From NCBI GenBank assembly GCA_963711775.1, contig CAVQFH010000003.1, forward strand, positions 87,110-151,109: a stretch of 64,000 nt of DNA, written 5' to 3'. The position numbers were made by a program, and so were the translations under genes. The stretch comes from an uncultured Actinomycetota bacterium. Its GTDB lineage: Bacteria; Actinomycetota; Actinomycetes; Mycobacteriales; Jatrophihabitantaceae. The notes under the pieces are model-generated. The model saw only the letters and a list, made by a program, of their open reading frames with translations, had not been told where the DNA came from and did not search any database. Below, in pieces: positions 1-64,000 of this stretch. Positions within the stretch are counted from its first letter, which is position 1. Every line of letters begins with the position of its first letter.

Positions 1-665
1 CCGGGGCTGCGGCAGCTCGCACCTGGGGTGGACGTCGAGACCTTCCGCCCCGGCGTCGACGGCTCGGCGGTGCGCGCGCGGTACGGCCTGGCCGGCCGGC
101 CGGTCGTCGTGTGCGTCTCGCGGCTGGTCCCGCGCAAGGGTCAGGACACGCTGATCGACGCCCTGCCCGCCGTGCGCCGCGCGGTTCCCGGACGCCGCGC
201 TGCTGCTGGTCGGGTCCGGCCCGTACGAGCCGACCTGCGCGCCTCGCGCCGAGCGGGCCGGCGTCGGCGACCACGTCGTGTTCACCGGCGGCGTCGCCGT
301 ACGCGGAGCTGCCCGGCGCACTACGCGGCCGGGCGACGTGTTCGCGATGCCGTGCCGCACCCGCCGCCGCGGCCTCGACGTCGAGGGCCTCGGCATGGTC
401 TACCTCGAGGCGTCGGCGACCGGGCTGCCGGTCGTCGCCGGCGACTCCGGCGGCGCGCCGGAGGCGGTGCGCGAGGGCGAGACCGGCTACGTGGTCGGCG
501 GGCGCGACGTCGACGCGCTCGCCGAGCGGCTCGTCACCTGCTCGCCGATGCCGACCTGCGCGCGCGGATCGGGCGCGCCGGCCGGGCCTGGGTCGAGCAG
601 CGACTGGACGCTGGGACGTGCGGGCCGCGCAGCTGCGCGCCCTGCTGACCGGCGAGCGGGCCTAG
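1..665 (+). CDS. Glycosyltransferase family 4 (PimB'/Rv2188c-like), 5' truncated, frameshifted
   Basis: VVCVSRLVPRKGQD, EGLGMVYLEASATGLPVVAGDSGGAPE GT-B motifs over several frames. Confidence 0.85.
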   Translation, partial: GAAAARTWGGRRDLPPRRRRLGGARAVRPGRPAGRRVRLAAGPAQGSGHADRRPARRAPRGSRTPRCCWSGPARTSRPARLAPSGPASATTSCSPAASPYAELPGALRGRATCSRCRAAPAAAASTSRASAWSTSRRRRPGCRSSPATPAARRRRCARARPATWSAGATSTRSPSGSSPARRCRPARADRARRPGLGRAATGRWDVRAAQLRALLTGERA

Positions 666-2480
666 TCGCGCCTTCGCGTCGGAGTACAGCGCGGCGATCT
701 GGTCGGCGCACTCCTTGTGCACGACGTTGCGCTTGAGCTTCAGCGACGGCGTGAGCTGGCCGCCCGCCTCGGTCCAGTCGTCGGGCAGGATCGTGAACTT
801 GCGGATCGACTCGGCCTTGCTGACCGCCTTGTTCGCGTCGTCGATCGCGCGTCTGGATCTCCGCGCGCAGCTCCGGGTCGTCGACGACGTCGGCCAGCGG
901 GGTGTCGGCGGGCTTGCCGTGCTCGGACAGCCAGTGCGGCATCGACTCGGGGTCGATCGTGATCAGCGCCGCGATGAACGGCTTCTGGTCACCGACCACC
1001 AGGCACTGGCTGACCAGCCAGTGCGCGCGCACCCGGTCCTCGAGCACGGCCGGCGCGACGTTCTTGCCGCCCGCGGTGACGATCAGCTCCTTCTTGCGCC
1101 CGGTGATCCGGACGAAGCCGTCGTCGTCGATCTCGCCGATGTCGCCGGTGTGGAACCAGCCGTCGGCGTCGATGCGCCTCGGCCGTCGCGTCGTCGTTCT
1201 GCCAGTACCCGGCGAACACCATCGGCGACCGCGCACGAGCAGCTCGCCGTCGTCGGCGATGCGCACGGTGACGTCGCCGACCGGCTGGCCGACCGTGCCG
1301 ATGCGGATCGAGCTCGGGCCGGTTCACGCAGATGCCGGCGGTCGTCTCGGTGAGCCCGTACCCCTCGTAGATCGTCACGCCGATGCCGCGGAAGAAGTGG
1401 CCGAGCCGGGCACCGAGCGGCGCGCCGCCGGAGACCGCCGCGACGCACTCGCCGCCGAGCGCGGCGCGCAGCTTGGAGTAGACGAGCTTGTCGAACACCG
1501 CGTGCTGCGCGCTTGCAGCCAGCAGCGGCCCGGCCTGCCGTCGCGCCTCGGAGTAGGCGATCGCGACCGCTCTCGGCGCGGTCGAAGATCTTGCCCTTGC
1601 CCGACGCCGTGCGCCTTCTGCTTGGCGCGCGTTGTAGACCTTCTCGAACACCCGCGGGACGGCCAGCACGAAGGTCGGCTTGAACTCGGCGAGGTCGTCG
1701 AGCAGGTTCTTCACGTCCGGCGTGTGGCCGAGCGTGCACCCGACGTGCAGCGCACCGATCTCGATCACCCGGCCGAACACGTGCGCGATCGGCAGGAACA
1801 GCAGCGTGGACGTGTCCTCGTTGAAGAAGCTGCGCAGCACCGTCGGCCAGCTCGGCGCACTTCGGCGACGAAGCTGCGGTGCAGCAGCTGGCAGCCCTTG
1901 GGGCGGCCGGTCGTGCCCGAGGTGTAGATGATCGAGGCGAGGTCGTCGAGGGTCACGGCCTGCGCGGCGCTTGGTCACGTCGTCGTCGGCGACCTCCGCG
2001 CCGTCGCGCACGAGCGCGTCGATCGCGCCGTCGTCGATGGTCCAGACGTCGCGAGGTCGGGCGCTGCGGTCGCGGACCGACGTCGACGATCGCCGCGTGC
2101 TCGTCGGTCTCGACGACACGCCGCGCGCGCCGGAGTCGGACAGGATCCACTCGACCTGCTCGGCGCTGGACGTCTCGTAGATCGGCACGACGACCGCGCC
2201 GACGGTGAACAGCGCGAAGTCGACGAGCGTCCACTCGTAGCGGGTCTTGCTCATCACCGCGACGCGGTCGCCGGCCTGGATGCCTGCCGCGATCAAGCCC
2301 TTGGCGACGGCGGTCACCTCGTCGGCGAACGCGCGGTCGGTGACGTCGCGCCACGGCGCCGTCCACGCGCCGGCGCAGCGCGACGTGGTCGGGACGGGAC
2401 CGGGCGTTGTCGAACACGAAGTCGGCGGTGTTGCTCATCGTGAGCGTGGTGACGCTGCTGGCGACGTGGAACTCGCGCAC
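662..2480 (-). CDS. Long-chain fatty acid-CoA ligase (FadD15-like), frameshifted
   Basis: [50 protein letters not shown]. Confidence 0.9.
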
Positions 2481-2612
2481 CGGTGCGGCCGTCCTTCCGG
2501 GTCAGGATACCGTGCGGACTGGCCGATGCACGATAGTTCGTTACCGTCCGACGCGCGCGCGATAGCGGGTCGTGCCGGTCGCGCCGAAGCTGCGTGCCAC
2601 GCTCGTAGCGCC

Positions 2613-3030
2613 GTGCCCGAGGTCGACGTCGTCGACGACACCTGGATCGGTGTGCGTCGCCCAGCTGCTGGCGCGCGTACGTTGCCGATCCCGCGAACTG
2701 GCGGCGCTGGTGGCCGGACCTGACGCTGCGAGGTCGAGCGAGCGGCGCGGCGCCGAAGGGCATGCGCTGGCACGGTGCCCGCCGGACGCCGCGGAGCGGT
2801 CACCGGCTCGATGGAGATCTGGCTGCAGCCGGTCGACGACGGCACGGTCGTCCACTTCTTCGCTGCGGCTTCGACGGCGGTGCCCCGCTCGTTGCGGCCG
2901 CGCGAGCGGTTGCGGCTACGAGCACGGTACCGCGTGCGGATCAAGCAGGCGCTGTTCTGCGGTGCTGGCCGACCAGCGTCGACCCCGGGCGGCTCGCCCG
3001 GCTCGCCGGGCCGCCGGTGGCATCCCGTAG
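2613..3030 (+). CDS. Polyketide cyclase/SRPBCC-like protein (Rv2186c-like), frameshifted
   Basis: VDVVDDTWI...WRRWWPDL...GSMEIWLQPVDDGTVVHFF; synteny. Confidence 0.65.
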
Positions 3031-3040
3031 CCTCAGCCCC

Positions 3041-3490
3041 ATGGCCGCGGACCAGTCGACCCAGTCGATCGACATCGACGCCGACCCGGCCGCGATCATG
3101 GCCGTGATCGCCGACTTCGCCAACTACCCGGCCTGGGCCGGCGTCGGTGAAGAAGGCCGAGGTGCTCGAGACCGGGCCGGACGGCCGGGCCCGCCGCGTC
3201 GCGTTCACGCTCGACGGCGGGACCGGTGCGCGACGACTACGAACTTGCGCTACCAGTGGACCGGCGACGAGCGGGTCGAGTGGGACACTGGTGCGCGGGC
3301 AGATGATGCAGGCCCAGCAGGGCCGCTACGCTGCTCGAACCGACCGGGCAGGGCACCCACGTCACCTACTGGCTGAGCGTCGACCTGGCGATCCCGATGC
3401 TCGGGCAGCTCAAGCGCAAGGCCGAGCGGTGGTCATGGACACAGGCCTTCAAGCGAGCTGAAGAAGCGCGTCGAGGCGATCGCCGCGTGA
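3041..3490 (+). CDS. SRPBCC family protein (Rv2185c-like), frameshifted
   Basis: MAADQSTQSIDIDADPAAIMAVIADFANYPAW...LSVDLAIPMLGQLKRKAE. Confidence 0.8.
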
Positions 3491-4698
3491 TGCGATCGTC
3501 CTGTTCACCGGCAAGGGCGGCGTCGGCAAGACGACCACGGCGTCGGCGACGGCGCTGCGCCTGGCCGACCGCGGCGTGCAAGACGCTGCTGCTGTCGACC
3601 GACGTCGCGCACTCGCTCGCCGACGCGCTGGACGTGCGCGCTCGGCGGCGAGCCGGCCGAGGTCGCGCCGTCGCTGTGGGCGGTGCAGATCGACACCCAG
3701 GGCCGGTTCGAGGCGGCCTGGCGCGACGTGCAGGGCTTCCTCGTCGACATGCTCTCGCGCGGCGGCGTCGACCCGATCACCGCCGACGAGCTGACCGTGC
3801 TGCCCGGCGTCGACGAGGTGCTCGCGCTGCTCGCGGTGCGCGAACTCGCATCGGCCGGCGACTGGGACGCGCTGGTCGTCGACTGCGCGCCGACCGCCGA
3901 GACGCTGCGGCTGCTCGCGCTGCCCGAGGCGCTGGGCTGGTACCTGCAGAAGGTCTTCCCGGCCCATCGCCGGCTCGCCAAGGGCATGCGTCCGATCGCG
4001 ACGCTGCTCGGGCGCGGCGAGGTGATCCCGCCGGACAGCCTGTTCGAGGCGCTGCTGCGCCTCAACGACGATCTGGCGGCGGTGCGCGAGCTGCTCGGCG
4101 ACCCGGCGATCACCTCGGTGCGGCTCGTGCTCACCCCCGAGTCGGTGGTGGCCGCCGAGGCGCGCCGCACGTTCACCGCGCTCGCGCTGTACGGCTACAG
4201 CGTCGACCTGGTCGTCGCCAACCGGGTGTTCCCGGCCGGCGAGCGACGAGTGGCGGGCCGGCTGGGCGCGCGCGCAGCAGACCCAGCTCGCCGCGATCCG
4301 CGAGTCGTTCGCCGGGCTGCCCGTGCGCGAGCTGCCCTACCGCGCGGCCGAGCCGGTCGGCGCGGAGGCGCTGCGCGAGGTCGCCGACGAGCTCTACGGC
4401 GAGCGCGCGATCCCGATCCGGCGCTCGCCGGCGAGCGCCGCCGAGCTGCTGCGGGTCGAGCGCGACGGCGAGGAGTTCGTGCTCGCATGCGCGCTGCCGC
4501 TGGCCGTCGCGGTCGGCGGTCGACGTCGCCCGGGCCGGCGACGACCTGATCTGACCGTCGCGGGCCACCGGCGGGTGCTGACGCTGCCCAGCGTGCTGCG
4601 CCGGTGCGAGGTCGTCGGCGGCGACTTCGACGGCACCGAGCTGCCCGTGCGCTTCCGTCCCGATCCCGGACGGGTGGCCCGACCGCCGACACGGGTGA
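3490..4698 (+). CDS. ArsA/Get3 family ATPase (Rv2184c-like), frameshifted
   Basis: LFTGKGGVGKTT, LLSTDVAHSLAD, VVDCAPTAETLRLL. Confidence 0.9.
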
Positions 4699-4706
4699 GG
4701 CGCAGC

Positions 4707-5066
4707 ATGGCTGACGAGCAACCGCCTCGGCCGCCGCTGGCCGAGGAGGCCGTACGCCTGCTCGGCGTCGTGCAGGACTGGGCGCGCCAGACCTTTCCGC
4801 CGCGCCGGCGGGCCACGCGGACGGCGCGCGCCGGTGTGCCAGTGGTGCCCGCTGTGCCAGTTCATGGCGGTGCTGCGCGGCGAGCGGCCCGAGGTGACCG
4901 CGCGGGTGACCGAGGCCGGCGTCGCCGTCGCGGTCGCGCTGCGGCACTGCGCGCGATCGCCGACGCGGCCGCCGAGGCCGCGCCCGGCGCCGACGCCGCA
5001 CCGAAGCCGGCATCCGCCGCGGGTGCAGCGCATCGACCTCGGCGGCGATCCGAGCAGCGCGCGTGA
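4707..5066 (+). CDS. Conserved actinobacterial protein (Rv2183c-like) with CxWCPxC
   Basis: LAEEAVRLL...CQWCPLCQ...RVQRIDL; follows ArsA. Confidence 0.7.
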   Translation: MADEQPPRPPLAEEAVRLLGVVQDWARQTFPPRRRATRTARAGVPVVPAVPVHGGAARRAARGDRAGDRGRRRRRGRAAALRAIADAAAEAAPGADAAPKPASAAGAAHRPRRRSEQRA

Positions 5067-6027
5067 CGCCTCGCCATCGGTGTCGACATCGGCGGCACCA
5101 AGGTCGCGGCCGGGGTCGTCGACGAGAGCCGGCCGGGTGATCGACCGCGAGCGCCGCGCCACGCCCGGGCGACGACGTCGCGAAGCACCGAGTCGGTCAT
5201 CGTCGACGTGGTCGACGCGCTGCGAGCCCGGCACGAGGTCGCCGCGGTGGGCATCGGCGCCGCCGGCTGGATCGGCACGGACAACGCGACCGTGCTGTTC
5301 TCGCCGCACCTCGCCTGGCGCGACGAGCCGCTGCGCGACGACCTGGCGCGCCGGATCGAGCGTGCCGGTCGTCGTCGAGAACGACGCGAACGCCGCCGCC
5401 TGGGCCGAGTACCGGTTCGGTGTCGCGCGCGGGTCAGCCGGTCGTCGTCGTGCGTCACGCTCGGCACCGGCATCGGCGGCGGCGCTGGTCGTCGACGGCA
5501 CGCGTCTTCCGCGGCGCGTACGGCATCGCCTGCGAGTACGGGCACATGACGGTCGTGCCCGGACGGGCGGCTGCTGCGCCTGCGGCAACCGGGGCTGCTG
5601 GGAGATGTACGCGTCCGGCCGCGCGCTGGCCCGCGACGCCCGCGAGCTGGCGACCGACTCGCCGGTGGCGGCCGCCCGGATGGTCGAGCTCGCCGGCTCG
5701 CATCGACGCGCATCGACGGGCCGATCGTCAGCGCCGCGGCGGCCGAGGGCGACCCGGCGGCGGTGTCGATCTGCACCACCATGGGCCGCTGGCTCGGCAC
5801 GCGGACTGGCCAGCCTCGCCGCGGTGCTCGACCCGTCGATGTTCGTCATCGGCGGCGGCGTGTCGGCGGCCGGTGAGCTGCTGCTCGGCCCCGCCCGGCA
5901 GGAGTTCCGCGCACACGCTGACCGGCCGCGGCTTCCGCCCGGTCGCCGAGATCGCGCCGGTCGCGCTCGGCCCGGATGCCGGCCTGGTCGGCGCCGCCGA
6001 CCTCGCCCGGCGCCGCGTCGGGACTGA
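5063..6027 (+). CDS. glkA: ROK family glucokinase, frameshifted
   Basis: IGVDIGGTK, VENDANAAAWAEYRFG, TLGTGIGG, EYGH, CGNRGCWEMYASG. Confidence 0.88.
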
Positions 6028-6033
6028 TCGGCG

Positions 6034-6531
6034 CTAGCTGCACGCTGGACTTCGCGCTCGGCCAGCTCGGCGAGCCGTACCGCGCCGAGAGGGCGCGCAG
6101 CTTGTCCGGTGTCGTCGCCTTGGCCCGCTCGATGCGCTTCGCGCTCGGAAAGTTGCGACCAGTCGGTAGGTGTGGACGACATGGGATCGCCGCCGCCGTC
6201 ATCGGGAGCGGCGTGGAGCTCCCGACGCCAGAAGGGGCCCGGCGGCGGAGCAGCGCCGGGTTCGCTCGGCCGCCAGGCGATGCGACGGGGCTCGTCGAAC
6301 TCGACGACGTGGTTCTCGCGCGTCGCCCCGCTGGTCAGCCTCATCACGAAGACGCGCCGACGGCGTGCACCCGCTGGCCGCCAGCCGCCTCGGCCAGGTT
6401 CTCGTTGCCGTCCCACTGCGGTTGCCGGGCCGGATCGGCGATCAGCTCGAACGGCCGTGCGGCGGGTGCGGCGAGTCGCGCTCGGCGCGAACGACGCGGG
6501 CGAAGTCGGCAGCCGGGTCATCAGGAGTCAT
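6034..6531 (-). CDS. SRPBCC/polyketide cyclase family protein, frameshifted
   Basis: ELIADPARQPQWDGNENL...RENHVVEFDEPRRIAWRP. Confidence 0.7.
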
Positions 6532-6595
6532 CCGTCCATCGAAGACAGGTTGCACAACTGTTGAACTTCAGGCGGCGCCTGCCGATGTAGTCGGT

Positions 6596-7658
6596 GTGAC
6601 GCTGCTCGATCGCTTGCAGCCACGCGATGCCGACCTCGCGGCCCGCGTGCTCTCGACCCTTGCGCTCGTCGCGGGCGGGGTGACCGTCCTGTTCGCCGCG
6701 GTCGCGCCGGGTCAGCAGGGTGCCACGCCGGCCAGCATCGGCGTCACGGCCGCGGCCGCGCTCGCCGTCGTGGTCGTCGCCGTGCTGCTGCGGCGCATGC
6801 GCAACCGAGGTGCCTGGGTCTGGGCGGGCTTCCCGTTCGCCGCGGATCATCCTGATCGTGGCGCTGGACCTGATCACCAGCGACTCCTCGGTGAGCGCTC
6901 AGATCTTCTTCCTCTTCCCCGCCCTGTACGCCGGCTTCGCGCTGCGTCGCGTCGGGGCGATCATGGTCGCGTCGGCGGCGATCGTCGGCGACATCATCGA
7001 CGTCTTCACGCTGCTGTCGCCGCGCATCGCGCTCGTCCAGGCGGGTTATCTCATCGCCGCCATCCTGACCACGATTGCGCTGCTGATCCTGTCCGGCGAG
7101 CGTCAGGACGCCCTCGTCGCCGAACTGCGCACCCTGGCAGCGATCGACTCGCTCACCGGCCTGGTCACCCGGCGGGTCTTCAACGAGGCTGCCTCCTCGG
7201 CGCTCTCGGGTGCGGCCAGCGAGCAGGGCACCGGGCTGGTGCTCATCGACATCGACCACTTCAAACAGGTCAACGACGTCTACGGCCACCTCGCCGGCGA
7301 CGAGGTGCTGGTGCAGATGAGCCAGCTGCTGCTCGCGGGCACCCGGGGTGGCGACACGGTCAGTCGCATGGGCGGGGACGAGATCGCCGTCCTGATGACC
7401 GGCTGCGGCGTCGACGTACTGCGGCGGCGGGCGGAGCAGATCATCGCCGACGTGCGCGCGCACGCGTTCGTCACCGAGGCCGGCGCGACCATACCCGTGA
7501 CGGTGAGCGTGGGCATCGCCCACCTGCCGACGCACGGCGCGAGCCTGCGTGGGCTGTACGGCGCCGCCGACACCTCGCTCTACGTGGCGAAGGGCTGCGG
7601 CCGCGATCAGGTCGGGCCCATGCCCGACGCCGTGTTGCCGATCCGTCCGGCTGCCTGA
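6596..7658 (+). CDS. Membrane-bound diguanylate cyclase (GGDEF)
   Basis: N-terminal TM helices; DSLTGL, DIDHFKQVNDVYGHLAGD, RMGGDEI, AADTSLYVAK. Confidence 0.9.
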
Positions 7659-7724
7659 GACCGGCGCCCGCGCCCCACTCGGGTCGGTGATCACGCCGCT
7701 GAGGTAGCGCGGCACGATGGAGGC

Positions 7725-8411
7725 GTGCCCACCGTTCGCCTGCTGACCTACAACGTGCGTTCGATGCGCGACGACCGGGGCGCACTCGGGCGGGTGATCC
7801 GCTCGGCCGAGCCGGACGTGGTGGCGGTCCAGGAGGCGCCGCGGTTCCTGCGCTGGCGCTCGCTGTGCGCCGAACTCGCACGCCGCTCGAACCTCGTCGT
7901 GGTCAGCGGGGGTCGCCCGGCCGGGTCGAATCTGATCCTGTCCACGCTCGGCATCGATGTAGAGGCGACGGCGGACGTCCTGTTCAGTCGCGACCCGAGG
8001 CTGCACCGGCGGGGACGGCGATCGCCGTGCTGTCCAAGCTGGGCGCCCGGTTCGCCGTGGCCGGCGTCCATCTCGACCTGGTCGAGGAACCGAGACTGCG
8101 CCACATCGGCGAGCTGGAAACGGCTCTCGCCGAGCATGTGCCCGCCGACGTGCCGGTCGTCGTGACCGGCGACGCCAACAACCCACCGGGATCACCGACC
8201 TGGGACGCACTGGTCGCCGGGCGTGCAGGACGCGTTCGCCGTTGCGGGGACGGGCAGCCCGTTCACCTGGTCGGCAACCGACCCGCACGACACCATCGAC
8301 GGCGTGTTCCTGGACCGACGGCTCACCGTGCGCTCGGCCCGGGTGATCGACGGCCCGGACGTCGCAGTGGCGAGCGACCACCGTCCGCTGCTGGTCGAGT
8401 TCGAGATCTGA
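7725..8411 (+). CDS. Endonuclease/exonuclease/phosphatase family protein, frameshifted
   Basis: LLTYNV, VAVQE, VVTGDAN, IDGVF, ASDHRP. Confidence 0.85.
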
Positions 8412-8420
8412 ACGCGGCGC

Positions 8421-8657
8421 TCAGACCCCGATCGGACGCACCGTGTGCACCGCGTTGAGCCAGCGCTCGAGCGGAAGCACGCCGTGGCGAGCCGCGTCGA
8501 TCCCCGCGTCGAGCAGCACTTCGTAGGGCGTGGCGGCGAGCTCGGCGACCTGCGGACGGGCGAAGAACGCCTCCTGCTCGTCCGAGGTGAACTCGTCGAG
8601 CGGAGTACCGGTCAGCCGGCACCAGAGCTTGTACACCGTCGCCGCATCGGTCTGCAC
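8421..8657 (-). CDS. Small hypothetical protein
   Basis: GTG start with GAGGTGG RBS; clean ORF VQTDAATVYKLWCRL... Confidence 0.55.
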   Translation of the reverse strand: MQTDAATVYKLWCRLTGTPLDEFTSDEQEAFFARPQVAELAATPYEVLLDAGIDAARHGVLPLERWLNAVHTVRPIGV

Positions 8658-8748
8658 GGATGACCACCTCCGCGCTCGAGGGTCCGCGTCGCAGGCTGCC
8701 GCGAGGACGCCGGAAGGCGTCGTGTCGATGACCTGTAAGTAAACAGTG

Positions 8749-8777
8749 GACCTCAACTCCACCTAGAGCTTGAGGTC
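8749..8777 (-). terminator. Hairpin GACCTCAA...TTGAGGTC at the stop of the 8776-9471 gene
   Basis: 8-bp perfect inverted repeat extendable with a bulge, followed on minus strand by T-rich CACTGTTTACTT. Confidence 0.45.
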
Positions 8778-9471
8778 AGAGCACCGCGCCGTCGTCGTCC
8801 TCGTCGCGGTATTCGCGCAGCCGCATCACGAACAGCACCAGCGCGGTGATGATGCCGCTGACGCCGAGGAACAGGCTCAACGCGAACGGCATCCCCAGCG
8901 GGTCACCGAAGGCGAACAGCGTGACCGAGACGACGACCAGCAGCATGCCGAGCAGGATCGGTCCGGTGGGTCGCGGGATCGGTGGGGGGTTCGGCGGGAC
9001 GTAGTGCTCGTCGTCGAGCCAGGTGAGTTCGTCGCGCTCAGCGGGTTCGCGCTGATTGAGCCGCAACCGCCAGTCCTCGTCGTCGCGCGTGAGCGCCTTC
9101 TCGGCGTCGCGGATCGCGTTGTGCGTGTCGACGTGCCAGTCGGCGACCAGCGCCGCGAACTCGGCGTCCGCGTCGATGCCCGCCAGCGGATCGGGCCGGT
9201 CGGTCTCGTCCGTACCGTCCGGCGTCGGCTCCGGCCGGGCACGCAGGACGGACGCGACGATCGTGCGCGCGTCGGCACGCTCACCTGAAGCGACATACAG
9301 CCGCAGCGATCCCTGTGAGCCCGGCGCTTCGGCGAGGTACGCAGCGATGCGGGCGCGCGAGAGGGCGCTGAGCAGTTGCGGCGCGCTCGTCGCGGGCACG
9401 TCGGTGAGCTCCACGTAGGACGACGCGAGCAGGCCGTTGTTCCACGCCTGCTGCGAGAAGTCCTCGCTCAT
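8776..9471 (-). CDS. Conserved actinobacterial membrane protein
   Basis: Intact ORF, EHYVPPNPPPIPRP then two TM helices, ends DDDGAVL. Confidence 0.75.
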   Translation of the reverse strand: MSEDFSQQAWNNGLLASSYVELTDVPATSAPQLLSALSRARIAAYLAEAPGSQGSLRLYVASGERADARTIVASVLRARPEPTPDGTDETDRPDPLAGIDADAEFAALVADWHVDTHNAIRDAEKALTRDDEDWRLRLNQREPAERDELTWLDDEHYVPPNPPPIPRPTGPILLGMLLVVVSVTLFAFGDPLGMPFALSLFLGVSGIITALVLFVMRLREYRDEDDDGAVL

Positions 9472-10256
9472 TTCCTCGCCTCTGCGGTGAGCTGCTGGAA
9501 GAACTCCACGCTACCGCTGAAGATCTGCTCGGCGTCATGGTCCAAGGTCGCGACGTGGTAGCTGTTCTCGAGCAGGATCTCCTCGACCGTGGTCGACGAG
9601 GCGCCGGCCTTGAGCAACTGGCCCGACAGGTCGTCGACGACGTGGTCCTCGACGCTTCGGTACATGCGCACCGGCGCCGTGACGCGGGCGAAGTCGCCGG
9701 TGACGACCTTCCAGAAACGCACCAGCGACGCGCCCGCGACGACCGGTGTGCGGTCGTTGGCCGGCTCCTCGACGCCGGGCTTCTTGATGTCGCCGCCGAT
9801 CGACGGCCGCGAGCGCACCAACCAGCTCACGTACGGCGCGAGCTTCTCGGCCGTCCTGCGCGTGCCGAAGGACGGGTTCACCAGGACGAGCCCGGCGACC
9901 TGATCGCTCTTCTGCTCGGCGAGCCGCGTGACCAGCGCGCCGCCCATCGACAGGCCCGCGGCGAATACGAGCTCGCACCGCGCGGCGAGGTCGTCGAAGG
10001 CCTGCTCGATCGCGCCGTACCACTGCGGCCACCCGGTCTTGTTCGTCTCCTGCCAGGTGCCCCCGTGACCTGGCAGCAGCGGCAGCCGCACGCTGTAGCC
10101 GGCCGCAGCCAGGTGATCGGCCCATGGCCGCATGCTCGCCGGAGTGCCGGTGAACCCGTGACTGAGCACGACGCCCACCGGGCCGCCGTCGTGCGCGAAG
10201 GGCTGCTCGTCGGCGCTGCCGGCCGGCGGCTCGATCTGCTGATCGCGGTCGTCCAC
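9468..10256 (-). CDS. Alpha/beta hydrolase (carboxylesterase/monoacylglycerol lipase-like)
   Basis: HGFTG, GLSMGG, EDHVV, SYHVATLD. Confidence 0.9.
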   Translation of the reverse strand: MDDRDQQIEPPAGSADEQPFAHDGGPVGVVLSHGFTGTPASMRPWADHLAAAGYSVRLPLLPGHGGTWQETNKTGWPQWYGAIEQAFDDLAARCELVFAAGLSMGGALVTRLAEQKSDQVAGLVLVNPSFGTRRTAEKLAPYVSWLVRSRPSIGGDIKKPGVEEPANDRTPVVAGASLVRFWKVVTGDFARVTAPVRMYRSVEDHVVDDLSGQLLKAGASSTTVEEILLENSYHVATLDHDAEQIFSGSVEFFQQLTAEARK

Positions 10257-10312
10257 GCCCCCATCATGCCCTGACGAATTCGGTTCCGGCGTGCCGCAGG
10301 CACTAGCCTGAG

Positions 10313-11059
10313 GTGGTGTTCTACTGGCTGGCGAAGTTCGTCCTCATCGGACCGTTCCTGCGCGGCCTGTGGCGCCCGTGGGCCGACGGCCTCGAGAACA
10401 TCCCGGACGACCGTCCCGCCATCCTCGCCAGCAGCCACCTGTCCTTCAGCGACTCGTTCTTCTTCCCGGTGATGGTGCCGCGCAAGGTCACCTTCCTCGC
10501 CAAGTCCGAGTACTTCACGACTCCCGGCATCAAGGGTTTCTTCTCGAAGATGTTCTTCGCGGGCGTCGGGCAGGTGCCGATCGACCGCTCCGACTGCGAT
10601 GCCTCGCGCGCCGCCCTCCAGACCGGGCTGCGGGTGCTGGCCGAGGGCAAGCTGCTCGGCATCTACCCCGAGGGCACCCGCTCGCCCGACGGACGGCTCT
10701 ACCGCGGCAAGACCGGCGTCGCGCGGCTCGCGCTCGAGTCCGGCGCGCTGGTCGTCCCCTGCGCGATGATCGACACCGACAAGATCCAGCCGCAGGGCCG
10801 GCTGCTGCCCCGGCTGCGTCCGCGCCCGGGCGTGCGGATCGGCAAGCCGCTCGACTTCTCGCGCTACGAGGGCATGGCCGGTGACCGCTTGGTCGAGCGC
10901 TCGGTCACCGACGAGATCATGTACGCGCTGATGCAGCTGTCGGGCCAGGAGTACGTCGACCAGTACGCCGCCGACGTGAAGAAGGCGCAGGGCAAGGACC
11001 GCGGCCTTCGGCAGCGACTCCGACGCAGCTGCGCGACGCGCCTGCCCCGCGCGTCCTGA
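10313..11059 (+). CDS. 1-acyl-sn-glycerol-3-phosphate acyltransferase (Rv2182c-like)
   Basis: SHLSFSD, FLAKSEYF, IYPEGTRSPDGRLYRGKTG. Confidence 0.9.
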   Translation: MVFYWLAKFVLIGPFLRGLWRPWADGLENIPDDRPAILASSHLSFSDSFFFPVMVPRKVTFLAKSEYFTTPGIKGFFSKMFFAGVGQVPIDRSDCDASRAALQTGLRVLAEGKLLGIYPEGTRSPDGRLYRGKTGVARLALESGALVVPCAMIDTDKIQPQGRLLPRLRPRPGVRIGKPLDFSRYEGMAGDRLVERSVTDEIMYALMQLSGQEYVDQYAADVKKAQGKDRGLRQRLRRSCATRLPRAS

Positions 11060-11060
11060 C

Positions 11061-11567
11061 ATGCGGCGCTACTTCTACGACTGCGAGTTCATCGAGGACG
11101 GCACGACGATCGAGCTCGTGTCGATCGGGATGGTCGACGAGACCGGCCGCGAGTTCTACGCGGTGTCGACCGAGTTCGATCCGTCGCGGGCGATCGACTG
11201 GGTGCGCACCAACGTCCTCGACAAACTGCCCTCGCCGGCCGACCCGGCGTGGCGCTCGCGCGAGGCAGATCCGCGACGACCTGCTCGCGTTCCTGACCGA
11301 GCCCGGCGAGCCGATCCAGCTGTGGGCGTGGATGGCCGGCTACGACCATGTCGCGCTCGCCCAGCTGTGGGGTGACATGCGGGCGCTGCCGCGTGCCATC
11401 CCGCGGTTCACCCACGAGCTGCGCCAGCGTGGGAGGACGCCGGTAGCCCGCCGATGCCGCCGGCGCCGCCCGACCAGCACGACGCGCTCGCCGACGCCCG
11501 CCACAACCTCGCCCGGTGGCGCGCGCTGCAGAACAGCACTGCTGCGAGCCCGGCGTACTGTCGCTAG
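11061..11567 (+). CDS. 3'-5' exoribonuclease, RNase AS family (Rv2179c-like), frameshifted
   Basis: RYFYDCEFIEDG, LVSIG, YDHVALAQLWG, HDALADARHN. Confidence 0.88.
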
Positions 11568-11577
11568 GGTTTGCCCT

Positions 11578-12602
11578 ATGCGAATCGGTGTGCTGACCGG
11601 CGGGGGCGACTGCCCCGGCCTGAACGCGGTGATCCGCGCCGTCGTCCGCAAGGGCGTCGGCGTCTACGGCTACGAGTTCGTCGGGTTCCGGGACGGCTGG
11701 AAGGGCCCGCTCGAGAACATCACGATGCCGCTCGGCGTGCCCGAGGTGCGCGGCATCCTGCCGCGCGGCGGCACGATCCTCGGCTCGTCGCGCACCAACC
11801 CGTTCAAGGTCGACCACGGCTTCGACAAGGTCGCGACCACGCTGCACGACAACGGCGTCGACGCGCTGATCGCGATAGGCGGCGAGGACACCCTCGGCGT
11901 GGCGACCCGGCTCGGCGAGATGGGCGTCAACGTCGTCGGCGTGCCGAAGACGATCGACAACGACCTCAACGCCACCGACTACACCTTCGGGTTCGACACC
12001 GCGGTCAACATCGCCATGGAGGCGATCGACCGGCTGCACACGACGGCCGAGTCGCACCACCGCGCGCTGATCGTCGAGGTGATGGGCCGCCATGCCGGCT
12101 GGATCGCGCTGCACGCCGGGCATCGCCGGCGGCGCGAACGTCATCCTGATCCCCGAGCAGCCGTTCTCGCTGGAGCGGGTGTGCGCCTACGTCGAGAGCC
12201 GCTTCCAGTCGCACTACGCGCCGATCATCGTGGTGGCCGAGGGCGCGACGCCGGACGGCGGCGAGAACGCCACGATCGACAAGGGCCTCGACGCGTTCGG
12301 GCACGCCCGCCTCGGCGGCATCGGCGAGTGGCTGGCCGGCGAGATCGAGAAGCGACCGGCAAGGAGGCCCGCACCACGGTGCTGGGTCACATCCAGCGCG
12401 GCGGCACGCCGTCGGCCTTCGACCGGGTGCTCGCGACGCGCTTCGGGCTGCACGCCGTCGACGCCGTGCAGCGAGCCGCATGGGGCCGATGGTCGCCCTG
12501 CGGGGCACCGAGATCGTGCGGGTGCCGCTCACCGAGGCGACCTCGCAGCTCAAGACCGTGCGGCCCGAGCTGTACGCCGAGGCCGAGGTGTTCTTCGGCT
12601 GA
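11578..12602 (+). CDS. pfkA: 6-phosphofructokinase, frameshifted
   Basis: MRIGVLTGGGDCPGLNAVIR, GVPKTIDND, EVMGRHAGWIA, LGHIQRGG. Confidence 0.93.
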
Positions 12603-12642
12603 CGGTATTCGTCGGCTGACGGTGTTCGTCTGACGCCACGCG

Positions 12643-13350
12643 TCAGTGCAGGATGTTCACCGCCCGCGCGATCACCAGCAGCGACATGATCGATGCGGCG
12701 AGTCGACTCACCCCATCAGCAGCTTCGCCCGGGTGGTGAGCGGCAGTGTGTCGGTCGGGCTGAAGGCGATCGAGTTCGTGATCGACACGTACAGGTAGTC
12801 GACGAACATCGGCATCCAGATCCCATCGATACCGAGCGCCCGCTCGGCGATGTCCTGGCGTCGTCCTGCGGGAACAGGAAGTCGTGCCGCCGGCCGGCGT
12901 CGTCGACGAGGGCAGCCGCGCGACCGCGCCGCCGCGGTCGAGGTCCCAGAACACGAGCGCGAACGCGATCATGTTCGTCACCCAGACCTGCAGTGCCGCG
13001 AGCAGCAGATCCCGCCCGGTGCGCCGGCTGGGTCGAGGTCAGGTCGCGCATCAGCAGGCCGAGCGATACCGTGTTCGTCACGATCATACGGCGGCGAGCG
13101 CGAGGCTCGCCGAGCGCGAGCACCGTGTCTCGGTGGTGAGCCGGGTCGGGTTGACGACGACGACGTGGCGAGCAGTGGCGATCTCGACCGGCGGGGATGA
13201 GCCAGCGCGGGCCGAACAGCAGATCGTGCGGCAGCACCGAGTACGTGCCGGCGGCCACCGCGATCGCGAGCCAGGCCGGCAAGCCGGACCTCGCCGTGGC
13301 GTGCCGCCGTGCGATGCGAGAACGTCGTGACGCGCGCCGGTACCTGCGTC
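12643..13350 (-). CDS. DUF1345-like membrane protein, frameshifted
   Basis: [52 protein letters not shown]. Confidence 0.75.
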
Positions 13351-13404
13351 ACTCCGCGCATCGTCACACGGCCCGCAGCCGCGCGGTGTCCTGGCTCGCC
13401 GTAG

Positions 13405-14778
<1,374 letters not shown>

Positions 14779-14782
<4 letters not shown>

Positions 14783-15786
14783 TCGTCGATCTGCGCTCGG
14801 ACACCGTCACCCGGCCGACACCGCCGCGATGCGCGCGGCGATGGCCGAAGCCGAGGTGGGCGACGACGTCTACGGCGAGGACCCGACCGTCAACGCGCTC
14901 GAGCGCGAGGTCGCCGAGCTGCTCGGACACGAGGCGGGGCTGTTCGTGCCGTCCGGTTCGCTGGGCAACCAGCTCGGGCTGCGGCTGCATGGCCGGGCCG
15001 GGCGAGGAGATCGTCTGCGACGTCACCGGCGCACATCGCGCGCGCCGAACTCGGCGCGGCGGCTGCGTTCGCGGGCATCACGTTCCGCACGTGGCACGAG
15101 CGAGCGCGGCGTGCTCGACGCCGACGTCGGTGCGGGCGCTCATCTCGCCGGACGCCGGGCCGTACCTCGTGTCGACGACGGCGATCGCGGTCGAGAACAC
15201 GCACAACTTCGGCGGCGGCACCGTCCAGCCGGCCGACCAGGTCGGCGACGGTCGTCGAGCTCGCCCGCGCGAACAGGCTGGGGCTGCATCTGGACGGCGC
15301 GCGGCTGTGGAACGCGCACGTCGCGACGGGCACGTCCGCTGCACGACGCTCGCCGCGCCGTTCGACACCGTCTCGGTCTGCCTGTCGAAGGGGCTCGGCG
15401 CGCCGGTCGGGTCGGTGCTGGTCGCGCGCGCCGACCGGATCGCCGAGGCGCGGGTGTGGCGCAAGCGCTACGGCGCCGGGATGCGCCAGGTCGGCATCCT
15501 CGCCGCGGCCGGGCGGTACGCCCTGGCGCACAACATCGAGCGGCTCGCCGAGGACCACGCCGCGCGGCGCGGCTGGCCGACGCGCTCGGCGGCGCCCCGG
15601 CGCAGACGAACATCGTCGTGCTGCACGCCGCCGACGCGCCCGACGGTCGCCGGCAAGGCCCGCGAGGAGGGTGTGCTGGTCTCGGCGCTCGGCCCGCAGT
15701 TCCTGCGGCTGGTCACCCACCTCGACGTCGACGATGCTGGCATCGACCGGGCGATCGACGTGCTCGCGCCACTGCTGAACGATTGA
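14779..15786 (+). CDS. ltaE: Low-specificity L-threonine aldolase, frameshifted
   Basis: [51 protein letters not shown]. Confidence 0.9.
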
Positions 15787-15789
15787 GCG

Positions 15790-16597
15790 ATGACGCGGTC
15801 CCTGCGACCGCCCCGCCACCTCCATGGTGCTCGCCGTCGGCCTCGCGGTCGCCGGTCGTCGCCGCGCGACGGGTCCGGCCGCTGCAGCCGCCCCGTCCGG
15901 CGCTGCACGCCGGATCCGCCCTCACCGCGGGTGATTCGCTGCGCTCGCCGAACGGTGCGTACACGGCGACCACCGGCCGCAGCTTCGCGATGCGGCACCG
16001 CAACCACGTGGTCTGGGCCGCGGCGCATCGGGCCGCGATCCACATCTCGTGTGCGGCGGCAGCGGCGACCTGGTGACCTGTCCGGCCGGCACGTGGTGTG
16101 GTCGAGCCGCACCGGGGCCGCGAGCAGCCTCGTCCTCGGTAACGACGGCGCGCCCGCCTTGCTGTCGCGCGGCGGCACGGTCTGGTCGACGCGGATGGGC
16201 AACAGGTGCCGTCCGGGCGTCGCCGGGAAGAACGTCCTGATCGACCTCGGCCACCAGTTCGCCAGGCTGTGCAGCGACGGACGCAGGTGCTGACGACACC
16301 GATCACGAGCGGTGCGACCGCTCTCGGTGACGGCACGCCGACCGGCACGTGGCGCGTGCAGGGCAAGCAGCGCGACAGCTACCTGTACCCGGCGGCCGGC
16401 GGCGCGTACTACGTCCGGTACTGGATCCCCTACAACGGCGCCTACGGCATGCACGACTCGCCGTGGCAGCAGTTCCCGTACGGCAGCCCGCGCTATCGCA
16501 CCAAGGGGTCGCACGGCTGCGTGCACTTCCCGCTCGCCGCGATCCGTGGATGTATCGATGGATCGGGATCGGAACCGTGGTACAAGTGCGCGCATGA
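15790..16597 (+). CDS. L,D-transpeptidase (YkuD) with N-terminal bulb-type-lectin-like domain, frameshifted
   Basis: [24 protein letters not shown]; [24 protein letters not shown]. Confidence 0.75.
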
Positions 16598-17406
16598 GTT
16601 ACCCACCGCCGCCGCAGGTCCCGCAGCAGCCGCCACCCCCGGGCAAGGTGAAGCTGCGCGGCCACACGGGTATCCGGGTCGGCGCGATCTTGTCCGTTGT
16701 CGGGTTGGTGCTGCTGATCGTCGGCATCGTCGTCATCGCCACGCAGAGCTTCAGCAAGGTCGACGGCTTCCAGCGCATCAGCTTCCGGCAGCAGACCGGA
16801 ACGGTGCACTTCGACTCCGCCGGCGGGTACATCGCCTACTACGAGGCGCCCGGGGTCACCGACAACATCTCCTTCGTACCGGCCGTCGCCATCCTCATGC
16901 GCAACAAGGCGACCGGCGCCCCCGTCCACTTCGTGCCGTACGGCAACAACGCCGACGGCAAGCTCGACCGGCTCACCTACAGCTACCACGGTCATCACGG
17001 AGTCGCGTACCGGCAGTTCCACATCAACGCGCCGGGCACGTACGAGGTGGCAATCCAGGGCAGCAGCGGTGTCGACCAGAACGGGGACGTCGCCTTCGGC
17101 ACGTCGATCGCGAAGGGCACCGTCATCGGCGCCGGAGGACTGGCGATCGGCGCGCTCTTGCTCATCGCCGGGCTGATCGTGCTGCTCGTCGGGCTGCTGC
17201 GCCGGCGTGGGCACAAGAAGCAATTGGCGCACCACGGCAGCTACCCACCACCACCGAGCTACCCGCAACAGGGCTACCCGCAGCAGGGTTTCCCGGCACC
17301 CGGATACCCGCAGCAGGGCTACCCGCCCCAGAACTACCCGCCCCAGAACTACCCGCCGCCACAGCCGCCGCCCCAAGGCGGTCAGTGGCCGCCGCCCGAC
17401 CCGTAG
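16594..17406 (+). CDS. Membrane protein with two TM helices and Pro/Gln/Tyr-rich tail
   Basis: Intact ORF; YPQQG/YPPQN repeats at C-terminus. Confidence 0.7.
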   Translation: MSYPPPPQVPQQPPPPGKVKLRGHTGIRVGAILSVVGLVLLIVGIVVIATQSFSKVDGFQRISFRQQTGTVHFDSAGGYIAYYEAPGVTDNISFVPAVAILMRNKATGAPVHFVPYGNNADGKLDRLTYSYHGHHGVAYRQFHINAPGTYEVAIQGSSGVDQNGDVAFGTSIAKGTVIGAGGLAIGALLLIAGLIVLLVGLLRRRGHKKQLAHHGSYPPPPSYPQQGYPQQGFPAPGYPQQGYPPQNYPPQNYPPPQPPPQGGQWPPPDP

Positions 17407-17407
17407 G

Positions 17408-18439
17408 TCAGCCGGCGAGGTGGGCGGCCGAGGTCCGGCCGAGCAGCGGCGGGATCGTCGTGACCGCCTCGGCGAGCTCGGCGAGCGCATCGCCGAACAA
17501 CGCCTGGGCGCCGTCGCACAGCGCCGCCTCGGGGTGCGGGTGCACGTCGACCATCACGCCGTCCGCGCCGGCGGCGATGCCGGCGCGGGCGAGCGGCACG
17601 ACCAGGTCGCGGCGCCCGGCGGCGTGCGAGGGATCGACGATCACCGGTAGGTGGCTCAACCGCTGCACCATCGCGATGGCCGACACGTCGAGCATGTTGC
17701 GGATCGACGGCTCGAAGCCGCGGATCCCGCGCTCGCACAGCACGATGTCGAGGTTGCCGCGCTGCGCGATGTACTCGGCGGCCATCAGCCATTCCTCGTA
17801 GGTCGCGGTCAGGCCACGCTTGAGCATCACCGGCTTGCCGGTCGCACCGACCGCCTGCAGCAGGGCGAAGTTCTGCATGTTGCGGGTGCCGATCTGCAGC
17901 ATGTCCGCGTGCTCGGCCACGACGTCGACGTCGCCGACGTCGAGGACCTCGGTCACGACGGGCAGCCCCGTCTCGTCGCGCACCTCGGCGAGGATGCGCA
18001 ACCCGTCCACCCCGAGTCCCTGGAAGGCGTAGGGCGAGGTGCGTGGCTTGAACGCGCCGCCGCGCAACAAGGTCGCCCCCGCGTGCTTGGCCAGCAGCGC
18101 CGACTCGAGTGTCTGCTGCGGCGTCTCGACCGCGCACGGGCCCGCGATGAACGTGAACGTGTCCGGACCGATCGGCACCCCGCCGACCCGGATCGTCGTG
18201 CGTCGGGCATGGTTCTGCGCCGACACGAGCTTGTACGGCGCGGTGATGCGCATCGTCTCGACGACCCCCGGCAGGCCGTCGGCGTCGAGGGTCTCCAGCA
18301 CCTCCTCGGTGCCGACCACGCCGATGATCGTGCGCATCACGCCCCGGCTGACGAAGGCCTGCCCGCCGTGGTTGTCGATGTGCGCGACGACGGTGTCGAT
18401 GTCGGAGTCGGTCGCGCCCGGCGCCATCACGATGACCAT
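17408..18439 (-). CDS. aroF: Class I-beta DAHP synthase with N-terminal regulatory (ACT-like) domain
   Basis: IAGPCAVE, RGGAFKPRTSPYAFQGLG, QIGTRNMQNF, LCERGIR, VDPSH. Confidence 0.92.
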   Translation of the reverse strand: MVIVMAPGATDSDIDTVVAHIDNHGGQAFVSRGVMRTIIGVVGTEEVLETLDADGLPGVVETMRITAPYKLVSAQNHARRTTIRVGGVPIGPDTFTFIAGPCAVETPQQTLESALLAKHAGATLLRGGAFKPRTSPYAFQGLGVDGLRILAEVRDETGLPVVTEVLDVGDVDVVAEHADMLQIGTRNMQNFALLQAVGATGKPVMLKRGLTATYEEWLMAAEYIAQRGNLDIVLCERGIRGFEPSIRNMLDVSAIAMVQRLSHLPVIVDPSHAAGRRDLVVPLARAGIAAGADGVMVDVHPHPEAALCDGAQALFGDALAELAEAVTTIPPLLGRTSAAHLAG

Positions 18440-18458
18440 GGGCCGCACCCTATCGAGG

Positions 18459-20488
18459 TCAGACGACCCGCACCTTGACCGTGCTGCCGACCGGTACCTG
18501 CGAACCGGCACCGCTCACGCTGACCACCCGGCCGAGGTGCGCGCCGAGCACCTTGACGATGTCGGCGTGCAGACCCAGGTTCTCCAGCTGCGACTCGTAG
18601 TCCGAGATCGGCTCGAGCGGTTGGACGTCGGGAATCGTCACCAGGCGGGGCCCGCGCGAGACGTGCACCGGGATCAGGCTGCCGTACGGCCGCCGCTGCC
18701 CGCCGAAGTCGACAGCGATCACTCCGCCCGGCGGAACCGTGCTGTCGTACTCGTCGTCGCGGCTGACGAGGAAGTGGTCCTTCTTCAGGATCGCCGCCGC
18801 CTGGTCGTAGGGCATCCCGTTCTCGACGCTCGGCACCGTGATCAACGGCGGCCCCTTGGACACGGTGAACTGCACGGTGGCCGAGCGGCGGATCTGGCTG
18901 TTGCCGGCCGGATCGGTGCTGATCACCAGGCCGGCCTTCACACGGATGCTCGGCTGCACCTTCGGAGTCGGGTCGTAGGCGATGCCGCGGGCGTGCAGGG
19001 CGGCCTCGGCGTCGGGCAGCGTCAGGTTGCGCACGTCCGGCATGGCGATGCGGTCCTTGCCGAGGGACACGACCAACCCGACGGAACCGCCCTGTGCGAC
19101 CCGGGTCCCGGTACCCGGGTCGGTGCGCACCACCATGCCCGCCGGCACGGTCTCGCTGAAGACGTGGGTCACGTTCGGGTCGACCGCGTAGCCGGTCTGC
19201 CGCAGTTCCGCCTGCGCGGCGGCGAGCGACTGACCGGCCAGCTTCGGCACGTGGGTGTCCCATTCGCGCCACAGCCGCACGCCGAGCACGCCGGCACCGA
19301 CCGAGAGCGCACCGAGCAGCAGCACCGCAACGAAACCGACCAACCGCCGCCGCCTGCGGCGCACCCGGGGCGAGAGCTGCCGGCGCGGCGGGATGACGAC
19401 CGGCGGTGGCGGCCCGGGCCGGCGCAGGTCGGTGGTGCGTGCACCGTCGTCGGCGAGCGGCACCGCGCCGACCGCGGTCGGCGCGGCGAACGCAGTGGGC
19501 GCCGTGGACGTGCGCCCGGTGCGTCCGGTGCTCGATACCGGCGCCGCCGGCGGCTGGGGCGGGCGCGCGTAGGAGTTCGGCTGACGCACGCGTGGCGGCA
19601 CCGGCACGACCGGCAGGGCCAGCTCCGCCCGCGCCTCGGCGAGCTCGGCGAGCATCGCGGACGGCGTCGTCGGGGCGCCCGGACGGGTCGCTGTCGGTCG
19701 CGGCGACGACCACCTCGTCGATCGGCGTCGGGATGCCCTTCACCCGCGACGACGGCGCGGGGACCCGGTGGTGCACGTGCTGGTAGGCGACGTTCATCGC
19801 CGACTCGCCGCGGAAGGGCGGCGTGCCGGTGAGCAGTTCGAAGAAGACGATGCCGGCCGAGTAGACGTCCGAGCGCTGGTCGGCACGGCCGCTGCGACAA
19901 CTGCTCGGGCGCGCAGTAGGCGACCGTGCCCATCATCAGTCCCGTGCGGGTGGAGGACGCGTCGGCGTCGATCGCGCGGGCCAGCCCGAAGTCGGCGACC
20001 TTCACCAGGCCCTCGTCGGAGAGCAGGATGTTCTCGGGCTTGACGTCGCGGTGCACCAATCCGGCGCGGTGTGCTGCCGACAGCGCACTGAGCACCGGCT
20101 CCATGATCGAGACGGCCTCGGCGGCCGAGAAGCCGGACCGCTGCGCGTGCCGCTCGCGGATCAGGTCACGCAGCGTGCGCCCGGACACCAGCTCCATCAC
20201 CAGGAACACGTGGTGGCCGGCGGAGTCGTCGACGCCCTGGTCGTACACCGCGACGGTGTTGACGTGGGTGAGGCGCGCCGCAGCGCGGGCCTCGCGCGCG
20301 AACCGGTCGCTGAACGCGGGATCGGCCGAGAGCGAGGAGGACATCACCTTCACGGCGACACGGCGATCGAGCCGCTCGTCGACGGCCGCGTAGACGACCG
20401 ACATCCCGCCGCGCGCGATGCGATCGAGAATGCGGTAGCGGCCCTCGAGCAGGCGGCCGACCAACGGGTCTGCGGTCGCCGTTTGCAC
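18459..20488 (-). CDS. PASTA-domain Ser/Thr protein kinase (PknL-like), frameshifted
   Basis: IARGGMS, VAVK, HRDVKPEN, DFGLA; TM then PASTA repeats. Confidence 0.92.
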
Positions 20489-20572
20489 ACCGGGATTCTA
20501 CGGGCGGGCGGCGCCGGACCCGGTGTAGGCAGCGCCGCGGCAGCCGTATTCTCAGGCGGCGTGGGCAGCGGC

Positions 20573-21426
20573 GTGGACAGCGGTGAGGGCATCGGCACGT
20601 CCGACCCGGCGTTTCGCAGCGGCGAGGTCGAACTGCTCGCAGACGCCGATCGTCCGGGCGGATGGCTGCTGCTGACCGATCGGATCCGGCAGTCCTACGT
20701 CGACCTGGACGACCCCACCTACCTCGATTTCGAGTACGTCCAGGCCTTCGCAGATGTCATCGAACTGTTACCGGACGGGCCGCTCACGATGACCCACGTC
20801 GGCGGCGCGGGCTGCACGCTGGCCCGCTATGTCGCGGCCCGCCGTCCCGGCTCGACCGCAGATCGTGCTCGAACCGGACGAGGCGCTGACCGCGGTCGTG
20901 CGGGCGCGGCTGCCGTTCGCCGCGCGGCGCCCGCATCCGGGTCAGGCCGGTGGACGGCCGGACCGGGGTGGCCGCGCTGCGCGCCGCGAGCGCCGACGTG
21001 ATCGTGCTCGACGCCTATCTCGGCGGGCGGGTGCCGGCCGGAGCTGACGACCGCCGAGTTCCTCGCCGACGTGGCCCGGGTGCTGCGCCCGGACGGGGTG
21101 CTGCTCGCCAACCTCGCCGACGGGCCGCCGCTGCGCTACACCCGGCGCGTGGTCGCGCACCGTGGCCGCGCAGTTGCCGGACGTCGCGATCCGCAGCGAC
21201 GCCGCGGTGTTCCGCGGCCGCCGTTTCGGCAACATGGTGCTGGCCGCCTCGCGGTCGGCGCTGGACATCGCCGCACTCGCCCGGGCCGCGGCGTCGGCGA
21301 TGTTCCCGCAGCGGGTCCTGGCGGGCAGCGACCTCACCGACTTCGCCGGTCGGCGCGCGGCCGCTGACCGACGCCGACCCGATGCGCTCGCCCGCGCCGC
21401 CCGACGAGATCTGGCGCGTGCAGTGA
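20573..21426 (+). CDS. Spermidine synthase-like methyltransferase, frameshifted
   Basis: QSYVDLDDPTYLDFEYV, HVGGAGCTLARY, GRRFGNMVL. Confidence 0.8.
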
Positions 21427-21452
21427 CCGCGGCGATGCGCGAGGATTGGGGC

Positions 21453-22235
21453 GTGACGATCGAGACGAGGACCTGCACCGCGACCGGGGCCGCGCCGAGT
21501 CCTTCGGCTCGGTCGCCGCCGACTACGACCGAGTTCCGGCCGACCTATCCGGACGCGCTGATCAGCGACCTCGTGGAGCTCGGGCCGGCGCCGGGTGCTC
21601 GACGTCGGCGTGCGGCACCGGCAAGGTCGCGATGCCGCTGGTCGGCGTGCGGCATCGCCGTGCTCGGCGTCGAGATCGACCCGAAGATGGCGGCCGTCGC
21701 GCGCACCCACGGGCTGTTCGTCGAGGGGGCGAGTTCGAGACCTGGGACGACGCGGGCCGGACGCTTCGACCTGATCACGTGCGGGCAGGGCTGGCACTGG
21801 ATCGACCCGGCGGCCGCGGTGACGAGAAGGCGGCGCGGCTGCTCAACCCCGGCGGCACGCTCGCCCTGTTCTGGAACCGCGACTGCTTCGACGACGACGT
21901 GCAGCGCCGACCTCGACCGGTCTACGCCGAGCACGCCCCGAGCTCGCGCGGCCACGACCGCGGGCACACAGCGACGAGCCGTTCGTCGCCGCATCTGCGT
22001 GAGACCGGCAGGTTCGCCTCCGTCGACGACCCGCACCTACAGATGGTCGACGACGGTGACGACCGACGAGCTCGTCGGCCGCAGCGGCACCTACAGCGAC
22101 CATCGCGGCTGCCGGCCGAGCAGCGCGAACGGCGTTGCTCGCGCGCGATGCGCGAGCGTGATCGACGCGCGCGGCGGGACGCGTCGACGTGCACTTCAAG
22201 ACGTACACGATCTTCGCGCGGACGCCGGAGACTGA
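21453..22235 (+). CDS. Class I SAM-dependent methyltransferase, frameshifted
   Basis: RAESFGSVAADY, LDV.CGTGK, FDLITCGQGWHWID. Confidence 0.8.
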   Translation: MTIETRTCTATGAAPSPSARSPPTTTEFRPTYPDALISDLVELGPAPGARRRRAAPARSRCRWSACGIAVLGVEIDPKMAAVARTHGLFVEGASSRPGTTRAGRFDLITCGQGWHWIDPAAAVTRRRRGCSTPAARSPCSGTATASTTTCSADLDRSTPSTPRARAATTAGTQRRAVRRRICVRPAGSPPSTTRTYRWSTTVTTDELVGRSGTYSDHRGCRPSSANGVARARCASVIDARGGTRRRALQDVHDLRADAGD

Positions 22236-22239
22236 CCGC

Positions 22240-22581
22240 ATGGAGGCGTGCCATCGATCACGCTTCGCCGAGGTCGCCGAGCAGCTCGGCGTGCCGGTCA
22301 ACCGCGTCCACCAGTACGTGCGCGACGGCCAGCTCGTCGCGGTCGCGCGACGGCGACGGCGGCCCGCGCGGCGTGCCCGCCGCTGTTCGTCCAGGACGGT
22401 GCGGTCGTCAAGTCGCTGCCGTCGGTGATCACCCTGCTGCGCGACGCCCGCTTCGCCGACGAGGAGATCGTCGACTGGCTGTACCGCGCCGACGACACGT
22501 TGCCCGGCGTCGCCGATCGATGCGCTGCGCGCGAACCGCGGCTCCGAGGTCAAGCGGCGCGCCCAGGTCGCCGGTTACTGA
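22240..22581 (+). CDS. Rv2175c-family DNA-binding protein
   Basis: EVAEQLGVPVNRVHQYVRDGQL...VITLLRDARFADEEIVDWL...EVKRRAQ. Confidence 0.85.
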
Positions 22582-22591
22582 CGCGACCGCG

Positions 22592-22918
22592 TTGAGCCAC
22601 CTCACCTACCTGGCGATCCTCGCCGCCTGCCTGATCGGCACCGCGCCGCTGGAGCTGGTGCTGCACGTCGGCGTCTACGCGCAGTGGCGCCGGCTGCTCG
22701 CTGACACTCGTGCCGGTCGTCGTCGTGTTCGCCGGCTGGGACCTCTACGCGATCCTGCCGGGCGGTGGAGCTACGACCGCGCGGTACCTCGTCGGGCTGA
22801 CGCTGCCCGGGCGGCTGCCGCTCGAGGAACTGCTGTTCTTCGTCGTCATCCCGATCTGCGCGGTGCTCACCTACGAGGCCGTGCGTCGCGCCGAGCGGCC
22901 GGACTGGCGAAGCCGTGA
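22592..22918 (+). CDS. Lycopene cyclase domain protein (heterodimeric, subunit 1)
   Basis: Hydrophobic; WDLYAI, LPLEELLFFVVIP. Confidence 0.82.
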   Translation: MSHLTYLAILAACLIGTAPLELVLHVGVYAQWRRLLADTRAGRRRVRRLGPLRDPAGRWSYDRAVPRRADAARAAAARGTAVLRRHPDLRGAHLRGRASRRAAGLAKP

Positions 22919-23231
22919 GCTACACGCTGCTGGCGCTGCTCGGCGTGGTCGCCGTGGCCGTCGTCGACCTCGTGGTGCTGCGCACGAAACTGCTGCTCCG
23001 CAAGGCGTTCTGGGTCGCCTACGTGATCGTGCTGTTCTTCCAGCTGGTCACCAACGGGCTGCTGACCGGCGTGCCGGTCGTGCGCTACGACCCGCACAGC
23101 GATCATCGGCTGGCGCGTGGTGTTCGCGCCGGTCGAGGACCTGCTGTTCGGCTTCGCGCTGGTCGCTGCTCACGCTGTGCGACGTGGGTGTGGCTCGGCG
23201 TCGCGCGCCAGCGCGGCCGCAGGCCGCTGAG
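22915..23231 (+). CDS. Lycopene cyclase domain protein (heterodimeric, subunit 2)
   Basis: FQLVTNGLLTG, VVRYDP, APVEDLLFGF. Confidence 0.82.
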
Positions 23232-24106
23232 CGCCGACGGCGCCGCGGCGGCCGAGCCCGACCGACGCGCCGGTGCGAGAACACGTCGTAGTCGCTGCGC
23301 TCGATCTCGTCGAGGATGCCGCGTACAGCGTGAGCGCCGTGCGCAGGCAGTCGCGCGAGGTCGGGTGCACGAGCTCGATCCCGGCTCGGCGCGGCGGTAC
23401 AGCCCGCGGGCGCGTTCGATCTCCCACGCCAGCAGGTTGCGGATCGGTTCGTCGACCCGGCCGCGGCGCAGCCGGTCGCGGTCGACCCCGAACTGGTCGA
23501 GGCTCTCCTGCGGCAGGTAGACGCGGCCCCGGCGCAGGTCCTCGGCGACGTCGCGCAGGAAGTTGGTCAGCTGGAAGGCGTAGCCGAGGTCGATCGCGTG
23601 CGTCTCGAGCCGGTCCCAGCGGCACCGTCGTCGTCGGCGCGGCCGAGGATCGGCAGCGTCTGCAGGCCGATCACCGCCGCCGAGCCCCACATGTACTGCA
23701 GCAGGTCGTCGTAGGTCGCGTAGCCGGTGACGGTGAGGTCCATGCGCATCGACGTCGAGGAAGTCGGCGAAGTAGCTGTGCGGGATCTGCCAGCGCGCGA
23801 CGGTGTCGAGCACCGCCCGGCAGACCGGGTCGCTGGTCGCGCCCCAGTCGAGCTCGGCGAGGAAGTCGTCGCACCATCGGCCGAAGCCGGTGCCGCCGTC
23901 GCGATCGTCGACCATGTCGTCGACGTAGCGCGCGAAGCCGTACAGCGCGTGCACGTACGGACGCTTGGCCGGCGGCAGCAGCAGCGTGGCCAGGAAGTAG
24001 GTGCGCCCGTGCCGCGCGTTGAGCGCCCGGCACAGCCGGTAGCTCGCCCGCAGCGCCGGGTCGGTGATGCCGGCGGCGTCGAGTTCGCCCGTCAGCGTGG
24101 CGTCAT
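23170..24106 (-). CDS. crtB: Phytoene synthase, frameshifted
   Basis: [48 protein letters not shown]. Confidence 0.9.
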
Positions 24107-25591
24107 CCCGTGACCCGTTGCGCGGCGAGCCGTCCGGACACCAGCACCATCGGCACGCCGACGCCCGGGCTGGGTGTTCGAACCGGCGAAGACGAGGTTC
24201 TCGATGCGCGCGGTCCAGGGTCGACGGCCGGAACGGGCCGGTCTGCCGGAACCGGTGCGAGGCGGCGAACGGCGCGCCGGCGGCGATGCCCTGCGCGCGC
24301 CAGTCGGCCGGGGTGACGACGTGCTGGCACTCGATGCCGTCGCGGAACCGCCGTAGCCGCGCTCCTCGATGGTGTCGAGCATGTGCTCGCGGTAGCGCTC
24401 GCGGTCGACGCGCCCAGTCGATCGAGCGGCCGGTGCGAGGTTGGGCGTGGGGAACAGCGCGTAGTACGTGTGCCGGTCGGGCGGCGCCAGCGAGGGGTCG
24501 GTGAGCGTCGGCGTGGTGAGCAGGAACGACGGATCGCTCATCACCTCGCCGCGGTCGATGATCTCGGTGAAGGTCTGCTCCCACGCCGGCGCCGAACTCG
24601 ATGGTGTGGTGCGCCATGTCGTCGTACGCGGCGGCCGAGCCGACGTGCAGCACGACCGCGCTCGGCGAGTACTGCAGCCGGCGCACCCGGCGCGGGCGTG
24701 TAGCCGGGCGGCAGCAGGTCGCGCATCGCCGTCGGCAGGTCGGCGTTGACGACGACGACGTCGGCGGGGATGCGGTCGCCGTCGGCGGTGATCACCGCCC
24801 GCGCCCGTCCGCCGGACACCTCGATGCGCGGCACCGTCGTGTTGTAGCGCAACTGCACCCCGTGCGCGCTCGCCGCGCCGGCCAGCGCGCGGGGCACCGC
24901 GTGCATGCCGCCCTCGGGGAAGTACACGCCCGCGACGCTGTCCATGTACGTGATCACCGAGTAGATCGCCAGCGCCTGCGCCGGTGCGAGTCCGGCGTAC
25001 ATCGCCTGGAAGGAGAACAGCCGTCGCAGCCGTTCGTCGGCGAAGAAGCTGCCGACCTTGGCGTCGAGCTTGCGGAAGCCGCCGGCCAGCACCAGGCGCA
25101 GCCAGCGGCAGGCCGATCAGCTGCGGCGGGCTGTCGAGGTTGCGGTCGATGAAGTGCGGCATCTCCAGCGCGTAGAGCCGACGGAGGTAGGCGACGAACT
25201 CGCGGTAACCGGCGGCGTCGCCGTGACCGCAGGTGCGGGCGACTCCTCGGCCATGTCGTCGACGTCGGCGCGCACGTCGATGCTCGTGCCGTCGGTGAAC
25301 CGGGCGCGGTAGGCAGGGTCGAGACGGTGCAGGGTGAGCCAGTCGTTCGAGCTGTTCACCGACGGCGGCCAGCGGCTGCGCGACCAGCTCCGGCATGGTG
25401 AGCACCGTGGGGCCGGTGTCGAAGTGGTAGCCGTGGTCACGCAGCAGGCCCGCGCGCCCGCCGGGCACGGGCTCGCGTTCGAGGACCGTGACGTGCCGGC
25501 CTGCGCCGGCCAGGTACAGGGCGGCCGACAACCCGCCCAGCCCGGCGCCCACGACGACGACCGAGTCGGTGGAGCCGGGGACCGTACGCAT
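24103..25591 (-). CDS. crtI: Phytoene desaturase, frameshifted
   Basis: VVVGAGLGGL, FDTGPTVLTMP, QTGPFRP, PGVGVPMVLVSG. Confidence 0.92.
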
Positions 25592-25847
25592 CAGCTGGTG
25601 ACGTTACTGCCGCGGGGACTCAGCCGGCGCGGTGGATGGCCGGACGGATCTCGTCGAGCGCGCGGTCGAGCGTTGGGCTGCCCGCGGCGCGAGCGCCGGA
25701 TGCGCGCCGCCGCGACCGGTGCCGCCGGTTGTTGAGCACGACGACGAGCACGACAGGAACGCGATGACGACCGTCGAGGAGACCGGTCAGGAGACCGCCA
25801 GGGCGAGGTGGCGTCATCCTCAATAGTGCTCCCGTGACATGTCAAAT

Positions 25848-28006
<2,159 letters not shown>

Positions 28007-28127
28007 GAGGGCGACTCTATTGCTCCTGCCGATTCTCAGCTGATGCAGGGGAACGACTCAGCTGCGGCCTCGGTCGATCGCCTTACCTGGAGCCAGACCC
28101 GCGGGAGTGCCCCGCGGTGGCACGGAG

Positions 28128-29597
28128 GTGAACCAGCGTGACCAGCTCCTACGGCAGCCCCGAAGGCGGCTAGGCGGCCAGGGCGGCCAGGGCGGCTACC
28201 AGGGCGGCCAGGGCGGCCAAGGCGGCCAAGGCGGCCAAGGCGCGTACCCGGGCGGCTATCAAGGCGGCTATCAAGGCGGCTATCAAGGCGGCTATCAAGG
28301 CGGTTACTGGAACGGCTCGGAATGGCAGGCCTGGGATCCGGCCTACCCGCACCCGACGGCCGCCCAGCCGACCTGGGGCTACCCGCCGTCGGCGCAGTCG
28401 CCGGCCCAGCTCCAGTTCGGCGCACCCGCGCCGAAGGCCCGCCACTCGCGCGGCCTCGTCGGCGCGGTCGTGGTGCTGTCGCTGGCGCTGGTCGCCGCGC
28501 TCGCGGTGATCGTCAGCGGCGTCGCCCGCTCGACGGGTGGCATCGCGGTCGCCGGCGGATCGACCGGCACCTCGGGTGGCTCGGGCTCGGGTGGGACGAA
28601 CACGATCCCGACCCAGCCGCTGCCGGGCAACATCCAGCTCCCGTCCGGCGGTTCCTCCGGCGGCGGTTCGTCCGGTGGCTCCGGCACGTCGGGCAGGGCG
28701 AGCGCGGCGCAGCAGGTCGGCGTCGTGGACATCTACACCCAGCAGAAGTACAACGCGGCGGCCGCCGCCGGCACCGGCATGGTGCTGACGGCCGACGGCG
28801 AGGTGCTCACCAACAACCACGTGATCGAGGGGTCGACGGCGATCCGGGTCCGGATCGTCGCGACCGGTAAGACCTACATCGCCAAGGTGGTCGGCACCGC
28901 GCCGAGCAAGGACGTCGCGCTGCTGCAGCTGTCCGGCGCGTCCGGCCTGACCACTGCCAACCTCGGCGACTCCGACACCGTGTCGGTGGGCGACGCGGTC
29001 ACCGGTGTCGGCAACGCCGGCGGCGTGGGTGGCACCCCGTCCGCCGCGTCCGGGAAGGTCACCGCGTTGCACCGCGCGATCACCGCGTCGGACGAGAGCG
29101 GCTCGAACGCCGAGCGGCTCAAGAACATCATCGTGACGAACGCTCCGATCCAGTCCGGTGACTCCGGCGGCCCGCTCTACGACTCGGCCGGGCACATCGT
29201 CGGCATGGACACCGCGGCCAGCACGAACGGCCCGCGGGTCGGGTTCGCCATCCCGATCAACGACGCCGTGTCGATCGCCGGCCAGATCCGCAAGGGCATC
29301 GAGACCAGCTCGATCCACATCGGTTACCCGGGCTTCCTGGGCGTCTCGGTCGAACCGTCGCGCGGTTCCGGCGCGCTCGTCGCGGGCGTCCTCGGCGGCG
29401 GCCCGGCGGCCAAGGTGGGCATCTCGGCCGGTGACCTGATCACCCGGGTGAACTCGACGAAGATCACCAGCTCGACGCAGTTGCACAACCTGATGTCGTC
29501 GTCGAACCCGGGATCGACGGTGACGGTGACCTACAAGGACCCGAACACCGGACGGCACACCGTGTCGCTCACGTTGGCGACCGGTCCCGCCGACTGA
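28128..29597 (+). CDS. HtrA/PepA-like membrane-anchored serine protease with PDZ domain
   Basis: VLTNNHVI, DVALL, IQSGDSGGPL, C-terminal PDZ; N-terminal G/Q/Y low-complexity region. Confidence 0.92.
   Translation: MNQRDQLLRQPRRRLGGQGGQGGYQGGQGGQGGQGGQGAYPGGYQGGYQGGYQGGYQGGYWNGSEWQAWDPAYPHPTAAQPTWGYPPSAQSPAQLQFGAPAPKARHSRGLVGAVVVLSLALVAALAVIVSGVARSTGGIAVAGGSTGTSGGSGSGGTNTIPTQPLPGNIQLPSGGSSGGGSSGGSGTSGRASAAQQVGVVDIYTQQKYNAAAAAGTGMVLTADGEVLTNNHVIEGSTAIRVRIVATGKTYIAKVVGTAPSKDVALLQLSGASGLTTANLGDSDTVSVGDAVTGVGNAGGVGGTPSAASGKVTALHRAITASDESGSNAERLKNIIVTNAPIQSGDSGGPLYDSAGHIVGMDTAASTNGPRVGFAIPINDAVSIAGQIRKGIETSSIHIGYPGFLGVSVEPSRGSGALVAGVLGGGPAAKVGISAGDLITRVNSTKITSSTQLHNLMSSSNPGSTVTVTYKDPNTGRHTVSLTLATGPAD
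28251..28298 (+). repeat. 12-bp tandem repeat (GGCGGCTATCAA)x4 encoding GGYQ
   Basis: Read directly; preceded by GGCGGCCAR 9-bp repeats. Confidence 0.9.
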
Positions 29598-29620
29598 TCC
29601 CGCTCCTCCGGCACCGAAAT

Positions 29621-29658
29621 CGCGGCGCGCGTCCCTCTCCTGCGGGACGCGCGCCGCG
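29621..29658 (+). terminator. 15-bp inverted repeat after htrA
   Basis: CGCGGCGCGCGTCCC-N8-GGGACGCGCGCCGCG. Confidence 0.65.
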
Positions 29659-29689
29659 GCCGTGTTGTCGAATACGCAAGGATGGGCAC

Positions 29690-30517
29690 GTGACGACCGG
29701 CGAGGGCGAGGGCGACGGCGCGGCCGAGATCAATCCCGACGCCGTCGTGCAGTTGATCGACGTGTCGGTGCGGCGCGGGACGAAGACCCTGCTCGACCGG
29801 GTGAGTTGGACCGTCGAGGAGGACGAGCGCTGGGCCGTGCTCGGCCCCAACGGCGCCGGCAAGTCCACGCTGATCAACATCGCCTCGGCGACGCTGCACC
29901 CGTCGTCCGGGGTCGCCTACGTCCTGGGTGAGCAACTGGGCCGGGTGGACGTGTTCGAGCTGCGGCCGCGGATCGGCATCGCCGCCGCCGCGCTGGCCGA
30001 GCGGATCCCGCCGCGCGAACTCGTGACCGACGTGGTGGTCAGCGCCGGGTACTCGGTGCTCGGCCGCTGGCGTGAGGCCTACGGGCGCATGGACGTGCGG
30101 CGCGCCGTCAAGCTGCTCGAGCGCTTCGGCGTCGCCGACCTGGCCGAGCGCCGCTTCGGCACGCTCAGCGAGGGCGAGCGCAAGCGGGTGCAGATCGCCC
30201 GCGCGCTGATGACCGATCCCGAGCTGCTGCTGCTCGACGAACCCGCCGCCGGGATGGATCTCGGTGGCCGCGAGGACCTGCTGCGCCGCCTGACCAGGTT
30301 CAGCGAGGACCCGGACGCCCCGGCCTCGGTGCTGGTCACGCACCACGTGGAGGAGTTGCCGACCGGCATCTCGCACGTGATGTTGCTGCGCGACGGGGCG
30401 GTCGTCGCCGCGGGGCTGACCCGCCAGGTGCTCACCGATGAGAATCTGACCACGACGTTCGGGCTGCCCATCCACGTGTGGCGCCGTTCGGGACGCTGGT
30501 ACGCCCGCGCGGTGTGA
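29690..30517 (+). CDS. ABC transporter ATP-binding protein (Rv3041c-like)
   Basis: GPNGAGKST, LSEGERKR, LLLDEP, VTHHVEE. Confidence 0.92.
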   Translation: MTTGEGEGDGAAEINPDAVVQLIDVSVRRGTKTLLDRVSWTVEEDERWAVLGPNGAGKSTLINIASATLHPSSGVAYVLGEQLGRVDVFELRPRIGIAAAALAERIPPRELVTDVVVSAGYSVLGRWREAYGRMDVRRAVKLLERFGVADLAERRFGTLSEGERKRVQIARALMTDPELLLLDEPAAGMDLGGREDLLRRLTRFSEDPDAPASVLVTHHVEELPTGISHVMLLRDGAVVAAGLTRQVLTDENLTTTFGLPIHVWRRSGRWYARAV

Positions 30518-30527
30518 GGCGACGGGG

Positions 30528-31034
30528 TCAGGTCACCTCGATGAACGCGATGTGCGCCGTCCCGTGGGCGATCGTCAGCTCGGCCACGGTGCCGTGCGGT
30601 TGGCGCCGCCGGTCGGTGGGCGAACCGGGATTGACCGCCCGCTGCCCGGCGTAGGTCTCGTCCCACGGAATGTGCGAGTGCCCGAACACGACGAGGTCCG
30701 CCTGCGGGAACTGCGCCTTGAGGCGTGCGCCGCGCCCCTTCGCCTGGCCGCTGTCGTGCAACATCGCCACCCGAAGGCCCGCGAAACTCAGGTGCAGCGT
30801 GTCCGCCGCGCCCCACTGCGCGACATCGGGCCCGTCGTTGTTGCCGCGCACCGCGTGCACCGGGGCGAACTGCGCCAGCTCATCGAGCGTCTCGGCCACG
30901 CAGACGTCACCGGCGTGCAGGATCGCGTCGGCACCGTCGAGGACGCGCGCGAGCGCCGGCGGGCAGGACTTCCACCGGCGCGGGGAATGGGTGTCCGAGA
31001 GCAGCACGATCCGCACCCGGCCAGTACTACCCAT
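30528..31034 (-). CDS. YfcE-family metallophosphoesterase
   Basis: LSDTH, HAGD, RGNND, GHSH, NPGS. Confidence 0.9.
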   Translation of the reverse strand: MGSTGRVRIVLLSDTHSPRRWKSCPPALARVLDGADAILHAGDVCVAETLDELAQFAPVHAVRGNNDGPDVAQWGAADTLHLSFAGLRVAMLHDSGQAKGRGARLKAQFPQADLVVFGHSHIPWDETYAGQRAVNPGSPTDRRRQPHGTVAELTIAHGTAHIAFIEVT

Positions 31035-31236
31035 ACGCACGACGGGGGTTGCCGCCGGACTACGACCTGACCGACGTGACGGCGAAGCACGGGCCCCCGG
31101 GTGCGTGGTCCGGAACCGACTCTCATGCTCGTGATCGTCGCGGACGGCACCTCCGTCGGCCTCGCGCAGTGGTACCGGTGCGCTCGCCGCCTGCGACCGT
31201 GGCATCGTGACGCCTGCTCCGGAGCGGTCTGCCGGC

Positions 31237-31274
31237 GCAGTGATCGCCGCCCGCGCAGTGATCGCAGTGATCGC
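31237..31274. repeat. Three copies of GCAGTGATCGC just downstream of the DUF222-HNH gene
   Basis: Copies at 31237, 31255, 31264. Confidence 0.6.
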
Positions 31275-31298
31275 CGGCCGGCCTGCGGCCGGCTCCGT

Positions 31299-32507
31299 CT
31301 AGGGGTCGGCGGTGGGGAGTTCGTCGGGTGGGGTGCGGTAGGTGCGTCCGTGTGGTGTGTGCCAGGTGAAGGTGCCGCTGGTGTCTTGGCGGAGGGTCCA
31401 GCCGGGTGCGTCGTGTTTGAGGTGGTGGTGGCGCGCGCAGAGTGGGCCGAGGTTGGTGTTGAGGGTGTTGTGGCCGTTCCAGGCGGTGGTGTGGTCGATC
31501 TCGCAGCCGACGGCGCGGCGGTTGCAGCTGGGGAAGCGGCAGGTGGGGTAGCGGGCGGTGATCCAGCGGGCCTGGGAGGTGGTGGGGTCGCGGCGGGTCG
31601 CGATCTCGATCACCCCGATCGGCAGCACCTGCCCGGCGGGGTCGAGGCGCAGTTGTTCGATGCGGCTGGTGGGGTCGGTGAGCAGGTCGCGGCACTGGGT
31701 GGCGGGGATCGGGCCGTAGCCGGCCAGTTCGCCCGGCGCGTCCGCCGATCCGGTGGCCACCGTGTGCGGGATGAGGACCTGTACCCGGGCGTGCCGGGCA
31801 GGAGTGTCACCCGTGGTGCCGAGCAGCAGGTCGCGCACGATGTCGGCGCGGCGGGCGTCCATGCCGATGCGATCGCCGATGCGGTGCTCGCCCGCGGCCT
31901 GTTCGGCGTGCCGGGCGGCCTCGGACAGGCGGGCGTAGATGGCGGCGGCGTCGAGGGCGGTGTGGGTGGACCAGATGCCGGCCATCCCGTCCGGGAGCGG
32001 GCTCAACCGCACCAGCCGCCCGGCCCGGGCGGCCTGGTGTGTGTCGTCGACGGTGCGGGTGTCGACGGCGGCGGCCGCCCGGCGCAGGCCGGCCCGGAAC
32101 TGGGTCACGGTCTGCTCCGGCGCCCGGGCGAGCACCCGGTCCTGCACCGCGGCGACGGCCTGGTCGCTGAGCCCGTAGGTGGCCTCGGCGGCGGCGCGGG
32201 CGTGCGCCTCACCGATCGCGCCGGTCTCGTGCAGCGCCAACACCTTCGGCAGCTTGGTGACCAGGTGGTGGGCCTGGGCCAGCCGGGCCGCGGTGAACCC
32301 GACCGACCAGCGCAGCGCGCAGGCGACCTCTTCGCGGGCCCACTGCTTGCGATCGCCCGGATCGTGGATCGCGGCCAGGAACCGCTCCCGGCGGGCCTGC
32401 ACCCGCGCGGTGAGACGGTCGAGCTCGATCAGCTGGTCGAACAACTGCTCCCGCGAACACCGCGCCGGCTCCACCGCCAGCAGCTGCTCGACCGACCGCC
32501 CGTCCAC
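31299..32507 (-). CDS. DUF222/HNH endonuclease (REP13E12-like)
   Basis: CRFPSCNR, CEIDH, NLGPLCARHHHLKH, WHTPHGRTY. Confidence 0.9.
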   Translation of the reverse strand: MDGRSVEQLLAVEPARCSREQLFDQLIELDRLTARVQARRERFLAAIHDPGDRKQWAREEVACALRWSVGFTAARLAQAHHLVTKLPKVLALHETGAIGEAHARAAAEATYGLSDQAVAAVQDRVLARAPEQTVTQFRAGLRRAAAAVDTRTVDDTHQAARAGRLVRLSPLPDGMAGIWSTHTALDAAAIYARLSEAARHAEQAAGEHRIGDRIGMDARRADIVRDLLLGTTGDTPARHARVQVLIPHTVATGSADAPGELAGYGPIPATQCRDLLTDPTSRIEQLRLDPAGQVLPIGVIEIATRRDPTTSQARWITARYPTCRFPSCNRRAVGCEIDHTTAWNGHNTLNTNLGPLCARHHHLKHDAPGWTLRQDTSGTFTWHTPHGRTYRTPPDELPTADP

Positions 32508-32514
32508 GAATCGA

Positions 32515-32537
32515 ACACTAGAACGACCCACCGACAA
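32515..32537 (-). promoter_or_regulatory. PafBC-type (RecA-NDp) DNA-damage promoter
   Basis: TTGTCGGTG-N8-TAGTGT, matching tTGTCRgtg-N8-TAnnnT, 7 nt upstream of the GTG start. Confidence 0.75.
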
Positions 32538-34184
32538 TTTCCGGCGACCCGGCGTCGAGCGCCTCGGGACACCGGTCGGCACCGCAGGTCTGCACGCACA
32601 GGACCACCACGTCGTCCGGCAGCGGCGGGGTGACGAGTTCGTCGATCACGTGATCACAACAGCTCTGTGTCCCGCCGGCCCGCCACCGACGCACGGCCTC
32701 GACCAACCGGTCGAGCCCCGTGTCGATGACTTCGCACCGCCGCTCGACGAGGCCGTCGGTGCACCACACGAGCAGAGCCCCGGGCGGCAGGACGACCGTC
32801 TGTGCCACCACCGGTCCCTCGTCGGGGAATCCGAAGGCCAGCGCGCCCAGTGCGACCTGGCCGACGCACCGCGGGTAGTTGCAGCGAACTGCGGACGCCG
32901 GTGTCGAGATAGGTCTGCACCGCGCCGGGACAACGGTCCACGACCTCTGCCAGCGAGGCGACGTGAACCGGGCTTCCGGTGCGGACCGCCTCGGCCAGGG
33001 GTGTCGCGTCCTCCGCCGGGTCGAGGCGGAGGCGCGCGTACCTCTTGGCGACTGCGGCCGGGAAGCCCGCGGTCGCCCACGTCTGCACCTGGGTGCCGTC
33101 CGGGGTGACGACGCCGACGACCCCGGCGGAGCGCGCCAACGGGATCCCGCGCGTGACGACGACTCGCGCGATCTGCGCGTGTGGTCGCAGCCGACGCCAG
33201 CTGCTCGGTGACGGTCTGCAGCGCCTCCACACGTCGTCTCAGGGCCGATTCCGCGACCGACGCCGACTGGGCCCGCTCGCGGGCACGGACCTCGATCGCC
33301 AGCAACCAGGCGCTCAGCACTGCCACCGCGAGAAACAGTTGCAGCTCGGCGGTCAGGGCGCGGGGGGAGTCGGCCGGGCCGAGCGTCCAGCCTCGCCCGT
33401 TCACCGCGACGACGACGTTGGCGACCATCGTCACCATGACCCCGGCCGCCGTGAGCGTCGGTACACCGAGGCGTAGTGCGATGACGACCAGCCGCGGGAA
33501 CACGAAGTACTCGAGCGTGGCCCCGTGCGGCCAGAACGCGAGTGCGGTGACGACACCGCTGACCGCGAGGACGACGAGGAGTCCCTTCCACGCGGTTCGC
33601 CGTCGGTCGGCCGCACCGAGCTGCCAGGCGATGACCGCACCGCCGACGGTGAGCACGCCGAGGGCATCGCCGGCCCAGTACGGCCCGACGTTGTCCAGGA
33701 ACCGGCCGCCCATCCCGGTCGCGATGACGGTCGACCCGATCAACGCACCGATCAGCGGCCCGCCCACCACTGCACACCCGACGAACCGACCCTGGCCACC
33801 ACGTGAGGCCAGGTCCGGGCGGCGGGTGAGTCGGCGCAGCAGCGTCGCGCCGACCAGCGGCTCGACGGTGTTCGCCAGGGCGAAACCCAGTGCCACCAAC
33901 GCGGCGTCGTGTTCACCGATATCGACGGTCAGTTCCACCGCGGCGGCGGTGGCGAGGATCCACGGCCAGCGTGAGCGCCGCGTCAGCACCAGCGCGGACA
34001 GCGTGATGCCGGCCGGGGCATAGAAGACCGGACCGGCGTAGGACGCGTGCAACAGCCAGAACGCCGTCAGCGCCACGTACGGCGTATGCCACGGCCACCG
34101 CGGCGCAGACCCGACCGGTGGTCGCGTCGAACCAGAGCCGTTCGGAACGCTGCTGAGTGCGCTGCATGGGCTGGTCGGCGACAC
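32518..34184 (-). pseudogene. MASE1-GAF-SpoIIE phosphatase with internal deletion
   Basis: MASE1 TM region (ANTVEPLVGA, WAGDALGVL), GAF, then only the C-terminal LLVWCTDGLVERR...DDVVVL of the PP2C domain. Confidence 0.65.
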
Positions 34185-34311
34185 GTCGGCCGGCTGCCGC
34201 CAGGAGGGCTGGTTCGGACGCGCGTCACGCTATCGGGGTTCGCCCCGCCCCACGACCGTCAGGAAAGGCGCGCTCGGGACGAAAGCCCTGACGTGGTCTG
34301 CGGGGACCGGC

Positions 34312-34818
34312 TCAGCGGATCGTGCCGCCGTAGACGGCCGTGGCGCCTGAGTCGCCGACCCGGTAGAGCCACCACATCGCCAGGGCCGACACCACGATCG
34401 CCACCGCGGCGACGGTGTAGGAGAGTGCGCTCGAGCGCAGGACGGCGACCCGCCCGGCCGGTGCGGCGACCGGGCGGTCGTTGCTGCGGCCGAGAACGTA
34501 CACGACGGCGGAAACCACGAACAGGCCGATGGCGAACCAGATCATGTTCCTGCCGAGACCGGCGTGGTGGTCGATCGGCGGCAGGGCACTACCGGCTCGG
34601 CTCTCGAGATAGTGCTGGTACCACTCGCCGGCATTGGTCGTGATCGGAACGAACACCAGGGCGACGAGGCACGTCAACGGCGCGATGAAGCCGAGCTTGC
34701 GCCGAGCGGCGGGCCAGACCGCGCTCAGCACGGTGAAGAACGCGCCGAGCGGGAGCAGGACGACGACCACGTGCAGCAGTAGGACGTGAGCGGGCAGCCC
34801 GTGGATGACGGTGGGCAT
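34312..34818 (-). CDS. DUF2231 membrane protein
   Basis: GLPAHVLLLHVVVVLLPL, IDHHAGLG, RVGDSGATAVY. Confidence 0.8.
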   Translation of the reverse strand: MPTVIHGLPAHVLLLHVVVVLLPLGAFFTVLSAVWPAARRKLGFIAPLTCLVALVFVPITTNAGEWYQHYLESRAGSALPPIDHHAGLGRNMIWFAIGLFVVSAVVYVLGRSNDRPVAAPAGRVAVLRSSALSYTVAAVAIVVSALAMWWLYRVGDSGATAVYGGTIR

Positions 34819-34830
34819 CAGGGCCTCGCG

Positions 34831-35268
34831 CTACTTGACGATGAACATGCCGCGCATGCCCGCCGACGCATGGTAGGAGCAGATGAACGGGTACCGCCCG
34901 GGCTTCGGGAAGCGCAGGGTGACCGTGGTCGACGTCGACCCTGGGTCACCGGTGACCGTGTGCGAGGTGACGTGCAGGGACGACACGATGAGGTTGTGCG
35001 GGTAGCTGCCGGTGTTGTCGAGCGTCACGGTCAGCTTGCCCACGGAGGCATTGACGACCGACGGCGCGAACATGAGCTGGTCGGTGGTCTTGATCGTGAT
35101 CTTGTTGTTCGCTGCGGTCGCGGCGGCATTCGTGCTGGGCCCGGCCTGCGCCGCGGTGGCGCCCCCGCTCGGCGAGGGCGTCGACGAGGTAGTGCTCGAG
35201 CAGCCGGCGACCGCCACCGCGGTCAACGCGGCGACTGCGAGTACCCGGTGATGGGTGAAGCTGCGCAC
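34831..35268 (-). CDS. Cupredoxin (plastocyanin/azurin-like) lipoprotein
   Basis: Lipobox VAGC; type-1 Cu ligands PHN...YPFICSYHASAGM. Confidence 0.88.
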   Translation of the reverse strand: MRSFTHHRVLAVAALTAVAVAGCSSTTSSTPSPSGGATAAQAGPSTNAAATAANNKITIKTTDQLMFAPSVVNASVGKLTVTLDNTGSYPHNLIVSSLHVTSHTVTGDPGSTSTTVTLRFPKPGRYPFICSYHASAGMRGMFIVK

Positions 35269-35308
35269 AGGGTGTCCTTTGCTAGGTGTTCGGTGATCGT
35301 CACCGTGG

Positions 35309-35345
35309 TCCGGCACGGCGGCCGAAGAGCGGCCGCCGTGCCGGA
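35309..35345 (-). terminator. Perfect 16-bp inverted repeat between lipoprotein and cupredoxin genes
   Basis: TCCGGCACGGCGGCCG-N5-CGGCCGCCGTGCCGGA. Confidence 0.65.
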
Positions 35346-35350
35346 ACGGG

Positions 35351-36634
35351 TCAGGACAGGTGCTTCTGCTTGGCGATCGCCGAGGCGAGGACGGCCCCGG
35401 TTCCGGCCATGTGGCTCTCGGCCATGAGGACCTTGGGTCCCGCCGAGGGCGACTTCGTGACGATCGCCTGGATGGCGGTCTCGAGGGTGGTGATGTGGCC
35501 CTGCAGGTCGGCTGCGACGGCGTTCGCGGGCAGGCCGGTGGCCTGGCCGAGGAACTTGGCGAAGTCGGCCTTGTACCCGGCGAGTTGCTTCTGCGACTTG
35601 GCGACCAGAGCCTGATCCTTGGTGGCCAGTCCCTTGGTGTAGTTGACGAAGAAGCCGATGTGGGCGCGCCACATCTTGATGAAGGCAGTCTTGGCGGCGC
35701 CGCCGTAGACCGAACCGATCGCCGAACCGAGCGCCACGGTGTTGTCATCGAGTGCCTTGACGGCTGCCGCGGTCTGCGGCGAGGTCAGAGACGTCTCGAC
35801 CGCGGTCTGGACAACGGCGGCGGTCTGCGCGACGTGCTGGATGAGCAAGCCGGTCAGGCCGGAGCGCAGCGTCGAGGCCGGCCCGCTGACCGCGCCCGCG
35901 AGCTTCTTCTGCTTGGCGATGCCGGCGGCGAGGACCCCCGCGGTGCCGTCCATGTGCATGGCGGCCATCTGCAGCTTCGCCGCTGCTGACGGAGACTTGG
36001 TGACGATCGCCTGGATGGCGGTCTCGAGGGTGGTGATGTGGCCCTGCAGGTCGGCTGCGACGGCGTTCGCGGGCAGGCCGGTGGCCTGGCCGAGGAACTT
36101 GGCGAAGTCGGCCTTGTACCCGGCGAGTTGCTTCTGCGACTTGGCGACCAGAGCCTGATCCTTGGTGGCCAGTCCCTTGGTGTAGTTGACGAAGAAGCCG
36201 ATGTGGGCGCGCCACATCTTGATGAAGGCAGTCTTGGCGGCGCCGCCGTAGACCGAACCGATCGCCGAACCGAGCGCCACGGTGTTGTCATCGAGCGCCT
36301 TCAGCGCCATCGCGGTGTTCTTGGACGTGAGGCCGGACGTGACCGCGGTCTGCACAGCGAATCCGGTCAGGTTCACGTGCTCGCGGAAGAGCTGGTCGAG
36401 GCCCGACCGCAATGTCGCGGCCGGTGTGGCGGACGCATCGGTAGCGGTGGTGGCCGAGCTCGAGGAGCCGGTGCTGGGCGCCATCGACATCGACGAGCTC
36501 GACGACGACATACCGCCGGCCGGCTGCGACGAGGTCGCGGACGTGCTGCTGCCGCTGGACGTGCACGCCGTGGTGGCGAGGGCGAGAGCAACGATGGCGC
36601 TGCCGATCGCGATGGACGGACTGCGTAATGGCAT
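35351..36634 (-). CDS. His/Met-containing helical lipoprotein with two tandem domains (resembles proteins annotated copper amine oxidase-like)
   Basis: Lipobox TTAC, Ser-rich linker, 2x (LRSGL..L..xH...WRAHIGFFVNY...LQGHI...HM). Confidence 0.7.
   Translation of the reverse strand: MPLRSPSIAIGSAIVALALATTACTSSGSSTSATSSQPAGGMSSSSSSMSMAPSTGSSSSATTATDASATPAATLRSGLDQLFREHVNLTGFAVQTAVTSGLTSKNTAMALKALDDNTVALGSAIGSVYGGAAKTAFIKMWRAHIGFFVNYTKGLATKDQALVAKSQKQLAGYKADFAKFLGQATGLPANAVAADLQGHITTLETAIQAIVTKSPSAAAKLQMAAMHMDGTAGVLAAGIAKQKKLAGAVSGPASTLRSGLTGLLIQHVAQTAAVVQTAVETSLTSPQTAAAVKALDDNTVALGSAIGSVYGGAAKTAFIKMWRAHIGFFVNYTKGLATKDQALVAKSQKQLAGYKADFAKFLGQATGLPANAVAADLQGHITTLETAIQAIVTKSPSAGPKVLMAESHMAGTGAVLASAIAKQKHLS
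35457..36295. repeat. Perfect 296-bp direct repeat (35457-35752 and 36000-36295)
   Basis: No mismatch found comparing the copies by eye; offset 543 bp, in frame. Confidence 0.9.
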
Positions 36635-36675
36635 GGGAGGACCCCTAACGGATCTTGTTGGCTTGTATTGGGTCC

Positions 36676-36701
36676 TTCGCCGCGAACACCGTCGTCGGTT
36701 C
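36676..36701 (-). promoter_or_regulatory. Putative ECF sigma promoter GAACCG-N15-GCGAA for lipoprotein-cupredoxin-DUF2231 genes
   Basis: One of three equally spaced copies. Confidence 0.65.
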
Positions 36702-36748
36702 GATTCGGGCCCGCAGAGTGACCCACGGCTCCACCGGCGCACGGACTG

Positions 36749-36774
36749 GAACCGGATGCCTGCAACGCTGCGAA
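36749..36774 (+). promoter_or_regulatory. Putative ECF sigma promoter GAACCG-N15-GCGAA
   Basis: Ends 8 nt before ATG 36783. Confidence 0.65.
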
Positions 36775-36782
36775 CAGGGGGC

Positions 36783-37232
36783 ATGCATCAGAGCGTGGCG
36801 CCGGCCCAGCACAATCACCTTCCGCGAGCAGCTTCATCGCTGTTGCTCGACGCGTTGTCGTCGAGGTGGCGGTTCGTCGTCGTCGCCGCGACCGTCGTGG
36901 CCTCGATCGCGCACATCCCCGTGATCGGTCCGCACCTGGACGAGGCGCCGTACATGGGCGTGCTGTTCATCGTGCTGACCGGCGGCTGCGCGTTGCTCGC
37001 CGTCGCCGCGGCCGTCAGGGACACTCGCGCGGTCTACGCGATGGTGGTACTCACGTGCGGTCTCGCAGTGATCGGCTACGCCGCGACCCGTCTGGTCGCC
37101 TTCCCGATGCTGGCCGACGACGTCGGCAACTGGCTCGAACCGCTCGGCGTCGTGTCCATCGTGTCGGAGACGATCGCTGTCGTCGCGGCGATCGCCGCGC
37201 TGGCTGCCGGAGCTCGCACGGCGCGTTCTTGA
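36783..37232 (+). CDS. Four-TM membrane protein
   Basis: IAHIPVIGPHLDEAPYMG...DDVGNWLEPLGVVS. Confidence 0.7.
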   Translation: MHQSVAPAQHNHLPRAASSLLLDALSSRWRFVVVAATVVASIAHIPVIGPHLDEAPYMGVLFIVLTGGCALLAVAAAVRDTRAVYAMVVLTCGLAVIGYAATRLVAFPMLADDVGNWLEPLGVVSIVSETIAVVAAIAALAAGARTARS

Positions 37233-37249
37233 CAAGATCGCCCGAATCG

Positions 37250-37275
37250 GAACCGATGGCCGCTGTCACCACGAA
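37250..37275 (+). promoter_or_regulatory. Putative ECF sigma promoter GAACCG-N15-ACGAA
   Basis: Third copy, upstream of sortase substrate; shares upstream CCCGAATCG with the minus-strand copy. Confidence 0.65.
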
Positions 37276-37373
37276 TTGACTCATACCGGCGTAACCGACG
37301 CCTACCGGGCCGTGACCACAGCGGCCGCTGTCCAGATCTCTCACGGACAGTACGAATTCGAAGGGGACACTCA

Positions 37374-38231
37374 ATGAAGAAGTCACTGCGTTGGACCGCT
37401 CCGGTCGCTGCGCTGGGGATTGCCGGACTGGCGCTCGCGCTGCCCGGCAGTGCTTCTGCCGCAAGTTCCGCGACGTATCGGGCCGAATTGCGGCCGGTGG
37501 CCTTGAACACGCCGGCCGGTGCTGCATCCGGCCAGCTCACCCTGACGCTCAACGGCAACCAGGCCACCGTCACCGAGCACGTTTCTGGCCTGGCAACCAA
37601 GCTGCCGACGGACAAAAAGACTCTGAACGCCCTCGGGATCCCGACCGGTTTCGCCGGCGCGCCGTTCCCGCACGTGCAGCACATCCACATCAACGGCAAG
37701 ACCGGTTGCCCGACCTCCGCGGCCGACGCCAACCACGATGGACTCATCACTGTCGCCGAGGCGGCGGACAACTACGGCCCGATCGGCACCACGCTGTCCA
37801 CGAAGGGCGACACCAGCCCCAAGGCCGCGGCCGATGTGACAGTCGCGCCGGGTGGTGGCAGCTTCACCTACTCACGCACCATCACCTTGGACCAGGCGAC
37901 GATGTCGGCGATCCACAACAACAAGGCCGAGATCGTGGTGCACGGGCTGAACCCGGCCAACGCACCGAAGGCGTCGCTGACGACGCCGAACTCGCTCGGT
38001 GTCACCCTGCCCGGTGCGCACAAGAAGGTTGCGGCCATCGCGACTGCGCCCGCCCTGTGCGGGGCGCTCACCGCGTCGCAGATGTCGTCCATGCCGGTGG
38101 GTAGCAGCCCGACCGGCGGCGGCAGCACGGCCGGCGTCGAGGACGGCGCCCTGCTCGGCATCGGTGGTGGCCTGATCCTGGCTGCCGGCGGTGTGTTCGC
38201 CGCACGTCGGCGCTACAGCCGACAGAGCTGA
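37374..38231 (+). CDS. Secreted Cu/Zn-SOD-like or CHRD-like protein with C-terminal sorting signal
   Basis: Signal peptide; PHVQHIH, CPT, DANHDG, IVVHG, PALCG; PVGSSPTGGG + TM + RRR. Confidence 0.65.
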   Translation: MKKSLRWTAPVAALGIAGLALALPGSASAASSATYRAELRPVALNTPAGAASGQLTLTLNGNQATVTEHVSGLATKLPTDKKTLNALGIPTGFAGAPFPHVQHIHINGKTGCPTSAADANHDGLITVAEAADNYGPIGTTLSTKGDTSPKAAADVTVAPGGGSFTYSRTITLDQATMSAIHNNKAEIVVHGLNPANAPKASLTTPNSLGVTLPGAHKKVAAIATAPALCGALTASQMSSMPVGSSPTGGGSTAGVEDGALLGIGGGLILAAGGVFAARRRYSRQS

Positions 38232-38248
38232 TCGTTCACCGCTTACCG

Positions 38249-38983
38249 ATGAGCAGCACAGACCGCACCCGTCGCGCCCGCATTCTGGGCGTGGCGGGTG
38301 CGGTACTGCTCGTGGCCGGTGTCGTCGCGCTCGTCGTCGCCGCACGGTCACAGCAGTCCGCACCTCAACCGCCACCCGGCGCCGCGAGTCCGGTCGATGT
38401 CATCCCGACCGGTACTGCAGCTCCCTCATCCGACGGACGGACGGGATCGACGACCCGATCGGCTGCTCCGTCCGGCCGCCGGCCGGCCGCGAACTCGACG
38501 CGTGGGCTGATCCTGCCGCGATCACTGCCCACCCGGCTCCGCATCCCTGCCATCGGCGTCGACAGCTCGCTGAAGAAGATCGGCCTGACGCCTCGCGGCG
38601 AGATCGCGACCCCACCACTCGTACGGGATTCCCATGCCTACTGGCTCACCGTGTCGCCCACCCCGGGACAGCTGGGACCAGCCACCATCATCGGCCACGT
38701 CGATTCGGCTGCCTACGGGCCAGGGGTCTTCTTCAAGCTCGGCGACATGCGGCAGCGCGACAAGATCTACTTGTCCCGGTCCGACGGCACCGTGGCGACC
38801 TTCGAGGTCGAACGGGTCGCGGAATACAGCAAGGCACACTTCCCGACCCGGGCCGTGTACGGGAACATCGATCATGCCGGGCTCCGGTTGATCACCTGCG
38901 GGGGGAGCTTCGACTCGTCGATCCACAGCTACGAGTCCAACATCGTCGTCTACGCCGCGCTCGTGTCCGCGCGCCACGGTTGA
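38249..38983 (+). CDS. Class F sortase
   Basis: PTRLRIPAIGV, PGQLGPATIIGHVD, LRLITCGG. Confidence 0.92.
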   Translation: MSSTDRTRRARILGVAGAVLLVAGVVALVVAARSQQSAPQPPPGAASPVDVIPTGTAAPSSDGRTGSTTRSAAPSGRRPAANSTRGLILPRSLPTRLRIPAIGVDSSLKKIGLTPRGEIATPPLVRDSHAYWLTVSPTPGQLGPATIIGHVDSAAYGPGVFFKLGDMRQRDKIYLSRSDGTVATFEVERVAEYSKAHFPTRAVYGNIDHAGLRLITCGGSFDSSIHSYESNIVVYAALVSARHG

Positions 38984-39070
38984 GCCCGAGGTGTCCTGGG
39001 TGACCATCCCGCGCGCCGGCTGATCCGGCTGACTAGGCTCGGGCCAATCCAGTCATAGGGGGTCACGCCG

Positions 39071-39859
39071 ATGGGTGAGTTCGTCATGGTCGAACGCGGC
39101 GGCAACGCCGTTGCCACGATCCGCCTCTCGCGGCCGCCGATGAACGCGCTCAACACCGCGGTGCAGACCGAACTGGCCGACGCCGCGCGCGAGGTGAGCG
39201 CAGACGACAGCATCCGCGCCGTCGTGATCTACGGCGGCGAGAAGGTGTTCGCGGCAGGCGCCGACGTCAAGGAATTCGCCGGCCAGAGCCACGAGTACAT
39301 GATGACCGACGCGACGCGCCTGACGAACGCCCTGGACGCGCTGGCCCGCATCCCGAAACCGGTGATCGCCGCGGTCACCGGGTACGCGCTCGGCGGCGGG
39401 TGCGAGCTCGCGCTCACCGCCGATTTCCGGGTCAGCGCCGAGGACGCCAAGTGGGGCCAGCCCGAGATCCTGCTCGGCATCATTCCCGGCGCTGGTGGCA
39501 CCCAGCGCCTACCGCGGCTGATCGGCCCGGCCAAGGCCAAGGACCTGATCTACACCGGTCGTTTCGTCGGCGCCGACGAGGCCCTCGAACTCGGCCTGGT
39601 CGACGTGGTCGTCGCCGCCGACGCGGTGTACGAGACGGCGCTGGCGATGGCGGCGAAGTTCGCCAAGGGCCCGACGCGCGCACTCGGCGCCGCCAAGGCC
39701 GCGATCGACGGCGGCCTCGACGCCGACCTCGCCACCGGCCTGCGCCTCGAATCGCACCTGTTCGCGAGCCTGTTCGCCACCGAGGACCGCGCCATCGGCA
39801 TGACGTCGTTCCTCGAGAAGGGCCCGGGCAAGGCCACCTTCACCGGAGCCCCGGAATGA
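39071..39859 (+). CDS. Enoyl-CoA hydratase (EchA17/Rv3039c-like)
   Basis: [37 protein letters not shown]. Confidence 0.93.
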
Positions 39860-40815
39860 CCGCGACCCCGGCAGCTCCCAACCCGCACGCGAGCGCCGAG
39901 GAGGTCGAGGCCGCCTGGTCCGACCCGAAGCTCGCGAACATCCTCTACCACGACTGGGAGGCGGGCACCTACGACGAGAAGTGGTCCATCTCGTTCGACC
40001 AGCGCTGCATCGACTACGCACGTGAGCGCTTCGAGCACGTCGCCGGCTGCGCCGGCTGGCCCTACGGCACGTCGCTCGAACTCGGCTGCGGCACCGGCTT
40101 CTTCACCCTGAACCTGAAGCTGGCCGGAGTCATCGACGAGGCGCACGTCACCGACCTCAGCCCGGGCATGGTCGAGGTCGCCAAGCGCAACGCGCGCGGG
40201 CTCGGCTTCGAGATCGAAGGACGCGTCGCCGACGCCGAACGGTTGCCCTACGACGACAACACGTTCGACATCGTCATCGGGCACGCGGTGCTGCACCACA
40301 TCCCCGACATCGACCTCGCCTTCCGCGAGATCGTGCGCGTGCTCAAACCCGGCGGACGGTTCGTCTTCGCCGGCGAGCCGACCGCCCACGGCGACTACAT
40401 CGCCCGTCGGTTGTCGCGGTTCACCTGGTGGGCGGCGACGAACGTGACGAAGCTGAATGCGCTGTCCGCGTGGCGGCGGCCGCAGCAGGAACTGGACGAA
40501 TCCTCCCGCGCGGCGGCGCTGGAAGCCGTCGTCGACCTGCACACGTTCGCGCCGGCGACCCTCGAGCGCATCGCGCGCGACGCCGGCGCCGAGCAGGTGC
40601 GGGTGGCGACCTCCGAACTGCTCGCGTCGTGGTTCGGCTGGCCGGTGCGCACCTTCGAGTGCGCCGTCCCTCGCGAGAAGCTCGGCATGCGGTGGGCCAA
40701 CTTCGCGCTGCGTGGGTGGACGCGCCTGATGGCCGTCGACCGAATGCTCGAGAACCTCGTACCGCGCGGGTTGTTCTACAACGCCGAGGTCACCGGGTTG
40801 AAGCCGGCCCGATGA
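39856..40815 (+). CDS. Class I SAM methyltransferase (Rv3038c-like)
   Basis: YHDWEAGTYDEKWSISF, LELGCGTGFF, GHAVLHHIPD. Confidence 0.9.
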   Translation: MTATPAAPNPHASAEEVEAAWSDPKLANILYHDWEAGTYDEKWSISFDQRCIDYARERFEHVAGCAGWPYGTSLELGCGTGFFTLNLKLAGVIDEAHVTDLSPGMVEVAKRNARGLGFEIEGRVADAERLPYDDNTFDIVIGHAVLHHIPDIDLAFREIVRVLKPGGRFVFAGEPTAHGDYIARRLSRFTWWAATNVTKLNALSAWRRPQQELDESSRAAALEAVVDLHTFAPATLERIARDAGAEQVRVATSELLASWFGWPVRTFECAVPREKLGMRWANFALRGWTRLMAVDRMLENLVPRGLFYNAEVTGLKPAR

Positions 40816-42080
40816 ACCGGCCGATCGTGCTGTTCGACCTCGACGGGACGGTGTCGGATTCCGCGGCCGGCATCCTCGCCGCGCTGCGGCGTGCCTTCGT
40901 CGAGCACGGCATCGCCCCGCTCGACCCGGCGACCGAGCGCGCGCTGCTCGGACCGCCGTTCTACGAGTCGCTGCCGCCGTTCGTCGGCGCCGACCGCGTG
41001 CCCGCAATCATCGCGTCCTACCGCGAGCACTACGCCCGGACGATGTACGAGACGACAGCGTTCGACGGCGTGCCCGCGGTGCTCCGGGCGCTGCGGACGG
41101 CCGGGCGGCGGCTGGCCGTCGCCACCAGCAAGCCCGAGCCGTACGCCGTCCCGATCGTCGAACACCTCGGGCTGAGCGAGGCGTTCGAGACCATCGGCGG
41201 TGACGAACTCGATGGCTCGTTGTGCACCAAGGCCCTGGTCATCGGCAAGGTGTTGCGCCGGTTGGGCGATCCCCCCGCGCGCGACGTGATCATGGTCGGC
41301 GACCGGGTGCACGACGTGCTCGGTGCGCGCGAACACGGCATCGAGTGCGTCGCCGTCCGGTGGGGATACGCCGCCCCCGGCGAGTTGGACGATGCACAGC
41401 CCGCGCGGATCGTCGACTCGCCCGTCCAGCTCGCTGCCGAACTCGGGGTGCCGGTCGGTGCCCCCGGTGAGCAGTTGCGCAGCGCGCGCATCCTCACCTG
41501 GCGCTCGCTGCGGTGGGTGCTGCGCAACCGCGCCTGGACGCCCTGGTACCTCATCAGATACTGGCGGTTCCTCCTGCTCAAGGTCGGCAACCCGGACGTG
41601 ATCACCCGCGGCTTCGTGTTCCTCGACCGTGGTGCGCACGTCTACGTGCGGGCCGGTTACGGCCGAGTCATCCTCGGCAAGTGGGTCCACCTGGGCGCCA
41701 ACACCGCACTGCGCTGTCACGAGGGCACGCTGTCGTTGGGTGACAAGAGCAACCTCGCCCGTGACATCTCGATCAACTGCTATCTCGACGTCGAGATCGG
41801 CGACAGCGCGCTGATCGCCGACGACGTCTACATCTCCGACTTCGACCACCGCTTCGACGACCTGACCCGGACGATCAAGGACCAGGGCATCGTCAAGTCC
41901 CGCGTGCGGATCGAACGTGACGTGTGGCTCGGCACGAAGGTGACCGTCTGCCGCGGCGTCGTGATCGGCCAGGGAACGGTCGTCGGCGCGAACGCCGTCG
42001 TCACCAAGGATCTGCCCGCGTTCAGCGTCGCCGTCGGCGTACCGGCCCGGGTGATCAAAGACCGCAAGCTGCTCGACTGA
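40812..42080 (+). CDS. HAD phosphatase in frame with hexapeptide-repeat acyltransferase (Rv3034c-like)
   Basis: FDLDGT, ATSK, MVGDR..D; then [36 protein letters not shown]; no stop between. Confidence 0.8.
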
Positions 42081-42082
42081 GG

Positions 42083-43172
42083 GTGACAGGCACAGTGGGC
42101 ACAGACGACATCGACCGCAGCTCGCGCACGGCCCGGGCGTGGCTCGACGACGCGGTGCGCCGCGTCGAGGCGGACGCCAACCGCACGGGCGACACCCGGC
42201 TGATCCCCTTCCCGCTGCCGGCCCGGCCGGGTGTCGACCTGTACCTGAAGGACGAGTCGACGCACCCCACCGGCTCGCTCGCGCACCGGTGGGCGCGCTC
42301 GCTGTTCCTCCACGCGCTGTGCAGTGGCCGGATCGCCGAGGGCACCACGGTGGTCGACGCACCCTCCGGGTCGACGGCGATCAGCGAGGCGTACTTCGCC
42401 GCAATGCTGGGGCTGCCCTACGTCGCTGTGCTGCCCGCGTCCACCGGTGACGAGACGATCGCGCTCGTCGAGCGCGCGGGCGGCCGGTGCCACCTCGTGC
42501 CGGATCCCGATGCGGGCCGGCGCGAGGCGGCCCGCATCGCGCGCGAGGCCGACGGTCACCACCTCGACGGGTCCGCCAACGCCGAACGGGCCACCGACTG
42601 GCGGGGCAACGACACCATCGCCGAGTCGATCTACAGCCAGCTCGCGCTCGAACGGTTCCCGATCCCGTCCTGGATCGTCGTCGGCACGGACACCGGCGCG
42701 ACGAGCGCGACGATCGGCCGCTACCTGCGCTACCGCCGACACGCGACACGGCTCGCGGTCGTCGACCCTGAGCACTCGGCATTCTTCGCCGCCTGGCGCG
42801 ACGGTGACGATGTCGTCGAGGGCCGCCCGTCCCGGATCGAGGACATCGGCGGCCGCCACGTCGGTCCCGGCTTCGTTCCCGGGGTGGTCGACCGCATGAT
42901 CGCCGTCCCGGATGCCGCCTCGATCGCGACCGCGCGGGCCGTCGAGCCGGTGCTCGGCCGCCGGGTCGGACCCTCCACCGGCACGAATCTGTGGGGCGCG
43001 TTGCGGATCGCCCGTGAATCGACGTGGCAGGCGAGACCGGCAGCATCGTGACCGTGCTGTGCGACGGCGGCGATCGTTACCGCGACACCGTACTTACGAC
43101 GACGCGTGGCTGGCGGCGCAGGGCATCGACATCGACCCGTACGCCACGATCCTGCAGCGGCTGCTCGGCTGA
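42083..43172 (+). CDS. Cds1-like PLP-dependent cysteine synthase family protein, degenerate active site
   Basis: [35 protein letters not shown]; one late frameshift. Confidence 0.85.
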
Positions 43173-43184
43173 CGACCGACCGGG

Positions 43185-44373
43185 CTAGCGACCCGCCTGC
43201 GCGTAGATCTGCGCGGTGGCCCGGGCGACCGCCTGCCAGGTGTAGTGACGTGCGCAGCACCCGGGCCGCGCGCCGGGTGGCCCGCCGCGACTGCTCGGGA
43301 TCAGCCAGGACGTCATCGATCGCAGCGGCGAGCGCGTCGATCCGGCCGGCCGGGAAGGACGCGGCCGCGACGCCGGCACGGCGCAGATCGCGCCAGGCCG
43401 CCGGTCATCGCTGACGACGAGCGGGCGTCCCGGCCGCGACGGCCTCGAGCGCGACGAGCCCGAACGGCTCGTACAGCGACGGCACGACTGCCACGTCCGC
43501 GGCTGCCAGCAGCGGCGCCACCTGCGTCTTCCGGGACGAAACCGAGCCAGTCGACCACTCGCGCCACCGCCGCCGGCGGGACGCCTGGTCGCGCAGCTCG
43601 TCCTCGTACGGGCCGGTGCCGGCGACCGCGAGCCGCAGCCCGGGATGCTGTCGCCGCAGGCGCGCGCAGCGCGGCCAGCAGCGTCTGCACGCCCTTCTCG
43701 TGCACCAGCCGGCCGGCGAACACGATCAGCGGTCCGCCGGCGGCATGGCGTTCGCGGGCCGCGACGCGGGCGCGCGGCGACACCCGCCAGCGGGACAGGT
43801 CGACACCGTTGGGGACGACATGGACGCTGTGCGGGTCGAGATCGAACAGCCGCGCCGCCTCGTGCATGCGAGGTGGGGGAGCAGGTGATGACCTCGTCGG
43901 CCGAGTGCGCCAGCCAGCTCTCGACGGAGTGGATCGCCCGGTTCAGCGGGGCGGGCAGCCAGCCCTGGTGACGACCGGCCTCGGTGGCGTGGATCGTCGC
44001 GACCAGCGGCGCGCGCGCCGCCGCCGCAACCGTGATCGCCGTCTGCGCAACGAGCCAGTCGTGGGCGTGCACGACCTCCGGCCGCGATCCGGCGCAGCAG
44101 CGGCAACGCCGCCCTGATCAGCGCGTGCTCGTTGGCCTGCGCCCAGGCGAGCAGCGACTCGGTGGTGAAGTCGATCGCGAGCGGATCGAGCGCCGCGCGC
44201 CGCACCCGGACGCCGTCGACGCGCTCGTCGACCTGCTCGTCCTTCTCACCGCGGGTGACCACCCAGACGTCGTGCCCGGCGCCGACCAGCTCACGCGCGA
44301 GGGCTTCCACGTGGCGGCCGAGGCCGCCGACGAGGAGCGGCGGGTACTCCCACGACAGCATCAGCACCCGCAC
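43185..44373 (-). CDS. Glycosyltransferase family 4 (Rv3032-like alpha-1,4-glucosyltransferase), frameshifted
   Basis: MLSWEYPP..GGLGRHV, HAHDWLV, TIHATEAGRHQGW, PSLYEPFGLVALEA. Confidence 0.9.
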
Positions 44374-44397
44374 GGCGAGGAACGTTAGTCTCGCTGC

Positions 44398-44997
44398 ATG
44401 CAGCCCGCCCGTCGAGGTGGCCCGACGCGGGCCGTCGCCGCGGTGGTCGCGCTGTTGCTCGGCCTGGCGATGCTCGGGGTATGGCGGGTGGTCAGCGGCA
44501 ACCAGGATCTGCCCTTCGACAAGGGCGCGACGCCACCGTCGTCGGTGCAGGTCACCAAGGGCCGGTCGTACACGCTCGCCGTCCCCGGTGGCGTCCCGGC
44601 GCTGATCGCGCACGGCATGCCGACCCGCAGCACCGGCGATCAGCAGGTCGTCGCACTCGAGTGCACCTGGTCGCCGTCCTCGGCGCAGCAGGCCGGCAGC
44701 GGCGCCCGCTCGCCGCTGACCGTGCAGCCGGAGACGGTCGGGACGAAGGCCGAGAACGACGTCGGCCGGTTCTTCGCGCCGATCACCGGCCGGATCGGCG
44801 TCGACTGCGCCGGGTGGGGACCTGTGTTCGTGCCCAACAGCGACGACCGCCCGCACGACTGGGCGGGCACGGCGCTGCTGCTCGCGACGATCCTGCTCAC
44901 CGTCGGCGCGGCGCTCGCGCTGAGCGAGCTACGGGTGGCGCTCGGCCGTGCCCGGGTGTCAGCCGGCGCGGTGGGCGGCGACGACGAGATCGAGTGA
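44398..44997 (+). CDS. Hypothetical membrane protein
   Basis: Intact ORF with N- and C-terminal TM helices. Confidence 0.6.
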   Translation: MQPARRGGPTRAVAAVVALLLGLAMLGVWRVVSGNQDLPFDKGATPPSSVQVTKGRSYTLAVPGGVPALIAHGMPTRSTGDQQVVALECTWSPSSAQQAGSGARSPLTVQPETVGTKAENDVGRFFAPITGRIGVDCAGWGPVFVPNSDDRPHDWAGTALLLATILLTVGAALALSELRVALGRARVSAGAVGGDDEIE

Positions 44998-45688
44998 GGC
45001 GTCGACGGCACCGCTGTGCAGCGTCGAAGTCGGCTGTGGTGACCGCGGCGACGTCGGCCGCGAGTTGCGGTGTCCAGTTCTGCGGGTCCTCGGCCAGTTG
45101 CGCGGCGACGAACGAGCCGTAGCGCTCGTCCAACCGGCGCAGTCGGGCACCGGCGTGCAGCCCGAACACCCCGTCGACGACCAGCCCGCACGCGGTGAGC
45201 AGCCCGGTGAGCTCGCCGGCGGTGAACTCCTTGGTGTGAAAGGGATTCAGCGGCGTCTCCCGGCCGGGGGAGAAGGTGAGCCGGTTGGGAGTGGTCACGA
45301 ACAGCCGGCCACCGGGACGGAGCACACGCACGCATTCACGCACGAACTGCGGGTGGTCCCACACGTGCTCGATGACCTGCAAGGTGGCGACGACGTCGAC
45401 CGATGTGGAGCGGACGGGTAGCGCGGCGAGATTGGCGCGCACGAACCGGGCGGTGCGGTAGTGCGCCCGTGCGTGCACCACCGCGGCGGTGTCGTAGTCG
45501 ACACCGAGCACGAAGTGCGCGGTGGCCGCCAGCAGGGCGGTTCCGTAACCCTCGCCGCTGCCCACCTCGAGGACGCGCGCAGCGGTGACCTGCGGGACGA
45601 GATGCTCGTAGGCCGCCTCGTGCCGGCGGAACCAGTAGTTCTCGCACGGGATCCCCGGCACCGTCCGTTCGCCGGTCAGCGGCAGCAC
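44959..45688 (-). CDS. SAM methyltransferase (Rv3030-like)
   Basis: LPLTGERTVPGIPCENYWFRRHEAAY, GSGEGYG, LQVIEH, NPFHTKE. Confidence 0.9.
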
Positions 45689-45750
45689 GTGCGTGCCTGA
45701 CGATTGTGCAGCGCGTGTGACGATAGCGTCCGCGGGATTAGCCGCACGGA

Positions 45751-46185
45751 TCAGGCGAGCCCGTTGAGCACCCCGCTGAGTTGCTTCTCGGTGTCGTTGG
45801 CGAGCTTTTCGAAGATCAGCTTCATCGCCGGCGCGGCGAGCTTGGCGGCGCCGTGCATGTCCAGGTCGGCCCGGTAGGTGATCGAGCTCCCGGTACCGTC
45901 CGGGGAGACCGTGATGGTGTCGGTCGAGGTGGCCGAATCGTTGCTGCCGACCAGCACGATCGTGTCGTCGGTGAGCGTGCGCAGCGTGTAGGTCAGCTCC
46001 GTGGTCACCCCGGCGATCTTGGACACGTTGTGCCAGGTGGCGCCCTCCGCGATCGGGCCGGAGTCGGTGCGGGTGCACGTCTGCGTCCCCGGGTCCCACG
46101 CCTCGGCGTGGCCGAAGTCCTTGAGGTACTCGATGACGACCGACGGGGCGGGGTTCACGCTGAAGGTTCGGCTCACGGTGGGCAT
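45751..46185 (-). CDS. SRPBCC family protein
   Basis: YLKDFGHAEAWDPGT...ITYRADL. Confidence 0.8.
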   Translation of the reverse strand: MPTVSRTFSVNPAPSVVIEYLKDFGHAEAWDPGTQTCTRTDSGPIAEGATWHNVSKIAGVTTELTYTLRTLTDDTIVLVGSNDSATSTDTITVSPDGTGSSITYRADLDMHGAAKLAAPAMKLIFEKLANDTEKQLSGVLNGLA

Positions 46186-46218
46186 GGCTCACACCTACCC
46201 CCGGGTGGTTGCCCGCAA

Positions 46219-46940
46219 TCAGGTGGCGGTCGACAACACAGCTCGCGCCTCGGCGGAGTCGTAGAAGCGGGCGAGCTGGCGGCGCACGATCTGCTCCAGC
46301 AGGCCGGCCTCGTCGAGCGCGTCGAGTGCAGGCGGGGCGAAGCGCATCGCTTCCTCGACGAGGTCGTCGCGGCCGATGCCGAACTCGGCCAGCAACCGGT
46401 CGAACGGCAGGTCGCCGTAGGTGTCGAACACGTAGTCGACGGCCGTCCGCACCATCGCGGCGAGATAAGGGTGCTCGCGCAGCTCGAGCCAGCCGTCGTA
46501 GCCGATGCTCAGCAGATCGATCAGGTCGTCGTCGTCGACGGCGTCGAGCAGTTCGTGCACCGGGCGGGGCGCCGCGTCGTCCCACACCGACATCAGCAGC
46601 TCGGCGATGTCCTCGTCCGACATGGCGGTGAGCAGGCCTGTCCGCCAGCGTTGCAGCAGCCCGCCGGCGGCCTGCTCGGCCACCTCGCGGCTGCGCAGCT
46701 CCGCCTCGCGCACGGCGCCGCCGGCGATGCGGTTGCCCAGGGTGAGCCCGAGCGAGACGCCGGGGACCTTGCGGGCCAACCGCAGGTTCGTCTCGACGGC
46801 CCCGGTGGTCAGCGAGTGCAGGTAGTCGGCCAGCCACGCCTGGATCGCCGGGTTCTCGGTGAGCTGGACAGCGAGCCACTCGCGCACCGGCCGGATCGCC
46901 GCCACCCGCTCGACGAAGGCGGCGACGTGGCGACGGTCGA
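46219..46940 (-). CDS. Hypothetical helical protein, 5' truncated at junction
   Basis: Clean coding frame [13 protein letters not shown]...RRQLARFYDS; no start codon of its own. Confidence 0.55.
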
Positions 46941-48864
46941 CGCGGCGTTGAACACCACGAACGGATGCCGTCATGCCGGTGGTGTCGACCTGCTCGGCGA
47001 GCGGTCGCGCTGCGGCCGTGATCATATCCGCCGGCGGCCGCCGCGATGCGCTCGTGGTCGCGCAGGCAGTCCTCGTTGGCCCAGTGAATGCTCGAGCCGG
47101 GGATGATGTCGTGGAACTGGTTGAGCAACAACAGCTTCCACGCCTCGTCGAGCGCAGCCGCCGGATACGACGCTCCAGTCGGGCAGCAACGCGACGCCGC
47201 GACCGACCACAGCTCGGCCGCGCGCAACGCCTGCTCGTTCTTCCGGTTGGCGCGCTTGATCGGGCCGTTCGTGGTGTACGTGCCCCGGTGGTATTCGAGG
47301 TACAGCTCACCGACCCACACCGGGAGGTCGGCGCGATTCGGCGCGCACCTTCTCCCAGAACGACGCGACCGTGTCGAACTCGACGCGCGGCAGCGCCGTC
47401 GAGATCGGCCATCCGCTGCGCCGACTCGAGCATCGCCCGCGTCGGTCCGCCGCCACCGTCGCCGTAGCCGAACGGGTAGAGCGAACGATTCGACTGCGCC
47501 GACTGCTGATGCTGGCGCGTCGCCCTTCGCGACCTCGCCCAGGCTCATGTTGCCGTTGTAGGTGTCGGCGGGCGGGAAATGCGTCAGCACGCGGGTGCCG
47601 TCGATGCCTTCCCACCAGAACGTGCTGTGCGGGAAGCGGTTGACGTCGTTCCACGAGATCTTCTGCGTCAAGAAGTTCGTGACGCCCGCTTCCTTCAGGA
47701 TCTGCGGCAGCGCGGCCGAGTAGCCGAACACGTCGGGCAGCCAGAGGTCGGTCGTCTCGCGGCCGAACTCGTCGAGGAAGAAGCGCTTGCCGTGCACGAT
47801 CTGGCGCACGAGCGACTCACCCGACGGGAGGTTGCAATCGGCCTCGACCCACATGCTGCCGATCGGCTCGAACCGGCCCGCGTCGACCTGCTGCGCGATG
47901 CGGTCGTAGAGCGAGCGGGTAGCCCTCCTTGATCCACTGGTACTGCTGCGCCTGCGACGCCGAGAACTTGTATTCGGGATAGTCCTCCATGAGCCGCAGC
48001 GCGTTCGAGAACGTCCGCGCGCACTTGCGCTTGGTCTCCCGGATCGGCCACAGCCACGCGGTGTCGATGTGCGCGTGCCCGACCGCGCTCACGCGATGCG
48101 TCGTCGGGACCGGCGCGAGTCGCGAGCACCGGCGCCGAGCGCCGCCCGCGCGTCGGCGACCGTCGCGGAGCTGCGCGACGCCGTCGCGCTCGATCAGGTC
48201 GCACGCGTCTTCGAGCGCGCCGAGCGCACGTCGACCGCCTGCACCTCGCCGTCGGCGATCGAGCTCACCGTCACGAGCTGCAGGAGCACGAGCAGGTCGA
48301 AGTACAACGCCTCCACGTCACGACGCACGATCGCGAGCTCGGCTTGGCCCATCCGGTAGATCGGCGGACCGTCGACGTCGGGCATGAGCAACGGCCAGGG
48401 CGTCGTCTCCCACGGCGGGATCGGGTTGGCCGCGGCTTCGATCAAGCAGGTCGACCGCTTCGCCGCCGGCCGCCGGCTTCGCGACCACGTATTCGCGGTG
48501 CTTGAGGTGGATGCCCTGCCGGGGCTGATCGCCGTCCCAGACCAGTCCTTCGGCGGTGAAGCCCACCATGGCGCCCGCCGCCGCCGAGATCGAGCAGCGC
48601 GACGACCTCCTCGCCGTGCCACGCCGGCGGGATCGACGCGTGCATCCGGAACCACGTGGTGTCCCACGCGCCGCCCCACGACTCGCCCACCGCGAACGGC
48701 ACGTAGTCGCCGCGGCACGCCGTCGGCAACGCTGATCGGCTCGCCGTGCACGTGGAATGCCGACGACGTCGAGCGGCACCCGATCGCCGTAGATGGCGGG
48801 CCGCACCAGCCGCTTCAGCACATGGTCGATCCGAGTTATCGCCGGTTTTGCCGCCGGAGATCAC
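46940..48864 (-). CDS. Alpha-mannosidase (GH38), N-terminal ~60%, frameshifted and 3' truncated
   Basis: [58 protein letters not shown]. Confidence 0.88.
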
Positions 48865-48910
48865 CGTTGGAAGCTACGTCACCGCTCCCGACGCGCGAAG
48901 CTGACGCCCG

Positions 48911-49706
48911 ATGAGCCCCGAAGCCAAACCCAAACCCAAAGCGAAAGCCGCAGCCAAGCCCAAAGCGAAAGCCGAGGCCAAGCCCAAGGCGAAAGCCGCA
49001 GCGCGACGCGCCAAGGCGAAAGCCGAGCCAAGGCGAAAGCCGAAGCCGAAGCCCAAGGCGAAAGCCGAAGCCAAGCCCAAGGCGAAGGCCAAGGCCCAGT
49101 GCGAGGAGCCCGGAGGACCGAGGAAACCGTCGCACCGCCGAGCCGATCGACCGAGTCGACGGCGAGTCCGGCGACGACGAGCTCTCGGAGCAGGACGAGA
49201 TCGACCTGAAGCGACTCGACGCCGCGCTCGTCACGCTCGACGACGAATCGCTCCGGCGCGGCCTGAGCGGGGTCACCGAGAAGCAGCGCCAAGACCTCGC
49301 GCTCAACCTGAATCTCCCCCGCGCCACGATGCATCTCGGCGAGGCGCTCACCCCGCTCGTGCGGCGCAAGCTGCGCGGCCTCACGGTGGACCGCCAGCTG
49401 ATGGTGGCGAGCGCGCTCACGAATCGGACCAACGACTCCACGGTCCGCGCGCTCGGCGATCGCAGCGACGACCCGAGCCGCGCCGATCTCGAAGAGGTGT
49501 TGCCCGCGGTGGTCGAGGAGCACGGCATCGAGCTCGCCCGCCTGATGGTCGCGAGCTACGCGGTATCGGATGCACCGTGCCGCGATGCGATGCGCGAGAT
49601 CCTCGACACCGACGAGCGCTTCGCGATTCCCGAGGTCGACGACGCCGGCGCGGAGCCGGACGAGACCGCGCTGCCGAGCTTCGGCCTGGTCGCGCGGACG
49701 CCGTGA
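48911..49706 (+). CDS. Hypothetical protein with N-terminal Lys/Ala/Pro (histone H1-like) repeats
   Basis: AKPKAK repeats at 48923-49097, then a helical domain; frameshifted. Confidence 0.55.
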
Positions 49707-50272
49707 CCAAGGTCACCTCCCGGCTCTGCGACGCAGGTTTTCTAAAGCGATTCGATCTCTACGAGTCGCGGGACTATTTCGTGCTCGGGCCCGAGGCCGC
49801 ACGCATGCTCGGCGTGCCCCACAAGCGGACCGAGGAGCTTGGAGTCCAGGCCCTGCCCATCGAGTACGCCACGCTACTCTTCTGCACCGGGGCAGGGGAC
49901 CGCGAGCGACTGACTCGCGAGGAACTGAAGATCCACCATCCAAGCATTCTGGTGCCGGGCGTCGACGCGTTGCACTACTACCTCGACCGCGACGGCGGGA
50001 AGACGCGGCTGACGGCCCTCCGGGTCGATTGCGGCGGACCGCCCGACCACGTCGCCCGGAAGTGCCGCGAGGACCTCGACCGCAGGCTCGAGCACGACGC
50101 CTTTGGAACCCTCGTCGCCCACGATCAATTCATGATTGCAATCTTGACCGGCCGGGAGGAGAAGGCGAGTGCCATCCACGAGGCGCTCAAGCGGCATGAG
50201 TGGCCGATCCGTTTCCGGCTGAGTGCCATCCCCGAGCTGGTCCACCTGATGACCAGATTGGAGCACCGCTAA
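49694..50272 (+). CDS. Winged-helix/replication-relaxation-like protein, 5' truncated; paralog of 55280-56001
   Basis: AVTKVTSRL...YFVLG...ATLLFC...RERLT...HYYLD...LRVDCGG. Confidence 0.55.
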   Translation, partial: ADAVTKVTSRLCDAGFLKRFDLYESRDYFVLGPEAARMLGVPHKRTEELGVQALPIEYATLLFCTGAGDRERLTREELKIHHPSILVPGVDALHYYLDRDGGKTRLTALRVDCGGPPDHVARKCREDLDRRLEHDAFGTLVAHDQFMIAILTGREEKASAIHEALKRHEWPIRFRLSAIPELVHLMTRLEHR

Positions 50273-50273
50273 C

Positions 50274-53200
50274 GTGCCGTGGAACCCGCTCGCGAAACTC
50301 CCGAGGTGGCCGAGCACGGTCCGCCAGCCCATCGGCAATCCGCTCCAGACGGACCGGCTCCCCGACGCCTCGAAGGTCGAGCTGGAATACCCCGCCCGGG
50401 GCGAGGGCCCGGCGGAGGTGCGCGGCCACGCCCGGGCCATGCTCTTCCAGTACGCCCTCGTGGGCCTCGCCATCGGGGCCGTCCGGGCTGATGCTCCAAG
50501 GGTACGTCATCGGCGGCATGCTCTGTCCCCTCGTGGCGACCGGGGCGTTTCTCCTCATCGTCCGCAACGATCCCGCCTTCCGCGTCGGCTATTGGGCGTG
50601 GCAGCTCATCGGCGGGACCGTCCTCTTCGTCGCCCTCGTCACGTTCCGCGAGCCCGTCCCGTACCTGATCGTCTGCCTGCTGGCCGCCGTCCGCGTGCCG
50701 GACCTGTTCGCCAGCCACTACTTCCATCTGAAGACCACGGCCCCGCTGCCGAAGTCGCGGGCCAAGACGCTCCGCTCGCTCTGGGCCAGGCGCATGCGGA
50801 GCCTGACGACCGCCGCCAAGGGCCTGGAGCTTTATGCCCTGGCCGCGCTGAGCGTCGTCGCCATCCTGGTGTTCGTCTACGCCCTGGAGGCGGGCAACCG
50901 GGAGCGGCTGATGGCCACCGAGGCCCGTCACCTCGACTCGGTCATGTGGCTCTACATCGAGCTGCACGGTGCCCCGCTCCTCCTGGGCTTGCTGCTCTTG
51001 CTGGTCACCCCCTGGCTCGCCGAGCACGTCATCGCCTTCCTCTTCGCGCGAAGCCGGTCGGCATCCGCACGATGGTCCGCGCCTTCCGCGAGGCCGTCGT
51101 CGATTGGCTGACCTATAACCGCCACGGGGCGGTCTCCGTCGGCGTCTTCCAATCGCCGAGCGGCAGTTACCGCCAGAGGGGCCAATTGACGCTCGCGGCC
51201 GTCGCCGCCTTCGCCTGCCTGATGGTCGAGTTCTCCAACCGCGGGCGGCTCGTCCGGGAACGGCTCGAGCCCTTCCTCCCGTTCCCGCCCGACTTCGGAT
51301 GTCGGGCCGCCGCGCCGCCGCCCGTCACGGTCATCGACTCGTCTCGTACCAGCCCGACGACCCGCCGCTCGAACCCTGGCAGGCAGCCGCGCTCAGGCGG
51401 ATGGGCCCCGCAGAGCGTGCCGAGGCCTTGAAGCGTCTCCAGGCCCAGCAATCCCGGGCCGAGGAACCCAAGGCCGAGCCGAGCGTGCCGCAAGCGGAGG
51501 CCCCGCCGTCCGACTGGCAGCGATTCCGGAGGGGGCTCTCCACCGACGTCCCGGCCACCTTGCAGTTCGCGGCGGAGCCGCTGTTCTTCGCCGTCATCCC
51601 GCCGCTCTACTTCCTCGCCTGCTGCTTCGCCACCTCCGCCCGCGTGGCCGGGCTCTGGAGCCAGGAGTTCAAGACCGAGTCGGGGACGAGGCTGCTCAAC
51701 ACCGAGACCTGGGACGACCTCGTCGACCGCATCCGGGCGAGCGGGGACCGCATCGAGCGCGAGAGCCTGCTGCTCGGCGTGAACGCCCACGACGATTCGC
51801 CGGTCATCGTCCCGCGCTCCGTCTTCCAGGAGCACGCCCACCTGCTCGGCGACTCGGGCTCCGGCAAGACTTCGCTCGGCATCGCCTCGCTGCTCACGCA
51901 GTTCATCCGCTTCGGCGACTGCTCCGTGGTCGTCATCGACCTCAAGGGCGACGACATCGCGCTCATGGAAGGGGCCCGCATCGAGGCCGAGCGGGCGGGA
52001 ATCCGCTTCCGCTGGTTCAGCAACGAACTCGAACGCCCGACCTACCTCTTCAACCCCATGCAGCAGTCGCACCTGCCGCGGCTGTCGCTCTACCAGCGGA
52101 CCGACGTCCTCACCGCGTCGCTCGGGCTCCAGTACGGCACCGACTACGGCCGCGGCTTCTTCTCGGACGCAAACTCCGAGATGCTCTTCCACGCCCTGAA
52201 GGCGAGGCCCGAGGGCATCGCCTCGTTCTCCGAACTCGCCGCCGTCCTCCGCGAGAAGGCCCCGTTCCGGAACGTCCCCGAGGATTTGCGGTCCGCGGGC
52301 TCGCACCTGGGCGCCATCATCAACCGGCTGGCCGACACCAAGGCCCTGAACGCGACGGCCAAGGACGGATACCCGGAATCGGCGATGGCCGCCGCCATCG
52401 ACATGCCCGACATCTTCCGCACGCCGCAGGTGCTCTACTTCCACCTCGCCTCGGCCATCGGCATGGCCTCGACCGCGGAAATCGCCCGGCTCGCCCTCTA
52501 TTCGATCCTGACCGCCGCGAAGACGGCCCAGGGCGAGCGGACCCAGGTCTATCTCGTGATCGACGAGTTCCAACGCATCGTCTCGAACAACCTCGAGCTG
52601 TTCCTGCAGCAGGCCCGGAGCATGAACATCGGGATCATCCTGGCGAACCAGACGCTCGGGGATTTGAAGAGCCCCGACGCGGACCTGATCCCGACCGTCC
52701 GGGCGAACACGCGCTTCCGCCAGATCTTCGCCGCCTCCGACCTGGCCGAGCAGGACGAGATCATCAAGACCTCGGGCGAGACCACCGTCTTCAGCCGGGC
52801 CTGGAGCCAGTACCTCGGAACCGTGCTCGGGAGCTCGGGCACGTTCTCGCTCACGGAAACGCTCTCGCCCAGGCTCCGCGTCAACGACGTGTTGCTCGCG
52901 ACCGACCATCCGCAGCAGAGCATCGTCCAGGTCCGCCGCGGACAGGGCTACGCCCAGTTCGGCGGGTTTCCGTTCGTGATGACCTCCGCCTTCCACATCA
53001 CGCAAACGGAGTACGAGCGAAGGAAGCGGGCCCCGTGGCCCGACCGGGACGGGGAGACCGTCCGCCCGTCGCTCGCCGCCCCGGCGACGGTGCAGACGGA
53101 GGCCGCCGAAAGCCCGCCAGCAGGAACTCCTCCTAGGCCCGCCCGAGGTGATTCAGGCTGAGGCCCCGGGCCCAGTCGTGCCGGAGACCGAGGCGACCCA

Positions 53201-53327
53201 GGCGGCGGCACCGCCGGGCGAGGCGCAGGTGGCGACCGCGGAGGATGATCCCTTCGCCGCCCTCACGCGCTACCAGGAGGAACGGAAGAAGGCCCGCACT
53301 CGCAAGAAGAAAGGGGAGTCCCCGTGA
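50274..53327 (+). CDS. VirD4/TraD/TrwB-like type IV coupling ATPase with multi-TM N-terminus, frameshifted
   Basis: Walker A LLGDSGSGKTS, VIDLKGD, Walker B YLVIDEFQ, QARSMNIGIILANQTLGDL. Confidence 0.8.
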
Positions 53328-54628
53328 GCGAACCGCCGCAGAATCCCGGTGACCAGGCGAGCGACACCTCCCGGCTCAGCCTCACACGCGTCCTCACGGC
53401 CGCGGGGTTCGTCGGCCTCGTCGCCGTCGTCCTGGGGCTCCTCTGGAAGCTGAACAACGCCGCGCCCGCCGTCCAGCACGAGAACATTGCACTCAAGGAG
53501 CAACTCGGCAACATGCGAGGAGAAGTTCGCCGACCTGCAGGAGGGCCAACCAGCTCCGCGTCGAAGAGCAGCAGGTCCGACAGAGCGACTTCCAAGCCAC
53601 GGCCGCTTCCGCCGAGGAGGCGGCCAAGGCCGTCGACGACCTTCGAGAAGGCCGCCATCCGTTGGGACCGGACCACGCGAGAACTCCTCACGGCCGAGAA
53701 GGGCAAGGCCGTCGCCGCAAACGCCGAGGCGCTCGGGCAGTTCCGCGAACTCTGGAAACAGCCGAGGCCGGGGTCGGACGAGCCCGAGACGCTTCGCAGG
53801 CGGCTCGAACCGCTCAAGGCCGTCATCGACAAGGCGCGGTGCCGCGAACGACCCGAATTATGCCCCCAGCGAGGAGATCGTCACGAGGCTCAAGGCCGTC
53901 CGGGACGAGGCGACCCGAGGGGCCGGTGCCTACGACGAGCTAAACCGCAGGCTCGACGCCATCGTCTCGGCGGCCCCGCCGGTGCAGGCCGGGGCGGAAA
54001 AGCCGACCTTGGAGGCGGCGCTGGAGGGGCTCGAGCGGCGGCTCATCGCCGAAGAGAACGCCGCCATCAACGCTGCGGCCGACCAGGCCCGCAAGGAAAG
54101 GGCCGAGCGGCTCGCCCGGGAGAAGGCCGAGAGCGAGCGGCAAATTACCGACGCCCAGGTCGAAGCGGAGCGGGCCCGCAAAGATGCCGAGGTGAAGCGT
54201 CTCGCCGACGAGAAGAAGGCGGCGATGGCGCAGGCCGCCGAGGACGAGAAGGCGAGGGCTCTCGCCCTCCAGGAAGCCGAAGTGGAGCGGAAGTTCCAGG
54301 CCGCGTTGCCGGAGATCCAGCGGCTGCTCAAGCCATTCATCACGGACGGCTAACACCCAGCTCGTCGGGGGCAGCTACACGGAAGGCGCTGACCAAGGGG
54401 AAAGTCTCCTATACCGCCCTCCAGGGCAGCGGCCACCTCGAGAAGACCATCGAGGGCATCACCCTGCTCCGCGAAGCGATGTTCGTCGACGGGGAGAACG
54501 ATCGCGAGCTGGGGTCCTTCCCCCGCTTACAACATCAAGGGGATGGGAGCCAGCGGCCGCCCGCGGCCCAGGAGCTGCTCATCGAATTCGGTCCCCTCCT
54601 GGTCAAGAAGAAGATGCTCGAGCCGTAG
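53324..54628 (+). CDS. Membrane-anchored coiled-coil protein, frameshifted
   Basis: N-terminal TM, long E/A/K/R heptad region; GTGA overlap with upstream stop. Confidence 0.65.
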   Translation: MSEPPQNPGDQASDTSRLSLTRVLTAAGFVGLVAVVLGLLWKLNNAAPAVQHENIALKEQLGNMRGEVRRPAGGPTSSASKSSRSDRATSKPRPLPPRRRPRPSTTFEKAAIRWDRTTRELLTAEKGKAVAANAEALGQFRELWKQPRPGSDEPETLRRRLEPLKAVIDKARCRERPELCPQRGDRHEAQGRPGRGDPRGRCLRRAKPQARRHRLGGPAGAGRGGKADLGGGAGGARAAAHRRRERRHQRCGRPGPQGKGRAARPGEGRERAANYRRPGRSGAGPQRCRGEASRRREEGGDGAGRRGREGEGSRPPGSRSGAEVPGRVAGDPAAAQAIHHGRLTPSSSGAATRKALTKGKVSYTALQGSGHLEKTIEGITLLREAMFVDGENDRELGSFPRLQHQGDGSQRPPAAQELLIEFGPLLVKKKMLEP

Positions 54629-54636
54629 GAGGGGCG

Positions 54637-55277
54637 ATGGGCGGCGCAACCTGGACTCCCCGTGACCTGGACATCGTCGAGACCTTGGCGGCCAAGGTCC
54701 GTCTGCTCACGACCGGCCAGATCGCCAGCGGCTGGTGGGGGCCCAGCCAACACCGGGAGGAGCACGCGCGGACCAGGCTTCGACTCCTCACCCGGGCCGG
54801 GCTGCTGTGCTCCTACCGCGTAAACGCCCACCCGACGTGGGAACTCCGCGGGCCCGTCGTCCGCTGGAAACCGGGCGAGCCCGACCCGGACGCGGGGGCG
54901 GCTTCGGGCACCCTCCAGGCCCGCTGGACCGAGCCCGCGCGGCCGACGACCGTCTACATCGCAAGCCCGGCCGCGGCGGGCCTCTTCGGCTGCACGGGCG
55001 GGGAACTCCCCGACCTGACCCACCGCGACCACGACCTCTTGCTCGGCGAGGTCTTCGTCACCTACCTGCGGGCGAGCCCGAGGCGGCCCGCGGCTGGGTC
55101 GGGGAGGCGGCCCGGCCGAAGGCGGGCTACCGCGTGAAGGACCCCGACGCCTTCCTCCTGGACCGGGAAGGGAACACCCTCCGCGTCATCGAGTCGGGCG
55201 GGAAATACGACGCCGAGCGGGTCGAAGCGTTCCACGAGCACTGTGCGGGACATCGCATGCCCTACGAGTTGTGGTGA
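54637..55277 (+). CDS. Replication-relaxation-like (wHTH + PD-(D/E)xK) protein, one frameshift
   Basis: TPRDLDIVETL..VRLLTTGQI, ARTRLRLL, HRDHDL, WVGE, KDPDAF, RVIESGG. Confidence 0.65.
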
Positions 55278-55279
55278 CC

Positions 55280-56001
55280 ATGCCGGGCGAACTCGACCCC
55301 CTGACCTACGACGTGCTCGATCACATCGCCCGCTACCGCATCGGCGTGCCGGAGGCGCTCGTCCGCACACCGCCCTTCGCCGCCCTCTCGCTCAAGCGGG
55401 TCAAGCGCACCTTGCACGCCCTGACCGAGGGCGAAGGCGAGGTGCTCCTCGCGTCGGCCCCGCTCTACGGCGATCACCGCTACTTCTACCTGACCCGGGC
55501 CGGGGAGGCCGTCATCGGCGAGCCCGACGCGGGGCAGGGGAAGCACCGCAAGGCGGGGCGCTCTCGGAGGTGGCGAAAGTCCGGGCCTACGGCGTGCTCG
55601 CGTTCTGCTGCCTCTCCGAACACCCGAGGCAGCGGCTCACGCCGGACGAGTTCCGGCGGAGCTTCCCCAATCACAACCGCCCGGGACTCCCGATGAGCTA
55701 CTACGCCGATCACGAGACGAGGCGTCTGGGGTTCGTCCGCGTCGACACCGGGAGTGGGGGTCGCTGGGACCGGGTCGCCGTTCGCATCCGAGAGGACGTC
55801 GAGCGGCACGCGGAGATCCCCGCCTTCCGCGAATCGATCGCCGCGGGGGCCTTCGAGCTGGCCCTCGTCACCGCAACCGACCGGAAGGCCGAGCGGCTCC
55901 GCCCCTTTTTCGAGGAGGAGACGCGGATGAACGGAGTTCCCGTCCGCGTGCACGCCGTACCACGGCTCATCGATCTCATCGCGCCGATGCCGAGGGGCTA
56001 G
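55280..56001 (+). CDS. Winged-helix/replication-relaxation-like protein, one frameshift
   Basis: DVLDHIARYRIG...YFYLT...GVLAFC...RQRLT...SYYAD...VRVDTG. Confidence 0.55.
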
Positions 56002-56289
56002 CGGCAGGGCGCTCGCAAGGCCGGTCCCACCCGCTACAATCGAAGGCTCAAGGTCCTAACGCCTTGATCGTTCTCCGCCCGTCCCTCGTCGCCCGGAGAC
56101 CCAAAACATCGGCGAAGGCGGCCCACGCCGCCGGGACGCGCCCGAGGTTCCATCACCGTCCATCCGCCCCGAATCGCTCACTCGCTTTCATGGGTTTCAC
56201 GACCGCGTTCACGGCCCTTCCGGGGCCGTGAGCGGGATTGTAAACCCGCCCGGGGGACACCACCCCGGGTCTCATGAAGGAAGAAAGTG

Positions 56290-56631
56290 ATGAAAGGAGA
56301 AGACAAACAGCTAAGGGCAGTCATCAAGCGGGAAATCGCCCGGACCGAGTTCGGCCGGGAGGGGGAGAACGGCCTGATTCGCATGCGATTCAGGGCGGTC
56401 CGTGACGAGGGGACCGGGGAAACCCGGGTCCACGTCACAATCCCCAACGCGGAGAAGATCGCCTTCGCTTGCGACATGGGCGTGCTGCTCCAAAGCTTCG
56501 GCTGGGGGATGGCCACGCTCGGCCGGGACCTGGAGGCGATCTACGGCAAGGACCCGGCGATGGCCTGGCATCAGTGCTGTCGGACCATCTCGCTCGTTGA
56601 ATACTGCCTGCTGCTGGAACCGCTGGATTAA
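56290..56631 (+). CDS. Hypothetical protein (113 aa)
   Basis: Purine-rich RBS GAAGGAAGAAAG, followed by a terminator. Confidence 0.55.
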   Translation: MKGEDKQLRAVIKREIARTEFGREGENGLIRMRFRAVRDEGTGETRVHVTIPNAEKIAFACDMGVLLQSFGWGMATLGRDLEAIYGKDPAMAWHQCCRTISLVEYCLLLEPLD

Positions 56632-56642
56632 GATGGAACCGG

Positions 56643-56675
56643 GCGGCCCTCGTCGAAAGACGGGGGTCGCTTTTT
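56643..56675 (+). terminator. Intrinsic terminator
   Basis: GCGGCCCTCGTC-GAAA-GACGGGGGTCGC-TTTTT. Confidence 0.75.
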
Positions 56676-56717
56676 GCGCGGGGGCCGCCCGGTTCCGTCT
56701 CCGGCATCGAGGCCGAG

Positions 56718-56754
56718 AAAAAAGGCCCAAGAGGCTCTCGTCTCTTGGGCCCAG
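56718..56754 (-). terminator. Terminator-like hairpin, copy 1 of a ~36-bp repeat
   Basis: AAAAAA-GGCCCAAGAG-N8-CTCTTGGGCC. Confidence 0.65.
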
Positions 56755-57007
56755 TGTGGAACCGGGGATTGCACCACCCGGAGTCGTCGAGGACTCAGAG
56801 GATGAGGAAGAACGGTTCCCTTATCTGTTCTTGCCATGACCGGACCGCGTTGTCACTTACTCGCCGTCCCGAAACCGGTGAGGAGCAGCGATCCCCGAAA
56901 TGCCATCCGCCCGACATGCAATTGTCGATAACTAGATACATGTTGGCTAACCAATCTCGCCCGCCTTGCAGCATCGCCCGGCCGCATCGTCGCCATCTTG
57001 AGAAAGG

Positions 57008-57043
57008 AAAAAGGCCCAGGAGACTCTCGTCTCAAGGGCCCAG
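57008..57043 (-). terminator. Terminator-like hairpin, copy 2
   Basis: AAAAAGGCCCAGGAGACTCTCGTCTCAAGGGCCCAG just after the stop of 57053-57232. Confidence 0.6.
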
Positions 57044-57052
57044 GCAAGTTCC

Positions 57053-57232
57053 TCACGGCCGTCCCGACCAGTAGGGATGCAGGGTGATCAGAATCACCAC
57101 CGCGACAAAAAGGACGACGACGGCAACCAGACGCTGAATCAACAGCTCCAGCATGCGTTCCCGCCGGTATTCCTTCTGCTTCAGCCTCCGGTAAGCACGA
57201 GGTTCAAGCCATTTCTCTTTCTTCTTGCTCAT
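57053..57232 (-). CDS. Small basic single-TM protein (59 aa)
   Basis: GGAGGGA RBS; MSKKKEKW...LVAVVVLFVAVVILITL. Confidence 0.6.
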   Translation of the reverse strand: MSKKKEKWLEPRAYRRLKQKEYRRERMLELLIQRLVAVVVLFVAVVILITLHPYWSGRP

Positions 57233-57699
57233 GGAATCCCTCCACTGACATGCGTTGTTAAAAGCCAGCACCCACCGGCGTGCCCAGGGGCACGCCGACA
57301 CGCGTCGGCTCACGCACACAGCGGCTGGGAAGATGAGGACTTGCCTTTCGCCCGTTGATTTGGCGTGCTCCCGGGCCAGGAGCGAAGAACAACCCTTGGA
57401 GGGTCCGGAATCGGGCACGCCCGCCGTGCCCCGCGCCATTGTAACGGCCGGGCGGGGGCGATGAATCGAGAGGGCCGCGGGCGGCCGGGAATACGGGCCT
57501 GCCCGCGCTGCCTCAAAATGGCCACCCGAGGGCCACGACTTTTCAATTCAACCGCGTGCGGGCAAGTGCTACGCTGGCCGTTTCGCAAGACGGAACGGGT
57601 AGACGAAACACCACGGCCTCCCTGCGACCCAGGGAGGCTTTCGACGCATCCGATAAGGTTCGGTGCCCCAGCCTCCCGCACGGAGTGGAGCGCCCCCCA

Positions 57700-58435
57700 A
57701 TGGCGAATTCCAACCTGGTCCTGCATCGCGGCGCGAAGGCGGTCAACCTGGACGAGCTTCAGAGATTCCAGGCCCCGCCGCCCGAAGGCAGGTGGTTCCC
57801 GCTGTCCCACGGCCGCGTGCTGAGCGTCGTGACCGACACGCTCGGCGAGGCGGGCTACCTCATCGAGAAGCAGCAGCTCGGCGTCATGCGCGACGGCTCG
57901 CGGTTCTTCGGGACCCTCGACCTCAAGAGCCCCGTCGCCGACGGCGTGAGCCTCGCGGTCGGCATCCGCAACAGCGTGGACAAGTCGTTCCCGCTCGGCT
58001 TCTGCGCCGGGAGCCGCGTGTTCGTGTGCGACAACCTCGCGTTCCGCTCGGAACTCCTGGTCCGCCGCAAGCACACCGTCTTCGGCGAGCGCGATTTCGT
58101 CCGGCGGATCGCCGAGGCGGTCGGCTCGCTCCCGTCGTTCCAGGAGCAGGAGGCACTCCGCATCGAGCGGATGAAAGGGGCGGAGCTGGACGGCGACCAG
58201 GCCGACGCGCTGATCCTCCGCGGATTCGAGCGGGGCATCGTCGGGAGCGAGGGAGCTTCCCCGGGTGCTCCAGCAATGGCGTAACCCGCCCTTCGAGGAG
58301 TTCCGGCCGCGGACCGCGTGGGCCCTGCTCAACGCCTTCACCTCGGCCATGAAGGAGCGGGGAGGGAGCCAGCCGCAGAGCTACGCCACGCAGACCATGC
58401 GGCTCCACGCCCTGCTCGACCCGGAGAGGAACTGA
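57700..58435 (+). CDS. DUF932/DUF945 family protein (mobile-element associated), one frameshift
   Basis: GIRNSVDKSF, RVFVCDNLAF, RRKHT, TAWALLNAFT. Confidence 0.8.
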
Positions 58436-58533
58436 GCCGGGCGAACTTCCAGAGGTTCCGACGAAGGGATGCGTCGGGGCCTCCAGGCCTGTCATATTCG
58501 GGGGCGATTGGAGGGCGTCGTTGGCGCGAGCCC

Positions 58534-58884
58534 TCAGCCCTTCCGGACCCGCGCGAGCAGCTCTCCGCGATCCTTGAGCTCACGCTCGAAGTCCTCGAGG
58601 ATCGTCTCGCAGACCAGCTTGCAGAGGCGTTCCACCAGCGGGTCGGTGATCCGGTAGAACACCTGCATGCCGTCGCGGCGGCGGCTGACGAGTCCGGCCT
58701 CGGCGAGCAGCTTGAGGTGCTTGGAGACGTTGGCCTGGCCGCGTCCGCTCTCCTCCACCACCTGGCCCACGCTCTTCTCGCCCGCCATCAGGGCGCGGAG
58801 GATCGCCAGGCGGCTCGGGTCGGCGAGCATGCGGAACTTCTCGGCCATGAGGTCGAGGAACTCGTCGGGGATCGGGCCGGTCAT
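58534..58884 (-). CDS. ArsR/SmtB family repressor with C-terminal CxxxC
   Basis: FRMLADPSRLAIL, QANVSKHLKLL, VFYRI, LCKLVC. Confidence 0.9.
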   Translation of the reverse strand: MTGPIPDEFLDLMAEKFRMLADPSRLAILRALMAGEKSVGQVVEESGRGQANVSKHLKLLAEAGLVSRRRDGMQVFYRITDPLVERLCKLVCETILEDFERELKDRGELLARVRKG

Positions 58885-58888
58885 CGGG

Positions 58889-58937
58889 TTGACTTTATTA
58901 CTGTTGGGTTATAAGGTAGAACGAGCGAACAGTAATA
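58889..58937 (+). promoter_or_regulatory. Sigma70-type promoter with 10-bp inverted repeat (probable ArsR operator)
   Basis: TTGACT-N17-TAAGGT; TATTACTGTT (58896-58905) / AACAGTAATA (58928-58937). Confidence 0.7.
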
Positions 58938-58960
58938 TCCTACCACAAGGAGGCTCGACC

Positions 58961-59410
58961 ATGAAGAGGATTCGCTACACCTGGCTGCTCCCCGCCCTGC
59001 TGGCCCTGGCCTGGGGCTCGACGAAACTGGCCCCGGCCCTGGCTGCCGAGACGCCCGCCGCATCAGGGCCCATCCGGGCGGTGGTCCACGTGAACTTCGG
59101 CGACGCCGAGCGGCAGGGCAAGGGCCTGAAGAACATCGCCAACATCCTGAAAGAGGTCGGCGACAAGGCCCAGCTCGAGGTGGTCGCCCACGGGGCGGGC
59201 ATCGACCTGCTGGTGGCCTCCAAGACCAAGCACGCCGGGCAGATCGCCGAGCTTCGCGGCCGCGGGGTGCGTTTCGTGGCCTGCGAGAACACGCTCGCCG
59301 AGAAGTCGATCCCCAAGGGCGACCTGCTCGAGGGCGTGGGCACGGTCCCTTCGGGCGCGGTCGAGGTGATCCGCAAGCAGCACGAGGGCTACGCCTACTT
59401 CCGCCCGTAA
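58961..59410 (+). CDS. Exported DsrE/DsrF-like protein
   Basis: Signal peptide; EVVAHGAG, FVACENT, VPSGAVE, GYAYFRP. Confidence 0.85.
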   Translation: MKRIRYTWLLPALLALAWGSTKLAPALAAETPAASGPIRAVVHVNFGDAERQGKGLKNIANILKEVGDKAQLEVVAHGAGIDLLVASKTKHAGQIAELRGRGVRFVACENTLAEKSIPKGDLLEGVGTVPSGAVEVIRKQHEGYAYFRP

Positions 59411-59474
59411 AGCCTGAGGGACACGGTGTCATTCCTGACGTTGGCGACGGCTTCGGGGTTACGGGGAAATTCGC

Positions 59475-61065
59475 ATGCGACACGGTTGGAAAATGACCGC
59501 ACTGGCACTCTCGGCCCTGATCGCGACCGAGGCCCAGGCCCGGCCGCCCGAAGGCGGCGGGGCGGGGCGAAAGACGATCACGCTCGCCTACTTCGCCGAC
59601 CTGCACGCCCAGCTCGAGCCGCACCCGGAGCTGTTCTGGTCGGAGGGGCAGGACGAGACGACGACTGCGGGCGGGGTCTCGCGGCTGGCCACGGCAATCG
59701 CTGCCCTCCGGCGCGAGCAGCCGGGGGGGACGCTGGTTTTCGACGGCGGGGACACGATCCAGGGATCGGCCGCCGCCGCCTGGACCGAGGGCCGCGCGGT
59801 GGTCCCGCCCGTCAACGCCCTGGGCCTCGACTTCGGCATCCCGGGAAACTGGGAGGTGGTCTACGGCAAGGCGGCCCTGCTGGAGCGGGCCAAGGAATTC
59901 CGCCACCCGCTCATCGCCGCGAACATCCGCGACGCCGAGACGAAAGAACTGATTTTCAAGCCATACATCGTCAAAGAATTGGATGGTGTGCGAGTCGCCG
60001 TCATCGGCCTCACCGACCCGGACGTCCCCGAGCGTCAGCCGCCCTCCTACAGCCGCGGGCTCATCTTCGACGGCCCTGAGGTCCTCCCGCCGCTGATCAA
60101 GCGCGTGCGCGAGGAGGAACACGCCGACGTGGTGGCCGTCGCCGCGCACATCGGCCTGCCCAAGGCGATCGATCTCGCCGGTCGGCTTGAAGGCGTCGAC
60201 CTCTTCCTTTCGAGCGACACGCACGAGCGGACCTACAAGCCGATCATCAAGGGGCAGACCTGGGTCGTCGAGCCGGGCGCATTCGGTTCCTTCCTCGGCC
60301 GCCTCGATCTCACGATCGAGGGCGGCAAGGTGGTGGACCGCCGCTGGGAGCTGACCGAGCTCCGGGCCGACCGCGTGGCCGAGGACCCTGCGGTCAAGGC
60401 CCTCGTCGAGAAGACCCTGGCGCCCTCCGCGAGAAGCTCGACCGCGTCATCGGCGAGACGAGCGTGCCGCTGGTGCGTTACGCCGTGGTCGAGACCAACC
60501 TCGACGCGGTCCTGGCCGATGCGCTCCGCGAGGCGGCCGGGACGGACATCGGTCTTTCCAACGGCTTTCGCTTCGCCGGGCCCACGCCCCCGGGCCGATC
60601 CGCGAGCGTGACCTGTGGAACTGGTACCCGATCACGGCCCCGCTCAAGACCGGCACGGTGACGGGCAAGCAGCTCCGGGAGTTCTGGGAGCGCGAGCTCG
60701 AGAACGTCTTCGCCTCCGACCCGGCGAAGCTCTTCGGCGGCTGGGTGCCGCGCCCGTCGGGGATGACACTCACGTTCGAGGCCAAGGCGCCCAAGGGCAA
60801 ACGCCTCAGGGAGCTGAACGTCGGCGGGAAGCCCGTCTCCGACGAGGCCCGTTACTCGATCGTCTCCTGCGAGCGTGAAGGCGATGCGCCCGACAAGGTC
60901 TGCCGCATCCCCGGCGTCGACGACGTGAAGAAGCTCGCATTCGACGCCCACGAGGCGGTCCGCCGGTACTTAGCCAAGCACCGGCCGCTGGGGCAGCCCG
61001 AGCTGGGGCGGGTCGTGGCGACCGATCTGCCGCCGGTCATACGCTCCCAGGTCTCGGGACGGTAA
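59475..61065 (+). CDS. SoxB-like metallophosphoesterase/5'-nucleotidase, exported, frameshifted
   Basis: DLHAQLEP, DGGDTIQGS, GNWEVVYG, AHIG, DTHER, SNGFRF. Confidence 0.78.
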
Positions 61066-61142
61066 GAGTATTGCTTGCGAGTCGAGGACGCGTGTCCCCG
61101 AACGCACCGCTCGGATGAACAGCACGGAACGAGGAACAGACC

Positions 61143-61604
61143 ATGGAAGACAGGATGAAGCTCAACGATCACATCTCCGTCGGCGCCCAGCCGTCGGAAG
61201 AACAGCTCCGGCAGATGGCCGAGGAAGGCATCAAGGCGGTGGTCAACCTCCGGACCGAAGGCGAGGAGGATCAGCCGTTATCGCCCGCGGCAGAAGGTGA
61301 GAAGGTGCGGGCCCTGGGCATGGAGTACCTGCACATCCCGGTCTCCTCGAAGGAGCCCCGGGCCGAGCAGGTCGACCAGTTCCGCGCCGAAGTCCCCCAG
61401 CTCCCGGGCCCGGTGTTCGTCCACTGCGCCTCGGGCAAGCGGGCCGGGGCCTTCGCGATGATGCACCAGGCGGTCGAAGCCGGTTGGTCGGGAGACGAAA
61501 CCCTGGAGAAGGCCGAGCAGATGGGCTTCGAGTGCGACGTCCCGGCCTTGAAAGACTTCGTCCGGGGCTACATCGACGAGAACCAGCCGAAGACGCTTTC
61601 TTGA
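61143..61604 (+). CDS. Blh/DUF442-like sulfurtransferase (PTP-like fold)
   Basis: GAQPS, VVNLRTEGE, YLHIPV, FVHCASGKRAG. Confidence 0.82.
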   Translation: MEDRMKLNDHISVGAQPSEEQLRQMAEEGIKAVVNLRTEGEEDQPLSPAAEGEKVRALGMEYLHIPVSSKEPRAEQVDQFRAEVPQLPGPVFVHCASGKRAGAFAMMHQAVEAGWSGDETLEKAEQMGFECDVPALKDFVRGYIDENQPKTLS

Positions 61605-61615
61605 GGGGCGGGGCC

Positions 61616-62175
61616 ATGGGAATCCGGACGATCACGCCGAGAGAACTCCACGAGCTACGACGGGGCGGAAAAGACATCAACCTCATCGACGTGCGCACCC
61701 CGGCCGAGCACGGCGAGGTGCACGCCGAGGGGGCGAGGAACGTCCCGCTCGACAGGCTCGATGCCCCGGCCCTCATCGGTTCCAGGAATGGTCCCGGCGA
61801 TGAGCCCCTCTACTTCATCTGCCGCTCGGGGGGCCGCGCCAACCAGGCGTGCGAGCGGGTCGCGGCCGCCGGGTTCCCGAACGTCGTGAACGTCGAGGGC
61901 GGGACCCTGGCCTGGGAGCAGGCGGGGCTGCCCGTGGTCCGGGGCGGAGGAAGGCCGTCTCGCTCGAACGCCAGGTGCGGATCGCGGCCGGGTCGCTCGT
62001 GCTCATCGGCACGGCCCTGGGGGCGTTCGTGCATCCGTACTTCCTGGGCCTCTCGGCCTTCGTAGGCGCGGGGCTGGTGTTCGCGGGCATCACCGACACC
62101 TGCGGCATGGCCATGATGCTCGGCCGCCTGCCGTGGAACCGGGCGGGCGGAGAGGGGGCCGCATGCTCGCCCTGA
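61616..62175 (+). CDS. Rhodanese + DUF2892 protein (YgaP-like), one frameshift
   Basis: [23 protein letters not shown]; [22 protein letters not shown]. Confidence 0.88.
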
Positions 62176-62992
62176 ATCCGATCTTCGGGGCGGTGGTCGG
62201 GCTCTCGCTCGGCCTGACCGGAGGCGGCGGGTCGATCTTCGCCGTGCCGCTCCTGATTTACGGCCTGGGCGTGAGACCGCGAGAGGCCATCGGCGTCTCG
62301 CTCGCCGCCGTAGGCGTCACCGCGCTCGTCGGCGCCGTCCAGCGGCTCCGCTCGGGCCAGGTGGAGGTCAAGACGGGACTGCTCTTCGCCGCGGCCGGGA
62401 TGCTCGCCACTCCCGCGGGGGCCTGGCTGGGCGGCCGACTTCCCGAGGCGGTGCTGCTGGTACTCTTCGCGGGCCTGATGATCGCCGTGGCCGTGCGGAT
62501 GTGGCTGAAGGCCGCCCGCGACCCCGACGAGGCCCGAGCGGTACGCGCGGCCGGGCGCCGCACGCCGCGGATATTCAGGGCCCGGCCTGCCGTCGCGACC
62601 CGGGCGGGCGGCTGGCGATGACTTCGCGTTGCGCCGTCGTGCTCATGGTCGCGGGGCTCGTGGCAGGTCTGCTCTCCGGACTCTTCGGCGTGGGCGGCGG
62701 GTTCGTGATCGTCCCCGCGCTGGTGCTCACCAGCGGCATGGACATCCACCGGGCCGTGGCCACATCGCTGCTGGTGATCGCCCTCGTGAGCGCCGCAGGG
62801 GTGGCGTCTTACTTGGCGGCCGGTCGTCCGCTCCCGTTGGAGTCGACCGCGCTGTTCGTCGCGGGGGGCGTCGCCGGGATGGGACTCGGGACGCTGCTCG
62901 CGCGGCGAATCTCCGGGCCCGGCCTGCAGAAAATCTTCGCCGCGGCGATGCTCCTCGTCGCGGTGTTTATCGTAACCAAGAGCGTCACCTGA
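62163..62992 (+). CDS. Sulfite exporter TauE/SafE family, one frameshift
   Basis: [34 protein letters not shown]. Confidence 0.88.
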
Positions 62993-63008
62993 AGGAGGAG
63001 GTACACCC

Positions 63009-64000
63009 ATGTTTTTCCGGCAACGAAGCGTCCCCGGCCTGGCCATCTACAGCTACATGGTCGGCGACGAGAAGACCAAGGAATGCGCCGTCATCGACCC
63101 GACGCGGGACGTCGAGGAGTACGTCGAGACGGCCAAGGCCGAGGGGCTGCACATCAAGCACATCCTCGAGACCCACGTCCACGCCGACTTCGTGAGCGGG
63201 GCGAAGGAACTCAAGGAGCGGCTCGGCGGCAAGCCCGAGATCCACTGCTCGGGCATGGGCGGCAAGGAATGGACGCCCCCGTACGCCGACGTCGTGGTGA
63301 AAGACGGCGACGAGATCGCCATGGGCCGGATCCGACTCAAGGCCATGCACACCCCGGGCCACACCCCCGAGCACGTCTCCTGGGCGTCTACGACGACGCG
63401 CGGAGCGAGGACACGCCCTGGCTCATCTTCACGGGCGACTTCCTGTTCGTCGGCGACGTCGGCCGCCCCGACCTCCTCGGCGACGAGCAGCGGGCGGCCC
63501 TGGCCCACCAGCTCTACAAGAGCGTCTTCGAGGTGCTGCCGGGCCTGCCCGACTTCACCGAGATCTTCCCCGCCCACGGCGCGGGCTCGCTCTGCGGCAA
63601 GGCCATCGGCTCTCGCGGCGACTCGACCGTCGGCTACGAGCGGCGATTCAACGGGGCGCTCCAGCCGAAGCCGGAGAAGGAATGGGCCGAGGGCCTGCTC
63701 AAGGACATGCCCGTCGCCCCGCCGTACTTCCGGCGGATGAAGAAGGTCAACGCCGAGGGGCCGACGGTGCTGGGCCCGGTCCTGCCGGGCCAGAAGCGGT
63801 TCACGCCGAAGGAGGTCCACGAGCGGGTCTGCGAGCAGTGCCTCATCGTCGACGTACGGCCGAAGGAGGCCTTCGCCGCGGCGCACATCCCGGGCTCGAT
63901 CAACATCCCGCTGGGCCAGAACCTCCCGGCCTGGGCCGGGTGGGTGCTGCCCTACGATCGGCCGACGCTCATCGTCCCCGACGACCCGAAGGACGTCCCG
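63009..64000 (+). CDS. MBL-fold persulfide dioxygenase-rhodanese fusion (CstB-like), 3' truncated
   Basis: ETHVHADFVSG, HTPGHTPEH, TGDFLFVGDVGRPDL, PAHGAGSLCG, DVRP..FAAAHIPGS. Confidence 0.88.

Follow-up and report, generated by a model that had tools for sequence, protein, structure and literature searches.

The six-gene module R1-W1-T4CP-CC-R2-W2, in which two pairs of small genes (R and W) flank a coupling ATPase, is on balance probably a MOBC-type mobilisation unit of Planctomycetota mobile elements, with nicking by an R-W heterodimer and a borrowed mating pore. The mobilisation reading draws on gene order, homology, motif states and element context, all observed directly, and on the lack of VirB4 or HUH matches on two closed circles; it bears out the original prediction of a mobilisable element in a Planctomycete host. 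No description of an R-W-T4CP module was found in the open-licence literature.

In the available text of two papers, it is an open question how DNA is delivered and reclosed by MOBC relaxases in the absence of a covalent intermediate (PMC12857230, PMC6736028), and a division between one catalytic-type and one predicted dead subunit, present in duplicate as two lasting clades, would provide separable parts for the study of MOBC transfer. The available portion of a MOBscan survey of 83 genomes describes conjugation among Planctomycetes as unreported and lists MOBF and MOBP only (bioRxiv 2024.01.22.576637), and thus elements such as these, which bear metal resistance, would mostly escape standard profiles. 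The hosts include a cultured species, and the closed circles (28.7 kb and 57 kb) are a source of candidate origins and vector parts for work on a phylum with few genetic tools.

The operon and its contig

Five co-oriented genes occupy positions 49694..56001 (+) of the window, the 64,000-nucleotide stretch of DNA analysed, with gaps of 1, -4 (a GTGA overlap), 8 and 2 nt; both this arrangement and the motifs listed beforehand, among them RD..I, H-D, PD..E and RVD.G, were found as stated. Across all five genes, nucleotide identity to loci L001 and L002 is ~82%. Frameshifts interrupt four of the five, and are most likely long-read errors, since short-read contigs of related strains have one extra base relative to the window at 51050, 55069 and 55554, and Tautonia sociabilis has an unbroken copy of the operon, with ~82% nucleotide identity to that of the window.

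The predicted 5' cut was located within W1 (~codon 41), and the sixth gene, R1, is missing. A putative chimeric join lies at this position (49694..49695), with actinobacterial-type DNA to its left and the planctomycete element to its right, removing R1 and the repeat region upstream of it: the match to L002 begins at 49695, inside W1, and a composition switch near 49-49.7 kb coincides with the cut, after which the operon's composition class continues to the end of the window. This end of the contig is probably a chimera, and the actinobacterial contig around the operon is probably not the true host. A genuine insertion into an actinobacterial chromosome through cross-phylum transfer, rather than a join made by assembly, is highly improbable. 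The element does sit physically on the actinobacterial contig, and the near-identical L001 element was also binned in a MAG labelled as an actinobacterium, but the contig carrying L001 is circular and closed, and binning by composition could put such a circle in the wrong genome; furthermore, W1 is severed mid-gene at a join where neither an att site nor an IS was seen, R was detected in 0/200 other genomes of the contig's class, the ORF left of the join was present in 0/30 relatives, and there is a further apparent join near 47100. None of the contigs compared reaches across 49694..49695.

Architecture and conservation of the module

The co-conservation expected of the homologs was observed, 24 loci having the five core genes in the same order. 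Values of dN/dS stayed below 1 for each of the 23 gene pairs tested (0.08-0.51 for R, W and T4CP; 0.44-0.85 for the C-terminus of CC), which, together with this shared order and the ~82% identity to L001 and L002, argues that the operon is not a product of chance. W comes next after R in 99 of the 100 cases that could be scored, and R comes before W in 95 of 96, the loci being partly non-independent, and copies 1 and 2 of the pair form separate clades. Rather than the one catalytic and two degenerate subunits originally proposed, the module has two R-W pairs, each made up of a catalytic-type and a degenerate protein. In the decayed loci L067, L077, L079 and L081-L083, T4CP is truncated or lost and R2-W2 retained.

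The relaxase-like proteins R and W

W1 (49694..50272, +), assigned through homology and Pfam, consists of a winged helix and a degenerate Replic_Relax domain; the window copy, 5'-truncated from ~codon 41 of 231, is 87% identical to that of T. sociabilis, and intact W1 matches PF13814 with E=0.015. R2 (54637..55277, +; frameshift near 55070), the predicted nicking subunit, combines a winged helix with a putative PD-(D/E)XK-type domain according to AF2, Pfam and profile matches, and carries the motifs H-D, W-x-G-E, PD, E-x-(G/A/S), Y, FH..C and PYELW. Its predicted non-catalytic partner W2 (55280..56001, +; frameshift near 55550) has, on the AF2 and profile evidence, the same composition as W1. 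In the AF2 models (pLDDT 94 for R2 and 90 for W2), the N-terminus of R2 forms a winged helix of the MarR type (Z 10.3, rmsd 1.7, 64 aligned) and that of W2 likewise a winged helix (Z 10.4, rmsd 3.4, 76 aligned). Foldseek searches of the PDB with both models returned nothing at E<=0.001, and no significant match to a solved nuclease; BstEII, YaeQ, FAN1, FokI and SdaI appear as non-significant rows, from full-length models whose VIA lists were dominated by the winged helix.

Compared using hhalign to 69 Replic_Relax members above cut-off, R matched with 97% probability (E=9e-12) over residues 1-160 only, PD..E falling outside the match, and W with 96-97% probability (E=1e-9 to 1e-10) over its full length; the full-length match of W2 to canonical Replic_Relax had E=1.2e-10. 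Since direct comparison of the R and W profiles was weak (17% probability, E=0.0015, winged helix only), their kinship is drawn from both matching canonical Replic_Relax. PF13814 was matched at E<=0.01 by 58 of 120 R homologues and at E<=0.05 by one of 51 W. T. sociabilis R2 (17.8 bits) and W1 (15.9 bits) fall below the Pfam gathering score of 25.3 bits, its R1 and W2 gave no match, and its genome contains no match to PF13814 over cut-off. The R family comprises 1343 clusters at 50% identity. The ESM Atlas clusters nearest to W2 are unnamed, one having 15% Replic_Relax members. On these profile and structural matches, which uphold the suggested winged-helix and Replic_Relax kinship and the degeneracy of the paralogs, R and W are remote homologues of Replic_Relax with an N-terminal winged helix. 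As the available text of PMC5357655 identifies PF13814 as the Pfam family of MOBC relaxases, the original prediction was mistaken in treating Replic_Relax as an alternative to MOB relaxases, and its statement that the operon lacks a MOB relaxase fails.

R retains H-D, PD and E, with G, A, S or C at the position of the third acid of the MOBC triad, which was found in 0/29 R1 and in none of the 46 R2 listed out of 47; the invariant residues are kept in 29/29 R1 and in 39-47 of 47 R2. W is without the His, PD-Asp, first Glu and Tyr and retains only the third acid, R-x-D replacing E-x-D in W1, and the three-acid metal site (D...E-x-D/E) is incomplete in both proteins. R is likely to be a DNA-nicking protein, in which extra invariant acids (H-D, G-E) might substitute for the third, and W a likely catalytically dead paralog of R.

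R2 and W2 are predicted to bind each other, the modelled complex scoring 0.73 against 0.47 for the best control, where 116 of 157 solved pairs and 2 of 215 mismatched pairs reach the mark; contacts agreed between runs at a level of at least 98%, with partner pLDDT of at least 86. The predicted interface places the degenerate nuclease domain and C-terminus of W on the winged-helix end of R, away from its acidic residues, and for that reason an active site shared between the two, with the third acid contributed by W, is not favoured.

The coupling ATPase

The assignment of T4CP (50274..53327, +; several frameshifts) as a VirD4/TraG-like coupling ATPase, based on Pfam, Walker motifs and hydropathy, was supported by three Pfam families above cut-off: TrwB_AAD_bind (PF10412), TraG-D_C (PF12696) and T4SS-DNA_transf (PF02534). 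The window copy has Walker A (GDSGSGKT, 51848-51871), Walker B (LVIDEFQ, 52553-52573) and ARS..I..ANQ motifs, the first two being present in 3/3 T4CP proteins checked, and amino acid identity over its ATPase part is 89%. An intact copy is 1042 aa long with ~7 predicted membrane helices, and a Kyte-Doolittle scan of three T4CP proteins gave 7, 9 and 7 hydrophobic segments, a predicted N-terminal membrane anchor; coupling proteins usually have two membrane helices. In NCBIfam the best match, under cut-off, was SXT TraD (E=2.5e-16), against E=0.003 for HerA. Searching PLSDB by tblastn with T4CP and R2 produced no match.

The CC protein, flanking genes and candidate cis sites

CC (53324..54628, +; frameshifted) is a coiled-coil protein that crosses the membrane once and has a conserved domain of ~100 aa at its C-terminus; Pfam, NCBIfam and the ESM Atlas gave no assignment for it. 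Its presence in the window operon accords with the original prediction, but it is not universal: in many elements it is missing or displaced, its position varying, and it was not detected on the 28.7-kb circle. Downstream of the operon are a small conserved ORF of ~113 aa typical of Isosphaeraceae-type elements (56287..56631, +; 49% to the L002 copy, also in L042, L043 and L046) and a frameshifted DUF932-family gene of the element backbone (57700..58435, +; 83-98% to the L002 copy, which matches PF06067 above cut-off). From 58534 to 64000, Pfam matches and composition indicate putative cargo encoding an ArsR regulator and DsrE, phosphatase-like, YgaP-like, TauE and rhodanese-containing proteins. 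Across the elements, ParA/ParB, ArdC, DUF932, DNA methylases, toxin-antitoxin (TA) pairs and metal-resistance cargo are found near the module, and restriction-modification, kinase and Rep-like genes are borne by the same elements.

Upstream of R1, in the region absent from the window, four to five CTGRACG direct repeats occur in 6 of 26 loci against ~0.2 expected, for a motif picked once those loci had been viewed; the binding site of TraX likewise consists of direct repeats, five in number. A second candidate cis site, or ncRNA, is an element-specific motif of ~60 nt at 57340..57399 (-; nhmmer E=6e-10), comprising a small hairpin and what is predicted to be an H-type pseudoknot whose loop is rich in A, with a likeness to luteoviral pseudoknots. 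Both helices show covariation, and the exact pattern was present in 2/401 genomes, both times inside two-pair elements; it was found neither in single-pair elements nor in IMG/VR. Rfam gave four sub-threshold matches in the window, none on the motif, and 0 matches to it at E<=1 in L023. A role in -1 frameshifting, considered because of this likeness, was rejected, as no start codon shared by the aligned flanks was seen and members of the window's clade lack the slippery-looking heptamer. Neither the repeats nor the pseudoknot constitutes an origin motif common to every element.

Host elements and distribution

Of the 401 Planctomycetota genomes sampled, eight had T4CP, eight had R and eight had W, and seven had all three: T4CP and W share the same eight, R occurring in seven of these, with the contig cut in the eighth. 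A lone weak R match without W was seen in genome G130. The elements reach several host lineages. Integrases, serine or tyrosine, are present in relatives' elements and adjoin a tRNA or tmRNA gene in 15/46 loci scanned; the earlier statement that none is visible holds for the window, which is cut, but not for these relatives. Searches for att direct repeats gave none, either in G287 up to 46 kb from the tRNA or in 12 short loci.

Two closed circles, of 28.7 kb and 57 kb, carry the module. There were no VirB4 or MPF Pfam matches among the selected ORFs of these circles, and no HUH relaxase matches (MOBF/P/Q/V) among the ORFs scanned on them and at other loci, such that the predicted absence of VirB4 stands on both closed elements, although Replic_Relax itself represents a MOBC relaxase. 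Helper pore families PF19044 and PF03135 were found in 0/5 host genomes, a search with PF12846 giving Walker A-sized matches only, and no R relatives were found in IMG/VR.

Proposed mechanism and alternatives

Under the mobilisation reading, integrated members would excise through their own tyrosine or serine integrase and plasmid-like members would be maintained by ParA and the Rep-like protein. Within an R-W pair, both winged helices would bind the transfer origin and R would nick it with its H-D/E/PD/E site, while W would serve as a scaffold and confer specificity. Given that the two copies fall into distinct clades and that the pseudoknot motif accompanies R2-W2, R1-W1 and R2-W2 may split the work, most simply between the start and end of transfer or between two sites. 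The ATPase would then pass DNA to a mating pore taken from another element, with CC perhaps connecting it to the envelope or to that pore. Counted against this reading are the missing third acid of R, the sub-cut-off score of T. sociabilis R2, an R profile match ending before PD..E, the lack of a significant match to a solved nuclease, the lack of reports of conjugation among Planctomycetes, and the decayed loci, together with the searches for a helper pore, a common origin motif and an att repeat, none of which was found.

Transfer could instead be self-sufficient, the multi-pass ATPase and CC forming an export route for a substrate cut by R-W. Single-ATPase export systems exist in Streptomyces TraB and Thermus TdtA, and the ~7-9 predicted membrane helices of the ATPase, the lack of VirB4-family matches in the five hosts searched and on both closed circles, and the spread of the elements over several lineages in 8/401 genomes are all consistent with this; yet the ATPase is VirD4-like rather than FtsK-like, CC is dispensed with or displaced in many elements, including the 28.7-kb circle where it went undetected, no outer-membrane component was seen, and pore-borrowing MOBC elements without MPF are already known, which leaves this explanation unlikely. 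A more specific version, in which two heterodimeric relaxases cut the start and end of the element, one acting at or with the pseudoknot, and ATPase and CC export it without VirB4, is quite unlikely; if true, it would explain how both ends of transfer are handled by a relaxase class that makes no covalent DNA link. It is also unlikely that R-W serve element maintenance, in replication, excision, partition or transcription regulation, with the ATPase tethering or moving DNA inside the cell. PF13814 also includes plasmid replication proteins and was once called a predicted regulator, R is missing its third acid, and R2-W2 survives where T4CP is broken; set against this, the elements encode integrases, ParA/ParB and a Rep-like protein apart from the module, the acidic residues of R are near-invariant, and the families into which the ATPase falls are those of conjugative coupling proteins. 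Anti-phage or anti-plasmid defence by a HerA-like ATPase and a PD-(D/E)XK nuclease with a regulatory dead paralog is very unlikely. In its favour are weak HerA matches and the restriction-modification, TA and kinase genes of the same elements, but the coupling-protein matches are far stronger than the HerA ones, and the module forms a constant backbone next to genes for integration and maintenance, whereas defence genes vary.

Comparison with known systems

Similarity to MOBC relaxases, such as CloDF13 MobC, with its coupling protein MobB, and pAD1 TraX, extends to an N-terminal HTH joined to a putative PD-(D/E)XK-type domain, a conserved His and W..E before PD, and a neighbouring VirD4-like coupling protein with no MPF needed on the element. 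By contrast with these, the present elements have two or four paralogs rather than one; R stops early and has no third acid, W is without the His, PD-Asp, first Glu and Tyr, and the two are in fixed pairing as a predicted heterodimer, mostly under the Pfam cut-off. Single-relaxase T4CP-Replic_Relax islands are carried by the same Planctomycetota hosts (G287, G398), likewise with a membrane partner, coupling ATPase, Replic_Relax protein, small genes and integrase, but there the one relaxase has E-x-D intact and scores above the Pfam cut-off, the ATPase has no predicted membrane helices and W is absent. The DNA translocation operon of phage 0305phi8-36 similarly groups a relaxase related to MobC with a VirD4-like ATPase and membrane anchors, in the absence of a complete T4SS (PMC3357382); it is phage-borne with a single relaxase, whereas the R family and the pseudoknot were not found in IMG/VR.

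MOBC relaxase, VirD4 and integrase together are a known IME layout in the available text of PMC5357655, and streptococcal IME class 8 (MOBC relaxase, VirD4 and serine integrase), as described there, shares the compact coupling protein-relaxase-integrase arrangement without MPF, a likeness to which relatives' serine or tyrosine integrases adjoining tRNA/tmRNA genes may be added. Unlike class 8, the elements described here belong to a diderm phylum, measure 28-57 kb, take plasmid-like as well as integrated forms, and have paired relaxases, CC and the pseudoknot motif. With NikA/NikB and PcfF/PcfG, as presented in the available text of PMC12857230, they share the idea of a non-catalytic partner that likely helps the relaxase to reach the origin; those helpers are mostly ribbon-helix-helix proteins, whereas here the helper would be the relaxase's own paralog, full-length and predicted to be catalytically dead.

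The operon and its intact relatives

The original prediction of an operon at 49694-56001 of the window was accurate as to its five genes and their motifs, which lie where they had been placed, with intergenic gaps of 1, -4, 8 and 2 nt. These encode a VirD4-like coupling ATPase (T4CP), a membrane coiled-coil protein (CC) and winged-helix paralogs related to Replic_Relax (PF13814), termed R and W and numbered by copy. When one genome per species was scanned, the ATPase was matched at 89% amino acid identity in two loci, L002 of a Tautonia sociabilis isolate and L001 of a metagenome-assembled genome; both are intact, and across all five genes they share ~82% of nucleotides with the window. The window's ATPase, CC, R2 and W2 genes are frameshifted, and short-read contigs of related strains have one extra base at three of these breaks; from such comparisons, the frameshifts are read as long-read errors. 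L002 was taken as the model copy for the anatomy of the module.

Similarity to L002 starts at 49695, within W1 at around codon 41, and planctomycete-like composition, judged with a training set that included related element DNA, runs from ~49-49.7 kb through to the contig end. The contig's class is taken to be Actinomycetia, since another of its genomes (G434) encodes a protein with 97% identity to one from Microbispora. R was found in none of 200 other genomes of this class, and the left-flank ORF in none of 30 relatives. The end of this contig is most likely chimeric, and its true host most likely an Isosphaeraceae-like planctomycete. The assembly is 60% complete. At ~47100 a cut alpha-mannosidase gene continues into unrelated genes, and several contig ends (C1, C8, C17 and the start of C3) have foreign tetranucleotide composition; several chimeric joins are likely in this assembly, including those at ~47100 and 49694 of the window.

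Anatomy and distribution of the module

In L002 the module consists of six genes in the order R1-W1-T4CP-CC-R2-W2, preceded by ParA, RHH and TA genes and one labelled here as 'Rep-like', which has no family match, and followed by metal-resistance cargo and DUF932. The ATPase, R and W were each found in eight of 401 Planctomycetota genomes: the ATPase and W in the identical eight, and R in seven of these plus one weak lone match elsewhere. The nine elements in those genomes comprise three with two pairs, four with one, one R-W-T4CP-W arrangement and one that is cut. Scanning metagenomes with R2 motifs, which favours two-pair forms, yielded 73 loci. All five core genes occur in order in 24 loci, and decay is evident in others (L067, L077, L079, L081-L083).

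W comes next after R in 99 of the 100 cases that could be scored, and in 95 of 96 the gene before W is R; these counts include some near-duplicate loci and leave out 14 R and 10 W matches at contig ends or in fragments. Copies 1 and 2 separate cleanly in the trees of both R (0/76 misplaced, support 0.72) and W (1/65 misplaced, support 0.67). CC follows the ATPase in some elements and in others sits 4-6 kb upstream; in several, no CC was detected. The module is real and conserved.

In up to 18 loci of the integrated clade, the CC-R1 interval (L022:13062-16339; L051-L105) is occupied by a pair of Ser/Thr kinase genes, one of them fused to an HTH, together with an unnamed gene and a small ORF; these possibly form a regulatory circuit of the module. 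The commonest neighbour, an 85-100 aa protein (for instance L105:11657-11950) found in 29 locus groups, often in 2-3 copies, has no Pfam or NCBIfam match and may be an ssDNA-binding protein. A lone divergent R-like gene (L123, G130:C145:46551-47096) sits in low-GC surroundings, with no W or ATPase within 1.5 kb.

R and W as putative nuclease and pseudonuclease

Confident AF2 models (pLDDT 94 for R2, 90 for W2) place a MarR-type winged helix at the N-terminus of both proteins; their C-terminal domains gave weak matches only, to restriction-like nucleases. PF13814 matched 58 of 120 R homologues at E<=0.01 and one of 51 W at E<=0.05. Against a canonical profile built from 69 Replic_Relax proteins over the cut-off, R matched over residues 1-160 (E=9e-12) and W over its full length (E=1e-9 to 1e-10), the canonical PD falling on W's YY and E-x-D on its R-V-D. 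The H-D, G-E, PD, E, Y and H residues are retained in 29/29 R1 and 39-47/47 R2, an acid two places after the E never being present among the residues listed, and in W this Glu is replaced by Arg (25/29 W1, 35/36 W2). Excerpts of the literature describe PF13814 as a PD-(D/E)XK family (PMC3424549) and as the MOBC class of CONJscan (PMC5357655). Given this identity, the profile homology and the residue states, R is predicted to work like a MOBC relaxase, but falls short of three acids and of the Pfam cut-off, and W appears to be a pseudonuclease.

Complex prediction from row-paired alignments scored R2-W2 at 0.73 against 0.47 for the best control; solved pairs attain the score mark in 116 of 157 cases and mismatched pairs in 2 of 215, figures only roughly valid for the alignments used here. 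Runs agreed in at least 98% of contacts, with partner pLDDT of at least 86. The predicted interface (R residues 108-118; W residues 158-164, 199-207 and 229-238) includes nearly invariant columns in both families, and R2 and W2 are predicted to bind one another.

Candidate cis elements

An element-specific 60-nt motif is present at L023:12210-12288 and in many of L049-L112, with two copies in L059, L096, L100 and L111. It lies within 160 nt after the last W in 43 of 48 metagenome loci; in the window's clade it is further from W2 and on the opposite strand (window 57340-57399, minus strand). It is predicted to form an H-type pseudoknot with covariation: pairing holds in 89% of cells, double-sided changes amount to 26 and none of 500 shuffles came as high, figures inflated by kinship of the sequences. 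The evidence leans towards the motif acting as RNA, because G-T pairs are tolerated. Luteoviral frameshift pseudoknots are similar in architecture; Rfam gave no match. The exact pattern occurs in two of 401 genomes, once each, both inside two-pair elements; the motif was not found in single-pair elements.

Four to five CTGRACG repeats, a motif picked post hoc, lie upstream of R1 in 6 of 26 loci, with ~0.2 expected. Either these or the pseudoknot may belong to a candidate origin of transfer. One candidate origin is L002:6300-7280, ~1 kb of GC-rich non-coding DNA before R1 with CTGRACG repeats, common to L043, L044, L036 and L038 and absent from the window. Two 69-nt repeats, 74% alike, with terminator-like hairpins on the minus strand, lie at 56686-56754 and 56975-57043 of the window.

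Element type and proposed transfer

Around the module, neighbour clustering and Pfam searches found integrases of the tyrosine and serine types, ParA/ParB, ArdC and DUF932, along with MT-A70 and further methylases, kinases, genes for restriction and TA systems, and metal-efflux cargo. Of the 46 loci scanned, 15 have an integrase directly beside a tRNA or tmRNA gene; three of these 15 are near-identical. Two contigs are closed circles, as indicated by a 55-nt terminal repeat in one (G002:C151, L008-L010; 57,384 bp) and by W1 rejoining in frame across the ends of the other (G169:C4, L026+L027; 28,666 bp). Both carry the module, ParA, a family-less Rep-like gene and a tyrosine recombinase, and possibly represent a new planctomycete replicon type.

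No VirB4, MPF or HUH relaxase match was found among selected ORFs, picked by a coding heuristic, on the two circles. In five host genomes PF19044 and PF03135 had no matches and PF12846 only Walker A-sized ones. Two of these hosts also have single-relaxase T4CP-Replic_Relax islands with E-x-D intact, plausibly an ancestral layout. In the best reading, a reasonably probable one, the module would be a mobilisation unit of MOBC-like type whose relaxases are heterodimers and whose mating pore is borrowed. Its rivals are that the module transfers itself by a VirB4-free route, or that it serves maintenance or regulation, or defence.

Comparison with known systems

A layout of MOBC, VirD4 and integrase lacking MPF is already known from PMC5357655, and a related operon is carried by a Bacillus phage (PMC3357382), as covered in excerpts of both. 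Parts of PMC6736028 and PMC12857230 describe MOBC as forming no covalent intermediate, its mechanism being an open question. Excerpts of a Planctomycetes plasmidome preprint (bioRxiv 2024.01.22.576637) report MOBF and MOBP only and no complete chromosomal MPF, whereas MOBC-type Replic_Relax genes over the Pfam cut-off occur in the Planctomycetota genomes G287 (C3:695800, C5:501085, C5:540311, C6:272388, C6:285278) and G398 (C17:62038, 84227), several adjoining soluble coupling ATPases and integrases. The preprint's supplements may list some of the coupling proteins studied here. The module is not described in the parts covered of PMC12673574 and PMC11104534, nor in the open-licence literature searched, and is apparently undescribed so far. 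New relative to known MOBC and coupling-protein systems are a fixed pair of predicted active and dead paralogs, the duplication of that pair, the altered site and the pseudoknot.
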